Shown one piece after another: positions 1 through 64,000 of a DNA stretch of 64,000 nucleotides (position 1 is its first letter; the number at the start of each line of letters is the position of its first letter). Origin of the DNA: Patescibacteria group bacterium (GTDB taxonomy: Bacteria > Patescibacteriota > Microgenomatia > UBA1406). Location: positions 104,339 to 168,338 of the forward strand of contig JBAYJK010000002.1 in the NCBI GenBank assembly GCA_041665145.1. The letters are read 5' to 3'. The notes under the pieces are model-generated. The model was not told the DNA's origin and searched no databases. It saw nothing but the letters and a program-made list of their open reading frames with translations. Position numbers and translations under genes: made by a program.

Positions 1-4
1 ATGT

Positions 5-931
5 CTATTCCACGAATGAATCCATCTGCCGCAGCATATATTCCCCGCCCGAACCCAAAAATCCTGCCCTAATCCTGTTGAGAAAGAATATGTTTGAATA
101 GGATTGTTCTGAGCCGTGAATAACCGAAACCGCAGCGGAATAACTTGCTTCTTTCACCAGTCGGGCATCATCTTCATTAAACGCCCCGAATGGATACGCG
201 AATGTTTTTATGGGTTGACCGATGAGTTTCTCCAAATACAATTTACTTTCGGTTACCTGTTCGCGCACTGCCGGCTTGGCCATTCCCTTCAAGTATGCAT
301 GATCAAGGGTATGTGAGCCTATTTCCACATATTTGCTCTTGGACAGAATCTTCACCTGATTCTCGGTAAGAAATCCCTTTCTCCCTAAAAAATTAGTTAT
401 CACATATACAGTACCTTTGACTTTATATTTTTCCAAAAGCGGAAACGCGTCGGTATAAAAATCTTCATAACCGTCATCGAATGTTAAAATTGCGCTTTTA
501 GTTGAATATGGAATACGTCCGTCAAAAATATCCGTTATTTCCTTGGCGAAGTATGTTTTATATCCATTTTCCGTCAAAGTTTTCAGCTGTTGTTCAAACA
601 TATACGGGTTAATATCAAGACTTTTCCTGATGTAGTCACCCTCATCTTTTACATACTCAACATAGTGATACATGATGATGGGAATTTTGTATTTGATTAA
701 ACGTCGGGCAGCTGTTTCCGATGCTCTGATTCTTCTTTCTAACGCAATTATCTCAGGAGATTTTATTACATCATTCTTCTGATAATCCGGAGGAAGAATA
801 TAGCGGGAATTTTTGTTTTTAAAGGTTGTATAGACAAACAACCCGATTATAAGGATAAAAGCGCTCGTAGCAAGGCCTAAAAAGAATTCCCTATTACGAT
901 GCTCCGCTAATCGAGAATGAGATTTCGACAT
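5..931 (-). CDS. Polysaccharide deacetylase (NodB-homology domain) with N-terminal membrane anchor
   Basis: ORF 5..949. NodB-type motifs ILTFDDGYEDFY and GSHTLDHAYL. Hydrophobic helix FFLGLATSAFILIIGLFVY. ATG at 929-931 preferred over the GTG at 947-949. Confidence 0.8.
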   Translation of the reverse strand: MSKSHSRLAEHRNREFFLGLATSAFILIIGLFVYTTFKNKNSRYILPPDYQKNDVIKSPEIIALERRIRASETAARRLIKYKIPIIMYHYVEYVKDEGDYIRKSLDINPYMFEQQLKTLTENGYKTYFAKEITDIFDGRIPYSTKSAILTFDDGYEDFYTDAFPLLEKYKVKGTVYVITNFLGRKGFLTENQVKILSKSKYVEIGSHTLDHAYLKGMAKPAVREQVTESKLYLEKLIGQPIKTFAYPFGAFNEDDARLVKEASYSAAVSVIHGSEQSYSNIFFLNRIRAGFLGSGGEYMLRQMDSFVE

Positions 932-1031
932 AGTTATAAGGCTAGCCACCCTTCGCCAAGGCTACGGAGTGGCATAAGAAACTGTAAGCTCGTAACATTA
1001 TCACACTCATACTCGCTAACAGTTTCTAATG

Positions 1032-1103
1032 TGCGGCTACTCAGAATTGAACTGAGATCAGAGGTTCCGCAAACCCCTATTCTATCCGTTGAACTATAGC
1101 CGC
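1032..1103 (-). tRNA. tRNA-Arg (anticodon GCG)
   Basis: Hand-folded cloverleaf: acceptor GCGGCTA/TAGCCGC, D stem GTTC/GAAT, anticodon stem GGGGT/ACCTC, loop TTGCGGA, T arm CTCAG-TTCAATT-CTGAG, discriminator A. CCA is not encoded. Confidence 0.8.
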
Positions 1104-1114
1104 AGTACCATACA

Positions 1115-1142
1115 AGTATACCGCACAGGATTCATATTTCAA
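1115..1142 (-). promoter_or_regulatory. Candidate sigma70-type promoter for tRNA-Arg
   Basis: Minus strand reads TTGAAA-16 nt-TATACT, ending 11 nt before the tRNA 5' end. Confidence 0.4.
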
Positions 1143-1283
1143 AATTCAAAACTCAAATCCACAAATGTCAAATCAAATTCAAATAACAAATTTCACAAAT
1201 CTCAAAACGTTTGAAACTTTGACATTTGAATTTTGAGCTTGATTTGTGGATTTGTCTATTTGAGCTTTGAGTTTTAGTTCGGA
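1130..1283. repeat. Intergenic hairpin spacer built from about 7-nt words (CAAAATT / AATTTTG family)
   Basis: Left arm caaaattcaaaactcaaatccacaaatgtcaaatcaaattcaaataacaaat. Right arm tttgaattttgagcttgatttgtggatttgtctatttgagctttgagtttt, which is imperfectly complementary (tccacaaat/atttgtgga). A 39-nt stretch is 36/39 identical to the 16S insert at 47560-47600. Confidence 0.6.
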
Positions 1284-1284
1284 T

Positions 1285-2913
1285 TTATTCTTCGAATGCC
1301 TTTATTCCCATCTTCCCTGCCTTCTCGGCTATTTTCTGAAACGCCGCCAAACGTTCAAGCTTGTAGCTATTGTAGTCGACGAATTTGAATGCATACTTGC
1401 CGACCAACGGATGTTTCTTGACTATCGCTTTTGCGATTTCCTGTGCGAGATACCGATAGGAGGAATGTCCTTGCGGGCCACTTCTTAATTCGGTTAAATG
1501 GATTGCTTCTCGAAGATTCATGCGCATCATATACCGAATCCGGTATCCCATCGGGACAACATACTGAGCTTCGTGGGGCATCGTACGGGCTATCTTTCGA
1601 TAAAGACCGTCAACACGTTCCATTGCATCTATGTATAATTTCTTCAGCTTCGGAAATGCGTTAAGTTCGACGGGAACGTTAAACCCGAGAAGTGTGGTAT
1701 ACGACTCGTGATACTGGGTAAGAACACGGTGCCGCTGCAAGTCATAAAATGCACCGATATCCGAGACAATTTCAAAGCTATAGTTGATTTGTTCAAAACC
1801 GCGTAATGCCTTGTGATGACGGTTCTCTCGTCTCCGAGTTGCTTGCTCAAGAATGCCTGTTTTTCTTTTTTCGGAGAGAGCTTTCACTTTCAAGAACAAT
1901 CGCTCCCACGAAATGTTCGAGTGAGGAAACAACAGGGCCGTAACAACCTTATCAAGTGCCTCTTTTTCTGCTTCAAAGAGAGTTAGTTCATTTCCGACAT
2001 TTTTCGGCAAGCGCTTTATCTCTTTCGTAACTCCGTACCCTTCCATACTTCCGACGGTATCTTTCAGGTATTGGGCAAACTTTACACCGCGTTCGTTATA
2101 CGCCCGGTGGACAAATGCCGGAATCACTTTTGATAATTCTTTGTGCATTGCCAGAGATACAGTCCGCGCTTCCTCAAGAGGAGATGCCGCTAACTTAATT
2201 AAAAGATATTCAAACGCTCTTCCGTTTCCATAGAGACCAACGTTTCGGTGTGCAGCCATCGGTAACAAGTATCGCGCGACATCACATGCTTTTGCTCTGC
2301 ACGAAGCCTTATATGCGATATCGCTGATTGCTTCACTCGGCTTCGGCTCCGAAACTAGTAACTCGTACATCTCGCGGACAATGTGTGAATACGTATCAAA
2401 AAGCATATCGAGCATTTTTTCGTACTCTTTTGCAAAACGAGATTTCATTATGGCTGGCTCCCGATAATAGGTGTACTTATTGTTGACTTTCTTATCAAAG
2501 AAAACATAGCGACTGGATTTTTCCAAGGGAGAAATTCCTACCCGTGCGTCTTCAAGAAGTTTGGCCAAAACACAACTGATGTTTTCGGTCGCAATATGCA
2601 CACCGCCCAATTCTGCAACAGAATCATCGCCATACCCGACGAGTACCCGTTCATAAAACTCCTCCGCCTTCTTGCTATTCACGCCTGACTCGTGACTCGT
2701 GACTCGTGACTCATTCTTAAACATTCCTCCGATTTCCCCATTATAAAATTCATCCAAAAACAGTCTGCGCACGGATTTAGCACTCCTGCTGTAACGGGAA
2801 AACAATGACCCTTTAACTACTTCGGGAAGATTGACAAGACAGAAGGTGTCAGAGTTAATTGAGGTAAAAAAACGCTTGAGAATTTCTTTCTCTTCTGCGG
2901 TGAATTCGCTCAT
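1285..2913 (-). CDS. thyX: FAD-dependent thymidylate synthase ThyX, long (about 540 aa) form
   Basis: ThyX signature RHR-x7-S present as RHRVLTQYHES. Downstream LREAIHLTELRSGPQGHSSYR. Roughly twice the usual ThyX length, so the N-terminal half may be a degenerate second domain. Confidence 0.7.
   Translation of the reverse strand: MSEFTAEEKEILKRFFTSINSDTFCLVNLPEVVKGSLFSRYSRSAKSVRRLFLDEFYNGEIGGMFKNESRVTSHESGVNSKKAEEFYERVLVGYGDDSVAELGGVHIATENISCVLAKLLEDARVGISPLEKSSRYVFFDKKVNNKYTYYREPAIMKSRFAKEYEKMLDMLFDTYSHIVREMYELLVSEPKPSEAISDIAYKASCRAKACDVARYLLPMAAHRNVGLYGNGRAFEYLLIKLAASPLEEARTVSLAMHKELSKVIPAFVHRAYNERGVKFAQYLKDTVGSMEGYGVTKEIKRLPKNVGNELTLFEAEKEALDKVVTALLFPHSNISWERLFLKVKALSEKRKTGILEQATRRRENRHHKALRGFEQINYSFEIVSDIGAFYDLQRHRVLTQYHESYTTLLGFNVPVELNAFPKLKKLYIDAMERVDGLYRKIARTMPHEAQYVVPMGYRIRYMMRMNLREAIHLTELRSGPQGHSSYRYLAQEIAKAIVKKHPLVGKYAFKFVDYNSYKLERLAAFQKIAEKAGKMGIKAFEE
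2686..2712. repeat. In-frame tandem heptamer block (GAGTCAC x3.8 on the coding strand) inside thyX
   Basis: Plus strand tgactcgtgactcgtgactcgtgactc. Encodes ESRVTSHES within MFKNESRVTSHESGVN. Confidence 0.75.
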
Positions 2914-2977
2914 CAGGGGGCATTATACTCGGGCAAAGAAAAAAAGCAAGATAGACAAAAGGAATCAATCTATCGCA

Positions 2978-3180
2978 TAAATTCAAAAATCAAATAGACA
3001 ACCCTCAAGTGAAATTCAAAATTCAAATGTCATCCCCGTGCAAACAAAATCCAGAATGCTTGTCATCCCCGCGGAGGCGGGGATCTAGATTCCATTTCTG
3101 GATTCCCGACTAGCTCGGGAATGACATCCTTTGAATTTTAAGCTTGATTTGTCATTTGTATATTTGAATTTTGAATTTAA
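2978..3180. repeat. Composite hairpin spacer (CAAAATT family arms around two GC-rich palindromic units); copy 1 of a direct repeat
   Basis: Arms aaattcaaaaatcaaatagacaaccctcaagtgaaattcaaaattcaaatgtcat and atgacatcctttgaattttaagcttgatttgtcatttgtatatttgaattttgaattt. Core hairpins catccccgcggaggcggggat and attcccgactagctcgggaat. Positions 2991-3178 repeat at 3863-4023. Confidence 0.6.
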
Positions 3181-3201
3181 CTTTTGTGGTACCATGTACC
3201 C

Positions 3202-3846
3202 ATGGATGAAGGCGGACAGGACGTTGGAACCAGATTACACACAGAAACAGGACTAAAATTAACACTATTAGTAGCAGTGGCTCTTGCACTTGTTGGTTGC
3301 GATGGTGATTTGATTGGCTCGGTTCGAGCAGACATGCTCCCTAAACCAAATACCGACACTACACTACGACTGGCAGAAGGTCCCCTACACTCTTATCCGA
3401 ACCTGCTTACTGTTACCGGACAAAAACAAACAGTGGTCAATGCAACCTGCACGGGTTCAAACGCAGTTCTGGTTGCAGCTGAAGTTGACTCGGGAGTTGG
3501 ACACACATATCGAGCAAGAGTGAATAGCGACAATTTCCTTGATGGTCAAGCAGGAGGAAGCTTTCCTTCTAATCGAGGTATTTTCAAAATGGTAAAAAAT
3601 GGTGATAAGGATCAACCTGTACAAGTATTTGAGGTAGATATAGATTTTCCTAATGCGGTCACGTTTAAAGGCGATGCGTGCACATTCACCATCGGACATG
3701 GTGATGTAGGAAGAGTTGATCCTAAGCGGTCAGCACAACCAGTATCTCAAGTACCCGACTTCTCACCCGCCAAGCAAGTGATAGCAGATGCAGGATTTAC
3801 GCAACCTGCAAAACCTCCGGAATTAATCAAACCCGGAAGAACATAA
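3202..3846 (+). CDS. Putative lipoprotein, unknown function
   Basis: ORF 3184..3846. ATG at 3202. Hydrophobic stretch plus lipobox LTLLVAVALALVGC-DG. No recognisable domain. Confidence 0.5.
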   Translation: MDEGGQDVGTRLHTETGLKLTLLVAVALALVGCDGDLIGSVRADMLPKPNTDTTLRLAEGPLHSYPNLLTVTGQKQTVVNATCTGSNAVLVAAEVDSGVGHTYRARVNSDNFLDGQAGGSFPSNRGIFKMVKNGDKDQPVQVFEVDIDFPNAVTFKGDACTFTIGHGDVGRVDPKRSAQPVSQVPDFSPAKQVIADAGFTQPAKPPELIKPGRT

Positions 3847-3848
3847 CG

Positions 3849-4025
3849 TCAAATTCAACGCTCAAATAGACAACCCTCAAGTGAAATTCAAAATTTAAAT
3901 GTCATCCCCGGAACACAGTACCGGGGATCTAGATACAAGGTTCCTGGATTCCCGACTAGATCGGGAATGACATCCTTTGAATTTTAAGCTTGATTTGTCA
4001 TTTGTATATTTGAATTTTGAATTTA
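3849..4025. repeat. Composite hairpin spacer, copy 2 of the direct repeat
   Basis: caaatagacaaccctcaagtgaaattcaaaat..gtcatccccg..cggggatctagat..ctggattcccgactagatcgggaatgacatcctttgaattttaagcttgatttgtcatttgtatatttgaattttgaattt. Near-identical to 2991-3178 except for the first palindromic unit. Confidence 0.6.
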
Positions 4026-4113
4026 TATATGTATCAGCCTCTGAACCCGAGTTTTGCTCGATTCCAAAGGCTAATACCGCACGAAACTCTGCACGGGATT
4101 AGCTTGATGCATT

Positions 4114-4551
4114 TTACTGCTGTTTCGAGATCCGGTAAATCGGTGTGGTCGTGTCTTTATTCTCCGCATCTTTGTAGAACGGAGAGGTCGCCGTGATTTC
4201 CGGCGCACTCGTCGTGCCCGTCACTTTGACGACTATCCCGTTGGCAAAAGCCCAGTTCGCCAACTCATCGCTACCGCCAGGCCGACTATACTTCGGGGCG
4301 GCCCACTCGTCCTGGAGCTGCGAGTCAGCTGCCAACTTGGTTGAGATGCCGAAGGCCCTGCCTTCGGTGTTCATCTCGTCGCGAAAAACATCTACGACCA
4401 TATGGCACGTAACGTTCGGGACATTCTGCTGCCCTTTCGGCTGACAAGCGTACGTGATGTCAAATCTCGCGACTGGGCCTGCAGCGCCACCGCAGGCCGA
4501 CAACAACACGGACAACAACATAGTCAACAACAAGCTTTTTCCTCGCAACAT
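4114..4551 (-). CDS. Putative lipoprotein (GC-rich island)
   Basis: ORF 4114..4614. Start moved to the ATG at 4551, which is preceded by GAGGAGGAAGATC. Signal peptide plus lipobox MLRGKSLLLTMLLSVLLSAC-GG. Confidence 0.6.
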   Translation of the reverse strand: MLRGKSLLLTMLLSVLLSACGGAAGPVARFDITYACQPKGQQNVPNVTCHMVVDVFRDEMNTEGRAFGISTKLAADSQLQDEWAAPKYSRPGGSDELANWAFANGIVVKVTGTTSAPEITATSPFYKDAENKDTTTPIYRISKQQ

Positions 4552-4783
4552 GATCTTCCTCCTCAAGAAGATTGCCACGCTGAGCGTGGCTATTTTGGGG
4601 TTGTACCGCTCCAATCGGCGGACTGATAAGAATACTAGCCTATAACTTGCGCCCTTGTCAGTCCACCATTGAAGCAGCTCCCAGCTTCTGAGGAGCTTAA
4701 TTTCGTGCGGTATGTTAAAGAACTTATGTGAAAAGTATCGTGCTTATCAAGCAATTTGATAAGTGATACCCCTCACATTACTC

Positions 4784-4812
4784 TTTATAATATAACCTAT
4801 AATATTTGTCAA
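4784..4812 (-). promoter_or_regulatory. Consensus-like promoter with about 225-nt leader for 4114..4551
   Basis: Minus strand TTGACA-17 nt-TATAAA. The leader contains palindrome cttatcaagcaatttgataag (4743-4763), hairpin agctcc..ggagct and hairpin gccacgctgagcgtggc (4574-4590). Confidence 0.45.
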
Positions 4813-4844
4813 GTGGTATTTATACCCTTAATTTTATGTTGATG

Positions 4845-4871
4845 CCGCGGCGACTTTTGAGGTCGCCGCGG
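4845..4871 (-). terminator. GC-rich hairpin just downstream of 4877..5356
   Basis: ccgcggcgac-ttttgag-gtcgccgcgg, a 10-bp perfect stem 6 nt after the stop codon. The U tract on the minus strand is weak. Confidence 0.45.
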
Positions 4872-4876
4872 ACTTC

Positions 4877-5356
4877 TTAGCGGGCAAACACCCGCTCTTT
4901 TGGGTCGCCGTCTACCTCCAACCACCCTTTTTTGAAGGTGATGGTGTATACGTCGAGGTACAATGCTGCGGTCACAACTTGACTGCAGTCATACTCCCCA
5001 ACAAACGTCTGTTTGCCGTCGTCAGATAACTGACGGCAAACCAGCCCTACCCTGTCCCAGTTTTCCACTGTGACGAGGACCGAGTCACCAAACTTAGCGG
5101 TTGAAACAACTAAATAGGCCTGAATGGCCATATTGGGTTTCAACTCCACAGGCTGGTTGTCCCCTGTGTCTGGCGGGACCACTGTTGGGGCAGCAGCAAC
5201 TGTCGCTTCGATGCCCGAAGGCATGTCGTTCGGGGCAAGCGTCGGCATTGCTACCGGACTATTTGCCGTTGGAGCTGCTGTTGGCGCACAAGCTGCGCCC
5301 GCTAGTATAACCGCGAACACCAGGACTACCATCCTGGCTAAGAAATTTCGAGGCAT
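4877..5356 (-). CDS. Putative lipoprotein (GC-rich island)
   Basis: MPRNFLARMVVLVFAVILAGAAC-APT lipobox. SD AAGGAGG lies 6 nt upstream of the ATG. Ala/Pro-rich linker followed by a beta-rich C-terminus. Confidence 0.6.
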   Translation of the reverse strand: MPRNFLARMVVLVFAVILAGAACAPTAAPTANSPVAMPTLAPNDMPSGIEATVAAAPTVVPPDTGDNQPVELKPNMAIQAYLVVSTAKFGDSVLVTVENWDRVGLVCRQLSDDGKQTFVGEYDCSQVVTAALYLDVYTITFKKGWLEVDGDPKERVFAR

Positions 5357-5580
5357 ACAAGCCTCCTTGAAAGATTACTTACAGAACAGGCAGCAATCGC
5401 CTATCCGCAAGCTTTCCTAAGAGATTTCGGTCTCTTACGAAAGCCAGTAAGTATGCATATGTTAATGAACAAAATCCGAGATAAACACTATTGTTATAGT
5501 GTCAAATTGCTAGATTGCTAAAGATGAAACACAACAGTTTAGCAGTTTAACAATGAAATATACATATCAGATGTGTATTA

Positions 5581-5609
5581 AGTATACTTTAGAGCCTATA
5601 GTTTGTCAA
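5581..5609 (-). promoter_or_regulatory. Consensus-like promoter with about 218-nt leader for 4877..5356
   Basis: Minus strand TTGACA-17 nt-TATACT. The leader contains palindrome acactataacaatagtgt. Confidence 0.45.
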
Positions 5610-5628
5610 ATGAAGGGTTGAACCCTTC

Positions 5629-5662
5629 ATAAAGAAAAGGCCCCGCCGTTAGAGGCGGGGCC
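5629..5662 (-). terminator. Intrinsic terminator after 5672..5950
   Basis: Minus strand ggccccgcc-tctaac-ggcggggcc followed by ttttctttat. Confidence 0.6.
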
Positions 5663-5671
5663 CAGAGGCGT

Positions 5672-5950
5672 TCATCGCGGACTGACTGCAATACAGCGGG
5701 CAGACCCGCTGGAAGCATTCATATCCACAACGGCTTCAACGGTAACCAAGCTGAGGTCGCCATCGAAACTGAAACTCGTTCCATCTGACCTGACCGTCAC
5801 GCCATTGACGGTCACGCCGATCGTTTGCACTAGGAGGTCCCCAATGCAAACAACTTTCGTCGGCTCTAATTGCTCTACCGCGACAACGAGCCCTATCAGC
5901 AGGGCCAGGGCGGCTGCTGCAACTAGAACCCTAGAAAAAGTTCTGTTCAT
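5672..5950 (-). CDS. Small secreted or membrane-anchored protein (GC-rich island)
   Basis: 92 aa. N-terminal hydrophobic segment RVLVAAAALALLIGLVVAV. SD-like GGGGGGAG lies upstream of the ATG. Confidence 0.5.
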   Translation of the reverse strand: MNRTFSRVLVAAAALALLIGLVVAVEQLEPTKVVCIGDLLVQTIGVTVNGVTVRSDGTSFSFDGDLSLVTVEAVVDMNASSGSARCIAVSPR

Positions 5951-6060
5951 ATCTCCCCCCTCTCTTTTTAACGATCGCTATAAAAGCAAACTAAGTCTCC
6001 GCAGCAATTTGCGAAGACCTGTTTCCTTTTCATTACTGAAAACTGTATTCTCAATAATCA

Positions 6061-6107
6061 AAAAGAAACCTCAGAGGGCCCTCACTGTCTGTCAACAGCA
6101 AGGGCCC
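6061..6107 (-). terminator. Probable terminator after 6127..6840
   Basis: Minus strand stem gggcccttgctgt / acagtgagggccc, then tctgaggtttctttt. Confidence 0.45.
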
Positions 6108-6126
6108 AGTAAAAAGGAGGAAACAC

Positions 6127-6840
6127 TTACTGCGGCAGGTTGGCGATAATATCGTCGACCGCAGCTTCGACGATATTACTAAACTCACTCCAAACCTGCC
6201 GGAGCATCAACTTGAACTGATCCAGGAGATGTGCGTCGACCCGATCGACGCACGGTCTGGATGTCATAACAAGATCTGTTTCCGGGGTACTGTACCAGTT
6301 GCCCCGAAACCAGAGATCAATTATCATGACCACCGTATTTTCTCCACCGACACAATCGGTGGTCGAGACGCTGACTCGCAGCCCCACCGGCGTACCGGCG
6401 ATCGGGATGGTTTTACTTGTAGCACCCGTTCGGCTCGGCGCCTGGACCAAAGCATCCCAGGGCACTACCCACCCAACCGGGTAGGCCTCAACTTGAACCG
6501 GTTTGTCCAACGATAACGCAACTTCACCTGCCGTCCACCACAGAAGCGCCCGACCAAGTTCGTCGAGCACCAACTTGCCGCTAATCCCAGGGATTGCCAT
6601 TACTTCTCCCCGGGTGACTTTGGGATTGCATTTCCAAAGCAACCCCTGATCGACAAGTTCCGGACCAACACATGTCGGGTCCCCTTTTGGGGCTGAACTG
6701 GCAGGCAAAGCTTCCCGCTGCTTACCACTTGCCACCGGGAGCGGCGTACCGCCTCCAGTCGTTATTGCCTGTGGTGAGCAGGCCGACAGCAAAGCCACCA
6801 ATACTGGAATCAGGATCCAGGGTCCTTTTGAAACACGCAT
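6127..6840 (-). CDS. Putative lipoprotein (GC-rich island)
   Basis: MRVSKGPWILIPVLVALLSAC-SPQ lipobox. SD CAGGAGG lies upstream of the ATG. Confidence 0.6.
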   Translation of the reverse strand: MRVSKGPWILIPVLVALLSACSPQAITTGGGTPLPVASGKQREALPASSAPKGDPTCVGPELVDQGLLWKCNPKVTRGEVMAIPGISGKLVLDELGRALLWWTAGEVALSLDKPVQVEAYPVGWVVPWDALVQAPSRTGATSKTIPIAGTPVGLRVSVSTTDCVGGENTVVMIIDLWFRGNWYSTPETDLVMTSRPCVDRVDAHLLDQFKLMLRQVWSEFSNIVEAAVDDIIANLPQ

Positions 6841-6949
6841 GGCTTATTTCCTCCTGATGTTAAAGATCATTTCAGTTGAACTACCCCGACCAAGCAATTT
6901 TGCGTCGGGATTATTCTTCTGATTTTTTGAAACCCATATCTCAAATAAT

Positions 6950-7003
6950 CAGGAAAATAATATGTAAGGTTCCCGGCCCGAACGTAACGTTCGAGCCGGG
7001 ACC
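6950..7003 (-). terminator. Probable terminator after 7030..7614
   Basis: Long imperfect stem ggtcccggctcgaacg-tta-cgttcgggccgggaacc (minus strand) followed by a T-rich tract ttacatattattttcc. Confidence 0.45.
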
Positions 7004-7029
7004 ATTTCCGGAGAAGATATTCAATTGTC

Positions 7030-7614
7030 TCAGGATGAGACGGCTTTTACCGCCTCCTCGACAAATTCGATCAGGGCCTTTGCCAAGGGCCCTTCGCCGA
7101 ACATCCGGACGACATACTCTTTCAGGTAATCAATGAAACCTTGCCCAGGAAGGCTGCAGTTCGCCGGGTCGTTTCGACCCATGGTGGCAAACACCGTTTG
7201 CCACCGATTCTTCTCCCACACCTCAAGGTGGATACTCGTCATGCACGTGACAGTATCCACCTTGATGGTTGCCCTTGAATCTACTTCAAAAATCTCTTTT
7301 TCAAGGACTTTGGCAGTTTCGGCGGCCACCATTTCCGCTTCTACCGCCGCCAAATCAGCGGCCGCAGCGACCTCGTCCACCTTGATTTCTTGTGCCGGCT
7401 GACCGCTGTCAGTCGGCATAGCGATGGTCAAGACTCCCCCCACCGTCGCCACAGTGAGGGCCAGTTCCACAACCGATACTGCGGCCGCGGTTTCACCTGC
7501 AGCAGTTCCAATTCCAACCGCCAGAGGAAACGTCTGGCAACCCGCCGAGAACACCACCCCGAAAAGCACAAGGGTGGAGACAACAAACCGGGTAATCTTC
7601 AAACCCACATTCAT
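7030..7614 (-). CDS. Putative lipoprotein, paralogue of 7628..8215
   Basis: Lipobox LFGVVFSAGC-Q. A Gly/Ala/Thr/Val-rich hydrophobic stretch (GIGTAAGETAAAVSVVELALTVATVGGVLTIAMPT) follows the lipobox. SD GAGGAGGG. Confidence 0.6.
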   Translation of the reverse strand: MNVGLKITRFVVSTLVLFGVVFSAGCQTFPLAVGIGTAAGETAAAVSVVELALTVATVGGVLTIAMPTDSGQPAQEIKVDEVAAAADLAAVEAEMVAAETAKVLEKEIFEVDSRATIKVDTVTCMTSIHLEVWEKNRWQTVFATMGRNDPANCSLPGQGFIDYLKEYVVRMFGEGPLAKALIEFVEEAVKAVSS

Positions 7615-7627
7615 TTTGCATCCCTCC

Positions 7628-8215
7628 TCAGAGTCCCAACGTTTGTCGCACTCCAGAAAGAAGTGCGCGCATCAAAACACCGAATGGATTTTGGCCCCAG
7701 TCCTGGATGAGCTGTTCATTAATCTCTTTCAGGACCCCGTCGGTAATTGACTGCCGGCAGCCATTCCTCAATTTGTTGTGAAGGCTCCACATCGGCCTCC
7801 ACTCTTCCGTGCCTTCTCGCTGAAAGTCAGCTAAGAAGGCATAACTGCAGCCATCCCTCGAAATCCAAACTTCGGCACGCGCTTTACCGCCGGCGATTAC
7901 TTGTTCGCCGGACTTGGCCTCCGTCCGTTTTTCTGCCAGGACAGCAACAACAGCGGCCCTTTCGGCCGCTGCCTTGTCAAGATCTATTTCAATCTTTTTC
8001 GGATCGGCACCTGCTTCTGTCGGCATGACTATTGTCAGCACGGCTCCTACCGTGCTGACGGAAATGGCCACGCCGGTCAAAAAAGCCACGGCCGATCCTG
8101 TTTCAATCGCGGCGGCACCGCCACCCATGACAAGAGGCGCCAGTCCTTGGCACCCACTTGTTACAACCCCTACTACAAGTAGCAGGGTCAAAAGCGCTCT
8201 GAAAAATCTTCCCAT
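7628..8215 (-). CDS. Putative lipoprotein, paralogue of 7030..7614
   Basis: Lipobox VVGVVTSGC-Q. Stretch GGGAAAIETGSAVAFLTGVAISVSTVGAVLTIVMPT aligns with the neighbouring protein. SD AGAGGAAGGA. Confidence 0.6.
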   Translation of the reverse strand: MGRFFRALLTLLLVVGVVTSGCQGLAPLVMGGGAAAIETGSAVAFLTGVAISVSTVGAVLTIVMPTEAGADPKKIEIDLDKAAAERAAVVAVLAEKRTEAKSGEQVIAGGKARAEVWISRDGCSYAFLADFQREGTEEWRPMWSLHNKLRNGCRQSITDGVLKEINEQLIQDWGQNPFGVLMRALLSGVRQTLGL

Positions 8216-8454
8216 TTCCTGTTTCCTTCCTCTTAGTTATTTTTTTATTCTTGCATCTATTCGCTGTTTACTATCCGCACAGCGATAAGCGGTAATTGTT
8301 ATTCAAATGAATATCTTCCCGATGCTCGACTATGTCGGCATCGGGACGAAAGAATCTGTATTCCGGCTTTGCCGGAAACAGCTTCTAACGCCTCCTGTTA
8401 AGGAACTATTGCAACAGACACCATGCACACAGCGTTTGCGTGTATTATTCTGCT

Positions 8455-8620
8455 GCAAAAAAAAGCCCCGGCTTTTTGTGGTCGGGGATTAATTCTTAGC
8501 TAACCAACTACCCCCTTCACCCCATGTCGATAATGACACGGAAAAACGTACTATTGGGAATAGTTGTCTGTTTGGAAAAAACCATGCAGATATTATACAT
8601 AGTTCGTGCGTATTTTTCAA
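8455..8620 (-). other. Candidate stand-alone small transcription unit (sRNA or 22-codon leaderless micro-ORF)
   Basis: Minus strand TTGAAA (8615-8620)-17 nt-TATAAT (8592-8597)-atctgc-ATG (8585). ORF MVFSKQTTIPNSTFFRVIIDMG with stop at 8517. Then a 7-bp GC stem (8466-8472 / 8481-8487) followed by a T8 run (A-run 8457-8464 on plus). Confidence 0.35.
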
Positions 8621-8689
8621 CCTATAGTGAATTGTGTAATACAGTCAATTACTATCTTTTCGGTCAAAAAAAGTATCAGCTTGTCTCGT

Positions 8690-9217
8690 ATGGTAGAATA
8701 CTCCATGACAGTCGCCGAGCTTTTAGACTTGAAAGCCGTTGATCACGAACTTGTTGGTTGTTGTGATTTCACTGTCCAGCACGCCCTGAGACCGAGTCAT
8801 AAAGGCACCGGAACACCGCCTGGAATATTGAGAACTGCACTATCTCTTACCGAAGGTTTGCCAACAGTAATCTGCGAACTTACTATGAAGGGCAATATTC
8901 CTATGCTTGATGTAGTGCCGTTTCAAAGAATGCACGTTGCCAAAGGATATCACGTTATGGATCAAGGAGGTACAATACGGCCAGAACATATTTTGTACAT
9001 AACGACTCAAGTAAATGGATCGTGGGCGAGAATTCCCATTACTATGGTTCTTCCTGGTGGCTTTATGCAACCGAGACGAGCAACACTCCCTTTTCCTATT
9101 GAATTTGGTCCGTATACTCTTGAACCACACATGAACCCTACACAGCTATTTGCATATATGAAGCAAAGCGTCCGATTCTTCGACGCAATGGTAAAAGCAA
9201 AAGGATTATTTAAGTAA
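8690..9217 (+). CDS. Hypothetical protein (start uncertain: 8690 or 8705)
   Basis: ORF 8606..9217. The first 28 codons overlap the minus-strand promoter above. TGgTAGAAT lies 5 nt before the ATG at 8705. No recognisable domain. Confidence 0.4.
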   Translation: MVEYSMTVAELLDLKAVDHELVGCCDFTVQHALRPSHKGTGTPPGILRTALSLTEGLPTVICELTMKGNIPMLDVVPFQRMHVAKGYHVMDQGGTIRPEHILYITTQVNGSWARIPITMVLPGGFMQPRRATLPFPIEFGPYTLEPHMNPTQLFAYMKQSVRFFDAMVKAKGLFK

Positions 9218-11416
9218 AACTTCCGCAGCCTTTTCTGCTACTTTTTCCCGAACTACCCGCTCTATTTCACGAACACCATCCGTACTATTAAATACTTCCC
9301 TTACCCACATCTCGAGTTCCCCAGGTGAAACAGAAATTGTAATATTTTTTTCCTGCTGGTACTGAGCGGTAACTTTTTCCATAACCGCATACCCTATTCG
9401 TATTGCGTCCTCGACGTTGATCGGCTCGAATACAAGCACCTTGTCAAAGCGGTTTAAAAACTCCGGACTGAGTATTCCCTTCTCAATTACCAATTGCCGG
9501 ACTTCTTTGGTAAGTTCATTTCCCCGCATTCCCTGCTGAGCCCAGTCATATATTTCGTGCGCCCCGGCATTCGATGTTGCAACAACAATCAGATTTTTGG
9601 CATCAACTTTCTTACCGTATCCATCAACCACGTACCCTTCGTCAAGCAATGTGAGAAACACATTCAGCAAATCCTTGTGGGCTTTTTCTATTTCATCAAT
9701 AAGCAAAACAGTAAAGGGCTTTTCGCGGATTTTTTCGGCAAGGAGTCCGGGATTCTGTTTTTCAAATGAACCGATTAGGTCTCCGAGCGATTCTTTATTT
9801 TGGTAAAAAGACATATCGAGTCGGATTATATTTTCCGACGTACCAAAGAAAAGTTTGGCAATTGTCTTGGCGGTCTCTGTTTTTCCCACACCAGTTGGGC
9901 CCAAAAACATAAGACTTACCTTCGGCTTAGTCCTATTTTCCTCTATGAACGCACGTTGCACCGCATGAGTCACTTCGGTAAGTGCGGCATCCTGACCGAC
10001 CAGGCTTTTTTTCAGTAACGAGAAAAGATTGAGCAATGTATGTTTCGTTGTTTCATGAAGTGGTCCAATGGGCGTATGCATTTTTTGTGACAACACCGTA
10101 TCCACATCCTCCGGCATGACTTTTGACTCGCGACCCGTGACGCGTGACTCTTTCGCATGCCCGTCCCCTACGAAAGCACACACCTCATCCAACAATTCAA
10201 TTGCCTTCTCGGGAAACGGGACGTGGGTGATATAGAATTTACTTCTTGTAATTACCTGTTGGAGTGTCTCGAACGGGATAGTCAGACCGTATCGGCCTTC
10301 CAGGTATAAAGCCTTGTCTTCCAATATGAGTAGCGCTTTTTGTGTGGAGATTTCTTCAACTGCAACTTTTGAGAACAGTCGTGCGATTTTGTCATTGTGG
10401 TACACCACATGTTGAAAATAAAACGGTGTTGTTATGGCAACAAACTTCACCCTGGGAGATTTGCCAAAACGTTCCCATACATCCGAGAAATCCCCTACTA
10501 AACTTGCAGAACAATACAGGTGAAAATTATTAATCACTACAACCAAATTGCTTGCAAGGGAAGCTTCCTGTAACAAATCATTCAACAGAGACTCTTTTTC
10601 CTCATGCGATTTGCCGGCACTTAACACCCGTTCCATATCCAGTTCCACCATACGTAGGTTTTGTAATGGCGGCGTAGTGGTACCGTGATACATACGTTCG
10701 GCAAGTCCGCCGACAATCGCATGTTTCCCCACCCCCTCTTCTCCGACAAGAATAATATTTGCTTCATATGTTTTGCCAAGAGCCCGTTCAATCATGCGGA
10801 TTTCTTCCACCCGATCCTGCAACTCTCGAGTACTTGAAATAATTGTTGTTATATCCGTGCAGTAATTATCAAGTGTCGGGGTATACCCATATGCCCAATC
10901 GCGACCGATAGGTGGTGTTAACAGAAGGTTTTCCAAAGAAAACGCATCCGAATCTTGTACCTTTTTGGCATATTGACGCTCAAACCATGCGGTAACCGCA
11001 TCCGTACTGACCGCATCACATACATGGCTTTCAACAAAAATCTTTTTCCTGCGTTCTTTTGAATGTGCCGAGACAATTATCTGCTGCAAAAGGTACGCAA
11101 ACGGAGTCAGCAAAATGCTGACCAGCAGCCAGACAGGAATTGCCACAAAAGCATACAGAGTCATAACTACAAGATACGTAATAATTACTGAAACACGCAT
11201 CACAAAACCGACGCCGCGTGACACCCAATCCATTGATAATCTGTCCATGAGTGCTTCAAACGAAAACCCCCGTTCTTTCTTTACCGAGACAATCCGTTTC
11301 CATGGAGCGAAGAGGTTTTTGAAATGTGATTGCACATTAAAGTAATACGGCAAAAACAGCAGCACATTAATCATGTTGCGTACTTGGTGCCTCAGGAGGT
11401 CGAAAAACGAGATCAT
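9206..11416 (-). CDS. Clp/Hsp100-family double AAA+ ATPase with N-terminal transmembrane domain
   Basis: Walker A motifs GEEGVGKHAIV and GPTGVGKTETAK. VLLIDEIEKAHKDLLNVFLTLLDEG matches the ClpA/B D2 motif. Two N-terminal hydrophobic helices. Confidence 0.75.
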   Translation of the reverse strand: MISFFDLLRHQVRNMINVLLFLPYYFNVQSHFKNLFAPWKRIVSVKKERGFSFEALMDRLSMDWVSRGVGFVMRVSVIITYLVVMTLYAFVAIPVWLLVSILLTPFAYLLQQIIVSAHSKERRKKIFVESHVCDAVSTDAVTAWFERQYAKKVQDSDAFSLENLLLTPPIGRDWAYGYTPTLDNYCTDITTIISSTRELQDRVEEIRMIERALGKTYEANIILVGEEGVGKHAIVGGLAERMYHGTTTPPLQNLRMVELDMERVLSAGKSHEEKESLLNDLLQEASLASNLVVVINNFHLYCSASLVGDFSDVWERFGKSPRVKFVAITTPFYFQHVVYHNDKIARLFSKVAVEEISTQKALLILEDKALYLEGRYGLTIPFETLQQVITRSKFYITHVPFPEKAIELLDEVCAFVGDGHAKESRVTGRESKVMPEDVDTVLSQKMHTPIGPLHETTKHTLLNLFSLLKKSLVGQDAALTEVTHAVQRAFIEENRTKPKVSLMFLGPTGVGKTETAKTIAKLFFGTSENIIRLDMSFYQNKESLGDLIGSFEKQNPGLLAEKIREKPFTVLLIDEIEKAHKDLLNVFLTLLDEGYVVDGYGKKVDAKNLIVVATSNAGAHEIYDWAQQGMRGNELTKEVRQLVIEKGILSPEFLNRFDKVLVFEPINVEDAIRIGYAVMEKVTAQYQQEKNITISVSPGELEMWVREVFNSTDGVREIERVVREKVAEKAAEVLLK
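10123..10150. repeat. In-frame heptamer block inside the Clp-like gene
   Basis: Coding strand GAGTCAC GCGTCAC GGGTCGC GAGTCAA encodes ESRVTGRES, in the same frame and peptide as in thyX. Confidence 0.7.
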
Positions 11417-11553
11417 AGAATCAGTATACAGAAAATTAAGTTGTAAGTCGCAAGGTGTAAGATGTAATAAAGTCTGAAGTTGTAGGGTGTAAGTTGTAGT
11501 AAAATCCTAAGTTGATAAGCTGTAAGTAAGAAAAATTAGATTTATCTTTTGTT

Positions 11554-11886
11554 CTATGCGGTTTTAAGAGAGCTGGAGAAAATGAAAATTAATTGACGTA
11601 TTTCGTTGCGCAATCTCTCTAGAGCTGAATTGCTTTCTTCTTTATTAAGTAACTCTAACCAGTATTCAGTCTCCATAGCCTCCTTTTTGCAAATGGCTAG
11701 CTTTGTTATAAAGTCTTTTTTAGATACCGCACCACCAGCTTCTCTATAGTTTGCACCGATACTGGTCGATGATCGAAGCAATTGCTCAATTATATTTTTG
11801 TTAAAAGTTGTTTGTTGACAGGCTTTCAGATATTCAATAACTTTAACCGAGAAGTTACTTGTCCTTTCTCTTAAGTCATACATCAC
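11554..11886 (-). CDS. Four-helix-bundle protein (23S rRNA intervening-sequence protein family)
   Basis: 110 aa. LLRSSTSIGANYREA and KDFITKLAICKKEAMETEYWLELL match my recollection of the family signature (S.GANI.EG .. E..ET..WL). Confidence 0.7.
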   Translation of the reverse strand: MMYDLRERTSNFSVKVIEYLKACQQTTFNKNIIEQLLRSSTSIGANYREAGGAVSKKDFITKLAICKKEAMETEYWLELLNKEESNSALERLRNEIRQLIFIFSSSLKTA

Positions 11887-12019
11887 TTGATGCTATTTAT
11901 TTTCTAGCTTTATTACAACGGTTTATATACATCTCTACTCACATAATGTCCCACTTGTAACTTGCAACTTACTACTTACACCTTTAATACAACTTACAAC
12001 CTACGCCTTACGACTTTTT

Positions 12020-12028
12020 TGATATACT
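12020..12028 (+). promoter_or_regulatory. Extended -10 element placed for a leaderless dcd mRNA
   Basis: TGaTATACT followed by 6 nt (aactcc) and the ATG at 12035. No SD. Confidence 0.4.
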
Positions 12029-12034
12029 AACTCC

Positions 12035-12565
12035 ATGTTACTTTCCGACCGCGACATCAAAAAAGCTCTGGACAGCAAACGCATAGTTCTATCTCCTCTC
12101 CCCGATTTAGAAACAGCGCTTTCCGCCTGTTCACTTGACTTGCGCTTAGCAAGTGAATTCGAAATCTTTGATGACACATCAACAGCCATGAAGAAAGTTG
12201 TAGTGGAAGCACCTAATAAATTTGTTTTGAAACCGGGAGAATTTGCGCTCGCTTCCACTATAGAATGGCTTGAACTCCCCGATGACCTTGCGATGCGTTT
12301 GGAAGGTCGCTCATCACTTGGACGTTTAGGAATTGTTGTTCACTCCACAGCTGCACTGTTCCACCCCGGATGGCGTGGAAACATTGTTTTGGAGCTCGGG
12401 AACCACTCTCATATGCCGGTCGAACTTACTCCCGGAATGCGTGTATGTTCCATGTCTTTTGAAGAGCTCTCAAGCCCCGCAGAACGACCATATTATAAGA
12501 ACAAAACATCAAAGTACGCGTTTCAAAAAGGTACGGTAGCAAGTAGAATTGCAAACGATAAGTAG
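12035..12565 (+). CDS. dcd: dCTP deaminase
   Basis: MLLSDRDI N-terminus, LDLRL, FVLKPGEFALASTIEWLELPDDLAMRLEGRSSLGRLGIVVH. Typical Dcd length. Confidence 0.85.
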   Translation: MLLSDRDIKKALDSKRIVLSPLPDLETALSACSLDLRLASEFEIFDDTSTAMKKVVVEAPNKFVLKPGEFALASTIEWLELPDDLAMRLEGRSSLGRLGIVVHSTAALFHPGWRGNIVLELGNHSHMPVELTPGMRVCSMSFEELSSPAERPYYKNKTSKYAFQKGTVASRIANDK

Positions 12566-12590
12566 CTAAAATTGATTTATAAGTTACAAG

Positions 12591-12670
12591 GGTAGCGAGA
12601 TATCTCTTTCGAACGTCGTTGGGGAAACTAGGGGGTCCCCACCAGAGTGAGAAAGACGATATGAGCTACC
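12591..12670 (+). other. About 80-nt nested stem-loop element between dcd and dut
   Basis: Stems GGTAGC/GCTACC, ATATC/GATAT, TCTTTC/GAAAGA and inner TGGGGA/TCCCCA. No U tract follows. Confidence 0.3.
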
Positions 12671-12682
12671 GAAAATTACAAT

Positions 12683-13114
12683 ATGAAATTCTCAATCAAA
12701 CGAATAGATAAAACGCTTCCCCTTCCGGAATACCAAACCAAAGGTTCTGTCGGTTTCGATCTGTCTTCACGAACGGATATGAAGATTGCTTCTCACACGC
12801 TGGCGCTCGTACCGACGAATCTTGTCGTGAAGGTTCCCGAGGGCTACATGCTTCTTGTTGTACCCCGTAGTTCCACACCCAAGAAAAAGGGGCTCCTTAT
12901 TCCCCACGGCATAGGCGTTATCGATCAGGATTATTGTGGAGAAAAAGATGAAGTTTTGTTTCAGGTGTATAACTTCACTGATCAGGAAGTAACAGTTTCT
13001 CGCGGAGAACGGATTGCCCAAGGTATCTTGGTAAAAGTCGGAGTAGCGGAATTTGAAGAAAAAGATACCGCCCACTCCGACAGTTCACGTGGAGGAATCG
13101 GGTCGACTGGTTAA
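12683..13114 (+). CDS. dut: dUTP diphosphatase
   Basis: GSVGFDL, PRSS, GVIDQDYCGE, C-terminal SRGGIGSTG. All are dUTPase motifs. Confidence 0.85.
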   Translation: MKFSIKRIDKTLPLPEYQTKGSVGFDLSSRTDMKIASHTLALVPTNLVVKVPEGYMLLVVPRSSTPKKKGLLIPHGIGVIDQDYCGEKDEVLFQVYNFTDQEVTVSRGERIAQGILVKVGVAEFEEKDTAHSDSSRGGIGSTG

Positions 13115-13166
13115 TGGTTTATAGTTTATGGTTAATAGTCAAGAGTTAAGAGTTAAGAGTCAAAGA
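13115..13166. repeat. One-armed tandem heptamer block between convergent dut and permease genes
   Basis: ggtttat agtttat ggttaat agtcaag agttaag agttaag agtcaaa, with a strict 7-nt period. Confidence 0.5.
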
Positions 13167-14231
13167 CTACCGGAGGAAGAATTGGTAGAACTCGATCAAT
13201 ATTCCCACAACAAAAACTGCTTGGATAAGATAGTTCCAAAGAACATGCTTTCCCGGAAAGGCTTTCATATACATTCTGGTTATAATGATGACAATCCCCC
13301 CGATAAATACCCCTCCACTCAAAGAGATCACCGCGCTGAACGAATGAAACCCCAACAAAAATAAAAGAAGCGGAACCGAAACCACAAGTATCAGAGAATC
13401 TCGTTTGGCAATTCCCAAATCTTTATTAAAGATATCGTACACAACCCATGAAAGAATCAGGTAAGGAGCAAAAACAGTACTGACACCTGCTAGATTAAAA
13501 ATCACCATCGCCAACCCATTCAATCCATTAAAGGTTTCTCCGCTCACCAACCCTGCAAGCGCGATTGCAAAAGCTCCGTACAGGAACGCCACCGAGCCCT
13601 GCCCAAGTAGTAGCGATCGGCTCATCTGACGGTCCTTAAACAGTTCCGGAACTATTGAAAAACCCGTGCACGCAAACAAAATTGCACCATATGCGGCAAG
13701 TGGGTTGCTTCCGATTAAATCGATTTTCGGTACGCCGTTAGTAAAAAGCAAGTACACTCCGATTCCGGTAATACACACCAAAAGAACACCTTTTAATATG
13801 GTGAACAGAATATCGAGTCCCCGCAGCAATTTCCCTGCAAACAGAAGCAGAATTGCGGCTACGCCATAAAACAGAAAGCTCATATTCTCCGAGGAGCTTA
13901 GTGTGATTTTCGACAGAAATTCTCCACCGATGATCAGGTACGCAAGCAGTGCTCCAAACAGCGAAAATAAATCCAGAAACAAAACGAGCATACCGGTAGG
14001 TTTCCCCAGAATATGTGTCACATATCCGATCAGCTGGTGCCGCTCATCAACCGTATCTATCACGTGACGATACATGCGGTTGACCGCAAACATCAATACA
14101 CTAATAACTATCAACCCTAAACTGAAAACTAGTACACCTCCCTGTTTTAATGCAAAGGGCAACGCAAAAATTCCCGCCCCCACAATACCGCCGAATAAAA
14201 GAATACCGTTCTCAATGAAATACGGAGACAT
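13167..14231 (-). CDS. Polytopic membrane transporter, amino-acid permease-like
   Basis: 354 aa with about 10 hydrophobic helices. N-terminal GGIVGAGIFALPFALKQGG resembles the aromatic/hydroxy amino-acid permease motif. Confidence 0.5.
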   Translation of the reverse strand: MSPYFIENGILLFGGIVGAGIFALPFALKQGGVLVFSLGLIVISVLMFAVNRMYRHVIDTVDERHQLIGYVTHILGKPTGMLVLFLDLFSLFGALLAYLIIGGEFLSKITLSSSENMSFLFYGVAAILLLFAGKLLRGLDILFTILKGVLLVCITGIGVYLLFTNGVPKIDLIGSNPLAAYGAILFACTGFSIVPELFKDRQMSRSLLLGQGSVAFLYGAFAIALAGLVSGETFNGLNGLAMVIFNLAGVSTVFAPYLILSWVVYDIFNKDLGIAKRDSLILVVSVPLLLFLLGFHSFSAVISLSGGVFIGGIVIIITRMYMKAFPGKHVLWNYLIQAVFVVGILIEFYQFFLR

Positions 14232-14340
14232 ACGGATTAGTATAGAGGATTATTGTTCAATTTTCAGTTCTCAGTTTTAAATTTTCATTGAATTCTCAAT
14301 AGATATTTGAAAATTGATTGAAAACTGCAAATTAAAAATT
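14232..14340. repeat. Hairpin spacer (TTCAATT / GAAAATT word family)
   Basis: ttcaatt ttcagtt ctcagtt ttaaatt ttcattg .. tttgaaaattgattgaaaactgcaaattaaaaattgaaaatt. Also carries a candidate permease promoter CTGAAA-17-TATACT-7-ATG (14239-14267, minus strand). Confidence 0.55.
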
Positions 14341-14444
14341 GAAAATTGGCGGAGCCACCCTTCGCCCTCCGGGCTTCGGAGTAATCGTGTGGGTCAGCTC
14401 AGCTGACCTGTCACCACGCTGAGCGCGGTCTGCCACGCTGAGCG

Positions 14445-14519
14445 TGGTGGGTGCGGATGGAGTCGAACCATCGACCCTCGTCTTATCAGGACGATGCTCT
14501 ACCGCTGAGCCACGCACCC
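14445..14519 (-). tRNA. tRNA-Ile (anticodon GAT), CCA encoded
   Basis: GGGTGCG-TG-GCTC-AGCGGTA-GAGC-A-TCGTC-CTGATAA-GACGA-GGGTC-GATGG-TTCGACT-CCATC-CGCACCC-A-CCA. Confidence 0.9.
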
Positions 14520-14535
14520 ATATTTCACCTGACTA

Positions 14536-14889
14536 TTATACAAAATGTTTTTGCGTTTCGCGTTGCTTTCGTATAGCGGCCATCAGCAGCAAGAACAGCA
14601 AGATAAAAAGTACCGCATCGCGTGCATGGAATATGCCGATGAATACATAAATCCACACAAATACCGTACTGCCGAGAAACATTAAAAGAAAGAGCGGGTT
14701 CGTTGAACTGTATTTCTTTTTATAAAGCTCGAGAAATAAAAACACGATAGCAAAAATAAGACTTGAGAAGCCCAATGGGAGGACCCAGAACAGATCCCAC
14801 ACCAACCCGAAAACAAGAATGAGTGGAGCCAGAAAACGCGGATAAAAAAAATAAACATACGTCAGCACAAAAAAGGTAGGTACGATCAT
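14536..14889 (-). CDS. mreD: Rod-shape protein MreD-like small polytopic membrane protein
   Basis: Immediately follows mreC with an ATGA overlap (14886-14889). About 117 aa, 4-5 hydrophobic helices. The call rests on position and topology only. Confidence 0.5.
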   Translation of the reverse strand: MIVPTFFVLTYVYFFYPRFLAPLILVFGLVWDLFWVLPLGFSSLIFAIVFLFLELYKKKYSSTNPLFLLMFLGSTVFVWIYVFIGIFHARDAVLFILLFLLLMAAIRKQRETQKHFV

Positions 14890-15593
14890 AAAAGAACAAA
14901 CGCAGTTTCTAACCATGCCGAGTCGCCATAGTACTCAATTATGGCAGTTTTTACCGGTAGTCGTTCGTTAAGGATGATCTGTTTCACTACACCAACAAGG
15001 AACACCCCTCCAGAATGCTTGTCAATTGCGTATACACGATCATTTTTTTCGAGTGCAGCATCCACATTTGTTTCAAAACGCACTTCCTCGTTAAATGAAC
15101 CGCTGAGCCGACCCTGCACCCCCCGTTCAGATCGTGCATCTACTGAAAAACGCGAATGGTTAGCTTTATACACAACAAGCGTTCTCCCGTCAGTTCTTTC
15201 AACAGTGCCGATAAAAATATTTTCGAAGACGACAAATGACTCACGAGGGATCTGAACATTTTCATAGGGAAATTGTACGATAAGCTCGCTGATTGTTGTC
15301 CACACCACATGCACCGGAAACAACTTTCCTTCTTCAGGAACCGAACCAAGTTGCGTTCGCAATAACATGTTTTCTCGTGTTAATTGCCTGAGCTGTTCGT
15401 TATATTTTTGGGCTATCAAATCTTTTGTGCCCTTTTGGGTAACGTTCCCCATTAATACTTTTACAAGCAATAATCGAGTCGGATTTGCTATGCGTGATTC
15501 AATAAAACTCCGTATCCATGTTTGCCTTCCTACCTGGGTCACAACAAGTAACAGAATGCTTGCTGCAATAACGAGAAATAAATTACGGATCAT
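14886..15593 (-). CDS. mreC: Rod-shape protein MreC
   Basis: ORF 14886..15665 trimmed to the ATG at 15593 because the upstream 24 codons overlap tRNA-Ala. N-terminal anchor, coiled segment, then a beta-rich domain ending GGVFLVGVVKQI, typical of MreC. Confidence 0.65.
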   Translation of the reverse strand: MIRNLFLVIAASILLLVVTQVGRQTWIRSFIESRIANPTRLLLVKVLMGNVTQKGTKDLIAQKYNEQLRQLTRENMLLRTQLGSVPEEGKLFPVHVVWTTISELIVQFPYENVQIPRESFVVFENIFIGTVERTDGRTLVVYKANHSRFSVDARSERGVQGRLSGSFNEEVRFETNVDAALEKNDRVYAIDKHSGGVFLVGVVKQIILNERLPVKTAIIEYYGDSAWLETAFVLL

Positions 15594-15595
15594 GT

Positions 15596-15671
15596 TGGTG
15601 GACCCGACCGGACTTGAACCGGCAATCCCCGCAATGCGAATGCGGTGCTCTACCAATTGAGCCACGGGCCC
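15596..15671 (-). tRNA. tRNA-Ala (anticodon CGC), CCA encoded
   Basis: GGGCCCG-TG-GCTC-AATTGGTA-GAGC-A-CCGCA-TTCGCAT-TGCGG-GGATT-GCCGG-TTCAAGT-CCGGT-CGGGTCC-A-CCA. The G3:U70 identity pair is present. Confidence 0.9.
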
Positions 15672-15680
15672 GACGAGAGC

Positions 15681-15689
15681 ATTATATCA
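15681..15689 (-). promoter_or_regulatory. Extended -10 promoter for tRNA-Ala / mreCD / tRNA-Ile
   Basis: Minus strand TGaTATAAT, 9 nt before the tRNA-Ala 5' end. Confidence 0.45.
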
Positions 15690-15694
15690 TCGGA

Positions 15695-15812
15695 GGATAG
15701 TTTTTAATTTACAATTTGCAGTTTTTAATCAATTTTCAAGATTCAGTTTCCAATTGAAAACTTCCCAGTATTGAAAACTGAATGAAAATTGAGAACTGTA
15801 AATTGAAAATTA
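15695..15812. repeat. Hairpin spacer (TTCAATT / GAAAATT word family)
   Basis: tttttaatttacaatttgcagtttttaatcaattttcaag .. attgaaaactgaatgaaaattgagaactgtaaattgaaaatt. The left arm resembles the reverse complement of the right arm of 14232-14340. Confidence 0.55.
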
Positions 15813-16448
15813 TTACAACAATAGCATTCCTACGGCCCCGAGTCCAAGTAGAACCAGTGAAGCGATAATCCCGATTTGCCATCCCGCAATCGCGCCCGCT
15901 GTCGGAATACCTGTAGGAATAACTTGTGGCGGATTTGTTGGAACTATAGGCGGCGTAGTTGGTACCGGTGTTACCGTTGGACCTTCTCCAGCTCCGGGTG
16001 TCGGAGACGGTGTTAGTGAAGGTGTGTTGTCAACCGGACTTACCGTACAGAGTTCCGTGGATCCCGCTGAAGTTGCCACAAGCGTGAATTTGAGAATAGC
16101 AAATGATCCACTCCCCGATTTCGCAGTTGAATTTGTGCCCGTCAACAAAACCGTACCGGTACCGGTTTGTTGATATGTAACAGAATCGAAGAAATTACCC
16201 TGTGTCACTGAGACCAACTGCAAAGCCGCGGAATCGTAATTGACATTTGCTTGCGTTGTCGTAACAGCGTCCGTTCCCGTGTTGATACTGACAGTAAAGT
16301 CATAACTTTCGCCCCGCGTTAATTCTCCACTTGGGGCATCCATTGTGAATGAAATTGCGGCATGCGACAAATGAGGAAAAAGAACTGCGAAACCAAACAA
16401 AAAACACCCGACAAACAACGACTGCATTAGTCTACGCATTTTACCCAT
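15813..16448 (-). CDS. Cohesin-like surface protein with PT linker and C-terminal hydrophobic anchor
   Basis: Signal peptide ..FPHLSHA. Beta-sandwich-like SGELTRGESYDFTVSINTGTDAVTTTQANVNYDSAALQLVSV..GSGSFAILKFTLVATSAG. PT-rich linker. C-terminal IPTAG followed by a hydrophobic tail. Confidence 0.5.
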   Translation of the reverse strand: MGKMRRLMQSLFVGCFLFGFAVLFPHLSHAAISFTMDAPSGELTRGESYDFTVSINTGTDAVTTTQANVNYDSAALQLVSVTQGNFFDSVTYQQTGTGTVLLTGTNSTAKSGSGSFAILKFTLVATSAGSTELCTVSPVDNTPSLTPSPTPGAGEGPTVTPVPTTPPIVPTNPPQVIPTGIPTAGAIAGWQIGIIASLVLLGLGAVGMLLL

Positions 16449-16456
16449 ATAGTCAA

Positions 16457-16557
16457 AGTATGCAGGAAAATAATTATTTTTCAAGCTGAAAAAACCGGCC
16501 GGTCCTTTTGAGAATTCCCAAACTCCTCTTGCATAGAAATGTGACCTTTGTTACGAT
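16457..16557. promoter_or_regulatory. Divergent promoter pair, both placed for leaderless mRNAs
   Basis: Minus strand: TTGAAA-16-CATACT-8 nt-ATG (16448). Plus strand: TTGCAT-17-TACGAT-6 nt-ATG (16564). Confidence 0.45.
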
Positions 16558-16563
16558 ATCTGC

Positions 16564-17376
16564 ATGAAAAATTTTATTGCTCTCGCTGATTATTGCTCGG
16601 ACTCACTGACCGTTCAAGAGCTTAGAAGCGCTCTATATGGCCACCTATCCGCTAACCCAACCGGCTTTGTTTCCTTTGTTCATTCATCTCCGAGCACAAT
16701 TCATACGGCGTTTCTATTACATCAGCTATTGACAACCGAACAGCGTCTGGGTGACCCGAATAATTTGGTTGTTTTTGTTAATACGGATCCCCGACTTCAG
16801 GCGGTTAAAGGTGTAGAAAAAGCGCAAGGATCTCAACTTGTTGTAGCCAGAATGAGAAGTGGTGCATGGGTATACGGACCAAATGCAGGCTTTTGCTTTT
16901 CTTTGGTGCAAAAAGACATTCAATATCTGTACGTCTACCAAAACCAGGATAAAGGAACCCAGTTTAGGTCTCGCGATCTCTATATGCGAGTCGGCGCATT
17001 GCTTATGGAGGAAAAGCAGGATGATATGGAACTTGAGGAACTGAAAATCCAAGATATCCCCGCGTTGGACAAATACTACGTCGGTCATATTGATAACTAT
17101 GGAAACATTAAAACCACTATTCCCCGTTCATACCTGAAAGGGAAATATGATGTAGGAGACACAATTTCGGTAACAATTGCTGGAGTGCAACACAAAGCTT
17201 ACTTTGCGGATAATATCTTTGGTAAGGAACCAGATGTTCTTGTTGTAGCTCCTGGCTCTTCCGGACCAATTGACGACCCCTATTTGGAAGTAGTCGTGTG
17301 GCAACATATGCCTCTACAATCAGCGCGAAAATTTTATCCCGACGCAAAACCCGGTGACGAAATTGTTCTTGCCTAA
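16564..17376 (+). CDS. SAM hydroxide adenosyltransferase-like protein (DUF62 / SalL-FlA fold)
   Basis: FVNTDPR, FRSRDLYMRVGALL (compare FHGRDIFAPVAA), VGHIDNYGNIKTTI (compare IDxFGNxxTNI). Confidence 0.5.
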   Translation: MKNFIALADYCSDSLTVQELRSALYGHLSANPTGFVSFVHSSPSTIHTAFLLHQLLTTEQRLGDPNNLVVFVNTDPRLQAVKGVEKAQGSQLVVARMRSGAWVYGPNAGFCFSLVQKDIQYLYVYQNQDKGTQFRSRDLYMRVGALLMEEKQDDMELEELKIQDIPALDKYYVGHIDNYGNIKTTIPRSYLKGKYDVGDTISVTIAGVQHKAYFADNIFGKEPDVLVVAPGSSGPIDDPYLEVVVWQHMPLQSARKFYPDAKPGDEIVLA

Positions 17377-17397
17377 ATAGCAGATTTCTTCTATTAT
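17369..17397 (+). promoter_or_regulatory. Promoter placed for leaderless 17404 gene
   Basis: TTGCCT-17-TATTAT-6 nt-ATG. The -35 element overlaps the preceding stop codon. Confidence 0.4.
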
Positions 17398-17403
17398 GTT
17401 TAC

Positions 17404-19395
17404 ATGAAAAATAAATTGAAGTATTTGTTCACTTTTCTTTTCCTGGTAACAGCCTTCTTCTCCAAAGCAACTTTGTCGAAAGCTGAGATTCAACAAAACG
17501 TTTTGGTAAACTGTTTGGATTACTACATTCATCCAGAAGCTCAGGAACATGCCGGTGAACCCGCATGGCCTGGTCAGTCGGGCGCACCGTATGTAGGAGA
17601 GTATCATATCTGGAACGGTATCACTCATATCCTTATGCTTAAAAACAAACCTGGATCTTTGTTTACCGTCGGTAAACCAATATATGTCATGCGCAACAAT
17701 ACCACGGGGTACGCAGGTGACCCTGCTGGTCACGAAGCTTTTTGCGCACTTGATCAAACGAATTCTCCGTTATGCACAGCAGATATGATGCAGCCGAACA
17801 GCATTAAGTCAGGCGAAGGATTCAGGATAGTCGATCAGACATCGCCGATCATGCCGGATGCAGCAGGGAATTTGACACTTCCCCACGTACGCAGCTACAC
17901 GCCTCTTTGGAGCAATGGGACTGATCAGGGAGATACGCAATTTTTTTACGGCGTACAAATTCTCGACGATTCAAGCGCACAAGATCAAACCAATGCAGTC
18001 GGCACGGCACTGAAGCTCGGAACGTTCGCCCCGACAGGAACAATTCCGAACACAACCACTAACTGCGTCAGCATCTGGTGGGACCCGGCAGGTAAGGTCA
18101 TCGACGCAAAAACGTTGGAACCGGTTTTAGGGACAACCGTAACACTGCACACTCTCGGAAGTAACAGCCAGAAAACACTGACTCAAGTCCCGAGAAATCC
18201 TTTTTTCGTGAACCCGCAAACAACAGGAGCAAACGGGAGCTTCACCTTTGCAGTTGATCCGGGAACATACGTACTCAATACTGTTAAAGAGGGATTTTCA
18301 TTCCCGATCGAACCCGTGACGTTACAAAATGTACGCGCGCAACTTGAACGACTTGATCCCACCCATGAATATGCTGACAGCACAAAACTTTATAATGATC
18401 CAAATGAAGAAATAATTGAGACTGCAGGGATAACTCAATTTCGATATATGGTTATGAATCCGACTGACCCGAATTACCCCGGGTCTGAGCCAGTAGTTTT
18501 GTCCTCACTCATTTCACTTGCACCAAATGGAAACCAGATTATTCAAGGCACGGTTTCGCATCCTAAGGGAATTGTGAAAGCTGCTATAAACGGGAGTGTT
18601 CTTGCCCAAACAACAGCAGGAATTCAGGGCAACTTTACGATGGAAATTGCCGCTGCACAAGTCCCGGCGAATCCTTCGGACATATCTATTACTGAAGAAA
18701 AGGTTCCGTTGATTGCCCGAGCACCGTTGCCGGCTTCCTTTTCTTCGATGCTTAACCGTTTGGTCGGAATTGTGTATGCACAAACGGAAACTCGCACATC
18801 AAAGCCGCTGCTTCTCAAACCAATTCCTTCCACTATGACCGGCTTTGCATATTCACAAAACTACAAAATCATGCCGAATGCAAAAGTGAACATTATTGCG
18901 TTCGGGAGCGTTGTTTATGCAACAGGACGCTCGGATGCAAATGGATTTGTCAGTTTTCCAACAAAGAACCTCCCCCCTTTCGGATACACCATTGAAGTCC
19001 GCGATTCAAGTACGGAGGCTGTTGTAAACAGACAAACACCAGACCAATTCATTACAACAAACAAAACATACGCAGCGGCAGAGAATGTAAATTATTACCG
19101 TCCGGTCACCTACGCACTCCCACAACCACAAATCGCTGTTCTCGCAAAAGTTCAGGCAGAAGCAGATACAAAATCAAACAGCAGTATTCAAACACCGCAT
19201 ATAACGACCGACAAATTACAACAGACTAATAGTAATTTCGAACCGACGACTGTTCCACAAGCAACCGGAGCCACAGCATCTGCTTCGTTCAATAATCTTC
19301 TTCCTTTTTTTCTGCTCATCGGAGTTCTCGTGGTATTTGCAGTCGGGATACTCGTAGTTTCGAAAATGCGCAGTTCCGGTAAGCCATTACTATGA
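17404..19395 (+). CDS. Large surface protein with carboxypeptidase-regulatory-like beta-sandwich repeats and C-terminal membrane anchor
   Basis: Signal peptide. Segments VIDAKTLEPVLGTTVTLH..ANGSFTFAVDPGTYVL and AKVNIIAFGSVVYATGRSDANGFVSFP. C-terminal LLPFFLLIGVLVVFAVGILVV-SKMRSSGK. Confidence 0.45.
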   Translation: MKNKLKYLFTFLFLVTAFFSKATLSKAEIQQNVLVNCLDYYIHPEAQEHAGEPAWPGQSGAPYVGEYHIWNGITHILMLKNKPGSLFTVGKPIYVMRNNTTGYAGDPAGHEAFCALDQTNSPLCTADMMQPNSIKSGEGFRIVDQTSPIMPDAAGNLTLPHVRSYTPLWSNGTDQGDTQFFYGVQILDDSSAQDQTNAVGTALKLGTFAPTGTIPNTTTNCVSIWWDPAGKVIDAKTLEPVLGTTVTLHTLGSNSQKTLTQVPRNPFFVNPQTTGANGSFTFAVDPGTYVLNTVKEGFSFPIEPVTLQNVRAQLERLDPTHEYADSTKLYNDPNEEIIETAGITQFRYMVMNPTDPNYPGSEPVVLSSLISLAPNGNQIIQGTVSHPKGIVKAAINGSVLAQTTAGIQGNFTMEIAAAQVPANPSDISITEEKVPLIARAPLPASFSSMLNRLVGIVYAQTETRTSKPLLLKPIPSTMTGFAYSQNYKIMPNAKVNIIAFGSVVYATGRSDANGFVSFPTKNLPPFGYTIEVRDSSTEAVVNRQTPDQFITTNKTYAAAENVNYYRPVTYALPQPQIAVLAKVQAEADTKSNSSIQTPHITTDKLQQTNSNFEPTTVPQATGATASASFNNLLPFFLLIGVLVVFAVGILVVSKMRSSGKPLL

Positions 19396-20372
19396 AGCCA
19401 AAGCAATGGGCGCTTGTTGGAGCCCTGATTGCAACCAGTATTGCTCTTGGTTTTTCACTATCGAATCTTGATTTCTTTGGATTTCTTCGGGAACAACATA
19501 CGCTTGATATTGTGTTTCTTGCGTCGTCGCTTATTCTCTGGTACTTCCTGCTTCTCATTATCTTCCTACTAGAGTTCAGCCAGATACAACACCTGCTTAT
19601 CGCTTTGTGGGCAGCTACTCTGTCGTTTAGTGTCGCCAACTTTATAGGAAATTGGCCGGTCGCTCTAATCTTTTTTAACAGCGTATTGTATTTTTTATTT
19701 CTACTGTACAGCTACTATGCAGTACAAAAACGGGCAAATTTGTTTCTCAAATTTTCGGCCCAGCAGATTTTTATCCCCGTTATGAAGCGGGGATTTACTT
19801 TTTTGATTGTGCTTTTTGCCTTGATGAGCTATTTTCAGGTAACCCAGAAAATTAAGACTAATGAACTTTTTGGCCCGGAAATGATCAGGCCCATTACCCG
19901 TCCGGCAGTAACCATCATTAATAAGCAGCTGACGACTCAAATTCGTACACAACTTGCGCAGATTCCCCAGTTTGGCAGTCTTGTTACAACTGAAATACTA
20001 ACACGCCTCGCGGTTGATCAGGTTGTCAACACCATAACTGACTCAGGAAAAAAAGATTTCTATGGCATACCGGGAAGCGCCATTGACAGCAAGTTAATTG
20101 CTATTTCCCAAGAAGGTGATATTGATGTCAGCCCGCTCGTTGATAGTCTTTTACCCCTCGTAATTAATGAAACATTGGAAAAGCTCGGTTTGTTTTCATG
20201 GTTGTTTCCCGTCGTTATCAGTTTAATAGTGGTCCTGTTACTCCAGCCTATTCTGTACCTTTTCGAGCTGTTTCTTTACATCCCGACCCCAATCGTTTTT
20301 AAACTGCTTATGGCCTCCGGCTTCATACATATTGAAAAGGAAACTGTGGAACGGGAAAAACTGGTGATATAA
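19392..20372 (+). CDS. Polytopic membrane protein, unknown function
   Basis: 326 aa with an ATGA overlap to the preceding gene. Multiple hydrophobic helices. Confidence 0.5.
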   Translation: MKPKQWALVGALIATSIALGFSLSNLDFFGFLREQHTLDIVFLASSLILWYFLLLIIFLLEFSQIQHLLIALWAATLSFSVANFIGNWPVALIFFNSVLYFLFLLYSYYAVQKRANLFLKFSAQQIFIPVMKRGFTFLIVLFALMSYFQVTQKIKTNELFGPEMIRPITRPAVTIINKQLTTQIRTQLAQIPQFGSLVTTEILTRLAVDQVVNTITDSGKKDFYGIPGSAIDSKLIAISQEGDIDVSPLVDSLLPLVINETLEKLGLFSWLFPVVISLIVVLLLQPILYLFELFLYIPTPIVFKLLMASGFIHIEKETVEREKLVI

Positions 20373-20511
20373 TAGGATGAGTTTTCAGTTTACGATTTCC
20401 AGTTTCTATTGAGTTTATAATTGGCAGTTTTTGTGCATCATGCTTTTGAAAAATAGTAATTAGAAACTAGCATTTCAATAGAAACTAAAAACTAGCAATT
20501 AGAAACAAAGT
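20373..20511. repeat. Hairpin spacer, AGTTTCTATTGA / TCAATAGAAACT family
   Basis: agtttctattga at 20401-20412 pairs with tcaatagaaact at 20475-20486. Flanked by tttctag / ctagaaa-type 7-nt words. Confidence 0.65.
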
Positions 20512-21582
20512 ATGAGCGACATTAAATTTAAGCTTCTTCACCGCCAACAAATTACACAGTCGCTCCGGAGTTTTTTGTTCCAGCGCGGGTATCTTGAAGC
20601 AGATGTTCCTGTATTGGTCCCAAGCCTTATTCCCGAAAGCTATCTGGAAGTATTTGAGACCAGTATTAAAGGTCCCACCATTAACCATCAACTATCAACT
20701 GATAACTATAAGGCTTATTTAACCGCCTCCCCCGAAGCATACCTCAAACGTTTGCTTGTTGCCGGATCCGGAAATGTGTTCTATCTGGGGAAAGCGTTCC
20801 GAAATGGTGAGCCATTCGGACCGATGCATAACCATGAGTTCACAATATTGGAATGGTACAAAATCGGGGCTTCCTATCGATCTCTTATGGCTGAAATCGA
20901 AGAGATGGTGCGATCTGTCCTTGAGGGTTTAACCCTTACAGGGTTAAACCCTGCAAGCCTATCGTCACCCTGGGAATATATCACCATGCAGGAAGCGTTC
21001 GAACGGTTTGTGCCAAAGGACGAAATTGTTAAATTGCTAAACGGCCAAATTGCTGACAATAGCAATATAGCATTAGAACAATTTAACAATAGTGTTGAAT
21101 TTGATCGTCTCTACGTTCAATATATCGAGCCGAATCTTGGCACACGCGGTAAGCCAACGTTCGTAATAGACTTCCCAACCTGGCAATCGCCTCTAGCAAA
21201 ATCACGGATCACGAATCACGAATCACGAAACAAACGCACAGATAAACACTCGATCCGAGATACGAGATGCGAGATGCGAGATGTGGTTGCCGAGCGATTT
21301 GAATTGTATATTAATGGAATCGAGCTGATTAACGGCTGGACAGAGCTGGCCGACTGGAAGAAGCAGCAGGATAACTTTGATGCAGAACAACAGGAGCGCA
21401 CAGTTCAGAACAAGACTCCCTACCCTGCAGATACCGGCTTTATCGAAGCGCTGAGAAAAGGGATGCCCGAATGCAGCGGGTGTGCAATGGGAGTAGACAG
21501 ATTGATAATGGTGCTGACAGGAAAGAAGACGCTGGATGAGGTAATTGCTTTTCCGACAAAAGATTTATTCAAGACTCGTTAA
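20512..21582 (+). CDS. epmA: EF-P lysine aminoacylase EpmA-like (class II LysRS catalytic core without anticodon domain)
   Basis: Motif 2 FRNGEPFGPMHNHEFTILEWY. AERFELYINGIELINGWTEL. Motif 3 GCAMGVDRLIMVLTG. About 350 aa. efp lies in the same window. Confidence 0.6.
   Translation: MSDIKFKLLHRQQITQSLRSFLFQRGYLEADVPVLVPSLIPESYLEVFETSIKGPTINHQLSTDNYKAYLTASPEAYLKRLLVAGSGNVFYLGKAFRNGEPFGPMHNHEFTILEWYKIGASYRSLMAEIEEMVRSVLEGLTLTGLNPASLSSPWEYITMQEAFERFVPKDEIVKLLNGQIADNSNIALEQFNNSVEFDRLYVQYIEPNLGTRGKPTFVIDFPTWQSPLAKSRITNHESRNKRTDKHSIRDTRCEMRDVVAERFELYINGIELINGWTELADWKKQQDNFDAEQQERTVQNKTPYPADTGFIEALRKGMPECSGCAMGVDRLIMVLTGKKTLDEVIAFPTKDLFKTR
21198..21283. repeat. In-frame two-block heptamer mini-insertion inside epmA
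   Basis: AATCACG GATCACG AATCACG AATCACG - 24 nt - CGAGATA CGAGATG CGAGATG CGAGATG. Encodes SRITNHESRNKRTDKHSIRDTRCEMRDV between the conserved LAK and VAERFE. Confidence 0.75.
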
Positions 21583-22400
21583 CCAGTTTTCGCATCTACG
21601 GCCGTAACACCTATTCTTTGCAGCAGCCGCCTTTTTAGTTCTTCTTTTTTTGCCGAATTTGCATTGCTCCGTTGTGCCTTTAATTCATCTCGAGTATTCA
21701 GTTTTGCAATCTCATGTGCTACTTTTTTGTCACCTAATTGGGTTTTTAACGCGTCCAGTTCCCCCTGAGCTTGTTTCAGGTCTTGAGCCAGAACACCTTT
21801 TTGGGGATCGAAATTATTGTGAGGTATTTGCTGCTGAAGTTTTATTTTCCTTACTGCCGCCTGTTTTGCAATAAGCTCATATTGCAGAGTTTTCAGATCG
21901 TTTTGTGCGGTTTTTTCCAAAACGGTGAGTGCTTTTTCCTTATCAGTTCGCTTTCTTAGTGGATTGTGTAGGTCTATTGCATTCCGCACGCTTTCTCCAA
22001 GCTTGGTATTTCTGACGGCAAGCACCAGTGCACGGCTGACCAAATATCCCGGAAGTAACGGTACTCCTCCGGCAAGAGCTGCTACCGGGAGCGCCACTTC
22101 CACAGCAGACTTCCACCAATTGCTTGCTTCCAAATGTCCATAGGGAGCGTGGAAAATATTTGGCGTCCACAATTCGAGACTTTTGGCAAGAGCTGAAACA
22201 AATACCTTCCGATGACCCTTTTCATTATCCTCACTATCCTGTTTGCCATCTGTTAATTGTTGCGCTTGCTGCATTTCGTCAGCGACATTAAGACCAAAAA
22301 TTTTGGCAACAGTTAATACAAACGGGTTTGCCCGGAGAATTACATCCTTTTCATATTGTTGCGCTGCAAATGACCGCGGCGTTGGTTGGGTTTCGGACAT
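21579..22400 (-). CDS. Hypothetical protein: central hydrophobic hairpin plus C-terminal coiled coil (paralogue of 22705..24366)
   Basis: VALPVAALAGGVPLLPGYLVSRALVLAV aligns with ALVLPVGYIMLRGISLA of the neighbour. No signal peptide. Its stop overlaps the epmA stop in the palindrome GTTAAC. Confidence 0.6.
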   Translation of the reverse strand: MSETQPTPRSFAAQQYEKDVILRANPFVLTVAKIFGLNVADEMQQAQQLTDGKQDSEDNEKGHRKVFVSALAKSLELWTPNIFHAPYGHLEASNWWKSAVEVALPVAALAGGVPLLPGYLVSRALVLAVRNTKLGESVRNAIDLHNPLRKRTDKEKALTVLEKTAQNDLKTLQYELIAKQAAVRKIKLQQQIPHNNFDPQKGVLAQDLKQAQGELDALKTQLGDKKVAHEIAKLNTRDELKAQRSNANSAKKEELKRRLLQRIGVTAVDAKTG

Positions 22401-22708
22401 TATGGGTTGTCTTGATCAATAAACTTTGGTAACAAGTCCTTTATTTCTTCCGGGGTTAAATTTTCACCTAACTTTGCCACCAGCGCATCCCCTTTTTCCT
22501 TTAGCAAATTATCTAAACGTTCCTGGTAATCCGTCTTCTCTTCTTCAGTAAGCGATTTCTGAAAAGCAAGCACCAATGCCTTAATTGCATCAATAACCTC
22601 GGGTTTATTTTTTTCAAAAGCAAAGTGAGTCATAAGTGTCACGGTGTGCAGAAAAAGCTCATATCCGAGCAAGACTTTGGTTTGTTGTATCGCGTCCGCG
22701 TCCGTCAT
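22400..22708 (-). CDS. Small acidic helical protein, family A
   Basis: 102 aa. FAFEKNKPEVIDAIKALVLAFQKSLTEEEKTDYQERLDNLLKEKG. TAATG coupling to the downstream gene. Confidence 0.6.
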   Translation of the reverse strand: MTDADAIQQTKVLLGYELFLHTVTLMTHFAFEKNKPEVIDAIKALVLAFQKSLTEEEKTDYQERLDNLLKEKGDALVAKLGENLTPEEIKDLLPKFIDQDNP

Positions 22709-24366
22709 GCAGTCGTGGGTAACGGTTTAATAAGTCTTTTAATCGCAGCAATTTCGCATTGTTGGCGAACAACGCTTGCCGTTCGGGTTGGGTCTATCGT
22801 TTCTGTTGCTGCTGCTGCCTGAAGATCCGGAATAGTAGTCTGTTCCAGTTTTTCAACCTCCTTTTGCAATTTACCAATATCCAGCCCAAGAGTATCTTTC
22901 TGCGTTTTGAGCGCACTTGATTCATCGCGTGCTCGCTCAAATGTTTTTAAAGCGGTCCCTGTCTGCATAATTATCGGATTGGCAATACTCTCTAATCTTT
23001 TCACTTCTGCCTGTAACTCATCTCGCTGAGCTTCAAGATTTGCAAGAGCCGTCGGGTCGACTGGTGTGGGCAATTTAGGTATTTCCTTTTTCTTATCCCT
23101 AAGCCGTCCTTTTGCGCTATTAAGATCAGCAACAGCAGCATCTTGTTGATCTCTTAAAGCAAGATGTTCCAGTTCCAGTTTTTCGGCATTACGTACAGCC
23201 TGGTCAAGTTTCGCGTCAAGTGGACTCAATAAGGATTTTTGATTATCCAACTCAGCCTGTATACGGGTTAACTTTTGCTCGGCTGCTTCAAGCTCTCTTT
23301 TATTGGAAGACATCGCCTTCTCAATACTCCGTCGTTCTGCCTCGATGAGCGTTTCACGTTCCTCTAGTGGCTTCTGATACCATTCTTTTTGGGCATACAG
23401 TAATTGCAAATCGACCTTAATCCGTGCGCTTTCTTCTTCCAATCCGCTATTCCGATTAAGCAGAGCTTGCCTGAGTTCCTGAGTTCTGGCACTATCCGCG
23501 GAATAAGCTCTCACGCTGCTACTACTGCTGTCAAAAGTAATTTGTGCCTGAGACAAATCAACAGTCAACTTGGTATCTTGAGCTGCGTCTTTATTCTTAT
23601 CTTTTGCGTCTTGTGCAGCCTTCAAGAGTTGTTCGGATAGTTGGAGTGCCTTGCGGGCGGCTTGTAGTTTCGTATCTACATCGTTCTGCGTAGTTTCGAG
23701 CACGGTCAGTTGCTGGCGGTTGGAATTAAGAAACTTGTCAATTTGAACAAGACGCGCGTGTGCTTGTTTCACGTCCACATCTATTACCGCAGTTTGTAAG
23801 GCTTCGCCCTTTGCCCGCGTTGCATCTTTCATTTTTTGCAAGCGTAGAATATCTTCGCGCAACAGATTTTGCATGGAAACTATCTCCCGCTCTTTTGAAC
23901 GCACTTCCTCCAGCTGTTTCCGTTTGGGAATAAAAAATCGTTCAAGGAAACTCCTAATCCTTCCACCTACTCTCGGGCTATCTGCAGCTAGCGAGATTCC
24001 TCGCAACATGATGTAACCAACCGGAAGTACCAATGCAGCTGCCGGACCGGCTCCAAGAGCCAAACCGGCAAAAGCCCCGAGCTCCAAACCACCTTTTGCC
24101 AACGTGTCTCTGTTTTCCATACCGCCCGTGCCGGAAATCAGTTCCGGCGCACTGACACGGAAGAACTGAGCAAGTGCCCGAGCCATTTTCTTTCTACCGA
24201 CAGCAACATCCGGGTTTAATTGTTCTTCGGGAGTAATGTGCAACAAGGAGATAACGGTACGATTCAATGGGTTTGTCGTATCAATAGTTTCACGGAATGG
24301 AAGTTCTTTCGGTTGCTCTGCAGAAGTACTTATACTATCCATATCTTTATGCGGATTGATCTTCAA
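22705..24366 (-). CDS. Hypothetical hydrophobic-hairpin plus long coiled-coil protein
   Basis: 553 aa (alternative start 24342). GAFAGLALGAGPAAALVLPVGYIMLRGISLA followed by about 380 aa rich in Q/E/K/L heptad-like sequence. Confidence 0.65.
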   Translation of the reverse strand: MKINPHKDMDSISTSAEQPKELPFRETIDTTNPLNRTVISLLHITPEEQLNPDVAVGRKKMARALAQFFRVSAPELISGTGGMENRDTLAKGGLELGAFAGLALGAGPAAALVLPVGYIMLRGISLAADSPRVGGRIRSFLERFFIPKRKQLEEVRSKEREIVSMQNLLREDILRLQKMKDATRAKGEALQTAVIDVDVKQAHARLVQIDKFLNSNRQQLTVLETTQNDVDTKLQAARKALQLSEQLLKAAQDAKDKNKDAAQDTKLTVDLSQAQITFDSSSSSVRAYSADSARTQELRQALLNRNSGLEEESARIKVDLQLLYAQKEWYQKPLEERETLIEAERRSIEKAMSSNKRELEAAEQKLTRIQAELDNQKSLLSPLDAKLDQAVRNAEKLELEHLALRDQQDAAVADLNSAKGRLRDKKKEIPKLPTPVDPTALANLEAQRDELQAEVKRLESIANPIIMQTGTALKTFERARDESSALKTQKDTLGLDIGKLQKEVEKLEQTTIPDLQAAAATETIDPTRTASVVRQQCEIAAIKRLIKPLPTTA

Positions 24367-24670
24367 TAATTTTTGTTAATAATTCTTCAAGCTCCGCTGG
24401 ATTAAATTCTTTTCCCAAAGCCTCAACCAACTCAGCTCCTTTTTCTTTCAGGAACGCATCAACCCGTTTCTTGTACTCTTCTCTTTCCGAATCCGTTAAG
24501 CTTTCGGTAAACGAAGTTACGAAATCACGGAGTTTTTGAATTTGCTCGGTCTTTTTAAACTCATACGCGCAACTACCCATCAACGCGACCAGTTGGAGAA
24601 AAAGGGAGAAACTTACAAAACTCTTTACATTCTGTAAGTCGGTATCAGACAGGTCTGTTGAGTCCATCAT
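24347..24670 (-). CDS. Small acidic helical protein, family A
   Basis: 107 aa. CAYEFKKTEQIQKLRDFVTSFTESLTDSEREEYKKRVDAFLKEKG aligns with 22400..22708. Confidence 0.6.
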   Translation of the reverse strand: MMDSTDLSDTDLQNVKSFVSFSLFLQLVALMGSCAYEFKKTEQIQKLRDFVTSFTESLTDSEREEYKKRVDAFLKEKGAELVEALGKEFNPAELEELLTKIIEDQSA

Positions 24671-24963
24671 TCTTTCGGCGCAACTAAGTCCAACAAGTCC
24701 GGCAAGGCCTCCTCCAGTTGGGCAGTTGTCAGGGGGTCTGTTGAATCGGAAAATATCTGCACATTTTTCAACTTAAACAACTCGCCGAGCGACGTAAGAT
24801 ATTGTTTTTTCTGTTCTTCTGTCAGACCGGAATGAAATTCTTTAACAAACGCCTGAAGACTATTAAGCATTTGTTCGTTTTTGGCATCAAAGGAAAAATA
24901 CATGATAAGGGTCAGCCACTGAGCGATTAAATCTTTTGCTTCTTGTGTTTGGTTTTCTGCCAT
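24667..24963 (-). CDS. Small acidic helical protein, family A
   Basis: 98 aa. FSFDAKNEQMLNSLQAFVKEFHSGLTEEQKKQY. ATGA coupling. Confidence 0.6.
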   Translation of the reverse strand: MAENQTQEAKDLIAQWLTLIMYFSFDAKNEQMLNSLQAFVKEFHSGLTEEQKKQYLTSLGELFKLKNVQIFSDSTDPLTTAQLEEALPDLLDLVAPKE

Positions 24964-24982
24964 GTTTCTGTTTTAACTAGTA

Positions 24983-26632
24983 TTAAGCCGGTGTCTGACT
25001 CAATTCTGTATTATTCACCATACCTCTCGCTCCTCCAGCAACCGCACCAAGGCCAGCTGGTACCGCAGCAATTGCTCCGAGCCCTAATGCGGGAGCAACG
25101 CCAAGCGTTGCCGCGCCTCCGGCAACAAGAGCTGCAAACAACAACCATTTAAGCATACTCTTTGATCCTGGTGAGTTATTTTGTTTAATCTTGTCGTACA
25201 ATCTCTTCAGATTCGCGTCGCTCTTGCCTATCCCATCGAGCGCACTATCCAAATCGCCCATGAAATTTTCTTGGAATGATCGCCAGTCCTCATTATCAAG
25301 TGCCGTAACACCATGTTTTTTGCTCCAGATCTCTTTTTCACCAATTTTTAGACTATATACTCTTGCGTGCTCATGTCGTTGAGTTTCGAACATACAATCC
25401 ATAAGCTTCTTATTATACTTTGGACCCTCTTTTTTATATAGATCATTAACAATATCACGCACCCTCTGATCCATAAGGTCATAGGGTTTCAAATGATCGG
25501 GAGGTGGATTAAGGGGCGGGTCCCAACGCCCTGCATCAAAAACTTTTCCAGGTCCAGCCAGATCGCGCATCATAAGCATCTTGAGTGCGTCTTCCTTACT
25601 CGATACTTTTGCTTCATTTATCACGAAATGGACATCATCAGCAACATTTTGAGGGTGAAATTTTTTCTTCCCAGAAGTTCTGTCGATCCATCGAGTATTC
25701 ATTTCTAATCGTATATCGCGGATCGCGTTAGCATTGTTTTCTTTCGCATCTTCAACTGAAAGCTCAGCTGCAACTTTGGTCGCTGCATCAATCTGCTGTT
25801 CAACAACTTCCGCCATGGACTTACCAATAGCTATTTTCATATTTTTTTCCATGTCGGCCCGTTTCGCAGGTTTATCAGCAGCGGGTGCAGCATTTGCAGC
25901 AGCGGCATCAGCATCAATCTTGTCCATTGTAGCTTTCATCTGCTTATTCATAAGTGGGTTCTTCACGAGTGCGGATTGAATAAACGTACGACGATCGCTA
26001 TCCGAGATACTCGGATCATTTAGTTCAGGATAAACTTGATACAACATACTTCTATTGCTATCAAATACATCAACAGCTCTTTCTCTTATTGCATCAAATA
26101 CCGCATCGGCGGGCTGTCCGTTTAATTCAACACCCCATTCGGCAAAAATATCTGGAACTGTTTTCCCTGATTCTTGTTGATAAGCAAATACATCTCCGAC
26201 GAATGTGACATCAGCCATAGCTGTAAGTTCGCGCTTTGCTTTCTCAAAACGACGGTATTCTGCTGTTGGAGGAACAGGAGGTGCCCCTTGCCATTCTGCC
26301 CTACCAGAAGCCGGATTTAAGGCAACTAGCGCTGGGTCGCCCATCATTTTAACAATCAGTTCATCAGTTCTGCTTGGATTCGTATCTTTTGTCTCTGAAG
26401 GGTGACGGTATTCTGCGTGTTGCGTTGCTGCTGTTCCGACTGTAATATCACCCTTTTTAAGAGCCGCAAGCACGGCTTTCGAATCTTTAGGGTGGGCGGC
26501 GCGAAAGGCATCAACTCTGCCAGCCGCTTGCATTGCTGCCTCAGCTGCCCGTGAACCAGCAAACGCAACGGGCGTGTCTTGACGTTGCTCTATATCAACT
26601 CCTGCTGCTTCCAATGCTCCTACTTGTCCCAT
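24983..26632 (-). CDS. Hypothetical protein with C-terminal Gly/Ala-rich hydrophobic hairpin
   Basis: 549 aa. C-terminus LLFAALVAGGAATLGVAPALGLGAIAAVPAGLGAVAGGA. No recognisable domain. Confidence 0.65.
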   Translation of the reverse strand: MGQVGALEAAGVDIEQRQDTPVAFAGSRAAEAAMQAAGRVDAFRAAHPKDSKAVLAALKKGDITVGTAATQHAEYRHPSETKDTNPSRTDELIVKMMGDPALVALNPASGRAEWQGAPPVPPTAEYRRFEKAKRELTAMADVTFVGDVFAYQQESGKTVPDIFAEWGVELNGQPADAVFDAIRERAVDVFDSNRSMLYQVYPELNDPSISDSDRRTFIQSALVKNPLMNKQMKATMDKIDADAAAANAAPAADKPAKRADMEKNMKIAIGKSMAEVVEQQIDAATKVAAELSVEDAKENNANAIRDIRLEMNTRWIDRTSGKKKFHPQNVADDVHFVINEAKVSSKEDALKMLMMRDLAGPGKVFDAGRWDPPLNPPPDHLKPYDLMDQRVRDIVNDLYKKEGPKYNKKLMDCMFETQRHEHARVYSLKIGEKEIWSKKHGVTALDNEDWRSFQENFMGDLDSALDGIGKSDANLKRLYDKIKQNNSPGSKSMLKWLLFAALVAGGAATLGVAPALGLGAIAAVPAGLGAVAGGARGMVNNTELSQTPA

Positions 26633-26640
26633 GTCTTTTT

Positions 26641-26955
26641 TTATTTCGTAACTGCTAAGGATTGTAATTTACTTTTTATGTTGTCTATTTCTGCCTGTGC
26701 TTCCTGCTGTTTTTCAATACCTTGTTGAAAGGTAAGAACCGGAGCATAACCCGGCCATTTGGCAACAAGTTCCTGCAAAAAAATTTCCAACGCTTCTTGT
26801 GTTTGTACACCTTCCAGTTTATCCAAGATAAAGGTCGCAGATGGTCGCGCGTCATCTGGGGACATTTCTCCGCTTTCCATCGCTTTAATCATAATTTCAA
26901 CCAGCTGATCGTACAATTTTTTTCTATCTTCTTCACCAAATACATTCGCCACCAT
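26641..26955 (-). CDS. Small acidic helical protein (about 104 aa)
   Basis: ORF 26641..27039 trimmed to the ATG at 26955, which lies 7 nt after a TTGACA-17-TACAGT promoter. The upstream 28 codons are AT-rich promoter DNA. Confidence 0.55.
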   Translation of the reverse strand: MVANVFGEEDRKKLYDQLVEIMIKAMESGEMSPDDARPSATFILDKLEGVQTQEALEIFLQELVAKWPGYAPVLTFQQGIEKQQEAQAEIDNIKSKLQSLAVTK

Positions 26956-26962
26956 GTATATA

Positions 26963-27013
26963 ACTGTAATCAAAATACAATAGGTTGTCAAGATATAAAA
27001 AGTGCAGTATATT
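26963..27013. promoter_or_regulatory. Overlapping divergent promoters, both leaderless
   Basis: Minus strand: TTGACA (26986-26991)-17-TACAGT-7 nt-ATG 26955. Plus strand: TTGTCA (26985-26990)-17-TATATT-6 nt-ATG 27020. Confidence 0.5.
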
Positions 27014-27019
27014 AAAGAC

Positions 27020-28102
27020 ATGGATAGTGAAAATGACAATTACGAACCACCAAAAAAAACGACAAGAGCACGGGCTTGGCTTTCTCAAGCACGACACGAT
27101 GCAGCAAGTTTTGTTGATTCCACTCGTCGCTCAAGAGCTGGACAAGCTGTCGGAAGGGCTCGAGATAACGCTATGGGAACCGCACATGAGGCCTTTGCTG
27201 ACCTACGCGCAGAGATATCCAGACCCCCCGGCGAGGTGATTGAGCAAATGCGAAGCAGCGCAGATGAAGCCGTAACACACTTGCGCGAAGCATTTGCTAT
27301 GCTACGAGCCGAGGCAGGAAAAATTCGTGATATCCCTCAACAAGTACTGACGGAAGTAGCACATAACGGGCCTGTGGGGTTGAAAGATGCTGCTGAGAAA
27401 CAGCTACTTTTTAACAGCTTGCCTGCGGACATGCGCGCTTTTATCGATAGAATTGCACACGACATAGCCCCTCAAGACACAGCACGAGGATACACAGTGA
27501 TAATTCGCAGACTAATACCAAATTTTCAACCTGCTACTATCGAAGAAGTAAGCGACCAAAAAACCGTCGCGCTCACGACCGCAGATCTTCAACAAGCATA
27601 CCCCTGCCCTTTTCTCATTGAGAACGAATTACGTGGTATACCGGTACCACGCGACACTGCAGGCAGATATGATGCACAACAGGATTTGCGGGCAGCACAA
27701 CAAGTTGTAAACGCCATGCGGGAAGGATTGTACTACAGCGAGCAAGCAACTCCCCCACTTACCCCTGAGCATGCATATCGAATTAATCAGGAAGTTAGCC
27801 GTATTGCGTTGAATATGATGAGTATTGCGACCGACACCAACCAATTTATTCGTAGAGACAAATATCAACAAGCAGTCAGTGCCTCGGTCCGGCCCCTGGC
27901 CGATCTCCTTATAACTATTGCCCGTTATGCACCACTCAGCGGAGAAACAGCATTAACCATGCCCGTCGTCGAAGCCCAACAAGCTATTGAACTTGTCCAA
28001 AAAGGAGCCAATGAAGGACGACTAAAACTGAATGCCGATCTTTATTTCCCCCGAGCCCTCCAAGCATTCCTTAAAAGATACCCGTTCCCCACGAACGCTT
28101 GA
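27020..28102 (+). CDS. Hypothetical soluble helical protein
   Basis: ORF 27002..28102 (GTG). The ATG at 27020 fits the promoter geometry. No hydrophobic segment and no recognisable domain. Confidence 0.55.
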   Translation: MDSENDNYEPPKKTTRARAWLSQARHDAASFVDSTRRSRAGQAVGRARDNAMGTAHEAFADLRAEISRPPGEVIEQMRSSADEAVTHLREAFAMLRAEAGKIRDIPQQVLTEVAHNGPVGLKDAAEKQLLFNSLPADMRAFIDRIAHDIAPQDTARGYTVIIRRLIPNFQPATIEEVSDQKTVALTTADLQQAYPCPFLIENELRGIPVPRDTAGRYDAQQDLRAAQQVVNAMREGLYYSEQATPPLTPEHAYRINQEVSRIALNMMSIATDTNQFIRRDKYQQAVSASVRPLADLLITIARYAPLSGETALTMPVVEAQQAIELVQKGANEGRLKLNADLYFPRALQAFLKRYPFPTNA

Positions 28103-28127
28103 CAAAAATATTTATTGCACATATGAT
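28099..28127 (+). promoter_or_regulatory. Promoter placed for leaderless 28136 gene
   Basis: TTGACA-17-TATGAT-8 nt-ATG. The -35 element overlaps the preceding TGA. Confidence 0.5.
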
Positions 28128-28135
28128 GGATACAT

Positions 28136-28747
28136 ATGAGTGAACTACCTCCAAATCCGGACGTTGTCAGTGATGCAGATAAGCTTGCGACAGAACTTGC
28201 AGAACGGCAAAGAGTAACTGCTGAAAAAGAGGTTACAGAGCGGTCTAAAAAGTATATTTTTGACAAAAAAAAAGGCTTGCTACATGGAATTTATGCAACC
28301 ATGCATGACAGACCCAAAACGGCAGCCTTTATGACCGTTCTTGGGCTTATTGGTGGTGGGCTCGCAGCAACCGCCTTTGTTCCCGGCTTAGCTCCGGTCG
28401 GACAAGTGTTACTCGAAATTGGTAGACAATTTGGCGCAACGTTAGCCGGAATTGGCGCCAGCATTTCACGCCTTCTACACGGGAGCCCCGGCGAAAAAGC
28501 AGTCGGCGCAATGAATGCAGTTGCTGATAAAGCTATCGGAGGAACAAGCGCCGCTGTAAATACAATTAATACACTCGCAGGTGCAAATGTTATTGCCGAT
28601 ATTGTTCCACTGCCTGCTGGAGCTGGACAAGCAGTTGAATTGGTAGCTCAGAATGTCTTGCAACCTACACTTAACAACGCTGCCCCCGCGATTGATCAAT
28701 TAATGAGTAATGCTACCGCAGTTAAAAAGTTAATACCAGGCTTATAA
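28136..28747 (+). CDS. Gly/Ala-rich hydrophobic-hairpin protein
   Basis: 203 aa. VLGLIGGGLAATAFVPGLAPVGQVLLEIGRQFGATLAGIGASI. Confidence 0.6.
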   Translation: MSELPPNPDVVSDADKLATELAERQRVTAEKEVTERSKKYIFDKKKGLLHGIYATMHDRPKTAAFMTVLGLIGGGLAATAFVPGLAPVGQVLLEIGRQFGATLAGIGASISRLLHGSPGEKAVGAMNAVADKAIGGTSAAVNTINTLAGANVIADIVPLPAGAGQAVELVAQNVLQPTLNNAAPAIDQLMSNATAVKKLIPGL

Positions 28748-28748
28748 C

Positions 28749-29126
28749 ATGAACGAAACACCGGACGCCAAACAAATACTTCTCCAGATACTCGAAATTA
28801 TCGGGTACGGAGAGAACCGGGAGGCTTTCGCCGCCGACTTTATGAATTTGTGTGCACAAGAAGCGATGGCGGATATGATTGATAAATTGACAGATGAGCA
28901 GATAGAAGCTATACAACAAAAACTTGCCGGTAGTCAATCCGTCGAAGATACTCGAGCGGCACTTGCGGAGTTTTATACAGGCGATGACTATATGAAAGCA
29001 CTTGCCGCCTCTTGTAACAAATCACTGACCGAGTTTATCACCACGGTACTTCCGACACTTTCGCCGGAACAAGGAAAAAAACTTTCGGAATATGTGGTGA
29101 AATTCGCACCCGCAGCTACTGCATAA
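28749..29126 (+). CDS. Small acidic helical protein, family B
   Basis: 125 aa. ILLQILEIIGYGENREAFAADFMNLCAQEAMADMIDKLTDEQIEAI. Confidence 0.6.
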   Translation: MNETPDAKQILLQILEIIGYGENREAFAADFMNLCAQEAMADMIDKLTDEQIEAIQQKLAGSQSVEDTRAALAEFYTGDDYMKALAASCNKSLTEFITTVLPTLSPEQGKKLSEYVVKFAPAATA

Positions 29127-29499
29127 CCAGGTATTCTCTACCCGTTTGAAATAGGAGTTCTATCATTTCTTTTTGTGAATCCGTAAGCGTGTCGTTTATC
29201 TCAATTACATAGTCTTCAAGCATTTTTTTTGATGCCAAAGCAAGCGCAAGCGTGTATTTCTGTGCCCATTCACCTGCAAGGAGTGCGGTAACAGCTTTGT
29301 CCAATTCTTTTTGTTCATTGACAAGCTTCCGCACCGTTTCCTGTTCGTTTGCCGTCAAGCTGCCCAGCAAATCAACCAGCGCTTGCTTGTAGATAAGTTC
29401 GACAAATTCGCCGATAAACGTATCTTTGTTGTCCTGGTAATCAACGATCGACAGCAGCTGCAACATAAAATCGTGAAACGTTATGGTTGTGTTGTTCAT
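29116..29499 (-). CDS. Small acidic helical protein, family B
   Basis: 127 aa. FMLQLLSIVDYQDNKDTFIGEFVELIYKQALVDLLGSLTANEQETV. Its 3' end overlaps the convergent family-B gene by 11 nt. Confidence 0.6.
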   Translation of the reverse strand: MNNTTITFHDFMLQLLSIVDYQDNKDTFIGEFVELIYKQALVDLLGSLTANEQETVRKLVNEQKELDKAVTALLAGEWAQKYTLALALASKKMLEDYVIEINDTLTDSQKEMIELLFQTGREYLVMQ

Positions 29500-30032
29500 G
29501 AGAGTGTTCTGGAGATTACGCCAGGAGTATGACGATTAGACCAGATGTTGTGAAGCAGACCGAGTCCGGAAGCAACAAGAGGAACTGTAATGGGAAGACC
29601 CAGAAGCGGAGCCGCTACCCATGCAACGGTTTCAAGAGCTTTGGTGCCAATATACGTCATCCGTTCAAACGCGCTACCCTGTTTTGCTCCTTGCCACCCA
29701 ACTGCCGCACCCGAAAGAGTAAGAATACCCGAGGCTATAGCGAGCGGTGGAGTTAGTTGTGCAATATTAATACCGAGTTTAGTCAGTGCTTCACCAATGG
29801 TTCCCATACCGAGAAATTTCATGACATCAGAGGTCGGTGCAGCTCGCAAAACTTCATTACCGACAACCATCGCTGATCCTACTGAACCGAGAAGTGACGA
29901 CACCCCTCCGGCAACGGATATCTGAAAATTCTCCAGGAGATTGGCAAGATCAAGTGCCCTGTGTTTAAGAAAACCCTGAGACTTCTCGGTCGTTCTCCTT
30001 CCTCTTTCCACAAAGTGAAGATTTTCGCTCAT
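29496..30032 (-). CDS. Small polytopic Gly/Ala-rich membrane protein (paralogue set with 31018 and 31481)
   Basis: 178 aa. The C-terminal VAWVAAPLLGLPITVPLVASGLGLL aligns with LLAPIAIALATIGTLPAAVLPAAIGA and LLVPIAYGMVFLAGVSPLVGLAASAA. Confidence 0.6.
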   Translation of the reverse strand: MSENLHFVERGRRTTEKSQGFLKHRALDLANLLENFQISVAGGVSSLLGSVGSAMVVGNEVLRAAPTSDVMKFLGMGTIGEALTKLGINIAQLTPPLAIASGILTLSGAAVGWQGAKQGSAFERMTYIGTKALETVAWVAAPLLGLPITVPLVASGLGLLHNIWSNRHTPGVISRTLS

Positions 30033-30427
30033 TGAGTCACGATACTATAGTTTTTCAACTGTGTCAAGTGTGCGAGCAACTTTTCTATTTCAGGTAATTT
30101 TTCCTCCCGGACGATTTTAAGTGTTGTCAGAATAAATTGTGCCGTATAGTAATTTAGTATTGAGTACGAGTTCTCATTGTGCAAAGTACGGATAATAAAT
30201 TCAGCATAATCCAATACATTTCCCTTTCCCTGTGTGTTTCTCTGGAACTCTTGCAGCTTGTCTACCGAGATACTCACATCGAGTGCGAGCCGATAGGTTT
30301 CATATAAACCATCGATAAAAATACCGGTAAGTTCTTGAGGAGAAGCTTTCACGAAAACATCGTGCTTCAATAGTGCATCGACCGCAACCAGAAGCGTTTT
30401 AAACTCGTTACTCTTATCGATCACCAT
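30029..30427 (-). CDS. Small helical protein (132 aa), possibly a distant family B member
   Basis: ATGA-coupled to 29496..30032. FKTLLVAVDALLKHDVFVKASPQELTGIFIDGLYETYRLALD. Confidence 0.5.
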   Translation of the reverse strand: MVIDKSNEFKTLLVAVDALLKHDVFVKASPQELTGIFIDGLYETYRLALDVSISVDKLQEFQRNTQGKGNVLDYAEFIIRTLHNENSYSILNYYTAQFILTTLKIVREEKLPEIEKLLAHLTQLKNYSIVTQ

Positions 30428-30430
30428 GTC

Positions 30431-31015
30431 TTAGGGAGTTGTTGTCGGAGGAGCTGTCGGTGACATACGCGCAAGTAACCCTTCGACAATACCTCTAAAA
30501 CTGACTTTCACGTCCGGTATTGTGGTTGCGTCCTGATCCAAAGCATGGACCGCAGCAGCGGCACCGACATGGCTTACAACAGGAATACCCCAGGAAATTA
30601 CCCTGGCCGCAATATTCTTAAACAGTTTGTTATACCACACGTCAGTATCGTTCTTGAGATATGCGTGGAGGATATCGTAGTTGGTACGAGTATCGGTAGA
30701 TGCTTTCTTCAATTTATCATGTAATGTAGAGACAGTATTGCTAAAGTTCGCTTTCAAACCTTCAACAAGTCCGAGCATGGTGTCACTTACAAAACGCGCT
30801 CCTTCTTGCTTAACTTCCGGCTCACCCATCGCATCAACAAATGCTGCTTGAGCAGTGTTTTTTACTCCATCTTTTCTGAGGTCCCACCATTTCTCAAGCC
30901 TGCTTTTCCCCGCAAGCGGATCTCCGGTTGCCGGATCTTCACCATGCATTGCAATTTCTAAGCCTCGAGAAAAAATACCTTTAAACGCTTTTCCGAGTAG
31001 TGTTTCTGTCGCCAT
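30431..31015 (-). CDS. Hypothetical protein (194 aa)
   Basis: Mostly helical. Short hydrophobic stretch ISWGIPVVSHVGAAAAVHAL. Pro/Thr tail. Confidence 0.5.
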   Translation of the reverse strand: MATETLLGKAFKGIFSRGLEIAMHGEDPATGDPLAGKSRLEKWWDLRKDGVKNTAQAAFVDAMGEPEVKQEGARFVSDTMLGLVEGLKANFSNTVSTLHDKLKKASTDTRTNYDILHAYLKNDTDVWYNKLFKNIAARVISWGIPVVSHVGAAAAVHALDQDATTIPDVKVSFRGIVEGLLARMSPTAPPTTTP

Positions 31016-31017
31016 GA

Positions 31018-31458
31018 TTACTTGTTTCTACTTCTAATAATTGAATGCCGCGTGCTGAAAAGTGTTGTCAAAGCGCTTGCTCCGATAGCAGCGGGCAAAA
31101 CAGCCGCCGGAAGCGTACCGATGGTTGCCAGAGCTATCGCAATCGGTGCGAGTAAATGGACAAATCCCCATAAAGTACGCTCTTTACTTTTTTCCGGTGT
31201 TTCCAAAATCCCCTGGCTTCCGGCAACAGTTGTACCCAGAATCCAGCTGGTTATACCACTACCTAACAAGCTTAGTCCCAGTATTGCAGGTGAAATAGAT
31301 GCAAAAAGAGGGAGTGTACCCGAGACTGCTTCAATGGTACGAGCCGTTCCGGTTAGTGCCAGCGTTCCCAACAATGCCCCGTTTGTGCTGAGAACTTCCG
31401 AAATCGCGGTCGGTACGAGAGATCTGCTGATTGCTTTGAATGATTCTTTAAAACTCAT
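31018..31458 (-). CDS. Small polytopic Gly/Ala-rich membrane protein (paralogue set)
   Basis: 146 aa. See the alignment under 29496..30032. Confidence 0.6.
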   Translation of the reverse strand: MSFKESFKAISRSLVPTAISEVLSTNGALLGTLALTGTARTIEAVSGTLPLFASISPAILGLSLLGSGITSWILGTTVAGSQGILETPEKSKERTLWGFVHLLAPIAIALATIGTLPAAVLPAAIGASALTTLFSTRHSIIRSRNK

Positions 31459-31480
31459 AGTTTGTTGATAACTTGATAAA

Positions 31481-31963
31481 TTATTTTCTCTTTCTTAAAA
31501 TTGCAATCTGCATTCCTAACGAGGCCGCTGAAGCAGCAAGCCCGACAAGTGGTGATACGCCGGCAAGGAAAACCATACCGTATGCTATGGGAACAAGCAA
31601 ACGTGATAATTTATAGAGTTCTTTTTCATTGGGGGATGCTTTTTCAAAACCAAACTTCCCTATCTGATACCCACCCGCGAGCAAGGTAGCGGTAGCCGCA
31701 GCTGCAATACCCAAAAAGCCAAATATATCCATAGAAAGTCCTTGCGGAAGTGCCTCAACAACACCAGGTGGAATAAGGTAGGATAACGACTTCGCACTGA
31801 GCGACGCGACTGTCGCGCCACTGCGTAAAGCATTCAGAACACCATATCCTGTCATGCCGGTAAATACTCCGCTTAAAAGTCCGAAATTATGCGCCGATTC
31901 CGCAGCAACACCCATTCCTATCTGTGGGGTAACACGACGCACGAAACGTTCGATTGAATTCAT
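31481..31963 (-). CDS. Small polytopic Gly/Ala-rich membrane protein (paralogue set)
   Basis: ORF 31481..31999 trimmed to the ATG at 31963. The ORF-track TTG start is itself the -35 box. Confidence 0.6.
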   Translation of the reverse strand: MNSIERFVRRVTPQIGMGVAAESAHNFGLLSGVFTGMTGYGVLNALRSGATVASLSAKSLSYLIPPGVVEALPQGLSMDIFGFLGIAAAATATLLAGGYQIGKFGFEKASPNEKELYKLSRLLVPIAYGMVFLAGVSPLVGLAASAASLGMQIAILRKRK

Positions 31964-31970
31964 GAACTTG

Positions 31971-32043
31971 ATTATACCATAGTCAATACTATGAGTCAAT
32001 TATTGCTATCCACTCTTGACAAATTTCACAAATCTTTCATAAT
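31971..32043. promoter_or_regulatory. Divergent promoter pair, both leaderless
   Basis: Minus strand: TTGACT-17-TATAAT-7 nt-ATG 31963. Plus strand: TTGACA (32016-32021)-16-CATAAT-6 nt-ATG 32050. Confidence 0.55.
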
Positions 32044-32049
32044 GGTTAA

Positions 32050-32520
32050 ATGGAAGAACAAGCAGAATTAAATACCCCTCCCTCGCTCGACGCTTTACGA
32101 GCAAGTTTGCGCGAGTCTGAGGCTCAAAGAAATAGTCTGCGACAAGCCATTCGAGAAGCAGAAGGAAAACGTAAAAAAGACTTTTTTGGCGACATGAAAC
32201 GAGCACTTTTAAGTAAAAAGGCAATCCCAATGATACTCCTCGGTATTCTTACTGGCGGGATTGGTACATTAGTTGCTAACCCCATGTATGCAGGCATTGG
32301 AGCAGAAATCGCTCGCGGCGTCCTTGCGGCAGGTTCATCTCTACTTGCCACGCTTGGTATAAATCGAGCTGCAGCAGGTTCAGGTGCAGTTCCCATGTCC
32401 ACGATGAGTGGAGACCTGAATGTTGAGGGACTACTTAACCCCATTGCAGCACCTTTGAAAGCGTTAGGAAGTTTAGGACCTATTGGTCAGGTTAAAACTA
32501 CGTTTACAACACTTCCATGA
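32050..32520 (+). CDS. Coiled N-terminus plus Gly/Ala-rich hydrophobic protein
   Basis: 156 aa. ILLGILTGGIGTLVANPMYAGIGAEIARGVLAAGSSLLATLGI. Confidence 0.6.
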   Translation: MEEQAELNTPPSLDALRASLRESEAQRNSLRQAIREAEGKRKKDFFGDMKRALLSKKAIPMILLGILTGGIGTLVANPMYAGIGAEIARGVLAAGSSLLATLGINRAAAGSGAVPMSTMSGDLNVEGLLNPIAAPLKALGSLGPIGQVKTTFTTLP

Positions 32521-32870
32521 GTGAAATAGACATACTTAAGGATAAATTACGAAGCTTGTTGGGTGTTGCCCAGTATCCTGATCAAGAGAAGTTTATTGCG
32601 GATTTTATTGAGATGACTGTCAAAGAGGCGGTTTTAGATGTAACCGAGACTTTAAACGAAGAACAAACGCAACAGATAGAAACATTGCTTAAGGAAACTG
32701 CGTCACCTGATGAATATTTAGACAAACTGCTGCAAGTTGTCGACCAAAATGCGTTTAAGGAAAAATTGGCTAAGCGCGCTGAGACTGCGTTCAAGCAATT
32801 GTTAGATGCAATGATTCCTCACCTCGACCCGACGCAAGCAACGCAACTAGTTGCTGCACTTCAGAAATAA
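32517..32870 (+). CDS. Small acidic helical protein, family B
   Basis: 117 aa, ATGA-coupled. KLRSLLGVAQYPDQEKFIADFIEMTVKEAVLDVTETLNEEQTQQI. Confidence 0.6.
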   Translation: MSEIDILKDKLRSLLGVAQYPDQEKFIADFIEMTVKEAVLDVTETLNEEQTQQIETLLKETASPDEYLDKLLQVVDQNAFKEKLAKRAETAFKQLLDAMIPHLDPTQATQLVAALQK

Positions 32871-32880
32871 AAATCGTTTT

Positions 32881-33669
32881 TTAAGTCTGCTCCGCGGAAG
32901 CCTTGCTGGTGGTTATTTTGTTTAATTCCGGATTTCTGTTGCGTGCTGAAATATAACCCGCGAGCGCTCCCAACCAAGGCAAACTCGCTGCAGAGAGAAT
33001 AATTTGTCCAAGGCCAACACCGCCAATATAAGCAGCTATATCCCTACCTATATCAGATCCCACTCTACTGGAAAGAATTTTATTTGCCTTATTCTGTTCT
33101 TCTATACTGTCGTTTCCTAACCTTTTCAAAGCTTCCTTTCTTGACTTCCAAGCAATGACTGTATTAACAAAAGGGAGCCATTGGGCTATTGCCAAAAGAG
33201 TTGGATGCTCTGTGTCGCTAAATATTTTTGCACTTTCGATTTTTGAAATGGCAATCGCTTTTTCAGGATGGTAGATTTGCACCGATTCGGTAGCTGCGTT
33301 GTAAGCATTTAATCTAGCTAGCTTTCCCCATAGTGTCAGCCCAACTGTCTCTAGTAATCCGAGTGTTCCCCTGTAGAGAATGCTTGTCCGACGCTCAGAT
33401 GAAAAAAGTCGTTTCATCTGGTCAAAAAAAGAAGAGTGATTAAGATACACTTTTACCTGCCCTTGGAATGGGATATCTTTATATTTTTCTTCAAGGGCTC
33501 CGATATTCTCTCTTTTTGAATCATCTAAAAATGCTAAAGGAGTCGCCGACATAATGTTTTCGGGGATTGAAAACAGTCGTCCCACGGTTCGCTCCAGAAT
33601 ATCACCCTTTTTATGCCAGTCAACTTCTAGTGTTGGACTAATCGTTTGCGCTTGTTCTCCCTCATTCAT
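32881..33669 (-). CDS. Hypothetical protein with C-terminal Gly/Ala-rich hydrophobic hairpin
   Basis: ORF 32881..33717 trimmed to the ATG at 33669 (ATGA overlap with the upstream stop). C-terminus AAYIGGVGLGQIILSAASLPWLGALAGYI. Confidence 0.55.
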   Translation of the reverse strand: MNEGEQAQTISPTLEVDWHKKGDILERTVGRLFSIPENIMSATPLAFLDDSKRENIGALEEKYKDIPFQGQVKVYLNHSSFFDQMKRLFSSERRTSILYRGTLGLLETVGLTLWGKLARLNAYNAATESVQIYHPEKAIAISKIESAKIFSDTEHPTLLAIAQWLPFVNTVIAWKSRKEALKRLGNDSIEEQNKANKILSSRVGSDIGRDIAAYIGGVGLGQIILSAASLPWLGALAGYISARNRNPELNKITTSKASAEQT

Positions 33670-34202
33670 ATTGTATGCACCATTGTACTTATGATATATC
33701 CTTGACGCGCAGCCCAAAGCATAAACAGATCAATTGTAGCCACATCTTCATACGATTGTTTGAGTAATAATGGCTGTTGAGTAACAAGTTGGTTCATTCT
33801 TCCTTGTTTAATCGTGTCCAGAAAACCCGCATGAACAATATTGATTGCTGCAATGAGCGTTGCACATTGGTCTTTTTCGTAGGCTGCCATCCATTGCGAT
33901 TCCAATGACTCCAACTTACTTTTGTCTTCCGCTAGCATACCAATACTAAGAGTATGCAGCAAATAACCACCCCATAATGAAAAAAGCAATAATGTTTCGA
34001 CAGTTTCTTGTACGTCTTTGTACCACATCTTCCCATTCAAACGGGCGCTTAGCTCTTCGCCACCAGCCTGTAACACTACCTCAAAACCCGTAACGACTTC
34101 TTTCGGAAGCTGTTCGATCATTTCTTTGCGTTTCTCTACCGAAACATCCAACCGACTTACAAAATCTTGGAATAACTTACTGTACATGTCGTTGTCAGTC
34201 AT
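33666..34202 (-). CDS. Hypothetical helical protein (178 aa)
   Basis: Long ORF in an operon context. No recognisable motif. Confidence 0.5.
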   Translation of the reverse strand: MTDNDMYSKLFQDFVSRLDVSVEKRKEMIEQLPKEVVTGFEVVLQAGGEELSARLNGKMWYKDVQETVETLLLFSLWGGYLLHTLSIGMLAEDKSKLESLESQWMAAYEKDQCATLIAAINIVHAGFLDTIKQGRMNQLVTQQPLLLKQSYEDVATIDLFMLWAARQGYIISTMVHTI

Positions 34203-34225
34203 AATTAGTCTGATAAACTAATAAC

Positions 34226-34573
34226 CTAGGCTTTTTCTTTTCTCACCTCGAATAAATACGCCGCACGGAAGTTTAAGAGTGCCGTAGCAATTTCGGAAGA
34301 AAGGTTCGGAATTCTCTGCTTAAAGAACGCGGTCAATTCTTCGTCTGTTGGGTTTTTATCGAGGAATGCGTTTAATTCTTGTTGGTCCTTTTCGGAAAGA
34401 GCACTTACCAGATGAGTGTTGATGGCCTCATTGACTTCTTTAAGGAGTGCGGCTTTCACTTTCGGCTTTTCCACTTCAGTCAGATTAAGGTCTGTCCGCT
34501 CCGCAAGGATATCATCGATATATGACAGCAGCGCAACGTCGTCCATGAGGGTTGATTTGTTTTTATCGTCCAT
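34226..34573 (-). CDS. Small acidic helical protein (115 aa) with L-S/T-acidic-Q motif
   Basis: LVSALSEKDQQELNAFLDKNPTDEELTAFFKQRIPNL. By recollection only, it resembles small CPR-restricted helical proteins (DUF5663-like). Confidence 0.5.
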   Translation of the reverse strand: MDDKNKSTLMDDVALLSYIDDILAERTDLNLTEVEKPKVKAALLKEVNEAINTHLVSALSEKDQQELNAFLDKNPTDEELTAFFKQRIPNLSSEIATALLNFRAAYLFEVRKEKA

Positions 34574-34605
34574 AGTTTTATAATAACATAACTACATAAT
34601 TTTAC

Positions 34606-35916
34606 TCATGAAGGTCTCACTGCCTCAGCACCCTGCTTCCATGAATTGATATACTGTTTCGCGTCAAAAGCAATACTATTCGGGGTAATCTCATGGTTAT
34701 ATGCCTGCTCAAAATTTCTCAGAGCGGTATCTGTTTGGCCTTTGAGAAGATTATTAACGTATGTACGACCACTCAGGAAGTAGGGACCGTTGGTGTCTTT
34801 TGTCTTGCTTGCTCTCTGATATAACCCGAAAAATGATAAAACAACGCTTCTCGTGGTATATAAATCGCGCTGAATTTCCGGCGTTCCTATCGGTTTATCC
34901 CCAAGCGGATTCCCGGTTACACTATCAGTATCTATTAAATTTCCAACTGCAGTAAAGTTGTGTGTCGAAGCAAACCCGTGAGAAAGTCCATTATTGTGCA
35001 TTCGGGCAAGATATGTACCCATCATTTTAGGCAACCATTCAGTAAAGTATTTCTGAATACTTTCAGAATCATGCACATCCAGCTTTTCAGGAATCGGCAC
35101 CCCCTTTAAGACTTCCTTTCCGGATGCTTTTACCGCACGCAGCCAGGCAAAAACCGGTGACATTAGCTGTTCGAATTTTGCCTGAGTCTGAGCCATTTCA
35201 ACTACATCCTTTATTCGCACTGCAGTTTGTGTTTCTCGTTCAATTAATACAAAATCCGCATGTTGAAAATATTCGATGGCACGTTGAATAAAATTCGGCT
35301 CACGCCGTTCCTTCCGGAAATCTATCGCAAGATGGTTTATAACTCCCCTCTTCCATTTTTTAATAGTCATTTTTTGGCCGAACACCGTAAAGACTTCTTG
35401 TAACGTTCGCACATGTGAAATCCTTTCAGTAGGCAATCCGAGTGAACGCATAAGTTCGGATGCCCGTAGAATACGCTCCAATGTTATAGAATCTTTTAGT
35501 CCCATTACGGCAAGCTGGTTGAAGTTGTATGGGTCGTCTTTAAGCACAATGTCGTGCATAATCGAGCCTTTTTCATCAAATGAGCCAAAAAGATTGCCAT
35601 AAGAATCTCCCCAAACCACCGCACCGTGTGAAAGACTGTCAAGCATTGAGCGGCCATGAGTAACACTGGGACGAATAAACCGCTTTCCTAACAAGGCTTC
35701 TCTGTTCACAAATCGCCGCACTGCCAACATAATGGCATTGTCTGTGGGAAGTTCTTCCCATTGGGAAATGATACTTTTGCCTTTGTCTTTACCACCTGTA
35801 TGAAAGACTGGCTCAAAGGGAAGACCATTCTCTTTTGAAGAATATGTTTCAGTAGTCTGCACTTTCGCGACTGCTTGTCTAAGATTGATGGAATAAGATG
35901 ATTGTGTTTCGTCCAT
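34606..35916 (-). CDS. Protein-kinase-like-fold candidate with a substituted catalytic residue
   Basis: LARMHNNGLSHGFASTHNFTAVGNLIDTDSV parallels the Kdo/RIO-type pattern hH..G..HxDLxxxN....LIDxD, but Phe replaces the catalytic Asp. Upstream ELMRSLGLPT resembles the alphaC / GxP region. Confidence 0.3.
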   Translation of the reverse strand: MDETQSSYSINLRQAVAKVQTTETYSSKENGLPFEPVFHTGGKDKGKSIISQWEELPTDNAIMLAVRRFVNREALLGKRFIRPSVTHGRSMLDSLSHGAVVWGDSYGNLFGSFDEKGSIMHDIVLKDDPYNFNQLAVMGLKDSITLERILRASELMRSLGLPTERISHVRTLQEVFTVFGQKMTIKKWKRGVINHLAIDFRKERREPNFIQRAIEYFQHADFVLIERETQTAVRIKDVVEMAQTQAKFEQLMSPVFAWLRAVKASGKEVLKGVPIPEKLDVHDSESIQKYFTEWLPKMMGTYLARMHNNGLSHGFASTHNFTAVGNLIDTDSVTGNPLGDKPIGTPEIQRDLYTTRSVVLSFFGLYQRASKTKDTNGPYFLSGRTYVNNLLKGQTDTALRNFEQAYNHEITPNSIAFDAKQYINSWKQGAEAVRPS

Positions 35917-35934
35917 TTTATTTATTCCGCATTA

Positions 35935-38900
35935 CTATTTTAATCTCGCTTTTAACGCCGCCTTCTCACTTTCCGGAACTGCCGCAGTCCGGCTTTGCAT
36001 TTTTGCAATCACTGCTGCCATTTGCTGCAGATATTTTGTAAATTCTTCTTTCGTGAGCACGACACCTTCCGCCTGCATTCTGTCTATAATTTCAGGCTCT
36101 GCCAATGTCCGCTCAGCAAGCTGTGCAACGGCACTGTCGATTTCCGCGGACGACTTGGTCTGCTGTAAGGTAACCACCTCTTGGACTAATTCTTCTGGCA
36201 AAGCTTTAAGTTTATTTAATTTTTCGCCGATTTTCCCCAGTTCTCCTTGCTCAAGTATCTGGGCTTCTTCATCTTGGATGCGATAAAGTAATTCTTCCGC
36301 AACAAATCTCTCTTTGATTGCCTCACTATTTAAAATAACCTCATTCGTTTCAGACTTTGGATGACCCCATACTTGGGTAAAAACACTATCTGACAGTTTT
36401 TGTCTCGAATCATCAAGGACCGTTAATTGCCGCGCTTTATAGTCCTCAAACTTCTCACGCAACTGCGTCGTTTCATCATCGGGAAGCTCCACATCTGGTT
36501 CAGGTTTTCGTAAACCCTCCTGTATAGCGCGCTGTTCCTCACGGAGCTCTGCCTCTTCGGCAGCAAATTCAGGCTTCGATTCTATTTCGCCGAGCCTGGT
36601 TGAAATCTCTGTAAGCCTCTTGTCCCGAAGTTGTTTTTGAAAATCCTTAACCTCATCCTCGGTATGCGTCTGATGTGCATCTTCGGAAGGTGCAGGAGAT
36701 CCCCCATCGGCAACTGCCGCAGTTGGCTGCGGAGCATAGTGATAAGCTTCTACACTTTCAAGCGGAGTATAGTTTTCTGGCAGTTCGGTCTTTTTTTCGC
36801 TCCGCTCAACATTCTTACGCCAATAAAGAGGAATTGGCACGAAGTCCACATTCAATTCAAAGGGTTTACCGACAACATTGAAGGTTTCATGTGTAACTGT
36901 TTCGTACGAAATTTCTTCTGTAGTCACAGGAGGTGTCACAATTTGTTCTTGTGCTATTTCAACACCTTGCACCGATGCGGTACCTCCGAGAGTCGCAAAT
37001 GACTGAAACACCGGTTTACCGTCATGAGTTACCAATCGACCGACCATTCCATATCCCGCCTCACCGTTGACTCCGAAATTCCATACATCCCGATGTCCAT
37101 ACAATTCCGTTGCTATATTGCCGTCTTTAAGCTTTTGTAAAGCCTCCTGGTTCACCAACAATTTTGCGGCATCAGCCATGCTCATACTCTGACCATTGTC
37201 AAAAGTTATCATGTGCGTCGTGTCATGCGGGTCAAAAATTATTTTGCCGTCGTGGTTAAAGTCGGGTATAAACATTCCCTCGTCAGGATGACCGGGAATT
37301 GTCACATACATTCCCAGTTGCCCGTCATAGTTTTGAGGGTTTTTCATCATGTCCTGCACGTCGATGTGTTCCGGATTAAGACCGTGTTGCCAGGCTTCTC
37401 CCATATTGCTGTAATCGACCGTCACTGCATCTCCGTTTTTATACGTGTACGCCGTGAGTTCGTTGCCTTGTGAACCCGGCTTGTCGTACGAGTACCATTC
37501 ACGATGATCTGTTTTTGTTGCATGCTCTACAAAAGCACGTTCCCCACCGCCGTGTTGCACCACATCAACAGTCGTGGTTTCTCCCGGCTTGGTAACCAGG
37601 GTTTTAACTTCGTGCATTTCCTGAAGAGGCGGGCCTTTATCTACATTGAACTTCCCTTGAAAATAGTTGCTAGCATCAATCGTATTGTTTGCCTGATCAA
37701 CTAACACTAATTTTCCGCCCTGCACATCGAAGTGATTATTTCCGAGATCAACCACCTCTCCGCTGCGCATGTCTGAAATATAGTGATGTCCGTTGAATTC
37801 TCCATACCGTACTCCAGCATTGAAGTTGATAATTGCATTATCGATTGTTTGCCGATGCCAGAACTCGCCAATCGGGGGCTCTACAAAAGCCCGTGCCTGC
37901 AAAATCCCCTGTTGTAGCGGTGTCGCATCGGTCACCACTTGAGAAATTCCAGCAACAGTATCCGTGCGTAACGGAATTTCTCCGTCAAGCAAAGTTTTTT
38001 TCCAACTTTCTGCGTACTGCCCTAAACCTGCCAGCACATCGCCGGTTGCTTGAACATTATGTGTTGCGTGCACAACCTCTTCATATCCCAGCTTAGCTAC
38101 AATACCGGCAATCGGCGCGATAACTGCAACCTTGCCAACCGTTGTCCAACCTCGTCGGGCGTTAAGCTTTGCCAGCGCGCTCATTGCTTCATTCAACGAT
38201 TTGCCTTCCACCGCAATTCCTGCTGCTGTAGCCTCATTGAGATATGAATTGACAAGCTGTTTACTTTCAGCAAAGCTTTTACCGGTCAAGCGACTGACAA
38301 CTTGAGCCGTTTTTTCTATTTCGTTTCCGGTTCGTAATTTGCCTTCAAAAACAGCCTGCGCCTCAAAAAGTTTACCATCAAGGTCGGATTGGTTTTCGGA
38401 GTTGCGGTGTAATTTCATCACACCTTCTGCGATACTTCCGCGCAGCGCTGCCATTTCCTGTGTTTCCACGTCTTCATGAAAGCGGATAAAGTTTTGTGCT
38501 ATGGCAAGTTTTGTTCCGCTGCGTTTGCTGGATTCATCGGTCAATCGTAAACGGGCTTTCGCATGGGCAACATGCACCACGAGTTGTTTCGTTTCCGCTT
38601 CGGTGAGTGTATCTTTATGTGCAAGAGCCGCAATACTGTCTGTTAGCTTTGAGGCTTCAGTGCTTCCTACGAGCGCTTGTTTGATCATTTCGTTCCGAAT
38701 TGGTGTGTGTTGCCCTTTATCGTGCCCACCGGCATATTCACGGGCAACTTGTTGAAATTCGCTCAAGTAACGACCGGAAATACCGTGAAGTTTGCCGTCA
38801 CGGGACACTACTAACCCACCCTCCTTCAACCCCGCAGTCAAGGCAGTCGCAATCGCACCGCCTATCGGGCTCAAATTCAAGCCTGTCTTTAACGAACCCC

Positions 38901-41418
38901 ATGCGGCACGCGGAGTTAGGGCCAATCCGCCTGCGATGTATGTTCCTCCGTACACTGCAACATCTTTCACTGCGTCTGTTATCCATTTGAATATTCCAAC
39001 CGCAGCAAGTCTTGAGCCATCGGAAACTCCGATCTGCTTCTCTGCGATTCGTTGCGCCAAAAGATGCGTCAGTGTTCCTGCTTCCTTTTTACCACGTACA
39101 CCACCCCATTCACGTTTTCCGACAATAAAATTTAAGTTCAGCCCGTCAAATTCTCGCACTCCGTTAACCTCCGCGCTGTATGCAGTCCAATTATCCTGAA
39201 TAGATTGTGCAATCGGCAGGATATTCGAGCCGAACTCGCTGGTATTAATCAGTTTGCGTTCAGATTCGGGGATAAACGGCAATACGTCTTTTCGGAATGT
39301 TAAATTCACTGAGGCGATAAGCTGTTCCGGTGAAATAGTTTTTTTTGCGTATTCTTCAATGTAATGGCGAACATTTCTGGAAAAAGTGTTATAAACCGCT
39401 TTTGCATCTTCCGAATTGCCTAACAACCCTTCTAAAGCATACCGTGTTTCTCCAAGAGACTCCGAAATAAGATGCTTATTCGTCTGCGTAACCGCGTCTG
39501 CAAACGATTGCCCTTCACGTTGTTCAACAATTGAATATTCGAGACCCATTGCACTCTGTTCGGCAATTCCCCTATCCTTAAACTGTTTGACATACTCTGC
39601 ACCATTCTGTTTAAGCCACTCTTTTGCAAGATGCTGACTGGAGTTTTGTCCGATACCGGTTATACCGGCGAATTTATCCCCCGCCCAGAGTCCGAAACGC
39701 TGCAGAGCACTCTTTTTCTTTCTGAGAAGCGCTCCTTCCGACAACGCTTTCTTAATAACTTCTTGGCTGACATGCAGTGGAATGGAACGGTCCAAACCAC
39801 TCACATTCTTCATAATTTGCATGACATCGGCACTAAAACGTAGGGCTTGTTGTTCAAAAATCGGGCGGAATAGTGAATTCTGCCAAATATATTTAACCGG
39901 ATGGCGGAGGGGCTGGATCAATTTTCCCAGAAGTGTTTTCGGTGGAGGAATGTGCTTACTGTCTTCGGCAAAAGCTGCGTCCCGTAAGGCAATCAAATTC
40001 TGTTCGAGATGATCATGCACTGAAACGAGAGCCATGTTAAACGACTTTCGCAGTTCCTGAACAGGAACCTGTATCGGATTAGGCTCAGGTTCTGGTTCTG
40101 GTCCGCCGCCGTCATTATGAGTATTGTCTTGGTCACTTCCGGGAGGTTGATCAACTTCATCGTTGGATTTTTCTTTTTGATCAGCTAAGTCTTTCAGCGT
40201 ATCCTTCCCCGCCTTATCACCCACCAACTTTTTCGTATGAACAAAATGCTCCGCCCGAGTAACTTCCGATATCCGTCGTTCCATCAGGTCCCCTCCCTGC
40301 AGTGCCGCGTCAAGCAGATCTTCAAAGCTCAGATTCTTCAGGTCATCCCGCATACCTCTACGATGTGGGGAACGGAGCTTTGCTTCTTTAGTATGAGATC
40401 CACCTATGTAGCCAACTCCCTTGTAGGCAGGTTTTGTAAAACTACTCCCCTGACCAACAAAATAATCCACGAGGGGTTTATCTTTTGCAAGTTCCCGTAG
40501 TACACGTAAACGCGTACACATGGCGTTAAACACTGCTGCATCATGCGTGTTTGCCGAAGACGGCATTTCCGAAGGTTTGTCCAGATACGCAATCGCTTTT
40601 TGCACCATCGTATAAAATCGGCGTCGGATGTCGCGCATCTGTTGTTGTAATTGTTTTACTTCGAGTTTTCCAGTCTCAGTTTTGTCTTCCTGTAACTTGG
40701 CTAATTTTCCCTGAATATCTTTTAAGCGAGAGCGATATGTACGCGCCCGACCGGGAAATGAGCCATCTTCAACATCAAGAAGATCGTCTGCAATAAGAGT
40801 AAGGGCTTCAATTGCTTTTTTCGCTTTTTCTGTTCTGTGGAATTCTAGCTTATCTTTATCTGCCGGTTGGATTTTTTCATGTATCGGTTCTAATTGATCA
40901 CTCAATAAACGAACTCCGCCATTTCTGGACACTGTTGCTCGGATATGATCTCTTTTTTCTTCTTTCAGCTCCTCTTGAGTCACCTGTTTTCCCGACCTTT
41001 CCTTCTTCCGTGCGGTCGCGACTTCGATTGCCATAAGTACAATCGGCCATTTTTCCGCAGTCAAGGAAGGTTCCGCTTTCAACGCAGCAAACAGCGGATC
41101 GGCGTCCGTACCGGTTTTCTTCTCATAGTCACCGACAAATCTGAAACGCTTCTCCAATTCACCTAAAAGCTGTAGGTCGTAGTCTGTATCTGACTGTCCC
41201 GTTCCTTGAGGAAAATTTGCTGACGCAATGTGAAGTAGTTGTCCGTTCGTAAAATCATATTCTGCCTGATTTTCTTTAATAAATTGACTGAAAGAGATTT
41301 GTGTTTTGCCGTCAATATAGAACGGAACGGTGTGTCCTTTTATTTCTGCGGATTTTGATGGGCTGGAATCAGCATTAGTGCTACCATCCACAACGATATC
41401 ACCAGATTCGTCAATCAT
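35935..41418 (-). CDS. Giant (1827 aa) protein of unknown function
   Basis: Uninterrupted 5.5-kb ORF. Internal Gly/Ala hydrophobic hairpin VAVYGGTYIAGGLALTPRAAWGSLKTGLNLSPIGGAIATALTAGL. Acidic PEPEPEP linker. Beta-rich region around aa 1150-1500. C-terminal E/K/Q-rich coiled region. Confidence 0.7.
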   Translation of the reverse strand: MIDESGDIVVDGSTNADSSPSKSAEIKGHTVPFYIDGKTQISFSQFIKENQAEYDFTNGQLLHIASANFPQGTGQSDTDYDLQLLGELEKRFRFVGDYEKKTGTDADPLFAALKAEPSLTAEKWPIVLMAIEVATARKKERSGKQVTQEELKEEKRDHIRATVSRNGGVRLLSDQLEPIHEKIQPADKDKLEFHRTEKAKKAIEALTLIADDLLDVEDGSFPGRARTYRSRLKDIQGKLAKLQEDKTETGKLEVKQLQQQMRDIRRRFYTMVQKAIAYLDKPSEMPSSANTHDAAVFNAMCTRLRVLRELAKDKPLVDYFVGQGSSFTKPAYKGVGYIGGSHTKEAKLRSPHRRGMRDDLKNLSFEDLLDAALQGGDLMERRISEVTRAEHFVHTKKLVGDKAGKDTLKDLADQKEKSNDEVDQPPGSDQDNTHNDGGGPEPEPEPNPIQVPVQELRKSFNMALVSVHDHLEQNLIALRDAAFAEDSKHIPPPKTLLGKLIQPLRHPVKYIWQNSLFRPIFEQQALRFSADVMQIMKNVSGLDRSIPLHVSQEVIKKALSEGALLRKKKSALQRFGLWAGDKFAGITGIGQNSSQHLAKEWLKQNGAEYVKQFKDRGIAEQSAMGLEYSIVEQREGQSFADAVTQTNKHLISESLGETRYALEGLLGNSEDAKAVYNTFSRNVRHYIEEYAKKTISPEQLIASVNLTFRKDVLPFIPESERKLINTSEFGSNILPIAQSIQDNWTAYSAEVNGVREFDGLNLNFIVGKREWGGVRGKKEAGTLTHLLAQRIAEKQIGVSDGSRLAAVGIFKWITDAVKDVAVYGGTYIAGGLALTPRAAWGSLKTGLNLSPIGGAIATALTAGLKEGGLVVSRDGKLHGISGRYLSEFQQVAREYAGGHDKGQHTPIRNEMIKQALVGSTEASKLTDSIAALAHKDTLTEAETKQLVVHVAHAKARLRLTDESSKRSGTKLAIAQNFIRFHEDVETQEMAALRGSIAEGVMKLHRNSENQSDLDGKLFEAQAVFEGKLRTGNEIEKTAQVVSRLTGKSFAESKQLVNSYLNEATAAGIAVEGKSLNEAMSALAKLNARRGWTTVGKVAVIAPIAGIVAKLGYEEVVHATHNVQATGDVLAGLGQYAESWKKTLLDGEIPLRTDTVAGISQVVTDATPLQQGILQARAFVEPPIGEFWHRQTIDNAIINFNAGVRYGEFNGHHYISDMRSGEVVDLGNNHFDVQGGKLVLVDQANNTIDASNYFQGKFNVDKGPPLQEMHEVKTLVTKPGETTTVDVVQHGGGERAFVEHATKTDHREWYSYDKPGSQGNELTAYTYKNGDAVTVDYSNMGEAWQHGLNPEHIDVQDMMKNPQNYDGQLGMYVTIPGHPDEGMFIPDFNHDGKIIFDPHDTTHMITFDNGQSMSMADAAKLLVNQEALQKLKDGNIATELYGHRDVWNFGVNGEAGYGMVGRLVTHDGKPVFQSFATLGGTASVQGVEIAQEQIVTPPVTTEEISYETVTHETFNVVGKPFELNVDFVPIPLYWRKNVERSEKKTELPENYTPLESVEAYHYAPQPTAAVADGGSPAPSEDAHQTHTEDEVKDFQKQLRDKRLTEISTRLGEIESKPEFAAEEAELREEQRAIQEGLRKPEPDVELPDDETTQLREKFEDYKARQLTVLDDSRQKLSDSVFTQVWGHPKSETNEVILNSEAIKERFVAEELLYRIQDEEAQILEQGELGKIGEKLNKLKALPEELVQEVVTLQQTKSSAEIDSAVAQLAERTLAEPEIIDRMQAEGVVLTKEEFTKYLQQMAAVIAKMQSRTAAVPESEKAALKARLK

Positions 41419-41439
41419 ATTAATAATAGTAGCAAAAAT

Positions 41440-42261
41440 TTAGGATTGACTACCCATACTTTGCAGGCCCGGAAGTACAACAAGAAGCATAAAAGCGAGA
41501 GTAACGACAGCTCCCCCTTTTACGAGGGTATTAACGACATTTGGTTCATATCCTTGATCAAGAGCACTAGCAGCAATTCTTTCCGCCTCAGCTGGTGTCA
41601 GTTCAGGATATGCTTGTTTGATTAAGTCGGCGTATTGGCTAACAGCAATTCTTTTCTCGCCCTCGTTCATCTTAGCGACTACCTCCGCCGCCTTAGCACT
41701 TTTTAGTGTCAGACCATTATACTCAAGCAGCTTAGCCACAACCGCCTGCACTTGAGGTTCGTATTCATGCACGACGGTCCCATCTTTTTTAAGGGGATCA
41801 ACAATCGACTGCAATGCATTTTGATCTATACCTAACTCGGGCGCATACTTGACAAGCGCGCCAATAAGCATATCTCTATTTTTTACCCTATCAGGTTCAT
41901 CTCCTACAAAAAATGCCGCAGTCATACTTCTTCTATGCTCTCTTTGGCGTTCTTCGAGAGTTAATTCTTTTTTAGCTTCCGGCACTGCTGTTGGAGCAGC
42001 TTCACGTGTTGCAGGAGTTGGTTGCTGAACATCCGGAGACGGCGCTTCAGGAGCTGGAGCTGACTTAAGAGCTGGGGGAGCGGCAGCAATTGCAGCCGCA
42101 ACATCGACTTTTTGTGGAACCGTAACCATTCCGTCGGTGGAAGGAACAGTTACTGGCGTAGCATCTGGTTTTGCAGTTCCTAGCAGCCCCGCGTCAACTG
42201 CGGCAGTTGCCGGGGGGGATTTCACTAGTGGCTCCACCAATCCTATACTTGCTTCATCCAT
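41440..42261 (-). CDS. Ala/Pro-rich protein with C-terminal membrane anchor
   Basis: 273 aa. N-terminal low-complexity A/P/T region. C-terminal GGAVVTLAFMLLVVLPGL. Preceded by TGcTAATAT-6 nt-ATG. Confidence 0.55.
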   Translation of the reverse strand: MDEASIGLVEPLVKSPPATAAVDAGLLGTAKPDATPVTVPSTDGMVTVPQKVDVAAAIAAAPPALKSAPAPEAPSPDVQQPTPATREAAPTAVPEAKKELTLEERQREHRRSMTAAFFVGDEPDRVKNRDMLIGALVKYAPELGIDQNALQSIVDPLKKDGTVVHEYEPQVQAVVAKLLEYNGLTLKSAKAAEVVAKMNEGEKRIAVSQYADLIKQAYPELTPAEAERIAASALDQGYEPNVVNTLVKGGAVVTLAFMLLVVLPGLQSMGSQS

Positions 42262-42267
42262 ACGTGT

Positions 42268-42313
42268 ATATTAGCACATTTTCATTTGATTTCTTTTTAC
42301 AGGCTACTATACT
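42268..42313. promoter_or_regulatory. Divergent promoters at the right edge of the 24-gene block
   Basis: Minus strand: extended -10 TGcTAATAT (42268-42276), 6 nt before ATG 42261. Plus strand: TTGATT (42286-42291)-16-TATACT (42308-42313)-8 nt-ATG 42322. Confidence 0.4.
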
Positions 42314-42321
42314 AGTTAGTA

Positions 42322-44427
42322 ATGTCGAAACGTCGTGCGTTTATTGCAATCCCGGTTATAATATTCGGAACACTTGTCGTGACAACTCTCGTTCTTTTAA
42401 CCTCTAAAGGTACCAAAAGCAGATTCGCCTTTCTTACCCGTGCGCAGGTTGCCTGCGATGACCCGAATTGGGCATGCGGACCGGAATGTGCCCCAGCTAC
42501 AGTACGCAAGATCTTCACTGATACGTGGGGTGCTGCTAATGCGGCAGCTCAATGGCGAACAGAGGCAGCCAAGGTATACGGAAGCTGTACCAATGCCGCA
42601 GCTCCAACACTGGCGCCACAATGTTCGGCAAATAAATTAAACCAAGCTGGAGCCTGTGACCCGGCGTGCTGCGAAACCGGAAGCGATTGTAATGGCGAAG
42701 GACAATCAGGCCAAAAGTGCAATCAGACCAACGGATATTGCAAAACAGGAAAATCCTGTGGTACTGGAACTGTCGACTTGCCACCTCAAACCCCCACGAA
42801 CTCAGCACCTCCAACTGGTGGCGGTGGCGCTTCACCGACACCAAAGGCTGGAAGCCCAAGCGGAGCAGCTGCAAATCCGAACGGAACACCTGCAGGCAAC
42901 TGTTTCGAATACTCAAGCGTCGCTGCCTGCACAACAAATTGCACAACAGCTCATTCGGGATTCAATTGTTATTCCACAAAATTCTGCTGTCCAAAAGCCC
43001 CGGATACTTATACCATCGACGTTAAAATCAACGCTTCGACTACCAATTGTAGTGGAAAGGAAATATTTTCTGTCGGAACTGGAAAATTTTCAAATTCAAA
43101 CCGCACAGGAACATACACCAATTATGCAGGAGAGAATTTCTCAGATCATGGACTGACAAACAGCGTGAGTAGTTACTCGTACACAGTTAAAACCGACGGA
43201 TCTTTTTCCGTGCCCGCAACTGCTTTTATGAATATTCGCAATATTTCAAACGGACAGGATGCCGTAACAATATATAGTCCCGATGATTCTCCAATCGCAA
43301 TAGACAAAACTACATATAAAGGATCACGGACATATAATGTTGCTTATGATTGTAACGCCGCCAGCACCCCGGTTAATATTCGCGCCCAAGTTAATTACAG
43401 TACCGAGCAATGTGGTAATGATGTAGTTTTAAACCTGATAAAGATATCTGACGCTACAAGTCATGTGGCATACTTTTATGAGGAATACCCACGAGGGGCA
43501 AGAGGTCCGAGCGGAACGGCAATATATAAGCTGGACACATTGGATGCAAGCGCACTTGGAAAAAGCGTCGTTGCATCCGTGGTATTCTGGGATACAGCAG
43601 GCAATTTGTACTACGCAGAATCCAATACAACAAGCATCACAAGTGTACAAGACCTACTGGTGTTAAATGCAAAACATACCTGTTCGACTAGTAAACCAGG
43701 CGCCGACATTCCTTTTACTACAACGATTAAGGGAAAGCTAACGGATATCGGAACTCATAAAAATCTTGGTTTATTACTAAGTACCTTTGATGACATCAAA
43801 GAAGCAGACAAGAATATTACGAGGTTAGGGTGTAAATCAACTGTTAACCCCAACATATCTAGTGATGGCTCATTCACCTATACTTATACAATTCCCTTAT
43901 CGACTACCTGCAATGCAGCGACAATAGTACCCAATTTTCAAAGTGATTGGACCTTTGATTGTGTGCTAAATATCAACGCGGATAATCAGTACATTAAAGA
44001 CACCGGTAAGATGCGTTGTTCGCTTACGTCCGTTGCAGACGCGGGTACAATTTCACTTTCCGGTGCCGCTCCTGCCGCGCCCGCTGCCCCGACAAAACTT
44101 AACTCTATCCATTTTAAAGTTACTGTTGAAAATCTGACAAACTGCTCTACATATAAAACATACAAAATAGGTCTCCTTAATGAGAATGATGATACTAAAA
44201 CATGTGTTGGGCCAGTTCACATGCCGCCCTACAGTTTTCCTGCAGATGGTGTGGAATGCACAATGGATACTTCCAAACTTACGGATAAAATCACAGTAAT
44301 GCCGGTTGTTAACACAGTCAATGCGCTTGATAAACTTTTTGTACTAGGAACAATCTCACGCGACTATTCGCTGACAGACCCAGCTAATAAAGATGTTATT
44401 ATAGAAATGGTCGGAGTATGTCCATGA
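42322..44427 (+). CDS. Membrane-anchored or secreted Cys-rich protein, unknown function
   Basis: N-terminal anchor AFIAIPVIIFGTLVVTTLVLL. Cys-rich module CDPACCETGSDCNGEGQSGQKCNQTNGYCKTGKSCG. G/P/T low-complexity linker. Large beta-rich remainder. Confidence 0.55.
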   Translation: MSKRRAFIAIPVIIFGTLVVTTLVLLTSKGTKSRFAFLTRAQVACDDPNWACGPECAPATVRKIFTDTWGAANAAAQWRTEAAKVYGSCTNAAAPTLAPQCSANKLNQAGACDPACCETGSDCNGEGQSGQKCNQTNGYCKTGKSCGTGTVDLPPQTPTNSAPPTGGGGASPTPKAGSPSGAAANPNGTPAGNCFEYSSVAACTTNCTTAHSGFNCYSTKFCCPKAPDTYTIDVKINASTTNCSGKEIFSVGTGKFSNSNRTGTYTNYAGENFSDHGLTNSVSSYSYTVKTDGSFSVPATAFMNIRNISNGQDAVTIYSPDDSPIAIDKTTYKGSRTYNVAYDCNAASTPVNIRAQVNYSTEQCGNDVVLNLIKISDATSHVAYFYEEYPRGARGPSGTAIYKLDTLDASALGKSVVASVVFWDTAGNLYYAESNTTSITSVQDLLVLNAKHTCSTSKPGADIPFTTTIKGKLTDIGTHKNLGLLLSTFDDIKEADKNITRLGCKSTVNPNISSDGSFTYTYTIPLSTTCNAATIVPNFQSDWTFDCVLNINADNQYIKDTGKMRCSLTSVADAGTISLSGAAPAAPAAPTKLNSIHFKVTVENLTNCSTYKTYKIGLLNENDDTKTCVGPVHMPPYSFPADGVECTMDTSKLTDKITVMPVVNTVNALDKLFVLGTISRDYSLTDPANKDVIIEMVGVCP

Positions 44428-44843
44428 AAAAAAAATTATTTGTCAAAGTAATGCTAGCGCTTGTTGCAACCTTATTTACTGTGCAGTTTTTAAGTAAGTC
44501 GGTTTTTTTGGGGAACGGTCCACAGATTCGACCAGACGCTGGAAGTGCTGTAACTATGGTATTAAGTGGGTTTATAGACAGCGTCACTATTCCTTTAGCA
44601 CGTTTGTTTAATGCTTCCTCAACCACGTCCGCAGACCAAAAATTGGCTAATTCAGAGTTAAAGAAGATTACCACAGGGGTGTATGCAAAAGATGCTGGAA
44701 ACGCCACATATATAGAACTTCGTGAGGGGGAAGTTGTATGGAGAGAGTATGAGACTACCGTAGACGGTAAAAAAGTAACAGTGAAAATAGTAGATGGAAC
44801 TAACGCTCCAAGTCAGACAGCACTTGAAAATTTTCTTAAATAA
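44418..44843 (+). CDS. Small secreted protein
   Basis: 141 aa. Signal-like MSMKKKLFVKVMLALVATLFTV. Overlaps the preceding gene by 10 nt. Confidence 0.5.
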   Translation: MSMKKKLFVKVMLALVATLFTVQFLSKSVFLGNGPQIRPDAGSAVTMVLSGFIDSVTIPLARLFNASSTTSADQKLANSELKKITTGVYAKDAGNATYIELREGEVVWREYETTVDGKKVTVKIVDGTNAPSQTALENFLK

Positions 44844-44849
44844 CCATAT

Positions 44850-45146
44850 ATGAAACTCGGACCATTTTACTTTGATACAAAAGAAGTATTTCTCGTAATA
44901 TTAATCGCCTTCCTGGGAGCGACATTTTATTTCCAATGGAATATCCCCTATTTTGATGAACAGAAATTGCTGCTCTTGACCGTTCTAATTCTTTTGATAA
45001 AAGGATTATTGCCGGCTATTCACAACGAAAGCTTTATGGTATTCGTACTTCTGACGGTATTTATGAGTCTATACCTTGAACTGTTTCCATTACTTTTGTT
45101 CTTCTTTATCGGGTTGGGATTCTTCAAACTGCTGAGAATAATATAG
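44850..45146 (+). CDS. Small three-helix membrane protein
   Basis: 98 aa, strongly hydrophobic. Confidence 0.45.
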   Translation: MKLGPFYFDTKEVFLVILIAFLGATFYFQWNIPYFDEQKLLLLTVLILLIKGLLPAIHNESFMVFVLLTVFMSLYLELFPLLLFFFIGLGFFKLLRII

Positions 45147-45288
45147 ATAAAATTTCTAGTTGCTAATTACCAGTTTCTATTGAGCTTCTAGGTACTATTT
45201 TCTATTTGGCGACGTTTAGAAACTATTGATTAGAAACTAGTACTTCAATAGAAACTATAAACTAGAAATTAGTAACTGATTCAGAGTA
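45147..45288. repeat. Hairpin spacer, AGTTTCTATTGA / TCAATAGAAACT family
   Basis: agtttctattga at 45172-45183 pairs with tcaatagaaact at 45245-45256. Lies between convergent genes. Confidence 0.65.
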
Positions 45289-45855
45289 TTATGAATTTTC
45301 TCTTCCCGAATAGCTTCCGTCTTCCGGATTTATTTTGATCTTCTCACCTTTTTTAATAAAAAGCGGAACCATTACTTTCACACCTGTTTCAAGTGTAACT
45401 TGTTTTTTGGCATTTGTTGCCGTGTCACCTCGATCGGCCGCATCCGCTTCGGTCACCGTAAGCGTGACACTCATCGGAGGCCGGGCACCAACTGGTTTAT
45501 CATCAAGCATAAGGACATACATTGCCTGACCCTCTTTCAAGAAATCTGCCGCAGAGCCGACTAAGTCGCGCAATACTTCGTATTCCTCAAAGGTCTGGTC
45601 GTGCATAAAATGCAATGTTTCAGAGTCACCGAATAAAAACTGCACGGGAACAGCGTCAACTGTCAGTACTTCAACGTCATCGTTCGAAGTAAAGACCTGT
45701 GCAAGACTTTTATCTTTTGTGATACCTTTAAGGAAAGTTCGAACAACAGTACGTCCTTTTCCTGGATGATAAAACTCAACAGTACTTACCTGGTAAATAT
45801 CATCTCGAAATTTGATATAGTCCTTTTTTTTAAGGTTAGCAGCGGTTGTGTTCAT
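45289..45855 (-). CDS. efp: Translation elongation factor P
   Basis: 188 aa. YHPGKGRTVVRTFLKG loop with the modifiable Lys. Typical three-domain length. Confidence 0.85.
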   Translation of the reverse strand: MNTTAANLKKKDYIKFRDDIYQVSTVEFYHPGKGRTVVRTFLKGITKDKSLAQVFTSNDDVEVLTVDAVPVQFLFGDSETLHFMHDQTFEEYEVLRDLVGSAADFLKEGQAMYVLMLDDKPVGARPPMSVTLTVTEADAADRGDTATNAKKQVTLETGVKVMVPLFIKKGEKIKINPEDGSYSGRENS

Positions 45856-46010
45856 AATAGCAATTTAAAATTCAAAATTTGAAATTTAAAATCAATTCAA
45901 AATTCTTAATTTGAAATTCTAAAACTTCACGGAAAATATTCATCAGGAATTCAGAATTGACTAGAAATTTTGAATTTCGAATTTCGAATTAAATTTTTGC
46001 TTCAGCGAAA
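45856..46010. repeat. Hairpin spacer (AAATTCAAAAT family) between the 16S trailer and efp
   Basis: aatttaaaattcaaaatttgaaatttaaaatcaattcaaaattc .. gaaattttgaatttcgaatttcgaattaaattt. Confidence 0.5.
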
Positions 46011-46012
46011 AT

Positions 46013-46045
46013 TTTAGATAATCTTTAAAGCGCAAAGTGCATTGA
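46013..46045 (-). other. 16S trailer half of a leader-trailer processing stem
   Basis: Plus-strand tttagataatctttaaagcgcaaagtgcattga is the near reverse complement of 47848-47881. The mismatches are transitions or one indel. Confidence 0.55.
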
Positions 46046-46111
46046 TAAGTTACATCCTTTTATATTTACGTTCCTCCAACCGGAGGATATTCTACTTTTA
46101 ATAAAAAAATA

Positions 46112-47762
46112 GAAAGGAGATGATCCAGCCGCTCCTTCCAGAACGGCTACCTTGTTACGACTTAGTCCCCATCGCTACATTCACCCTAGTTCCCCGTTAT
46201 TGGGGCTTTTTAAGTGCCTGTAACTTTGGTGGCTTGACGGGCGGTGAGTGCAAGACCCAAGAACGTATTCACCGCGGTGTAGCTGACCCGCGATTACTAC
46301 GAATTCCGCGTTCATGAGGGCGAATTTCAGCCCTCAATCCCCACTGAGAATAGATTTCAGCGATTTGCATCTTCTTACGAAGTCGCTAAGCGCGTTGTTG
46401 CTACTCATTGTAACATGTGTGCAGCCCAGGGTATAAGCGACATGATGACTTGACGTCCGCCTCTCCTTCCTCCTCGACGATAGTCGAGGCAGTCTCCTGA
46501 GACACTTGTAACTCAGGATAAGGGTTGCGCTCGTTGTCCCACTTAAGGGCACTCCTCACGGAACGAGCTGACGACAGCCATGCACCAGCTGTTCCAACCT
46601 TCTTGCGAATTTCTCCCGTTTCCGGGAAATAGGACGTTGGAATGTCAAACCCTGGTGAGGTTCTTCGGTTCGTGTCGAATTGAGCCACATGTTCCACTCG
46701 TTGTGTGGGTCCCCGCCTATTCATTTGAGTTTTAACCTTGCGGTCGTACTTCCCAGGCGGTCTGCTTAATGCGTAAGCTTGCGCCCCTCCCTTCCCGATA
46801 AATCGGGAAAAGAAGAACTAGCAGACATGCGTTTAAGGCTAGGACTACAGGGGTCTCTAATCCCTTTCGCTCCCCTAGCTTTCGAGCCTCAGCGTCAGTC
46901 GATTTCCAGGAAGTTGCCTTCGCCATTGGTATTCCATTCTTTATCAACGCATTTTACCGCTACAAAGAATGTTCTACTTCCCTGAAAAGAACTCTAGGCT
47001 GGTAGTATTGCACCCGACTCCTCGTTGAGCGAGGAGATTTTAAGCACAACTTACCAGTCCGCCTACGCGTCCCTTTACGCCCAATAAAACCGGATAATGC
47101 TTGTGGCCTACGTTTGACCGATGCTTCTGGCACGTAGTTTGCAGCCACTTTCTAGCGAGGTACCGTCAAATCCTTGCGGACCTTCTTCCCTCGCCACAGC
47201 GGTTTACGACCCTAAGGCCTTCTTCCCGCACGCGGTGTCGCTGCGTCAGGCTTTCGCCCATTGCGCAATATTCTTGGTTGCTGCCTCCCGTAGGAGTGGG
47301 GGCCGTATCTCAGTCCCCCTCTGGCTGTCCGTCCTCCAAGACCAGCTACCCGTCATAGGTTTGGTAAGCCGTTACCTCACCAACTGCCTGATAGGCCGCA
47401 GGCCCCTCCCATAGTGAGCAGTTACGCCCTTTCTTCTTACGAACGTATGGAGTATTACCCCGTCTTTCGACGAGCTATCCTCCGCTACGGGGTAGGTTCC
47501 CACGTGTTACTCAGCCGTCCGCCGCTGGAATCATAGACAGCACATAGGAAATAAACTCAAAATTCAAATCCACAAAAATCAAATCAAACTCAAATAACAA
47601 ATGTTTGAAGTTTCAAACATTGAGATTTTGAATTTGAATTGTGGATTTGTTATTTGTCATTTGAATTTTATTCACTGTGTGCTGTCCACAAAACCCGCTC
47701 GACTTGCATACCTAAGACACACCGCCAGCATTTATCCTGAGCCATGATCAAACTCTTAAATA
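46112..47762 (-). rRNA. 16S rRNA gene with about 110-130-nt insertion in the V1 helix; not followed by 23S
   Basis: 5' AGAGTTTGATCATGGCTCAG. 3' GTCGTAACAAGGTAGCCG..GGATCATCTCCTTTCT. Conserved blocks are present throughout. efp follows about 250 nt downstream. Confidence 0.9.
47535..47687 (-). other. Intervening-sequence-like extension of 16S helix 6 (V1)
   Basis: Base stem acagcaca(c)ag / ct(a)tgtgctgt encloses a CAAAATT-family hairpin. 36/39 identity to the intergenic copy at 1153-1191. Confidence 0.6.
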
Positions 47763-47847
47763 TGTGAATAGATTTTTGAGGTCTAATCGTTATATTAGAG
47801 TAGAAATTTGCTTTTATTATAAGTACAAAATGAATAGATGAACCGTC

Positions 47848-47881
47848 TCAATGCGCCTTGCGCTTTGAGAGACTATCTAAA
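47848..47881 (-). other. 16S leader half of a leader-trailer processing stem
   Basis: Plus-strand tcaatgcgccttgcgctttgagagactatctaaa. Pairs with 46013-46045 to bracket the 16S, like an RNase III stem. Confidence 0.55.
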
Positions 47882-48058
47882 GCCGGTTCTCGATTAAATC
47901 GAGACCGTGCTTTATACTCGATCGCAATGCGATCGGTATAATTTGCTGTCTGACTTTTTAACGAGCTTTGTTTTCCTTCCACAAACGAAGAAAAATCGGA
48001 TACTGTCTATTCTATAGTGAATAAGATGAAAAATCAAGTGGATTATATTCCTGGTGGA

Positions 48059-49210
48059 TTATAGAATCATCGCGGCAACAGCGCCGTTTCCTGCGGCCTC
48101 AACAGCAAATTTCACCTCTGCTATCTCAGTTTGCAATTTGGCAAGTGCCCAATCTTTGATAATATCAAATCCCTGTGACACTCCTTGCCGGCGATCAATC
48201 TCAGCATGTAGTTCAGCCGCACGTGCTGTACCCGTATGCATCATATATAAGGAATTTAAGAGCGAAATGTTAGTCGACCACAAATCGAAATCAGCCTTCG
48301 TCCGTGCCTTTACCCAGTCGGCCCGTTGCTTAGAGTCTGTCGGTTCCGGTTTATCTTTAATCGCTTTCGCAGCATCTATTTGTGTCTTGCGTTCTGCCTT
48401 GAGCTTTTCTATCTTATCAGGGAGTTCAATTAAGGACTGTTCCAATGCATCTACCTCCGCTATTTTATCCCGTATGTCGTTTGCCCGTTCAAGGAACAGT
48501 CGGAATATGGCGCTTTTTTGATCCGGTCCTGCAGCATTCATTTTATCCATTTGATCCATAACCGTTCTCGCAAAATCCACTCGAAGTTGGGTACGTGATG
48601 TTTCGGATATTGTCTGAGCATATTCCTGTATTGCATCATGTAAGTCCTTTTTTCCTTCCTGAACATCTTTAAGAAGCTTATCTTGACGTGCTTTCGGGTC
48701 AAGTGGGGCCTCTGCTGCCGGTTGGGCACCTTCTGCTTTACTTGCAGCTTCAGCACCCTTAGTTTCCCCAGCTGCTGCCGGTTTTGTTTCAGCCGTAGGG
48801 GTTCCATGTTGTTTATCCTGTTCAGTATCTACTGATTTAGATCCTCCTGACAGTCTCCCGTCAACTGCCGCAGTTGACGTTGGCATCTCCGAAGTCTTGG
48901 GAGCAGCTGCGGTTACTGTTGGTCCCTCAGGTGCCGTTGCTGTCATTTGGCCCGTTGGAATTTCGGCAGATGGCACAGGTCCAGAGACCGATGCGCTCGC
49001 ATCTAACGGTTTTCCTTCTAGGGTGAATGAGGAGGTATCCGGAAGCTTAGCCAATGCATCTATTGCCGGCCCTACGGTTGCCGTATTTTCCGTCAATGTA
49101 GCAATTCTTTCTCCCACTTGAGCCACAGGAGAAACCGGCGCTTCTGCCCGCGCTGGCATCCCAGACTGCCGCATTTGTTCTGTACCCGCCGGAGATTTTG
49201 TTTCTGCCAT
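48059..49210 (-). CDS. Hypothetical protein: Ala/Pro/Thr-rich N-terminal half, helical C-terminal half
   Basis: 383 aa. TAATG-coupled to the upstream 115-aa gene. Short hydrophobic C-terminus AGNGAVAAMIL. Confidence 0.55.
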   Translation of the reverse strand: MAETKSPAGTEQMRQSGMPARAEAPVSPVAQVGERIATLTENTATVGPAIDALAKLPDTSSFTLEGKPLDASASVSGPVPSAEIPTGQMTATAPEGPTVTAAAPKTSEMPTSTAAVDGRLSGGSKSVDTEQDKQHGTPTAETKPAAAGETKGAEAASKAEGAQPAAEAPLDPKARQDKLLKDVQEGKKDLHDAIQEYAQTISETSRTQLRVDFARTVMDQMDKMNAAGPDQKSAIFRLFLERANDIRDKIAEVDALEQSLIELPDKIEKLKAERKTQIDAAKAIKDKPEPTDSKQRADWVKARTKADFDLWSTNISLLNSLYMMHTGTARAAELHAEIDRRQGVSQGFDIIKDWALAKLQTEIAEVKFAVEAAGNGAVAAMIL

Positions 49211-49557
49211 TATTCTTGTTTCTGATTATGCTTTTCAGCAACTTCTAGCGCAGCATCAATATCGTGATCTTTCATATATTGCTGCATCTTGCCGATAACT
49301 ACGTTTAATTTTTTCTCGTTGTGATATGAATCAAGATACTCTTTCAGTGTAGCAAAAAGAGGAAATTTTGCTACATAAGCTGCAATTTTCTGTTGAGCAT
49401 CTGTGACAGACCCAAATGGCTCAAGCGCACGAAATTCCTGTGCCGTTGTTTTGGCAAAAGCAAGCGTTACGGCATTGTCTTTCATCGCCTGCGCAATCGT
49501 TTTAAGATACAAGTATTCGATTTTATCCGTCAGCTCTTTGAGTTCATTATTATTCAT
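49210..49557 (-). CDS. Small helical protein (115 aa)
   Basis: Same size class and coupling style as the small proteins at 22.4-34.6 kb. No clear sequence similarity to them. Confidence 0.5.
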   Translation of the reverse strand: MNNNELKELTDKIEYLYLKTIAQAMKDNAVTLAFAKTTAQEFRALEPFGSVTDAQQKIAAYVAKFPLFATLKEYLDSYHNEKKLNVVIGKMQQYMKDHDIDAALEVAEKHNQKQE

Positions 49558-49646
49558 AGTCTTATTTCTTATTTCTTATTACTTGCTACTTATTACTTTC
49601 CTTTATACCTTCTACTTTCTACTTTTTACTTTTATAAGTATGTTAC
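49558..49646. repeat. One-armed tandem heptamer block
   Basis: cttattt cttattt cttatta cttgcta cttatta ctttcct ttatacc ttctact ttctact ttttact, with a strict 7-nt period. Confidence 0.55.
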
Positions 49647-50714
49647 TTATATTTTCCCAAATCTTATCCCGACTTTTTCCATAATATCCTGATGCTCAAT
49701 AAGAAAACCGAGTCCTCGGATAACACTATATTCAGGTTCTTGTGCTACAACAATGTCCATACCGAGCTCTTTATGCAGATAGGTATCAAAGTCCACAAAA
49801 TTGGCGGACATACCGGTCAACATAATTCCCTTCTTTTTAATATCATTCAGAAGCTCCGGCGGTGTTTCTTCAATCGCTTCCTTGATAGCTTCAATGATCT
49901 GTCCGAAAAATGGGTACAAAGGTTCGAATAGTAAATGCACTTTGGTGGAAATAGTTTTTGGCATACCCGTTTCGATGCTTCGACCGCTTATTTCTACTAC
50001 GTCATCTTGACTGTGAAGAATAGATCCGAGACTCAGCTTTATCTGTTCGGCTGTTTTTTCACCAATAAGCACCCCGTACCGAAGACGCACATAATTGATT
50101 AACCCGTCATTAAAATCTTTGCCACCGATCTTCAATACTTTGTACAAAACCACCCCGCCGAGTGATACGACTGAAACTTCGGTAGTACCTCCACCGATAT
50201 CAACCATCAAGCTCCCACTGTTTTCAAGAACCGGTGCTTTCAATCCGAACCCTGCAGCAAGCGGTGTCTCGACAAGAAAAACGTGGCGTGCTCCGACTTT
50301 TTTTCCTACTTCCACGATCGCCATTTCCTCAACCTCGGTTAAACCAAGCGGAACCGCAAACAAAGCATCAAATCTGCTGAACAAGCTGGTATGCTGATAC
50401 GGGTCAAGTGCCCGATGAATAGCTTTTTGCAAAATATATACTATCCCGTCAAAATCACTCACCCGTCCCCGTTCAATCGGATCAAATACTTTAAGATTCG
50501 GCGGAGTCTTGCCGAGCATATCATATGCTTCATCACCAAAAACAATAAAGTCTTTCGTTTTTGTGTTCTGGACTTCATACATTTTCTCTTTTAACACAAT
50601 TCCCCGCTCTTTCAGGTAAATCCGCAGTTGTTCACTACCGATATCAATCCCCAAAAACGGAGGACTGCTAACAAATTCCGAGATCCATTTCTGGATGTTG
50701 TTAAAAAAATCCAT
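49647..50714 (-). CDS. mreB: Rod-shape protein MreB (actin-like ATPase)
   Basis: LGIDIGSEQLRIY, DIGGGTTEVSVVSLGGVV, IMLTGMSANF. Start set at the ATG at 50714 (the ORF extends to 50765). Confidence 0.85.
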   Translation of the reverse strand: MDFFNNIQKWISEFVSSPPFLGIDIGSEQLRIYLKERGIVLKEKMYEVQNTKTKDFIVFGDEAYDMLGKTPPNLKVFDPIERGRVSDFDGIVYILQKAIHRALDPYQHTSLFSRFDALFAVPLGLTEVEEMAIVEVGKKVGARHVFLVETPLAAGFGLKAPVLENSGSLMVDIGGGTTEVSVVSLGGVVLYKVLKIGGKDFNDGLINYVRLRYGVLIGEKTAEQIKLSLGSILHSQDDVVEISGRSIETGMPKTISTKVHLLFEPLYPFFGQIIEAIKEAIEETPPELLNDIKKKGIMLTGMSANFVDFDTYLHKELGMDIVVAQEPEYSVIRGLGFLIEHQDIMEKVGIRFGKI

Positions 50715-50794
50715 CTGAGGAACCATACGTCTGCGCATGTAACTAGTATATACAAAATTGAACAAGGGATTTGTAAATTAGTTACAATAAATAC

Positions 50795-51826
50795 ATGTTT
50801 CGAGTGAGGTTTTTTATAGCTCTCTTTTTTTGTTTATTCCTCTTAATCGGATATGTTCCTAAAGTGTTTGCCGGTCCATGTGCATATCACTGTTCAGGAA
50901 CATTGTGTGTACCCGGAGGTAATGACCCTCCAGATTCTTGTACTAACAACTGCGCAGATTGTGGTGGTGGTGGTGGTGGCGGCGGTAGCAATCCCAAAGG
51001 TTATTTTGACCTTGCTACCTGTACTGTTCTACAGGGTTGGACCTGTGATCCGGACAATTACGGTACGGCTTTAACGGTAAAAGTATACAAAAACGGACCC
51101 GCCGGCACGGGAGTTTTGGTCGGGCAAGCTACAGCTAACGGAAATCGGCCTGATGTCTCCGGGGAATGCAATGGAACAACTCTCCATGGTTTCTCAATCA
51201 CCACTTTTCCCGGTTTGTTTGATGGAGTATCTCATTCAATGTATGTGTATGGAATAAATACGGGTGGCGGGTCAGATTCTTTACTCAATAATTCGCCCAA
51301 AACAATCAGTTGCGCAGCGCCTACACCCACAAAAACTCCCACTCCCCTACCTCCGACACGCACACCAACTCCTCAACCGCCAACAGCCACTCCTATTCCA
51401 CCCACAGCAACCCCAATTCTTGGTGGCGACGTATGTGACTCTTGTGGATGGTGTCAAAACGGGCCGACACCGGGAAACTGGCCATCCTGTCAGCGCTGCA
51501 TGTACCCCACGCTTTCCGCAAATACCTTTATTGCTACTCCCGACCCGGGTTACGCATTTACCGTTTTTGGCTGTGTCCAAACAACGTCAGGTGGTTTTAC
51601 TAATTTCTTCATTAACTTTGCCACATCCGTTATTGCCGGACTCGGTTTTCTGGGGATGCTGTATGGTGCCGTAAAAGTAATGCTTGCCCGTGGAGACCCC
51701 GCAGCACTCACTGAAGGAAAGCGTTATATTTATGGCTCTATTCTTTCAGTTTTAGTAGTGCTTTTTTCTGTATTTATCGTTAAAATAGTTGGTGGCACAA
51801 TACTTAAAATACCGTTTATGCAATAA
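50795..51826 (+). CDS. Secreted Cys-rich protein with poly-Gly, PT linker and C-terminal two-helix pilin-like (TrbC/VirB2-type) domain
   Basis: Signal peptide. GGGGGGGG. PTPTKTPTPLPPTRTPTPQPPTATPIPPTATP. C-terminus FINFATSVIAGLGFLGMLYGAVKVMLARGDPAALTEGKRYIYGSILSVLVVLFSVFIV. Confidence 0.4.
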   Translation: MFRVRFFIALFFCLFLLIGYVPKVFAGPCAYHCSGTLCVPGGNDPPDSCTNNCADCGGGGGGGGSNPKGYFDLATCTVLQGWTCDPDNYGTALTVKVYKNGPAGTGVLVGQATANGNRPDVSGECNGTTLHGFSITTFPGLFDGVSHSMYVYGINTGGGSDSLLNNSPKTISCAAPTPTKTPTPLPPTRTPTPQPPTATPIPPTATPILGGDVCDSCGWCQNGPTPGNWPSCQRCMYPTLSANTFIATPDPGYAFTVFGCVQTTSGGFTNFFINFATSVIAGLGFLGMLYGAVKVMLARGDPAALTEGKRYIYGSILSVLVVLFSVFIVKIVGGTILKIPFMQ

Positions 51827-51832
51827 TATATT

Positions 51833-53968
51833 ATGAATACTTTTGTTTTTGTCGTTGTTAACGCTCTGTTTGTTCTAACACCACTTATTTTTTCAACCCG
51901 TTCAAGCGAGCTGTTTGAATTCCCGAAGCTTCTTGTAATCTATTTCGGAGCAGCATTACTATTACCGCTTGTTATATATAAAGTATATTCAAATGTTAAT
52001 CGCGGATCACGGATCACGGATCGCGAGTCAAAGACATCAATTCCTCAAGACACTCAGACACTCAGACGCTCAGACGCGAGACGGGTTTTGATTTTTGCAA
52101 GTATTGGCTTGTTTTTTATCTCCCAATTACTTTCTACCTACTTTTCCATTGATCAGCACACATCCGTCTTTGGCTACTATTCGCGCTTTAACGGCGGAAT
52201 CCTTTCACTTGTTTCATACCTGATAATTTTTGCAAGTATCTACCTCTTTTTTTCGAAAGAACAGGTTGGAAGACTGCTGATTACCATATTTTTTGGCGGT
52301 GTATTAGTCGCACTTTGGGGCTTACCATCGCATTTTGGACATGATTTTATCTGTTTGCTGGCTCAAGGAAGTTTTAGTGTTTCGTGTTGGACCGCAGAGT
52401 TCTATCCGCCCGCTAGGATGTTCTCAACCCTCGGCCAACCGAATTGGTTTGCGACGTATTTATTGGTCTTGGCTTTCGTGAACCTTTATTTGTTAGCTAT
52501 AGGTTATAGGATAACGAACAAAATAAGTGATCAGGTTACAAGGAATATATATTTAATACTCTTCGCATTATTTAGCATAGAAATTCTTTGGACTAACTCA
52601 AAATCTGGAATGATAGCTTATATAGTATTAGTCCCGCTATTTTTTGCGACGCTTTTTATATTCAAAAAAAACTTTGCCGTTTCTATCCCAAAACGCATCC
52701 AATTCTTTGCACTGTTTACCTATATGGCAATCGGAGTACTATTTGCATTGCCATACAGCGGGAGAATAATTCAACAGTTTTCACCTCAAAAACCGAAAGT
52801 CACTACATCGACAACACCGCAAAAAGTGCAACAACCGGATGCCCAGCTCAACATAACACCGTCTACGGAAATTCGCAAAGTCGTATGGCAAGGAGCGTGG
52901 GAACTCGCGCTTCAAAACCCGTTTTTTGGAACAGGGGTTGAGACATTTGCTTATGCGTATAATTTCACTCGACCAATGGAACACAATAAATTTTCGGAGT
53001 GGGAGTTTGTCTACAATAAGGCACATAATGAGTTGCTTAATTTTGCCGCAACAAGCGGGTTTTTCGGTCTTGGAACCTATCTTCTGATGTTTGCTGCATT
53101 TCTTCTGCCTGCGGTGTTTTACTTTTTATCTTCAAAGACAAAAAGTATTCCGGGCGAAGTAACTTCGCCCCTACGAATTTTCTCACTTATGTATGTACTT
53201 GCAATGCTGGGAATATTTTTTATGAATCTTGTCGGGTTTTCTACAACCGTTTCAAGCCTTTTGTTTTATTCCCTACCCGCAATGTTTCTCATCATGACTC
53301 GTGACGAGCAACTCGTGACGAGCGACCAAAGAACAACAGGCAATAACCGTACTACCGACTCCGGTTCCTTCCTCCCCACTACTCCCTTCATATTATATGT
53401 ACTCTTTGTCGTGAGTAGTTTATTTTACTTTGCAAATTACTTTATGGCAGATTACTACTATGCCCGTGCAAAAGAGGCACGCCAAGCAAATGACACCGCA
53501 AGTGCCTATCAATATGGACAACAGGCAATAGATATCCGTCGCGAACCGGCATACGTGGATCAACAGTCATTTTTAAGCGCGAACATCGCCTCGTCGCTTA
53601 CCATGCAGAAAGACACAAAAAATGCTGAAGCAGTTGCGAAACAAGCAATACTTATGAATGAAGAAGTTCTTGAGGGATCGCCGAAAAATGTTTTTTACCT
53701 CAAAACATCAGCGAAAGTATATTACGTACTTGCGATGAATTATATTGATAATCAGACACGCTCAACCGAATATTTGAATAAAGCGATTCTGGCATTGCAA
53801 AGATCCATGGAACTCGCACCGACAGATCCCAAGATCCCATATACACTTGCAGCCATTATTGTAGACACAAAACCTGAGGAGGCCAAAAAGTTGTTAGAGC
53901 AAACCATTAGTTTAAAATCCGATTACACCCCGGCACATGAGTTACTCGAAAAAATTACTACACAGTAG
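51833..53968 (+). CDS. O-antigen ligase/polymerase-like (Wzy_C) membrane protein with C-terminal TPR repeats
   Basis: More than 10 TM helices. NKAHNELLNFAATSGFFGLGTYL matches H-N-x-x-L..E/S-x-G. C-terminal A/Y/L-rich TPR-like repeats. Confidence 0.65.
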   Translation: MNTFVFVVVNALFVLTPLIFSTRSSELFEFPKLLVIYFGAALLLPLVIYKVYSNVNRGSRITDRESKTSIPQDTQTLRRSDARRVLIFASIGLFFISQLLSTYFSIDQHTSVFGYYSRFNGGILSLVSYLIIFASIYLFFSKEQVGRLLITIFFGGVLVALWGLPSHFGHDFICLLAQGSFSVSCWTAEFYPPARMFSTLGQPNWFATYLLVLAFVNLYLLAIGYRITNKISDQVTRNIYLILFALFSIEILWTNSKSGMIAYIVLVPLFFATLFIFKKNFAVSIPKRIQFFALFTYMAIGVLFALPYSGRIIQQFSPQKPKVTTSTTPQKVQQPDAQLNITPSTEIRKVVWQGAWELALQNPFFGTGVETFAYAYNFTRPMEHNKFSEWEFVYNKAHNELLNFAATSGFFGLGTYLLMFAAFLLPAVFYFLSSKTKSIPGEVTSPLRIFSLMYVLAMLGIFFMNLVGFSTTVSSLLFYSLPAMFLIMTRDEQLVTSDQRTTGNNRTTDSGSFLPTTPFILYVLFVVSSLFYFANYFMADYYYARAKEARQANDTASAYQYGQQAIDIRREPAYVDQQSFLSANIASSLTMQKDTKNAEAVAKQAILMNEEVLEGSPKNVFYLKTSAKVYYVLAMNYIDNQTRSTEYLNKAILALQRSMELAPTDPKIPYTLAAIIVDTKPEEAKKLLEQTISLKSDYTPAHELLEKITTQ
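51998..52085. repeat. In-frame two-block repeat mini-insertion in the ligase-like gene
   Basis: AATCGCG GATCACG GATCACG GATCGCG AGTCAAA - spacer - GACACTCA GACACTCA GACGCTCA GACGCGA. Encodes GSRITDRESKTSIPQDTQTLRRSDARR. Confidence 0.75.
53296..53326. repeat. Second, oppositely oriented heptamer-type repeat in the same gene
   Basis: gactcgtgacgagcaactcgtgacgagcgac (14-mer actcgtgacgagc x2). Encodes TRDEQLVTSD. Confidence 0.55.
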
Positions 53969-55001
53969 CTTTACAGCATTATTGATTAGCATTGTCTTTC
54001 TTTCCGTGCACGTCGTTCGGGCGGAAGATGAAAAAGAATTCCCCACCCCAACTTGTTCTCCCCGGCCCGCATGTTTGGACCTTCCGCGATTTCCGTGCAA
54101 ACCACCGGAGCCGATTGGCGGATTTTGTCCTCCTACACCGACACTAACTGACAAACCAACCGAGACCCCTAAACCCAGTCCCACCACCACACCTACCCCA
54201 ACTCAAACGCCAATTCCAACATTAACACCTACCATTACGCTTACACCTACCGCAACACTCACCCCCACTCCTGCCTGTCCGAGAAAACCGGAGGGCGATG
54301 CTAATTGTGATAATGGTGTCGATCTTTTAGATTTTGAAATATGGAGACAGGAGTTTACCGCAGTAACTCCGCCCCCAATACTTAAATCCGATTTCAACCC
54401 CAATTTAAAAGCTGACCTCTTGGATTTTGAAATATGGAGACATACATTTACAATTCCCGCACCGACTGCAACACCAGAACCCTCAGCAACCTCAGTACCA
54501 ACAGCAACTCCAACACCAACTCCTCTTGTTTACTACCGTGTTTTTGTTTCAAGCCAATCACACGATGGAAATTTCGGCGGATTGGCAGGAGCAGACACAG
54601 CATGTCAACAACTTGCCGATGCGTCATCATACACATCTGGAGGAATATACAAAGCGTGGCTAAGTACATTAACCGTGGATTCAAAAAACCATATACGGCC
54701 AAACACTTCGAAACCATACAGTTTGGTTAATGGTACCCAGCTTGCCCCCAGTTGGTCAGCTATCAACGATACGTTAAGTGCGGCACCTAATATTACAGAG
54801 CAAAACGTAACAAACAATGGGTATACTGTCTGGACTGGATATTTTCAAATGCCTGGTTGTAACGACTGGACAAGTGCAGACTCTAGTTTAACAGGACAAC
54901 TTGGCATTATGACTGATGGCAGATATTGGACAAGCAACACAACTGGGTATCAGTATTGTAATTATCAACTTCCTTTTTATTGTTTTGAAACCGATCACTA
55001 G
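53937..55001 (+). CDS. Secreted protein: PT linker, dockerin-like double motif, C-terminal Cys-containing lectin-like domain
   Basis: Signal peptide. GDANCDNGVDLLDFEIWRQEF and ADLLDFEIWRHTF. C-terminal YYRVFVSSQSHDGNFGGLAGADTACQ..YKAWLS..LPFYCFE (DUF1554 / endostatin-like, by recollection). Confidence 0.5.
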   Translation: MSYSKKLLHSSFTALLISIVFLSVHVVRAEDEKEFPTPTCSPRPACLDLPRFPCKPPEPIGGFCPPTPTLTDKPTETPKPSPTTTPTPTQTPIPTLTPTITLTPTATLTPTPACPRKPEGDANCDNGVDLLDFEIWRQEFTAVTPPPILKSDFNPNLKADLLDFEIWRHTFTIPAPTATPEPSATSVPTATPTPTPLVYYRVFVSSQSHDGNFGGLAGADTACQQLADASSYTSGGIYKAWLSTLTVDSKNHIRPNTSKPYSLVNGTQLAPSWSAINDTLSAAPNITEQNVTNNGYTVWTGYFQMPGCNDWTSADSSLTGQLGIMTDGRYWTSNTTGYQYCNYQLPFYCFETDH

Positions 55002-55113
55002 CTTGAATTGATTAGTATGCATTCCAACCTTCAAAGCAGTGATTAATCACTCTTGATATTTGTTTTGATATTGCTATAGTTTAATGAGATTCGTGTAACA
55101 GCAACCTACGTAT

Positions 55114-58100
55114 ATGAAAAAAACTATTATTCTTTTCTCTTTACTTTTTGCACTGTCCGTACTTTTACCCAATAAAGCTTTAGCACTCGATAAATGGAAC
55201 TGTGGTCCTTATATGTGTTCTGGAGGTTGTGGTGACGGCGGTGTATCTGCATGTGGTTTTGATAATCACCAGTGCTGCTGTTCCAACGGGTGTATCGAAG
55301 ATGCCTGTTGGGACGATTCGGAGGCAGATAAAAATTCCTGTAACAACACACCGGCAAACACCCCAATTCCTACCGTTACGCCGACAAGAACTCCGACTCC
55401 AACCACACCCCCCGCACCCACACCTTCTGATCCGGTGGTAGTATACGGCAAAGACAAGGTGCTTTACAGCAATGGAGCAAATCAATTTATTCTTATGGAT
55501 ATAGATGGAACTAATGTTCAGACACTCTTCTCTGGAGCTTCTCTACTAGATAGAGATTATATGTTGTCTCCAAGACTTGATTATCTCGTAACCGGGAGTA
55601 AGCTCATTAAAATCCCAAGTGGGCAACAAATTTCGCTTAATACCGATATACCTACAAATAGCCTTGTTATGCTTGATATCTCTCCTGATGGAACGAAGAT
55701 AGCAATGGCTCGATATAACCAAATAAGTACAAAAACTGAACTACACATCTACAATAGCGACGGTGTCTTATTGAAACGGGTCCCAGATGAATACGTTATT
55801 AGCGCCCATTTTTCGCGAGATAGTAAAAAATTGGTAGCTTACACATACTATACAAACCGGTTATTTCTTATTAATTCGGATGGTACAGGTTTGCAGCAGC
55901 TTTCAACCTCAACGTGGCCCTCAACGAATAATGAATCGGCTCGTTTTTCACCCGACGGAACTAAACTCGTTTTTAGTGCAAATGAGGGACAAAATACAAG
56001 AAGCATATATTCATACAATCTTTCAACTAACATTCATACGCTTATTTTGAAATGTAATCCAGTGTCTTCAGGTAAAAACTACTGTATTAACCCAACCTAT
56101 TCTCCTGATGGCTCTAAAATTTTATTCGCAAGTGTAGATCCTCTCAATGAGACAAATCAATTTCTAAACGTTTTAACTGTGGGCACCAATACGGTCACTC
56201 AAGTTGCCACAATGCAATCAGTTATATTTCCCGACATGGGTTTTTCTTTCAACAAATCAGGAAGTTTAATAGTATACAGTGATGGCCACAACATACACAC
56301 AGTAAAACCAGATGGAACAGATAATAAAATAATTCATACAGGTTCTGTACAATTATGGAACCCGCTTGGACATAATTTTGTAGGAATTGAAACCTTTTAC
56401 GATTTTGCGCCCGTGGGTCTAGCCAGACTGGATGGTTCATCAACTAAATTAGAAGGTACTGTATTTGATGCAAATGTTAGCTCCATTATTCCCATCCGCA
56501 ATAGTACGTTTGAAGACGGTACTGTTCGCTGGTTTCGATCGAATGATATTAAAGCGGCAGATTTCCAGGCTTTTTCATGCACCACCTACCCGCCCTGCGG
56601 TACCGAGGATAAATTTTTGAAAGTAACATATCTTAATGACAATCTTGACAATAATGATCCATGGGTAGTATCAGATTGGGTTGACACTGGATCATGGGTA
56701 GCTGGATCGCGATATAAAATAAAATTCCTTGCGAAAAGTCATAGCAGCAATGTTCTTCCTTCTATCGGTATCCAACGGTATCCTAAAAACGGCGATTGGA
56801 CACTTGCTACCCCATACACATACGGAACTGTCGTGTTTCCCACGGGTGCACAATTTTCTCCAGGGCCGTCGTTTAAGGAGTTTACAGGAACTGTCCAATT
56901 TGACGCTCCAGCAGGATATGGTGAATCAAAAGTACGCGTTGTTCTTCGACCAGGGAAAAAACTTGACAATTCTGGTTGGGATACTCAACCGGTATATTAT
57001 GACAATGTAGTACTTGAGCAAACGTTCCCGGTGCTAACAAATGATGTTGCGGATAAACGGGTTCGCCTAGATATTTACGACGTCGGTGCAGATAAAACAC
57101 TCACTACGGGAGACACGCAGTTGATTCAGGTATACAGTACTGTTTCCGATGACGACTCAAATGGACAATTTAACTTCACTCTTCCCGCTTCGATTAAAGA
57201 TGGACAAAATCACTACCTACAAGTCTGGGCCATTAACAGAAATCCTGATGGCAATAGTTATGGAACGGTTAACGGGCAGTTTATACATAAAAATATAACG
57301 ATTGGAAAATATATTACTTTTAATTCGGCAACAATAACTCCCATTCCATCGGCTACACCCGCAGCAACATCCACGCCTACAACTGCCCCTCCCGCTCCTG
57401 CCTGCCCCGCTGGTATGCCCGCACGTTCGACCGGAAACGCAAATTGCGATAACAAGGTGGATCTCTTGGACTTTGAACAATGGAGACAGGAATTTAAAGG
57501 CACATTAACAACAAACCTTGCAGATTTCCAAGCTGATACACATGTAGATCTTTTGGATTTTGAAATCTGGAGGCACACATTTACAATTCCCGCACCAACG
57601 GCAACACCGACTCTGTCACCTACACCATTTGCTGCCGCATACTACAGAACTTTTGTAACGAGCGCAGATTACCCAAATGCGAATTTCGGTTCCATATCAG
57701 CAATTGATGCAAAATGCCAAACACTTGCAGATGCTACTCCTAATACAGCAGGTAGCATCTTTAAAGCTTGGGTCAGTACCACAACCATTGATGCAAAAGA
57801 CCATATAAAACCCAACTCATTCAAGCCCTATAAATTGGTTAACGGAACTCAAATTGCTTCTGACTGGAACGATCTAATTGACGGAACGCTTGCTGCACCG
57901 ATTAACTATACCGAAACAAATATTAAAAAAGATGCCAGTGGATATCGCTGGGCCTACACAGGAACCTCGAAATTTGGTACTATGGGTAAACTTGGAACCA
58001 CAGACGCAAACTGCGCTAACTGGACTAGCACTGCCGCAACTGATTATGTAGTGAACGGAGAAATCGGAGACCCAACGGGCTTTTGGTCAGATATTGGAGC

Positions 58101-59058
58101 AGTCCCTTGTGATAGGGTAACCGGACATGGACTATACTGTTTTGAAACTGATCGTCAAGGGCCAGACACTACTCCTATTACCTTACCTGAAATAGGTTGT
58201 GACTATCAAAGTTCATGGGGTACGTTAGGAAGTTCTAACGGGCAGTTTAGTTGGCCAAATCAAGTTGCTAAAGACTCTGACCACAATATTTTTGTTGTTG
58301 ACATGGATAACGCACGAATTCAGAAGTTTACTGCGAGTGGTGTTTATATTTCACAATTTGGAAGCAATGGAAACACAGATGGACAATTTGACCAGCCCTC
58401 CTCTATCGCTCTCGATAGCAGTGACAACATATACGTTGCTGATATGGGCAATCGACGAATACAAAAATTTGACAGCAACGGTAATTTTGTTAAAAAATGG
58501 AACACAGTAATCGATGCGTCGGATACACTTGACTACATTGATTCGGTTGCAATAGATTCATCTAACAACCTGTATGTTTCGGAAACAAAACGTAGTACAA
58601 ATGGTGGGAGAATTATCGTATATAACACAAACGGAGACTTCCAAAGAACGTTCGGAACCCCGGGAACCGGAGTTGGACAATTGAGCTGGCTCAACGGAAC
58701 AGCGGTTGATTCTAGTGGGAACTTCTATGTAGTAAACGTTCGTCATGTAGTAAACGTTCGTGATGACGTTTATGTTATGAAATATGCAAACAATGGAACA
58801 CTGCTTGCCGAATGGCCTACGCAAGCATCAACTATCGGAGGTATTGGACTGGATAATACTGGAAACATCTTTGGCGGCATGCCAAATGATAACCAGATTA
58901 GAAAGTTTTCACCTAATGGGACAATTCTCGGAACTTCTGGATCACCTGGAAACGCGCCGGGACAGTTCAATCGTGCAGGTGGACCCATGTTCGACGGCAC
59001 CACAGCATATATTGTCGATAGCGGAAACAATAGGATACAAAAGTATACTTGTAACTAA
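55114..59058 (+). CDS. Giant secreted multidomain surface protein (PD40/TolB-type propeller, CBM-like, dockerin-like, lectin-like, NHL repeats)
   Basis: Signal peptide. Repeats ISPDGTKIAM / FSRDSKKLVAY / FSPDGTKLVFSA / YSPDGSKILFAS. NANCDNKVDLLDFEQWRQEF..VDLLDFEIWRHTF. YYRTFVTSADY..KAWVS..GLYCFETD. Six NHL-like units (FVVDMDNARIQKF, YVADMGNRRIQKF, YIVDSGNNRIQKY). Confidence 0.6.
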   Translation: MKKTIILFSLLFALSVLLPNKALALDKWNCGPYMCSGGCGDGGVSACGFDNHQCCCSNGCIEDACWDDSEADKNSCNNTPANTPIPTVTPTRTPTPTTPPAPTPSDPVVVYGKDKVLYSNGANQFILMDIDGTNVQTLFSGASLLDRDYMLSPRLDYLVTGSKLIKIPSGQQISLNTDIPTNSLVMLDISPDGTKIAMARYNQISTKTELHIYNSDGVLLKRVPDEYVISAHFSRDSKKLVAYTYYTNRLFLINSDGTGLQQLSTSTWPSTNNESARFSPDGTKLVFSANEGQNTRSIYSYNLSTNIHTLILKCNPVSSGKNYCINPTYSPDGSKILFASVDPLNETNQFLNVLTVGTNTVTQVATMQSVIFPDMGFSFNKSGSLIVYSDGHNIHTVKPDGTDNKIIHTGSVQLWNPLGHNFVGIETFYDFAPVGLARLDGSSTKLEGTVFDANVSSIIPIRNSTFEDGTVRWFRSNDIKAADFQAFSCTTYPPCGTEDKFLKVTYLNDNLDNNDPWVVSDWVDTGSWVAGSRYKIKFLAKSHSSNVLPSIGIQRYPKNGDWTLATPYTYGTVVFPTGAQFSPGPSFKEFTGTVQFDAPAGYGESKVRVVLRPGKKLDNSGWDTQPVYYDNVVLEQTFPVLTNDVADKRVRLDIYDVGADKTLTTGDTQLIQVYSTVSDDDSNGQFNFTLPASIKDGQNHYLQVWAINRNPDGNSYGTVNGQFIHKNITIGKYITFNSATITPIPSATPAATSTPTTAPPAPACPAGMPARSTGNANCDNKVDLLDFEQWRQEFKGTLTTNLADFQADTHVDLLDFEIWRHTFTIPAPTATPTLSPTPFAAAYYRTFVTSADYPNANFGSISAIDAKCQTLADATPNTAGSIFKAWVSTTTIDAKDHIKPNSFKPYKLVNGTQIASDWNDLIDGTLAAPINYTETNIKKDASGYRWAYTGTSKFGTMGKLGTTDANCANWTSTAATDYVVNGEIGDPTGFWSDIGAVPCDRVTGHGLYCFETDRQGPDTTPITLPEIGCDYQSSWGTLGSSNGQFSWPNQVAKDSDHNIFVVDMDNARIQKFTASGVYISQFGSNGNTDGQFDQPSSIALDSSDNIYVADMGNRRIQKFDSNGNFVKKWNTVIDASDTLDYIDSVAIDSSNNLYVSETKRSTNGGRIIVYNTNGDFQRTFGTPGTGVGQLSWLNGTAVDSSGNFYVVNVRHVVNVRDDVYVMKYANNGTLLAEWPTQASTIGGIGLDNTGNIFGGMPNDNQIRKFSPNGTILGTSGSPGNAPGQFNRAGGPMFDGTTAYIVDSGNNRIQKYTCN

Positions 59059-59105
59059 AAACTGTTTTACTATAATGGTGTTAGTTGTATAAATAGATAT
59101 AGATT

Positions 59106-60401
59106 ATGAAACCCAACCTTATTAAAGTAGTAATTTTCTCCCTCATTGCACTTGTTATTGTCGGAGCCTCGTTCCTTTTTGCAACTCGCTACATATATAA
59201 AAGCAAAGCGGGTGTAAACGATATTCTGGTGCAATTGCAGCCAGCGTCCGTATCAACACCCGTCAATACTCCCTTCTCTATTGCTATTTGGTTGCAGGGT
59301 GACCCTTCGAAACTAATTTCAGCAGCGACAATTCCTATTCAATATGACCCAGCAAAAATTGAATACATTGCTCCCGATACGACAGATGCCGCATGTAATG
59401 CTATTGATACCCATGTAGCGCTCACTAATGCAGGTGGTCAAATTTCATGGAGCAAAGTCACGTTTAAGGCTGATGGTGATTTGCCATCCGGTCTATTCTG
59501 TTTTGGGAAGCTTCAATTTAAGCTTTTGTCAGGCGGTCAATCTAATATTATCTACTCGACCACTGGGACAGCGCAAGTTGTTGGTCCGGGAGGAGCGTTA
59601 AACTTGCTGGTAGATAACAATCATGCCTCAGTTCCTGTCGCAAACTTGCTGGGTGTCTCTCCGTCACTTACGCCAACTACCACACTCACACCAACGACTA
59701 CTCCGACGCCAACTGCTTGCACTATAGATAGTCAATGCTCAACGGGATATATCTGTAGCGATGAAGGTATTTGCGTAAGTACCATTACTCCTGCAGCAAC
59801 AGCAACACCCACACAGACACCAACCCCGTCACCCACTGACATTCCCAGCGCTGGCACACCAATATTGAACTTCAAGCTTAAATTACAGGGTGTACAGGCT
59901 CAGCCACTGGGAGCGGCAGAATTGTCTCTTCGTATTACCGTAGTGAAGAAAGACGGTTCATTCAGCAAAATCTTTCCCGACGTCACCGGAACCTTTAATG
60001 ACGGAGGAAATATTACCGGAACTCTTAATCTTGAGGGTGTTGCTGCCGGAAGCGGGTACAGGCTACTTATCAAAGGTCCGAAACATCTACAAAGAAAGTT
60101 CTGTGATTTGGTTCCGACTTCTACCGAAAACGGTGCATACATTTGTGGCGAAACAAGCTTTGCACTCGTAGCCGGCGCAAACGAGGCGAGTTTTGTAAAC
60201 GTTCCATTGCTTGTTGGCGATCTGCAACCGCAAGATGGCCTTCTGAATGCGTTTGATATAGCTCAGATGAATCTCAACATGCTAAGTGAAGAAGAAGATG
60301 CTTTGGACATTGCAGATGTAAACTATGACGGGATTGTTAATTCGACAGATTTCTCATTACTCATTCAGAGCATGATGCTTAAATATGATGAAGAACAATA
60401 A
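59106..60401 (+). CDS. Membrane-anchored protein with cohesin-like domain, PT linker and C-terminal dockerin
   Basis: N-terminal TM. FSIAIWLQGDPSKLISAATIPIQYDPAKIEYI. C-terminal GDLQPQDGLLNAFDIAQMNLNML and ADVNYDGIVNSTDFSLLIQSM (canonical dockerin repeat). Confidence 0.55.
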   Translation: MKPNLIKVVIFSLIALVIVGASFLFATRYIYKSKAGVNDILVQLQPASVSTPVNTPFSIAIWLQGDPSKLISAATIPIQYDPAKIEYIAPDTTDAACNAIDTHVALTNAGGQISWSKVTFKADGDLPSGLFCFGKLQFKLLSGGQSNIIYSTTGTAQVVGPGGALNLLVDNNHASVPVANLLGVSPSLTPTTTLTPTTTPTPTACTIDSQCSTGYICSDEGICVSTITPAATATPTQTPTPSPTDIPSAGTPILNFKLKLQGVQAQPLGAAELSLRITVVKKDGSFSKIFPDVTGTFNDGGNITGTLNLEGVAAGSGYRLLIKGPKHLQRKFCDLVPTSTENGAYICGETSFALVAGANEASFVNVPLLVGDLQPQDGLLNAFDIAQMNLNMLSEEEDALDIADVNYDGIVNSTDFSLLIQSMMLKYDEEQ

Positions 60402-60960
60402 AAATATTTTTTTGGTAGTCTTGGTTGCCATCACATTCGTGTTTTTGGGCATGGTTATATTCTTGGTTACTAAAAAATCCGTGACGCCGACAATTCAGGT
60501 CAGTAAGATCCCTGTCTCCCCTACGACTGCTGTCATGGGACCTGTTTCACTCTTACTTAAACCGGCCGGAAATATAGTGAACGGAACAACCTTTCCGATC
60601 GAAATTGAGTATACCGGACTGGAAAAAACCATAATTGCAAGCGATATACTGCTTACATTCGACACGACAAAACTTGAGTTCATCGGAGTTCAGAATGTTC
60701 ATGAGCAATATATGAATCCGCGCAAGCTTTTCGAGAATAATACGTTGATAGTTTCATTTATCCAAAAACCGACTTCTGTTAAGCCTGCATTCAGCACATC
60801 AATCGTTCTCGGACAGTTGTTGTTCAAAGCAAAACAAAGTGGGACAGCCACCATCAGTCCGATATTAAACAGCGGATCGAGATCTTCTCTTACCTTTATT
60901 GAAGGTAATCAATACAATCAACTCGGAAAAGCCAATGTAGTTGACATTGTAATAAAGTAA
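60385..60960 (+). CDS. Membrane-anchored cohesin-like protein
   Basis: N-terminal TM. GTTFPIEIEYTGLEKTIIASDILLTFDTTKLEFIGV..LGQLLFKAKQSGTATISP. Confidence 0.5.
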   Translation: MMKNNKNIFLVVLVAITFVFLGMVIFLVTKKSVTPTIQVSKIPVSPTTAVMGPVSLLLKPAGNIVNGTTFPIEIEYTGLEKTIIASDILLTFDTTKLEFIGVQNVHEQYMNPRKLFENNTLIVSFIQKPTSVKPAFSTSIVLGQLLFKAKQSGTATISPILNSGSRSSLTFIEGNQYNQLGKANVVDIVIK

Positions 60961-60985
60961 GCAATCTCTTATACTAAAAACTAGT

Positions 60986-61690
60986 ATGCGTGCACGACGT
61001 ATTTTTTTATATGCTTTTTGTTTTGTCATTCTCTCGATGTGGAGCTCTGTAGCTGCACAAAGCGTATCTGCTGCAACCATGCAGTTTTCTCCGAGTTCTG
61101 GTAGTTACAGCACGGGAACAGCCTTTCAAGTGCAGGTTATTGTGAACACACAAGGCGTAGACACAACAAGCTCGGATGCAGTCATTAAATATGACAGCGC
61201 TATTTTAGCTGTAGATTCGGTTTCTTATGGATCGTTGTACCCCACTGTTCTGCATAGCGTCCAGAATAATAAACTGTATATTTCGGGAATGGTCAGTAAC
61301 CCGGGAAGTGTCATCAACAGTTCAGGAACGCTTGCTACCATAAATTTTAAAGGGTTAACCGCATCTCCCGGAACCATTTCCTTTGATTGCACAACGGGTC
61401 AAACAAATGATTCGAACGTCACTAAAAATGATACTAATGCCACAGATATTCTTGATTGTTCGACGCTCGCCAGTGCGACATACACATTTAGCGGAAGCAC
61501 GATCAGCGTCACTCCCGGTCCGTCAGCAACTCCCGGAGCAGCTACCAGCACACCGACCCCGATCGGTACGACTGAGCCCGTACCAACTCAATTACCTGCA
61601 GCCGGTATCACTGATTTAGTTCCGCTTATACCCCGTCTGTTGATGGGTCTTCTGTTTTTGGTTATCGGACTTGTCCCTCTTTTGATATAA
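60986..61690 (+). CDS. Secreted cohesin-like protein with PT linker and C-terminal LPAAG plus hydrophobic tail
   Basis: Signal peptide. SGSYSTGTAFQVQVIVNTQGVDTTSSDAVIKYDSAILAVDSV..GTLATINFKGLTASPGTISF. LPAAGITDLVPLIPRLLMGLLFLVIGLVPLLI. Confidence 0.55.
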   Translation: MRARRIFLYAFCFVILSMWSSVAAQSVSAATMQFSPSSGSYSTGTAFQVQVIVNTQGVDTTSSDAVIKYDSAILAVDSVSYGSLYPTVLHSVQNNKLYISGMVSNPGSVINSSGTLATINFKGLTASPGTISFDCTTGQTNDSNVTKNDTNATDILDCSTLASATYTFSGSTISVTPGPSATPGAATSTPTPIGTTEPVPTQLPAAGITDLVPLIPRLLMGLLFLVIGLVPLLI

Positions 61691-61836
61691 TGCTCTATAA
61701 AGTTTCTAGTTTTTAATTTCTAGTTTCTATTGAATTTTTAATTGCTATTTGTTAGTTACTAAACATATTTAGAAATTAATACTTAGAAACTAGCAATTTA
61801 TTAGAAACTATAAGTTAGCAATTAGAAACTATATAC
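61691..61836. repeat. Hairpin spacer, AGTTTCTATTGA family
   Basis: tttctag tttttaa tttctag tttctat tga (agtttctattga at 61722-61733). Right arm ttagaaactagcaatttattagaaactataagttagcaattagaaact. Confidence 0.6.
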
Positions 61837-62367
61837 ATGATTCTTCCCATCGTTACCGCTCCACAAAGCGTACTCTCTACGCCCACAAGGCAAATTACTA
61901 CAATCGATAAAAAAATCCGTGAGCTTATTCGCGATATGACTGATACGCTTTTGTCCTGCAAAGATCCACTTGGCGTGGGGTTAGCTGCTCCTCAAGTAGG
62001 TGTTCCGCTTGCCCTCTGCATTGTGAAACCGACCAGGAAATCGCCCGTTGAGGTTTTCATAAACCCCAAAATCGTTGCGTTCTCTAATAAAAAAACTATT
62101 CATAAATCAACTCTCGAAGGTTGTCTTTCCATTCCGAAGGTCTGGTCACATGTTAATAGACCGACAACCGTTGACGTCGAATACGAGACGATGGAAGGCG
62201 TGAAACTCCGACGACATATTACCGGGTATGAGGCGCATATTATTCAACACGAGGTTGATCATTTGAATGGTGTCCTCTTCACACACCAAGCGCTTTCACA
62301 ACACCAACCGTTTTACACCATAAAACGGAAAAACGGTGAAGAAGAGTTTGTGGAAATGGAACTGTGA
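61837..62367 (+). CDS. def: Peptide deformylase
   Basis: GVGLAAPQVG, EGCLSIP, QHEVDHLNG. All three PDF motifs are present. Confidence 0.9.
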   Translation: MILPIVTAPQSVLSTPTRQITTIDKKIRELIRDMTDTLLSCKDPLGVGLAAPQVGVPLALCIVKPTRKSPVEVFINPKIVAFSNKKTIHKSTLEGCLSIPKVWSHVNRPTTVDVEYETMEGVKLRRHITGYEAHIIQHEVDHLNGVLFTHQALSQHQPFYTIKRKNGEEEFVEMEL

Positions 62368-62503
62368 GGATAATTTCTAATTCTTAATTTCTAGTTTCTA
62401 TTGAGTTTGCAGATACTAGTTTCTAATTACGAATTATTTAGAAATTAACACCTGAAAACTGATACTTCAATAGAAACTGTAAACTAGGAGTTAGAAACTA
62501 ATT
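62368..62503. repeat. Hairpin spacer, AGTTTCTATTGA / TCAATAGAAACT family
   Basis: agtttctattga at 62393-62404 pairs with tcaatagaaact at 62467-62478. Lies between convergent def and the HTH gene. Confidence 0.65.
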
Positions 62504-62722
62504 CTAGAGTTCTGACTTCATTCCCAGAAACCTCAGCACTTCCTCTTTCTTGTAGCGCCTGTCTCCACGGGAATTAATACGGATTGCAGGCAGTTTTCCT
62601 TTTTTGCCCCACCGTTTAAGAGTTATCTTTGATACACGCAACACATCGGATACTTCCTCAATAGTCAGGAGTTCGGGAAGATCATCAAACGCGAGATGTT
62701 TCTTTTGGACTGTGTTTGACAT
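62504..62722 (-). CDS. Small helix-turn-helix DNA-binding protein (excisionase/MerR-like HTH)
   Basis: 72 aa. LLTIEEVSDVLRVSKITLKRWGKKGKLPAIRINSRGDRRYKKEEV. Confidence 0.7.
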   Translation of the reverse strand: MSNTVQKKHLAFDDLPELLTIEEVSDVLRVSKITLKRWGKKGKLPAIRINSRGDRRYKKEEVLRFLGMKSEL

Positions 62723-62729
62723 AGTTTGT

Positions 62730-62758
62730 AGTATAGACGATTTTTACATAAATGTCAA
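62730..62758 (-). promoter_or_regulatory. Consensus promoter placed for leaderless HTH mRNA
   Basis: Minus strand TTGACA-17-TATACT-9 nt-ATG (62722). Confidence 0.5.
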
Positions 62759-62929
62759 AGGGTTGTTGTGACGCGACGAGGTTCAATTGCTCGGTTGCTA
62801 TATTGTTAAATTGTTGGTGAAACATATAAACTGTGAAGTTACTTGTTTCTGCCGACTTGAAGATTCTACTACAACACGATTAATCGTGAATCTTCACGGA
62901 GAGCCAAAGAAACAATGTAACAAACAGTT

Positions 62930-62966
62930 TTTAAACAAAAACCCGCCGTATACAAACGGCGGGTTT
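62930..62966 (-). terminator. Intrinsic terminator after rplL
   Basis: Minus strand aaacccgccg-tttgtata-cggcgggttt followed by ttgtttaaaaa. Confidence 0.65.
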
Positions 62967-62991
62967 TCAAACTTTCAATTTCCAATTTCGC

Positions 62992-63372
62992 TTACTTTAG
63001 CTCAACTTTAGCACCGGCTGCTTCAAGCTTCTTCTTAGCTTCTTCGGCAACTTCTTTTTTGGCGTCTTTCATAACTTCTTTAGGTGCAGACTCGACGAGT
63101 TTCTTTGCCTCGATAAGACCAAGAGTTTGATCAATTTCTCGAACGGCTTTGATAACGTTGAGTTTGTTTGCACCGGCATCTTTCAAGACGACATCAAAGG
63201 TGGTTTTCTCTTCAGCAGCAGGAGCTGCGGACGAGGCACCGGGGGCTGCAGCAACTGCCATAGGAGCAGCTGACACACCAAACTTTTCCTCAAGAGCTTT
63301 TACGAGTTCGTTGAGGTCAAGTACTTTGAGCTCTTCAATTTCTTTTAATAATTTTTCGACTTTTTCTGACAT
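62992..63372 (-). CDS. rplL: Ribosomal protein bL12 (L7/L12)
   Basis: 126 aa. Ala-rich hinge [24 protein letters not shown]-terminal [39 protein letters not shown]. Confidence 0.9.
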
Positions 63373-63423
63373 GTTGTAGCATCTCCTCTCTCTTTGAGAA
63401 ATATTCGATTGTAATTTATATTG

Positions 63424-63981
63424 TTAATTGCTTTGTTTATCAGCGATCGCTTTTAGTCCGTATGCAAGTTTACGCATATCTGAGGTCAAGGCGTAATACA
63501 AACCGTAGATTGGCGACTTCAAAGACCCGACCAATTTCGCGTACAGTTCTTGTTTGCTCGGTATCGTGGCAAATTCCAGAACTCTGCTCGCCTCATATAC
63601 TTCTTTGTCCAAAAAGGCCATTTTCACTTTGACTGCCTCATTCTTTCCAAAAGCTTCCTTGAACATTTTAATCGGCGCGATAAAGTCCTCTCCGTTGATA
63701 AAAACCACCGCGGTCTGTTCAAACAATACTGTATCGACGAGTAAGTTTTCGGGAAGTTTCTTATCTTTAGCGGCAACTCTAAAAAGAGTATTCTTGACGA
63801 ATTTGAGTTTCGCATTCACTGTCGCCAATTTCTTGCGCAGTTCTTCGAAATCCTGATGTTTGACCTGAACGCTGGAAAAAAGAAACAACGATTTCGCACC
63901 AGCAAGATCTTTTTTTATTTCCTCAACGGATTTCTCGCGGAGTTGTTTTGGAGATAAGGCAATTCGAAATTTGTACTTCAT
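63424..63981 (-). CDS. rplJ: Ribosomal protein uL10
   Basis: 185 aa, directly upstream of rplL. Typical L10 length with N-terminal KEKSVEEIKKDLAGAKSLFLF. Confidence 0.8.
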   Translation of the reverse strand: MKYKFRIALSPKQLREKSVEEIKKDLAGAKSLFLFSSVQVKHQDFEELRKKLATVNAKLKFVKNTLFRVAAKDKKLPENLLVDTVLFEQTAVVFINGEDFIAPIKMFKEAFGKNEAVKVKMAFLDKEVYEASRVLEFATIPSKQELYAKLVGSLKSPIYGLYYALTSDMRKLAYGLKAIADKQSN

Positions 63982-64000
63982 ATTTATGTTCTCCGAAAGA

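Follow-up and report, generated by a model that had tools for sequence, protein, structure and literature searches.

In-frame runs of a 7-base unit occur in four housekeeping genes of this ultra-small CPR bacterium, and these runs are the protein-coding face of a repeat habit that is found genome-wide. The genes, namely epmA, thyX, a Clp-like ATPase gene and a Wzy-like gene, lie in a single 64-kb stretch of DNA, which was analyzed as a whole and is called the window here. The arrays probably belong to heptanucleotide tandem-repeat families that expand where they lie, with selection acting as a filter. The preliminary description of the window had likened them to the palindromic elements that insert in frame into Rickettsia genes (RPEs); the data presented below argue against this likeness.

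Two heptamer blocks flank an ancestral loop in epmA

The host gene (positions 20512-21582, + strand) encodes an epmA-like EF-P lysine ligase of 356 amino acids with an intact catalytic core. The product matches Pfam family PF00152 (E=2e-53) and the PDB structures of EpmA, 3A5Z/3A5Y (E~1e-53). The two heptamer blocks that had been noticed between the LAK and VAERFE segments are indeed present there, and the open reading frame is whole. Block 1 (21200-21227, + strand) consists of four TCACGRA-type heptamers (AATCACG GATCACG AATCACG AATCACG) and encodes the peptide SRITNHESR. Read by codons, it is a 27-nt stretch (21202-21228) made of the seed TCACGA and three units (21 nt). Block 2 (21253-21283, + strand; 21256-21283 in the phase of the preliminary description) contains CGAGATA followed by three copies of CGAGATG, or about 4.3 units of ATRCGAG; it is a 30-nt in-frame gain with the peptide IRDTRCEMRD. 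The ancestral loop core AAC AAA CGC ACA GAT AAA CAC TCG (NKRTDKHS; 21229-21252, + strand) lies between the blocks. The spacer had been given as 24 nt; this size is correct for the core when it is counted by codons (27-nt insert, core, 30-nt insert), but the spacer measures 28 nt in the phase used originally.

The closest orthologues identified by BLASTP are P0002 (73% identity) and P0003 (64%). The loop from QSPLAK to VAERFELY has 27 amino acids in the window compared to 8-9 in these two proteins, and the matching loop of E. coli EpmA (PDB 3A5Z) has 8. Hence the loop is extended as claimed, but the net gain relative to the orthologues is ~19 amino acids and not about 21, and the E. coli protein has 8 residues rather than about 7. 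Block 1 is missing from both P0002 and P0003, while the seed TCACGA(G) is common to the window and P0003. The loop core aligns with AAC-CGA-ACA-GAT-A of P0002, with the heptamer ACAGATA common to both, and also with P0003. The alignment of the orthologous DNA indicated that both blocks flank a conserved core AAC-CGN-ACAGATA, and removal of 21 nt from each block leaves an orthologue-like loop. Because the supposed spacer is ancestral loop sequence, the extension requires two or more separate gains. The segment is not one inserted unit as proposed; the blocks surround an ancestral core, and block 1 is an earlier seed plus 21 nt.

Over the epmA arrays, contigs assembled from two other samples show 100% identity to the window, so that three independent assemblies agree and no copy-number polymorphism was seen among them. 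One of the two contigs reaches part of the Clp gene, without its array. The loop of P0003 resembles a decayed array.

Three further repeat segments were detected in epmA. The most RPE-like part of the gene had not been flagged before; it is a hairpin with an 8-nt period at 21023-21092 (+ strand, TRF), in which inverted arrays (AAATTGYT)x4 and (ARCAATNT)x4 are read in frame. The hairpin is strong, with a fold of -20.9 kcal/mol (z=-4.61 versus shuffles). This segment is missing from the closest orthologues (31-nt gap in P0002 and P0003) and has intergenic relatives at ~5490-5555 and ~62790-62818. A heptamer array in the N-terminal loop (AACCATC AACTATC AACTGAT AACTATA; 20683-20710, + strand, TRF) corresponds to AACNATC units in P0002 and to a perfect GACTCGC x3 in P0003; the changes between AACTATC in the window and GACTCGC in P0003 are parallel across all units. 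The third segment is a ~15-nt direct repeat with a palindrome, AGGGTTtAACCCT (20924-20952, + strand), which is common to P0002. In the AF2 model of EpmA (mean pLDDT 85.3) all four repeat-derived segments are low-pLDDT coil. The values are 61-76 for the 8-nt hairpin and 68 for residues 141-150 at the direct repeat, which lies in a low-confidence loop.

Arrays in thyX, the Clp-like ATPase and the Wzy-like gene

TCRCG-type arrays had also been reported on the coding strand of three other genes. All three were confirmed, with the peptides as described. In thyX a perfect array of 3.9 units of GAGTCAC (2685-2712, - strand, TRF) encodes ESRVTSHES; a single unit of the reverse type, GCGTGAA, comes after it. 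The array is missing from an 82%-identical orthologue, P0122, and the window sequence KNES[RVTSHES]G differs from KNES-G in P0124 by 21 nt (+7 amino acids). A difference of 21 nt, or three units, from a seed is found both here and in epmA block 1, and the three available assemblies are identical. The array of thyX takes the place of a loop of similar length, which is variable in every homologue; there is no net insertion.

The array of the Clp-like ATPase gene (GAGTCAC GCGTCAC GGGTCGC GAGTCAA; 10123-10150, - strand) encodes ESRVTGRES and lies 3' of the AAA-lid domain. The Wzy-like (Wzy_C) gene has two blocks. Block 1 (AATCGCG GATCACG GATCACG GATCGCG, AGTCAAAG; 51998-52033, + strand) is located in a short loop that joins two N-terminal transmembrane helices. 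Block 2 (52046-52084, + strand; TRF, 95% matches) has an 8-nt period, CAGACRCT x4, and is also in frame. Apart from epmA only Wzy has this two-block layout; thyX and Clp carry one arm. The Clp gain amounts to 27 nt or 9 amino acids, which are a gap in 24/24 aligned homologues, and the Wzy loop has ~30 amino acids in the window versus 4-10 in homologues, a gain of about 15-20; the nearest Clp and Wzy orthologues are 56% and 48% identical, and the boundaries and timing of these gains are approximate.

The comparison with orthologues indicated lineage-specific in-frame gains in epmA, Clp and Wzy, as the preliminary description had supposed for all four genes; in thyX it is a replaced loop. For epmA, Clp and Wzy the segments are missing from all orthologues, whether close or distant; homologous residues in distant lineages were not found. 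The suspected position in surface loops is consistent with the low-confidence coil in the EpmA model and with the variable loops that hold the segments of Clp, Wzy and ThyX. In all four unrelated genes the arrays are in frame, the open reading frames are intact and the positions are compatible with the fold.

Blocks 1 and 2 together fold no better than shuffled sequences, either in epmA (z=+0.33) or in Wzy (z=+0.24). In epmA block 2 agrees with the reverse complement of block 1 at 5/7 unit positions (P=0.09). A hairpin between the epmA blocks, in which TGA was mutated out of the second arm, is suggestive by eye; with z ~0 and P=0.09 it is not claimed.

Reading frame and strand

Within each 21 nt a heptamer array runs through the three reading frames in turn, and it therefore encodes an identical cyclic heptapeptide in any frame. 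Furthermore, the antisense strand of TCAC-type arrays has TGA in every frame, and all six coding arrays in the window are on the sense strand. The observation that the element is always read in the same frame is true, but it is uninformative, since it is forced by a unit length of 7, which is not a multiple of 3. The same rule holds for other scans: when a repeat unit is not a multiple of three, occurrence in the same frame or on the coding strand only is automatic and provides no evidence.

Period-7 arrays in the window and in related genomes

A strict threshold yielded four arrays at lag 7 in the window and none at the other lags in the range 4-12 or in shuffles. With a loose threshold there were 18 arrays at lag 7 versus 0-5 at other lags, and 12 of these 18 lie within the non-coding 9% of the window. 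The TCRCG sub-family is the exception to this mainly intergenic placement, with 4/4 copies coding. Period 7 is the sole enriched period; hence the earlier suggestion that coding arrays and intergenic spacers follow a common 7-nt logic is correct. Related CPR loci were collected in a metagenome scan, in which the best identity among the matches listed was 56%. Their 881 kb contain 39 arrays at lag 7 compared to 10 at lag 8 and 9 at lag 5; about ten of the lag-7 arrays are within epmA, in the same three variable regions, and have unrelated units.

The TCRCG core is common to 4/6 coding arrays in the 64 kb, for which P is ~1e-5 among stop-free, mostly hydrophilic units. A match to three TCRCGNR units was obtained in 0/100 dinucleotide-preserving shuffles of the window. 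The four TCRCG arrays form a real family beyond chance and coding constraint. Coding constraints alone were rejected as the cause of the recurrence; TCRCG makes up 2.8% of the tolerable units. The 3' 19 nt of the Clp array match the Wzy array at 18/19 positions (E ~0.004), with the unit variants in equal order. An intergenic TCRCG donor array was not found in the 74 kb of the genome examined, and the 10 kb beyond the right edge of the window contain no array.

TCACG-type heptamers occur in many phyla among the matches listed, often directly 5' of start codons in the form (CGTGA)n-spacer-(TCACG)n. In viral contigs the TCRCG pattern was found at 93 loci versus at least 120 for each of three composition-matched control heptamer patterns. 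The idea that TCACG heptamers are a special cross-phylum element was rejected, given that these controls are at least as frequent in viral contigs. The same applies to a universal TCA/TGA core across the arrays, the 1.56-fold enrichment of which is not significant after correction for 32 tests. A search of the literature for heptamer repeats of this kind in CPR bacteria found nothing.

Other periodic families

The array units of the genome fall into several families, i.e. TCRCG, AAATTCA-like, AGTTTCT and the 8-nt AAATTGYT, and the arrays are often inverted pairs. An AT-rich periodic hairpin constitutes a 149-nt insertion in helix 6 of the 16S rRNA and has copies in ordinary intergenic spacers as well. 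Periodic arrays of the AT-rich type also flank genes of the 23S_rRNA_IVP family. An Rfam search of the window detected the 16S rRNA and three tRNAs and nothing else. Members of the 8-nt family were found at several loci, as were those of the AT-rich hairpin family; epmA and the 16S gene are among these places, which implies that some mechanism of dispersal exists in this genome.

Origin of the arrays

The reading that we prefer, growth in place under a selective filter, would operate as follows. The segments in epmA, thyX, Clp and Wzy would be short arrays in which a 7-nt unit with the core TCRCG is repeated in tandem, and would be members of a larger population of repeats with a period of 7-8 nt that occurs throughout the genome and fills most intergenic spacers. 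The arrays may grow and become homogenized in place via slippage or unequal exchange; the addition of 21 nt to earlier seeds in epmA and thyX and the substitutions that have occurred in parallel in every unit when orthologues are compared are evidence of this. Selection would then retain arrays in genes only if the added length is a multiple of 3, which for whole units means three units or 21 nt, if the orientation is free of stops (the reverse of TCAC-type units has TGA in three frames), and if the loop can accommodate a disordered and hydrophilic peptide. Slippage most often has other outcomes than the addition of three units at once; we infer such a step from what selection would allow. The arrays are presumably near-neutral passengers which lengthen surface loops and not functional modules.

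Purely local and independent seeding does not predict that one core is present in 4/6 coding arrays. This core, together with the 19-nt end common to Clp and Wzy, makes copying between loci possible and suggests that new loci may sometimes be seeded from an existing array by ectopic templated repair or conversion. If such dispersal were the main origin, gene conversion or templated break repair would copy array segments of 21-30 nt, and the copies would later drift and expand locally. The stretch of epmA block 1 and the gain in Clp are both 27 nt long, which would agree with this, as would the three periodic families that are each present at several loci; conversion could also explain why the N-terminal loop of P0003 has a TCGCG-type unit in place of the ATCAAC of the window. 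However, the 74 kb examined hold no intergenic TCRCG donor, the seeds in epmA and thyX favor local growth, and related genomes have many different units. We therefore regard dispersal as a rather unlikely main origin. The most far-reaching version seems doubtful to us in a similar way: an active, sequence-biased process would write 7-8-nt arrays, singly or as inverted pairs around intervening sequence, and copy them between loci. Such 21-30-nt "mobile microsatellites" would colonize surface loops of essential proteins as well as intergenic spacers, helix 6 of the 16S rRNA and the borders of 23S_rRNA_IVP genes, with TCRCG as the coding-compatible form.

An RPE- or MITE-like element would be a mobile palindromic unit of the form arm-spacer-arm, which inserts whole and in frame into unrelated genes. 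It could account for the lineage-specific in-frame loop gains, counted here as four unrelated genes, for the two-block layout in epmA and Wzy, and for a family beyond chance with a 19-nt end common to Clp and Wzy; the genome does hold dispersed hairpins with periodic arms, among them one that lies in the 16S gene and another that is read in frame within epmA. Against it, epmA needs at least two gains around its ancestral loop, one from a seed common to an orthologue, and neither epmA nor Wzy has a significant hairpin. thyX and Clp are one-armed, and inspection of flank alignments and BLAST found no terminal inverted repeats, target-site duplications or common flanks. The gains of 21, 27, 27 and 30 nt have only the heptamer core as common sequence; a discrete unit of ~100-150 bp is not present, and the pieces are far smaller than the ~150-bp consensus unit of RPEs (PMC10969869). 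With the frame argument void, RPE-like behavior does not describe these segments, and an element of this type is quite improbable.

One could also imagine that ESR[VI]T(S/N/D/G)(H/R)ES is a functional linear motif, e.g. a binding or modification site, which was recruited to several proteins, because one peptide family appears at exposed, disordered positions in four of them. Yet the DNA repeat yields this peptide identity whatever the frame, and the 100% unit identity at all sites in thyX indicates a recent expansion of DNA rather than convergent selection on protein. Orthologous loops, moreover, carry unrelated array-encoded peptides. Such a motif is very improbable. That the segments are ancestral protein parts or mis-assemblies is scarcely credible; the thyX loop is present in all homologues at similar length and the P0003 epmA loop looks like a decayed array, but epmA, Clp and Wzy orthologues, both close and distant, are without the segments and two other samples assemble the identical epmA sequence. 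These comparisons have already largely refuted this reading.

If growth in place under selection is true, loop insertions in CPR housekeeping proteins trace back to a simple DNA repeat process and not to adaptation or a mobile palindrome. This would bear on how the many inserts that set apart the proteins and rRNAs of CPR lineages are interpreted. One recurring unit family, together with dispersed periodic hairpins including one in a 16S gene, may point to a dedicated mechanism for the formation or copying of arrays in small genomes.

Comparison with known repeat systems

RPEs comprise ten sequence families, and each copy is a discrete palindrome of ~150 bp that is inserted whole (PMC10969869). 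Like the segments in the window, they are in-frame additions to unrelated housekeeping proteins, are compatible with the fold and produce a recurrent peptide. The pieces in the window differ in that they are 21-30-nt arrays around ancestral sequence, with local seeds and without a significant hairpin. The rRNA intervening sequences and rRNA-gene insertions of CPR bacteria (PMC11270868) resemble the AT-rich hairpin family in 16S helix 6 and not the TCRCG coding arrays. Coding microsatellites and contingency loci are likewise short tandem repeats in open reading frames, in which copy changes other than multiples of three units shift the frame. In contrast to these, the arrays of the window have 3-4 units, are located in essential housekeeping genes and not in genes for surface or virulence factors, and show no polymorphism in three assemblies.

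Short tandemly repeated repetitive (STRR) heptanucleotides were reportedly described in cyanobacteria by Mazel et al. in 1990. They are intergenic repeats of heterocystous cyanobacteria. Like the window genome, the genomes that carry them have families of tandem heptanucleotides spread over the whole genome; a single genome holds several types of unit, and no function is known for them. To our knowledge, in-frame copies in essential genes and an insertion in rRNA are outside the description of STRRs. STRRs have been used as a fingerprint (PMC5088731).

Direct repeats of the heptamer TAACTGA are known from marine Beggiatoaceae, Cyanobacteria and Bacteroidetes (MacGregor 2015, PMC4679880). They are head-to-tail units in 2-6 or more copies at many, mostly intergenic loci, and indels in steps of 7 nt occur between strains. 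In one direction they have stops in three frames and in the other they encode a repeating heptapeptide; a few copies in the translatable orientation are within open reading frames. The arrays described here are like them in the head-to-tail 7-nt units, the many loci and the strand asymmetry for translation. The TAACTGA system, however, has one dominant unit just upstream of start codons, whereas the window genome has several families, often as inverted pairs, and its TCRCG family is seen only in housekeeping genes.

Heptamer arrays in epmA and three other genes

The nearest named relatives of the host, a Patescibacteria (CPR) bacterium, are Roizmanbacteria. Its epmA-like gene (20512..21582, plus strand) encodes a 356-aa EpmA/GenX-type EF-P lysine ligase (PF00152, E=2e-53; PDB 3A5Z, E~1e-53) and contains two heptamer arrays, block 1 (21200-21227; AATCACG GATCACG AATCACG AATCACG) and block 2 (21256-21283; CGAGATA followed by three copies of CGAGATG). 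Arrays of the NNTCRCG type also occur on the coding strand of genes for a 542-aa ThyX (2685-2712, minus), a 736-aa Clp-like AAA+ ATPase (10123-10150, minus) and a 711-aa Wzy_C membrane protein (51998-52033, plus); in the latter a second block with an 8-nt period follows 3' (52046-52084, plus). The arrays, as first described, are real: three such units in a row were matched in none of 100 dinucleotide-preserving shuffles. The epmA region is 100% identical in contigs assembled from two other samples and hence is not an assembly artefact.

The preliminary description also took the common reading frame as evidence for a mobile element, an argument that is void. A 7-nt unit runs through three codon phases per 21 nt, so that the cyclic heptapeptide (e.g. 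ESRVTSH or ESRITNH) is the same whichever frame of that strand is read; on the opposite strand, TCAC-type units put a TGA in each of the three frames. The observed strand and frame are therefore the sole option inside an intact gene; MacGregor already made this point for TAACTGA repeats (PMC4679880). The Wzy-like ORF has, at 53297-53323, a perfect 14-nt tandem duplication (ACTCGTGACGAGCA x1.9) including the reverse-type unit CTCGTGAC, the reverse complement of the thyX unit GTCACGAG; because there are only two copies, its TGA stays out of frame.

Comparison with homologues

Alignment supported lineage-specific insertion for three proteins. Between QSPLAK and VAERFELY, the EpmA loop is 27 aa long; the closest orthologues, P0002 (73% identity by BLASTP) and P0003 (64%), have 8-9 aa there, and the E. 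coli protein has 8 aa. The Clp-like ATPase has a clean gain of 9 aa (ESRVTGRES) relative to all 24 aligned homologues, and the Wzy loop between two N-terminal transmembrane helices has ~30 aa versus 4-10 aa in homologues. The claim does not extend to ThyX, where the array occupies a loop of much the same length in the homologues, all of which vary there; in an 82%-identical orthologue this loop is longer and non-repetitive at the array site. The ThyX protein (1285-2913, minus) contains two stretches matching the Thy1 profile, and its best matches outside CPR (45-50% identity) include DPANN archaea (Aenigmatarchaeota, Micrarchaeota and Woesearchaeota), a likeness that suggests shared ancestry or transfer between two ultra-small groups.

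With a pLDDT of 85.3, the AlphaFold model of EpmA is confident as a whole. It is weak only in four coil segments (residues ~53-66, 141-150, 171-190 and 230-257), each of which coincides with a repeat-derived stretch of DNA.

The DNA of the epmA segment was aligned with P0002 and P0003. The stretch between the blocks (AAC AAA CGC ACA GAT AAA CAC TCG) corresponds to AAC CGA ACA GAT AGC... in P0002, with ACAGATA in common, and to TCA CGA GAG ACA GGT... in P0003. The alignment shows this stretch to be the ancestral loop, which must then have been extended at least twice, by 27 nt before it (21202-21228) and by 30 nt after it (21253-21282). Block 1 consists of a TCACGA seed, also present in P0003, to which exactly three units (21 nt) have been added, and the loop looks like that of the orthologues (AKSRNKRTDKHSIRDVVAERFE) once each block is shortened by 21 nt. 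Likewise, KNES[RVTSHES]G in the window corresponds to KNES-G in the ThyX homologue P0124. In the minimum-energy fold each unit of one epmA block pairs with a unit of the other; however, the two-block folds are not more stable than those of shuffles (z=+0.33 for epmA, z=+0.24 for Wzy), and unit complementarity is 5/7 (P=0.09).

Two further pieces of epmA are repeat-derived. The N-terminal-loop array has the unit AACTATC in the window, AACNATC in P0002 and GACTCGC in P0003, with substitutions alike in every unit; parallel changes of this sort mark a tandem array that has undergone concerted evolution in place. An in-frame hairpin of 8-nt period (21023-21092, z=-4.6) is missing from the orthologues; related sequences occur in intergenic DNA at ~5490-5555 and ~62790-62818.

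Period 7 across the window

At a strict threshold the window contains 4 arrays at lag 7 versus none at other lags from 4 to 12 and none in shuffles; at a looser one, lag 7 gives 18 arrays versus 0-5 at other lags. Twelve of the 18 fall in the non-coding 9% of the window and six in genes (thyX, Clp, Wzy and three in epmA), which bears out the earlier view that coding inserts and intergenic spacers have a 7-nt logic in common.

AT-rich arrays are often inverted pairs that fold as strong hairpins (z=-3.4 to -6.4). Dispersed copies (AAATTCA/CAAATNN) lie at 1125-1275, 2990-3190, 3985-4035 and 45860-45995; those at 3120-3190 and 3985-4035 are near-identical, and that at 2990-3190 encloses a GC-rich structured core (GTCATCCCCGCGGAGGCGGGGATC...). 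Heptamer arrays make up whole spacers at 49556-49637, 13105-13166 and 61695-61836, one of them between convergent genes. A purine-rich array (AAGTARA, sense strand) adjoins the start codon at 49557, and a strong hairpin (z=-6.4) stops just 5' of the start at 61837. The 16S rRNA gene (46113-47763, minus) has a 149-nt insertion in the helix-6 loop (47545-47695), which has 4 nt in the Rfam model; this heptamer-array hairpin (z=-3.4) closely copies the intergenic one at 1125-1275, with 91% identity over 46 nt and a match to the other arm as well. A 23S_rRNA_IVP (PF05635) gene (11554..11886, minus) is flanked by inverted arrays (TAAGTTG / AACTTAC) at 11437-11527 and 11959-12016. In a relative (L005, 3932-4510) an IVP gene lies between two AATTCAA-type arrays directly after thyX, where the window has only the "empty" hairpin at 1125-1275. 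The gene and its arrays resemble a cassette in which periodic arrays form the arms and the cargo varies.

Related CPR genomes and other phyla

In related CPR genomes, the epmA neighbourhoods among the matches listed (L127-L206; 881 kb) contain 39 arrays at lag 7, whereas lags 8 and 5 give 10 and 9. The distribution is patchy, with the arrays concentrated in a few genomes. About 10 of the 39 lie inside epmA, always in the same three variable regions, although epmA makes up only ~9% of the sequence; the gene is a hot spot for heptamer arrays in these genomes. The units are unrelated (AAATCAC, AAAGTCA, GATAAGR, AAATTTA, GCTCATN, GGGTACA), and a trinucleotide core common to all arrays was sought and not found.

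TCRCGNR arrays turned up in many phyla when species-representative genomes were scanned. Most of the matches listed are just upstream of start codons or have the form (CGTGA)n-spacer-(TCACG)n; 24 of the 144 listed are deep inside ORFs. TCACGNR arrays (L010, L030, L036, L044, L070, L078 and other loci) lie from a few to ~20 nt 5' of start codons, often preceded by a reverse-complement array, and resemble the TAACTGA pattern (PMC4679880). By N-terminal sequence alone, the downstream products resemble a carbamoyl-phosphate synthase large subunit, an RNase III-like protein and a lipoprotein. We rejected the idea that the TCRCG unit is globally special, since composition-matched control heptamers occurred at 120 or more loci each in viral_contigs, versus 93 for the TCRCG type. 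Heptanucleotide arrays are thus a general class; the unusual feature here is their density in this genome.

Origin of the arrays

We consider it probable that heptanucleotide arrays grow and homogenise in place as selection-filtered, near-neutral loop extensions. Tandem arrays would expand and homogenise where they stand, selection would keep multiples of 3 nt, stop-free orientation and tolerant loops, and the resulting extensions would be near-neutral. The main rival, by which arrays arise mostly through small-scale copying between loci, is rather unlikely. Three observations nevertheless count against growth in place alone. The TCRCG core is common to 4 of the 6 coding arrays in the window (P~1e-5) and represents only 1-3% of possible or tolerable heptamers; the Clp and Wzy arrays have the same 19-nt 3' end with unit variants in the same order (18/19, E~0.004); and every periodic family is present at several loci. 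These likenesses suggest that arrays may sometimes be seeded by copying from other arrays; however, no donor array, terminal repeats or target duplications were found for the TCRCG arrays in the window and adjoining sequence (74 kb).

The likeness to Rickettsia palindromic elements proposed in the preliminary description fares worse, and we regard discrete insertion of this kind as improbable: the arrays lack the defining size, consensus, hairpin and insertion as a unit (PMC10969869), and epmA needs at least two gains. Also unlikely are selection for a peptide motif, an ancestral origin of the sequence and an artefact. A literature search turned up no account of such arrays in CPR; among known systems, they come closest to the TAACTGA repeats (PMC4679880) and the cyanobacterial STRR.

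Follow-up and report, generated by a model that had tools for sequence, protein, structure and literature searches.

Heptamer-armed hairpin spacers in a Patescibacteria genome as candidate relatives of rRNA intervening sequences

Several described repeats resemble the intergenic hairpins analysed here. The Correia elements of Neisseria and the Rickettsia palindromic elements are short, non-autonomous dispersed palindromes of about 100-150 bp that are polymorphic in presence and absence and are co-transcribed. Correia transcripts are RNase III substrates, and Rickettsia palindromic elements insert into genes, RNA genes included. The STRRs of cyanobacteria have the unit sequences CCCCAGT, TTGGTCA and CAACAGT, and Vioque reportedly described them in 1997 within helix P12 of RNase P RNA. 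Intervening sequences (IVSs) with an S23p / PF05635 ORF are said to have been described in Leptospira rRNA by Ralph and McClelland in 1993. The IVS of Coxiella, which lies in helix 45 of the 23S rRNA, contains an S23p ORF and has a terminal inverted-repeat stem that is cut by RNase III beside variable tandem heptamers; rRNA IVSs are regarded as selfish elements (PMC4990558). Intergenic heptamer repeats have been described in Xanthomonas (GGGAATC) and Nostoc (GGGGAYT) (PMC4692102), and in Beggiatoaceae (TAACTGA) (PMC4679880).

We analysed a 64-kb stretch of a Patescibacteria genome, referred to below as the window. With STRRs and the repeats of Xanthomonas and Beggiatoa, intergenic heptamers are a known kind of repeat, of which the elements of the window are a variant. 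They share with these repeats the 7-nt unit, a site near ORF ends and a preference for convergent over divergent gene contexts, and inverted pairs of arrays also occur in Xanthomonas. However, the words found here are AT-rich and degenerate, whereas the described repeats are perfect tandem arrays. The two arms always come together here as one nested hairpin, whose core is conserved and not periodic, and several word families coexist in one genome. An association with PF05635 is not reported in PMC4692102 or PMC4679880. The elements have the tandem 7-nt unit of STRRs, but not the specific STRR unit sequences. The first-pass annotation of this DNA knew of no earlier account of these spacers from CPR genomes, and a full-text literature search yielded none.

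Family A: four homologous hairpins between protein genes

The four spacers of about 140 nt that had been noticed in the sequence were all recovered (20373-20511, 45147-45288, 61691-61836 and 62368-62503), and each makes up the entire gap between two called ORFs. The hairpins, numbered A1 to A4, and two adjoining promoter-like boxes are as follows.

A1 hairpin, 20382-20505, unstranded: exact cores at 20401-20412 and 20475-20486; gap of 139 nt between a 326-aa gene (19392-20372, +) and epmA (20512-21582, +)
Extended -10-like box TGATATAAT, 20365-20373, + strand: overlaps the upstream stop codon, directly 5' of A1
A2 hairpin, 45153-45275, unstranded: exact cores at 45172-45183 and 45245-45256; gap of 142 nt between convergent genes, a 98-aa ORF (44850-45146, +) and efp (45289-45855, -)
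A3 hairpin, 61703-61828, unstranded: left core at 61722-61733 exact, right core at 61798-61809 with two mismatches; gap of 146 nt between a cohesin-domain gene (60986-61690, +) and def (61837-62367, +)
Extended -10-like box TGATATAAT, 61683-61691, + strand: overlaps the upstream stop codon, directly 5' of A3
A4 hairpin, 62374-62497, unstranded: exact cores at 62393-62404 and 62467-62478; gap of 136 nt between convergent genes, def (+) and a BldC/excisionase-like HTH gene (62504-62722, -)

All four copies lie between protein genes and none is found in rRNA. A1 and A3 are inserted between the upstream stop codon and -10 box on one side and the downstream start codon on the other, and the genes downstream of them (epmA, whose product is identified as EpmA by TIGR00462, and def) appear to be leaderless. 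A2 and A4 are inserted between convergent stop codons. The unit is an AT-rich (21-28% G+C) nested palindrome of about 125 nt, with a loop of about 60 nt that contains no ORF.

The copies have a mean identity of 75% across about 130 aligned columns, and their pairwise local alignments score z = 25-37 against shuffles. The proposed 12-nt core holds: the exact sequence AGTTTCTATTGA occurs once per strand in three copies, 61-62 nt apart, and A3 has the degenerate right arm ascribed to it, with the right core AGTTTCTAATAA (two mismatches) and arms of 75 nt that are 73% complementary. The word AGTTTCTA occurs 18 times in the window, against 2.42 +/- 1.34 expected, and 16 of these occurrences fall inside the four copies, among words such as AGTTTCT, AATTTCT and AGTTGCT.

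A strict 7-nt periodicity had been claimed. Period 7 itself is well supported, with lag 7 as the top autocorrelation peak in 15 of 15 window spacers tested (z 3.0-6.4, and 4.2-6.1 in the A copies) and an echo at lag 14. "Strict" is too strong a word, as only five short near-exact runs occur window-wide and the words are degenerate. Stem stability above shuffled controls also varies between copies. It is strong in A3 (-41.6 kcal/mol, z -6.2 on the + strand; -26.4 kcal/mol, z -2.4 on the - strand) and A4 (-39.7 and -40.1 kcal/mol, z -6.8 and -7.3 on the + and - strands), moderate in A2 (z -3.2 and -2.8) and weak on the + strand of A1 (z -0.65; - strand -3.1). The consensus structure has 44 pairs, three of them with compensatory changes. 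The copies thus form a genuine family of repeats, in which nested hairpins have a substructure of period 7.

A scan of genome contigs and metagenome contigs gave no match to the exact core pair elsewhere, and family A as such appears to be private to this lineage. The contig of the window is present in JGI 3300037810 and in SRR18595301, and one Logan contig, compared for strain polymorphism, is identical to the window. In the 10 kb beyond the right window end (contig L204) there are no further copies, and the gaps there hold ordinary TTGACT-N17-TATAAT promoters. Rfam has no match at the elements in the window, nor at 18 cross-phylum loci. No match to a promoter consensus was found inside the elements; their TTGA(G/A)N core with TAnTTn behind it does not amount to a conserved -10. 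The idea that each word supplies a stop codon, which a 7-nt period would bring into every frame, was dropped: it holds for CTAG-type words and not generally (AAAATCC arms are stop-free), and AT-rich words carry stops by chance.

Other word families, a 16S rRNA copy and a PF05635 gene

The genome holds at least five families of noncoding heptamer-periodic palindromes. The other word families listed by the first-pass annotation are present where it placed them, except that the blocks of its gttgtaag family pair with each other, as both arms of a single hairpin of 618 nt that encloses a gene (family D below).

B1, 1125-1284, unstranded: family B (caaaatt words) hairpin spacer between a thyX-like gene and tRNA-Arg
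B2, 2970-3183, unstranded: family B spacer with nested GC-rich mini-hairpins
B3, 3849-4035, unstranded: family B spacer that with B2 brackets a 220-aa gene (3184-3846)
B4, 45856-46000, unstranded: family B spacer that separates efp from the 16S rRNA gene at the latter's 3' end
Family B hairpin inside the 16S rRNA gene, 47536-47686, - strand: 149-nt IVS-like insertion at the tip of helix 6 (V1)
C1, 14250-14350, unstranded: family C (ttcaatt / ttttcag words) hairpin spacer
C2, 15690-15812, unstranded: family C hairpin spacer
TGATATAAT box, 15689-15681, - strand: between C2 and tRNA-Ala
One-armed period-7 block, 49558-49646, unstranded: cttattt words, lag-7 z 5.1
One-armed period-7 block, 13115-13166, unstranded: agagtta words, lag-7 z 6.4
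Family D element, 11417-12034, - strand: heptamer-word arms at 11437-11512 and 11954-12020, an inverted repeat around an ORF
Family D ORF, 11554-11886, - strand: four-helix-bundle protein, the 23S rRNA IVS protein (PF05635, E 5e-16; TIGR02436, E 1.4e-22)

Members of a family cluster locally: 7 of 14 adjacent pairs are of the same family, against 2.4-2.5 expected (p about 0.002-0.004), and same-family copies often bracket one gene. B2 and B3 align with z = 67. The copy within the 16S rRNA gene had been overlooked by the earlier annotation. At helix 6 the Rfam alignment places 149 nt where the model has 4, and the insertion folds at -58.8 kcal/mol with a lag-7 z of 5.7. It is 78% identical to intergenic B1 across about 130 nt. 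STRRs within helix P12 of RNase P RNA, as reported, are a parallel to this insertion.

The arms of family D are 47 nt long, 77% complementary and 461 nt apart. Inverted flanks also occur at PF05635 genes elsewhere. Among 80 metagenome loci, 61 of the 73 genes with both flanks available have inverted flanks at z > 4, compared with 6.5% in control windows shifted by 550 nt, and the arms use the same words as families B and C. At plasmid loci from Cyanobacteriota, Bacteroidota, Chloroflexota and Spirochaetota, seven of eight have inverted flanks at z > 5 and six of eight have plain tandem heptamers in the flanks. The likeness to STRRs suggested earlier is closer than was supposed: on plasmids of Nostoc and Planktothrix, PF05635 genes lie between tandem heptamers in inverted orientation.

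Orthologous junctions and rival explanations

The comparison with related genomes shows that spacers were gained, lost or replaced at orthologous junctions. Two contigs from the same sample (L003 and L214; def 70% and EpmA 73% identical) represent one relative, which lacks a spacer at three sites: the A3 site is a 7-nt gap, the genes overlap at the A4 site, and the A1 site is an 8-nt gap. Another relative (L215) has a 13-nt gap at the A1 site before epmA. Three others (L002, L004 and L217) carry spacers of other word families at these junctions; the def-upstream spacer of L002 is a homologue of C2 (z 25), that is, of a family found elsewhere in the window. The TGATATAAT box is found 7-12 nt before the epmA ATG in the spacer-less L214 and L215. 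Before def it is kept in L002, L003 and L004, and in L003 it lies 6 nt from the ATG with no spacer between. All three boxes of the window adjoin an element. A possible 5-bp target-site duplication (ATGAG) is seen at A1 only; the ends of the other copies are AT-rich and palindromic.

These comparisons do not support the earlier proposal of a host insulator, as the elements are missing at the same junctions in one relative and swapped for other families in others. More generally, the hairpins might be bidirectional transcript-end elements selected by the host, namely U-tract-independent terminators, mRNA 3' stabilisers or insulators that evolved in place, with words shared through a common factor or mutational bias. 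We consider this unlikely, although several observations agree with it. The hairpins are stable. Across phyla, AGTTTCT/AGAAACT hairpins adjoin ORF ends and lie between convergent rather than divergent genes (20 vs 5), and the heptamer repeats of Xanthomonas, which lie about 28 nt past the upstream ORF, are biased in the same way (PMC4692102). Classical terminator-like sites in the window do not exceed shuffles (28 vs 20.4 +/- 5.1; 23 vs 18 +/- 4). On the other hand, depletion between divergent genes is equally expected of any insertion that avoids promoters, and one relative lacks the spacers at all three junctions. The homologous family B copy lies within a 16S rRNA gene, where termination would be lethal. 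The stems have no trailing U tract; in line with the earlier view that they are not classical intrinsic terminators, a scan found none at the elements, whose stems are A-U rich and whose tails lack T runs. Arm mismatches in 68 PF05635 arm pairs comprise 114 G·U and 131 A·C (p 0.31), with no G·U excess on the sense strand, and sense and antisense fold energies are balanced in 66 tandem-context hairpins (34 vs 32). These data therefore do not demonstrate that an RNA hairpin of the sense strand is under selection.

The same symmetry of mismatch types, with no RNA-strand signal, would suit arrays that act as DNA, in which the 7-bp words are heptad sites bound symmetrically by an oligomerising protein, with a four-helix-bundle or small HTH protein as partner. 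The omega repressor of pSM19035 is an example of a protein that binds heptads. A 7-bp period is found in every family, the TGATATAAT boxes all adjoin elements, and such arrays lie on either side of a gene from a family of small oligomeric nucleic-acid-binding proteins (PF05635, which is Avd-like; PMC10053308). However, the arms match each other in register, mirrored variant words included, which simple site arrays do not need; word alphabets vary by family and genome, so that many specificities would be required; and insertion at an rRNA helix tip better fits a constraint on RNA structure. This makes protein-binding arrays distinctly improbable. We give still less credence to expansion of simple sequence in place, by heptamer replication slippage and hairpin-templated correction at AT-rich gaps with no movement. 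Among the long simple-sequence repeats of prokaryotes, heptamers are the most abundant (cited in PMC4679880 and PMC4692102), their copy number differs among Coxiella strains (PMC4990558), and there are one-armed tandem blocks at 49558 and 13115. But the A copies are homologous as whole units: they have in common several different words in a fixed order, and a 12-nt core that is not periodic. B1 and the 16S insertion match over about 130 nt, family C is found at different loci in two genomes, and empty sites offer only 7-13 nt to expand from.

Other repeat classes were considered and set aside. Like REPs and BIMEs, the elements are imperfect palindromes of intergenic DNA, with an enrichment at 3' ends and a depletion where genes diverge; REPs, however, are 20-40 nt long, GC-rich and associated with RAYT, whereas the elements here are about 125 nt, 21-28% G+C and heptamer-periodic, with no RAYT in the window. 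Integron attC sites do not fit, as the ends GTTTCTA / TAGAAAC are unlike GTTRRRY / RYYYAAC, the contexts include convergent housekeeping genes and the window has no integrase. CRISPR or TIGR guide arrays were rejected because the repeats are inverted and not direct, no array is formed and the window lacks cas and tas genes. A prophage reading of the block 21579-45146 found no PHROG or Pfam matches. In viral contigs, arm polarity (T-rich or A-rich 5' arm) gave only chance matches, 3 and 5.

Probable kinship with rRNA intervening sequences

Insertion elements had not been considered as a reading in the earlier annotation. On balance, family A is probably akin to rRNA intervening sequences, in an ORF-less, MITE-like form whose copies insert at the boundaries of genes. 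As in MITEs, the copies are dispersed, homologous as whole units and bounded by terminal inverted repeats, and they are polymorphic in presence and absence at orthologous sites. A transposase-encoding autonomous relative is not found in the window, where the sole ORF-bearing relative encodes PF05635. We know of no cognate transposase for these elements, nor of a role of PF05635 in mobility; it is not a known transposase. The window contains no transposase, RAYT or reverse transcriptase gene. Compared with Correia and Rickettsia elements, there is no sequence similarity and no clear target-site duplication, and the arms are made of heptamer words.

The likeness to rRNA IVSs differs between families. 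Terminal inverted repeats that form a long stem are shared by IVSs, family A, the 16S copy and family D. Family D also has the heptamers in the arm beside the ORF and the optional four-helix-bundle ORF in the loop; the S23p / PF05635 ORF of the large IVS class is thus found in the loop of family D, but not in those of family A. Insertion at an rRNA helix tip is seen for family B (16S helix 6, whereas that of Coxiella is in 23S helix 45) and not for family A. Unlike IVSs, family A and most other copies lie between protein genes, are ORF-less and measure only about 125 nt. We found no ORF-bearing copy of family A and no AGTTTCT-type arms around CPR PF05635 genes, so what links family A to IVSs is the shared architecture and its occurrence alongside families B, C and D.

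If transcribed, a copy would pair as an imperfect duplex of about 45-50 bp, rich in A-U. By precedent of the characterised IVS stems, this duplex may be cut by RNase III, although an rnc gene is not seen within the 64 kb. The earlier annotation had suggested RNase III-type substrates; the family B copy in a 16S helix tip and the IVS protein gene of family D would lend this indirect support. Such processing would account for the host's tolerance of the elements within rRNA, and of those that part a promoter from its start codon. As a side effect, neighbouring cistrons would be separated, or capped by 5' and 3' hairpins.

A wider class is conceivable, but we advance it only tentatively and doubt it more than the kinship of family A with IVSs. 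It would be a cross-phylum selfish class that unites the CPR spacers, STRRs, Xanthomonas-type paired arrays and AGTTTCT hairpins, with a PF05635 gene in the loop as its full-length form and rRNA IVSs as copies that landed in rRNA. Hairpins of the form (AGTTTCT)n...(AGAAACT)n occur at more than 100 loci in Acidobacteriota, Bacteroidota, Kiritimatiellota, Chloroflexota, Firmicutes and Patescibacteria. A search of 118 loci showed no PF05635 gene near such hairpins. If this class is real, the orphan four-helix-bundle family would be the element's own nucleic-acid-binding factor, and STRRs, IVSs and some CPR rRNA insertions would be explained together.

CPR genomes are among the most compact, yet here whole intergenic gaps and part of a 16S rRNA gene are given over to these elements. 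If the elements are IVS-like and processed by RNase III, this would account for some of the unusual insertions in CPR rRNA and show how leaderless genes survive 140 nt between promoter and start, and the elements would serve as a marker of recent genome turnover among close relatives. The analysis ties heptamer-armed hairpins to PF05635, a widespread family with no assigned function, in Patescibacteria and on plasmids of Cyanobacteriota, Bacteroidota and Spirochaetota. STRRs, rRNA IVSs and S23p, puzzles of 30 or more years' standing, may thereby become one testable problem.

Family A and the other element families of the window

Family A consists of four intergenic spacers, and sequence and ORF calls agree with the first-pass annotation that each of these stretches of about 140 nt fills its whole gap.

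Family A copies and their neighbours (ORF calls)
20373-20511: A1, 139-nt gap, whole interval, between a 326-aa gene and the EpmA gene
45147-45288: A2, 142-nt gap, whole interval, between a 98-aa ORF and convergent efp
61691-61836: A3, 146-nt gap, whole interval, between a cohesin-domain gene and def
62368-62503: A4, 136-nt gap, whole interval, between def and an HTH gene (BldC/excisionase-like, convergent)

EpmA was identified by TIGR00462 (288.5 bits, cut-off 286.9). The four copies are a true repeat family. They align over about 130 columns with a mean column identity of 75%, and their pairwise local alignments score 25-37 SD over shuffles. The word AGTTTCTA occurs 18 times in the window, where 2.4 +/- 1.3 occurrences are expected, and 16 of the 18 lie inside the four copies. 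Three copies hold an inverted pair of the exact 12-nt core at a spacing of 61-62 nt, and the right core of A3 has two mismatches. A3 and A4, with energies of about -40 kcal/mol, fold well below dinucleotide-shuffled controls (z -6.2 to -7.3). A2 is moderately stable (z about -3). The fold of A1 is weak for the + strand (z -0.65), and its - strand does better (z -3.1). The RNAalifold consensus is a 44-pair stem with compensatory change at 3 pairs. All 15 spacers tested have their autocorrelation maximum at lag 7 (z 3.0-6.4) and an echo at lag 14, so the 7-nt period that had been put up for refutation stands; the periodicity is not "strict" as had been claimed, near-exact period-7 runs being rare in the window. 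Family A words, in reversed arm order (AAGAAACTGTAAG ... CTAACAGTTTCTAA), also occur in a small hairpin adjoining tRNA-Arg (973-1031), whose 22-nt arms are 82% complementary.

Other elements and the 16S rRNA gene
1125-1284: family B (caaaatt words), B1
2970-3183: family B, B2
3849-4035: family B, B3
45856-46000: family B, B4
14250-14350: family C (ttcaatt words), C1
15690-15812: family C, C2
49558: one-armed block
13115: one-armed block
46113-47763, - strand: 16S rRNA gene

Families B and C and the one-armed blocks lie where the first-pass annotation had placed them, and the gttgtaag sequences that it took for a spacer family proved to pair as a single inverted repeat (family D, 11417-12034; arms of 47 nt, 77% complementary, 461 nt apart). 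These arms surround an ORF (11554-11886) for a four-helix-bundle protein of PF05635/TIGR02436 (E 5e-16 and 1.4e-22); the genes on either side encode a ClpB-like AAA protein and a dCTP deaminase. The name of this family derives from the ORF of 23S rRNA intervening sequences (IVSs). Avd, a protein of diversity-generating retroelements, is a homologue of the family (PMC10053308); no reverse transcriptase lies near the family D gene. Helix 6 of the 16S rRNA (V1) bears at its tip a 149-nt insertion (47536-47686), compared with 4 nt in the Rfam model, whose hairpin folds at -58.8 kcal/mol and which is 78% identical to intergenic B1 across about 130 nt. This insertion had been overlooked. Together with the gttgtaag arms around the PF05635 gene, it alters the interpretation of the spacers.

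Of 14 adjacent pairs, seven belong to the same family; permutation predicts 2.4-2.5 (p about 0.002-0.004). Same-family neighbours are B1-B2-B3, D1-D2, C1-C2, B4 and the 16S copy, A3-A4 and A1-A2, and such pairs often flank one gene (def, a 220-aa gene at 3184-3846, the IVS-protein gene). The loops of B2 and B3 (3029-3125, 3901-3971) contain small GC-rich palindromes (GTCATCCCCG...CGGGGAT and ATTCCCGA...TCGGGAAT), and the same motif is found at about 9190-9215 of the relative's contig L217, in the spacer downstream of efp. It looks as if a second class of element, REP-like, has inserted itself into family B elements.

Heptamer-armed elements in other genomes

The link between heptamer-armed flanks and the four-helix-bundle gene is general. 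In a metagenome set of 80 loci, fetched from an alignment of 36 PF05635 homologues, 73 loci had both flanks, and in 61 of these the 220 nt upstream of the gene and the 220 nt downstream form an inverted repeat at z > 4. The median z was 8.8 in the 39-locus subset with full flanks, whereas windows shifted by 550 nt gave a median of 0.4, with 6.5% above 4. The arms (mean 45 nt, 79% Watson-Crick pairing) are strings of heptamer words like those of families B and C (AATTTCA, AAATCCA, AAATGAC and CAATTTT among them). The pattern recurs outside the CPR: on plasmids of Planktothrix, Nostoc, Gloeocapsa, Pseudanabaena, Bernardetia, Treponema and Chlorohelix, PF05635 genes are wedged in defence operons (drmD/MmeI, cas2/cas1, helicase/methylase, DUF1156/HEPN). 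Inverted flanking repeats occur in 7/8 of these plasmid loci and plain tandem heptamers in 6/8, and the flanks are complementary between sides wherever both are long enough; examples are (ATTCGCA)4 ... (TTGCGAA)4, (CCCCAAT)n(CGTAAAT)n versus (ATTTACG)n, and (TTAGTGA)15 versus TCACTAA. STRR are intergenic heptamer repeats of heterocystous cyanobacteria, and the likeness to them drawn earlier holds, both in the heptamer substructure and in the tandem inverted heptamers that flank PF05635 genes on Nostoc and Planktothrix plasmids. The presence of 23S_rRNA_IVP genes inside cas loci has already been noted (PMC3936711).

A loosened family A pattern (AGTTTCTA-N30-60-TAGAAACT-N5-25-TAGAAACT) matched at least 118 loci in species-representative genomes, where we estimate about 3 matches under uniform composition. 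Among the matches listed, about 100 are intergenic hairpins with tandem arms, (AGTTTCT)n ... (AGAAACT)n, and CTAG every 7 nt; arm variants (AGTTGCT, AGTCCCT, AGTTTCG, AGTTTCC) are mirrored. Their hosts, among the same matches, are Acidobacteriota, Bacteroidota, Kiritimatiellota, Chloroflexota, Oscillospiraceae, Elusimicrobia and several Patescibacteria. The hairpins adjoin ORFs, the contexts among the matches listed being ++ 30, -- 19, convergent 20 and divergent 5, and their loops are conserved within clades, e.g., TTGGCATCCGCC in Bacteroidales. No Rfam family covers these hairpins at 18 loci scanned, the papers on bacteria that were searched did not yield their sequence, and viral contigs gave chance-level matches only. 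None of the 118 listed loci contains a PF05635 gene.

Orthologous junctions and promoter context

The nearest named relatives of the window by def and EpmA are Roizmanbacteria, Levybacteria and Gottesmanbacteria. In one relative, contig L003 has a 7-nt gap before def, which overlaps the HTH gene, and no counterpart of A3 or A4; in L214, from the same sample (EpmA 73% identical), 8 nt precede epmA, where the window has A1. The gap before epmA is 13 nt in L215 (EpmA 64% identical) and a 121-nt spacer of other words in L217 (EpmA 56% identical), where the 304-nt gap after efp is heptamer-periodic (z 5.0). Around def, L002 (def 78% identical) has spacers of 142 and 78 nt, and L004/L005 (68% identical) have spacers of 146/139 and 116 nt, made of still other words. 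The def-upstream spacer of L002 is homologous to family C of the window, not to family A. Because the element is absent at three junctions in one relative, other families stand there in others, and one family occupies different sites between genomes, we somewhat favour the reading of the spacers as dispersed insertion elements over that of a conserved regulatory site. The same losses and replacements leave the proposed insulator role unsupported.

At empty sites in relatives, the last bases of the upstream gene read TGATATAAT, an extended -10-like sequence overlapping the stop codon; the ATG comes 6-12 nt later. Such an arrangement is that of a leaderless gene. Other window genes have the same layout, with a -10 box, 6-8 nt and an ATG (32000-32049, 42262-42321 and 62730-62758 on the - strand), and appear to be leaderless. 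In the window, A1 and A3 are placed exactly between the TGATATAAT box, which here too overlaps the upstream stop codon, and the ATG, and all three boxes in the 64 kb adjoin a heptamer hairpin.

TGATATAAT boxes in the window (perfect extended -10)
20365-20373
61683-61691
15681-15689, - strand

The 72-aa HTH gene (62504-62722, - strand) is convergent to def in L002, L003 and L004, with or without spacers, and its promoter is near consensus (TTGACA-17-TATACT), ending 7 nt before its ATG. After rplL, L003 has a canonical bidirectional intrinsic terminator (2380-2430; GC-rich stem between A and T runs), and its window counterpart is only a weak terminator-like site (62943-62959). A1 and A2 flank epmA and a block (21579-45146) of about 30 tightly packed ORFs, one of 1827 aa, which lacks hairpin spacers and whose ORFs had no Pfam or PHROG matches. 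This block separates epmA from efp; in L217 the distance between the two genes is just 4.3 kb. The window EpmA (20512-21582) has 356 aa, compared with 302-322 aa in its closest relatives, and the 3' end of epmA overlaps the first ORF of the block by 4 nt.

Known systems and proposed working

Intergenic heptamer repeats and rRNA IVSs with an S23p (PF05635) ORF are already established. In Coxiella, 23S helix 45 contains a selfish IVS that has an S23p ORF, a 28-bp terminal inverted-repeat stem cut by RNase III, and GACAGAT heptamers in tandem, variable in number, beside the cleavage site (PMC4990558). The anatomy of this IVS matches the heptamer-flanked PF05635 loci. Xanthomonas GGGAATC intergenic heptamers lie near the upstream ORF, often as inverted pairs, with a convergent-ORF context in 16% versus a divergent one in 7-8%, and Nostoc has the intergenic heptamer GGGGAYT (PMC4692102). 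The heptamer TAACTGA occurs in Beggiatoaceae, cyanobacteria and Bacteroidetes (PMC4679880). In the literature we found no description of heptamer hairpin elements in CPR genomes, of systematic flanking of PF05635 genes by inverted heptamer arrays, or of ORF-less copies of such word families in gene junctions and a 16S helix. Family A works like either an IVS or a hairpin MITE, but lacks the defining rRNA location and ORF of the former and the cognate transposase of the latter. A Pfam scan of about 60 window ORFs yielded no transposase, RAYT or reverse transcriptase, and the elements have no clear target-site duplications.

Several observations speak against a role of the hairpins as transcription terminators. 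The U tract is missing, for which the first-pass annotation had already set classical terminators aside; two of the four family A copies occupy 5' positions, the 16S gene itself contains a homologue, and a relative dispenses with the elements. Two results speak against a purely RNA-level function: arm mismatches have no sense-strand G·U bias (114 vs 131, p 0.31), and among 66 hairpins in tandem contexts fold energy favours neither the sense nor the antisense strand (34 vs 32, Wilcoxon p 0.42). As there is no strand asymmetry, selection on one transcript may not be the reason for arm complementarity, which could stem from the origin of the element or from a symmetric role at the DNA level.

The elements are dispersed nested palindromes with heptamer substructure that are gained, lost and replaced at gene boundaries, with a sister copy in an rRNA helix tip and a sister element carrying an IVS-protein gene. 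Their transcripts would form A-U-rich duplexes of about 45-50 bp. The earlier suggestion that these are RNase III substrates is plausible from homology of architecture: the duplexes would be cut as in characterised IVSs, and the processed downstream RNA would begin with a short, unstructured, A-rich leader. Such cutting would explain how copies are tolerated in 16S rRNA and between promoter and start codon.
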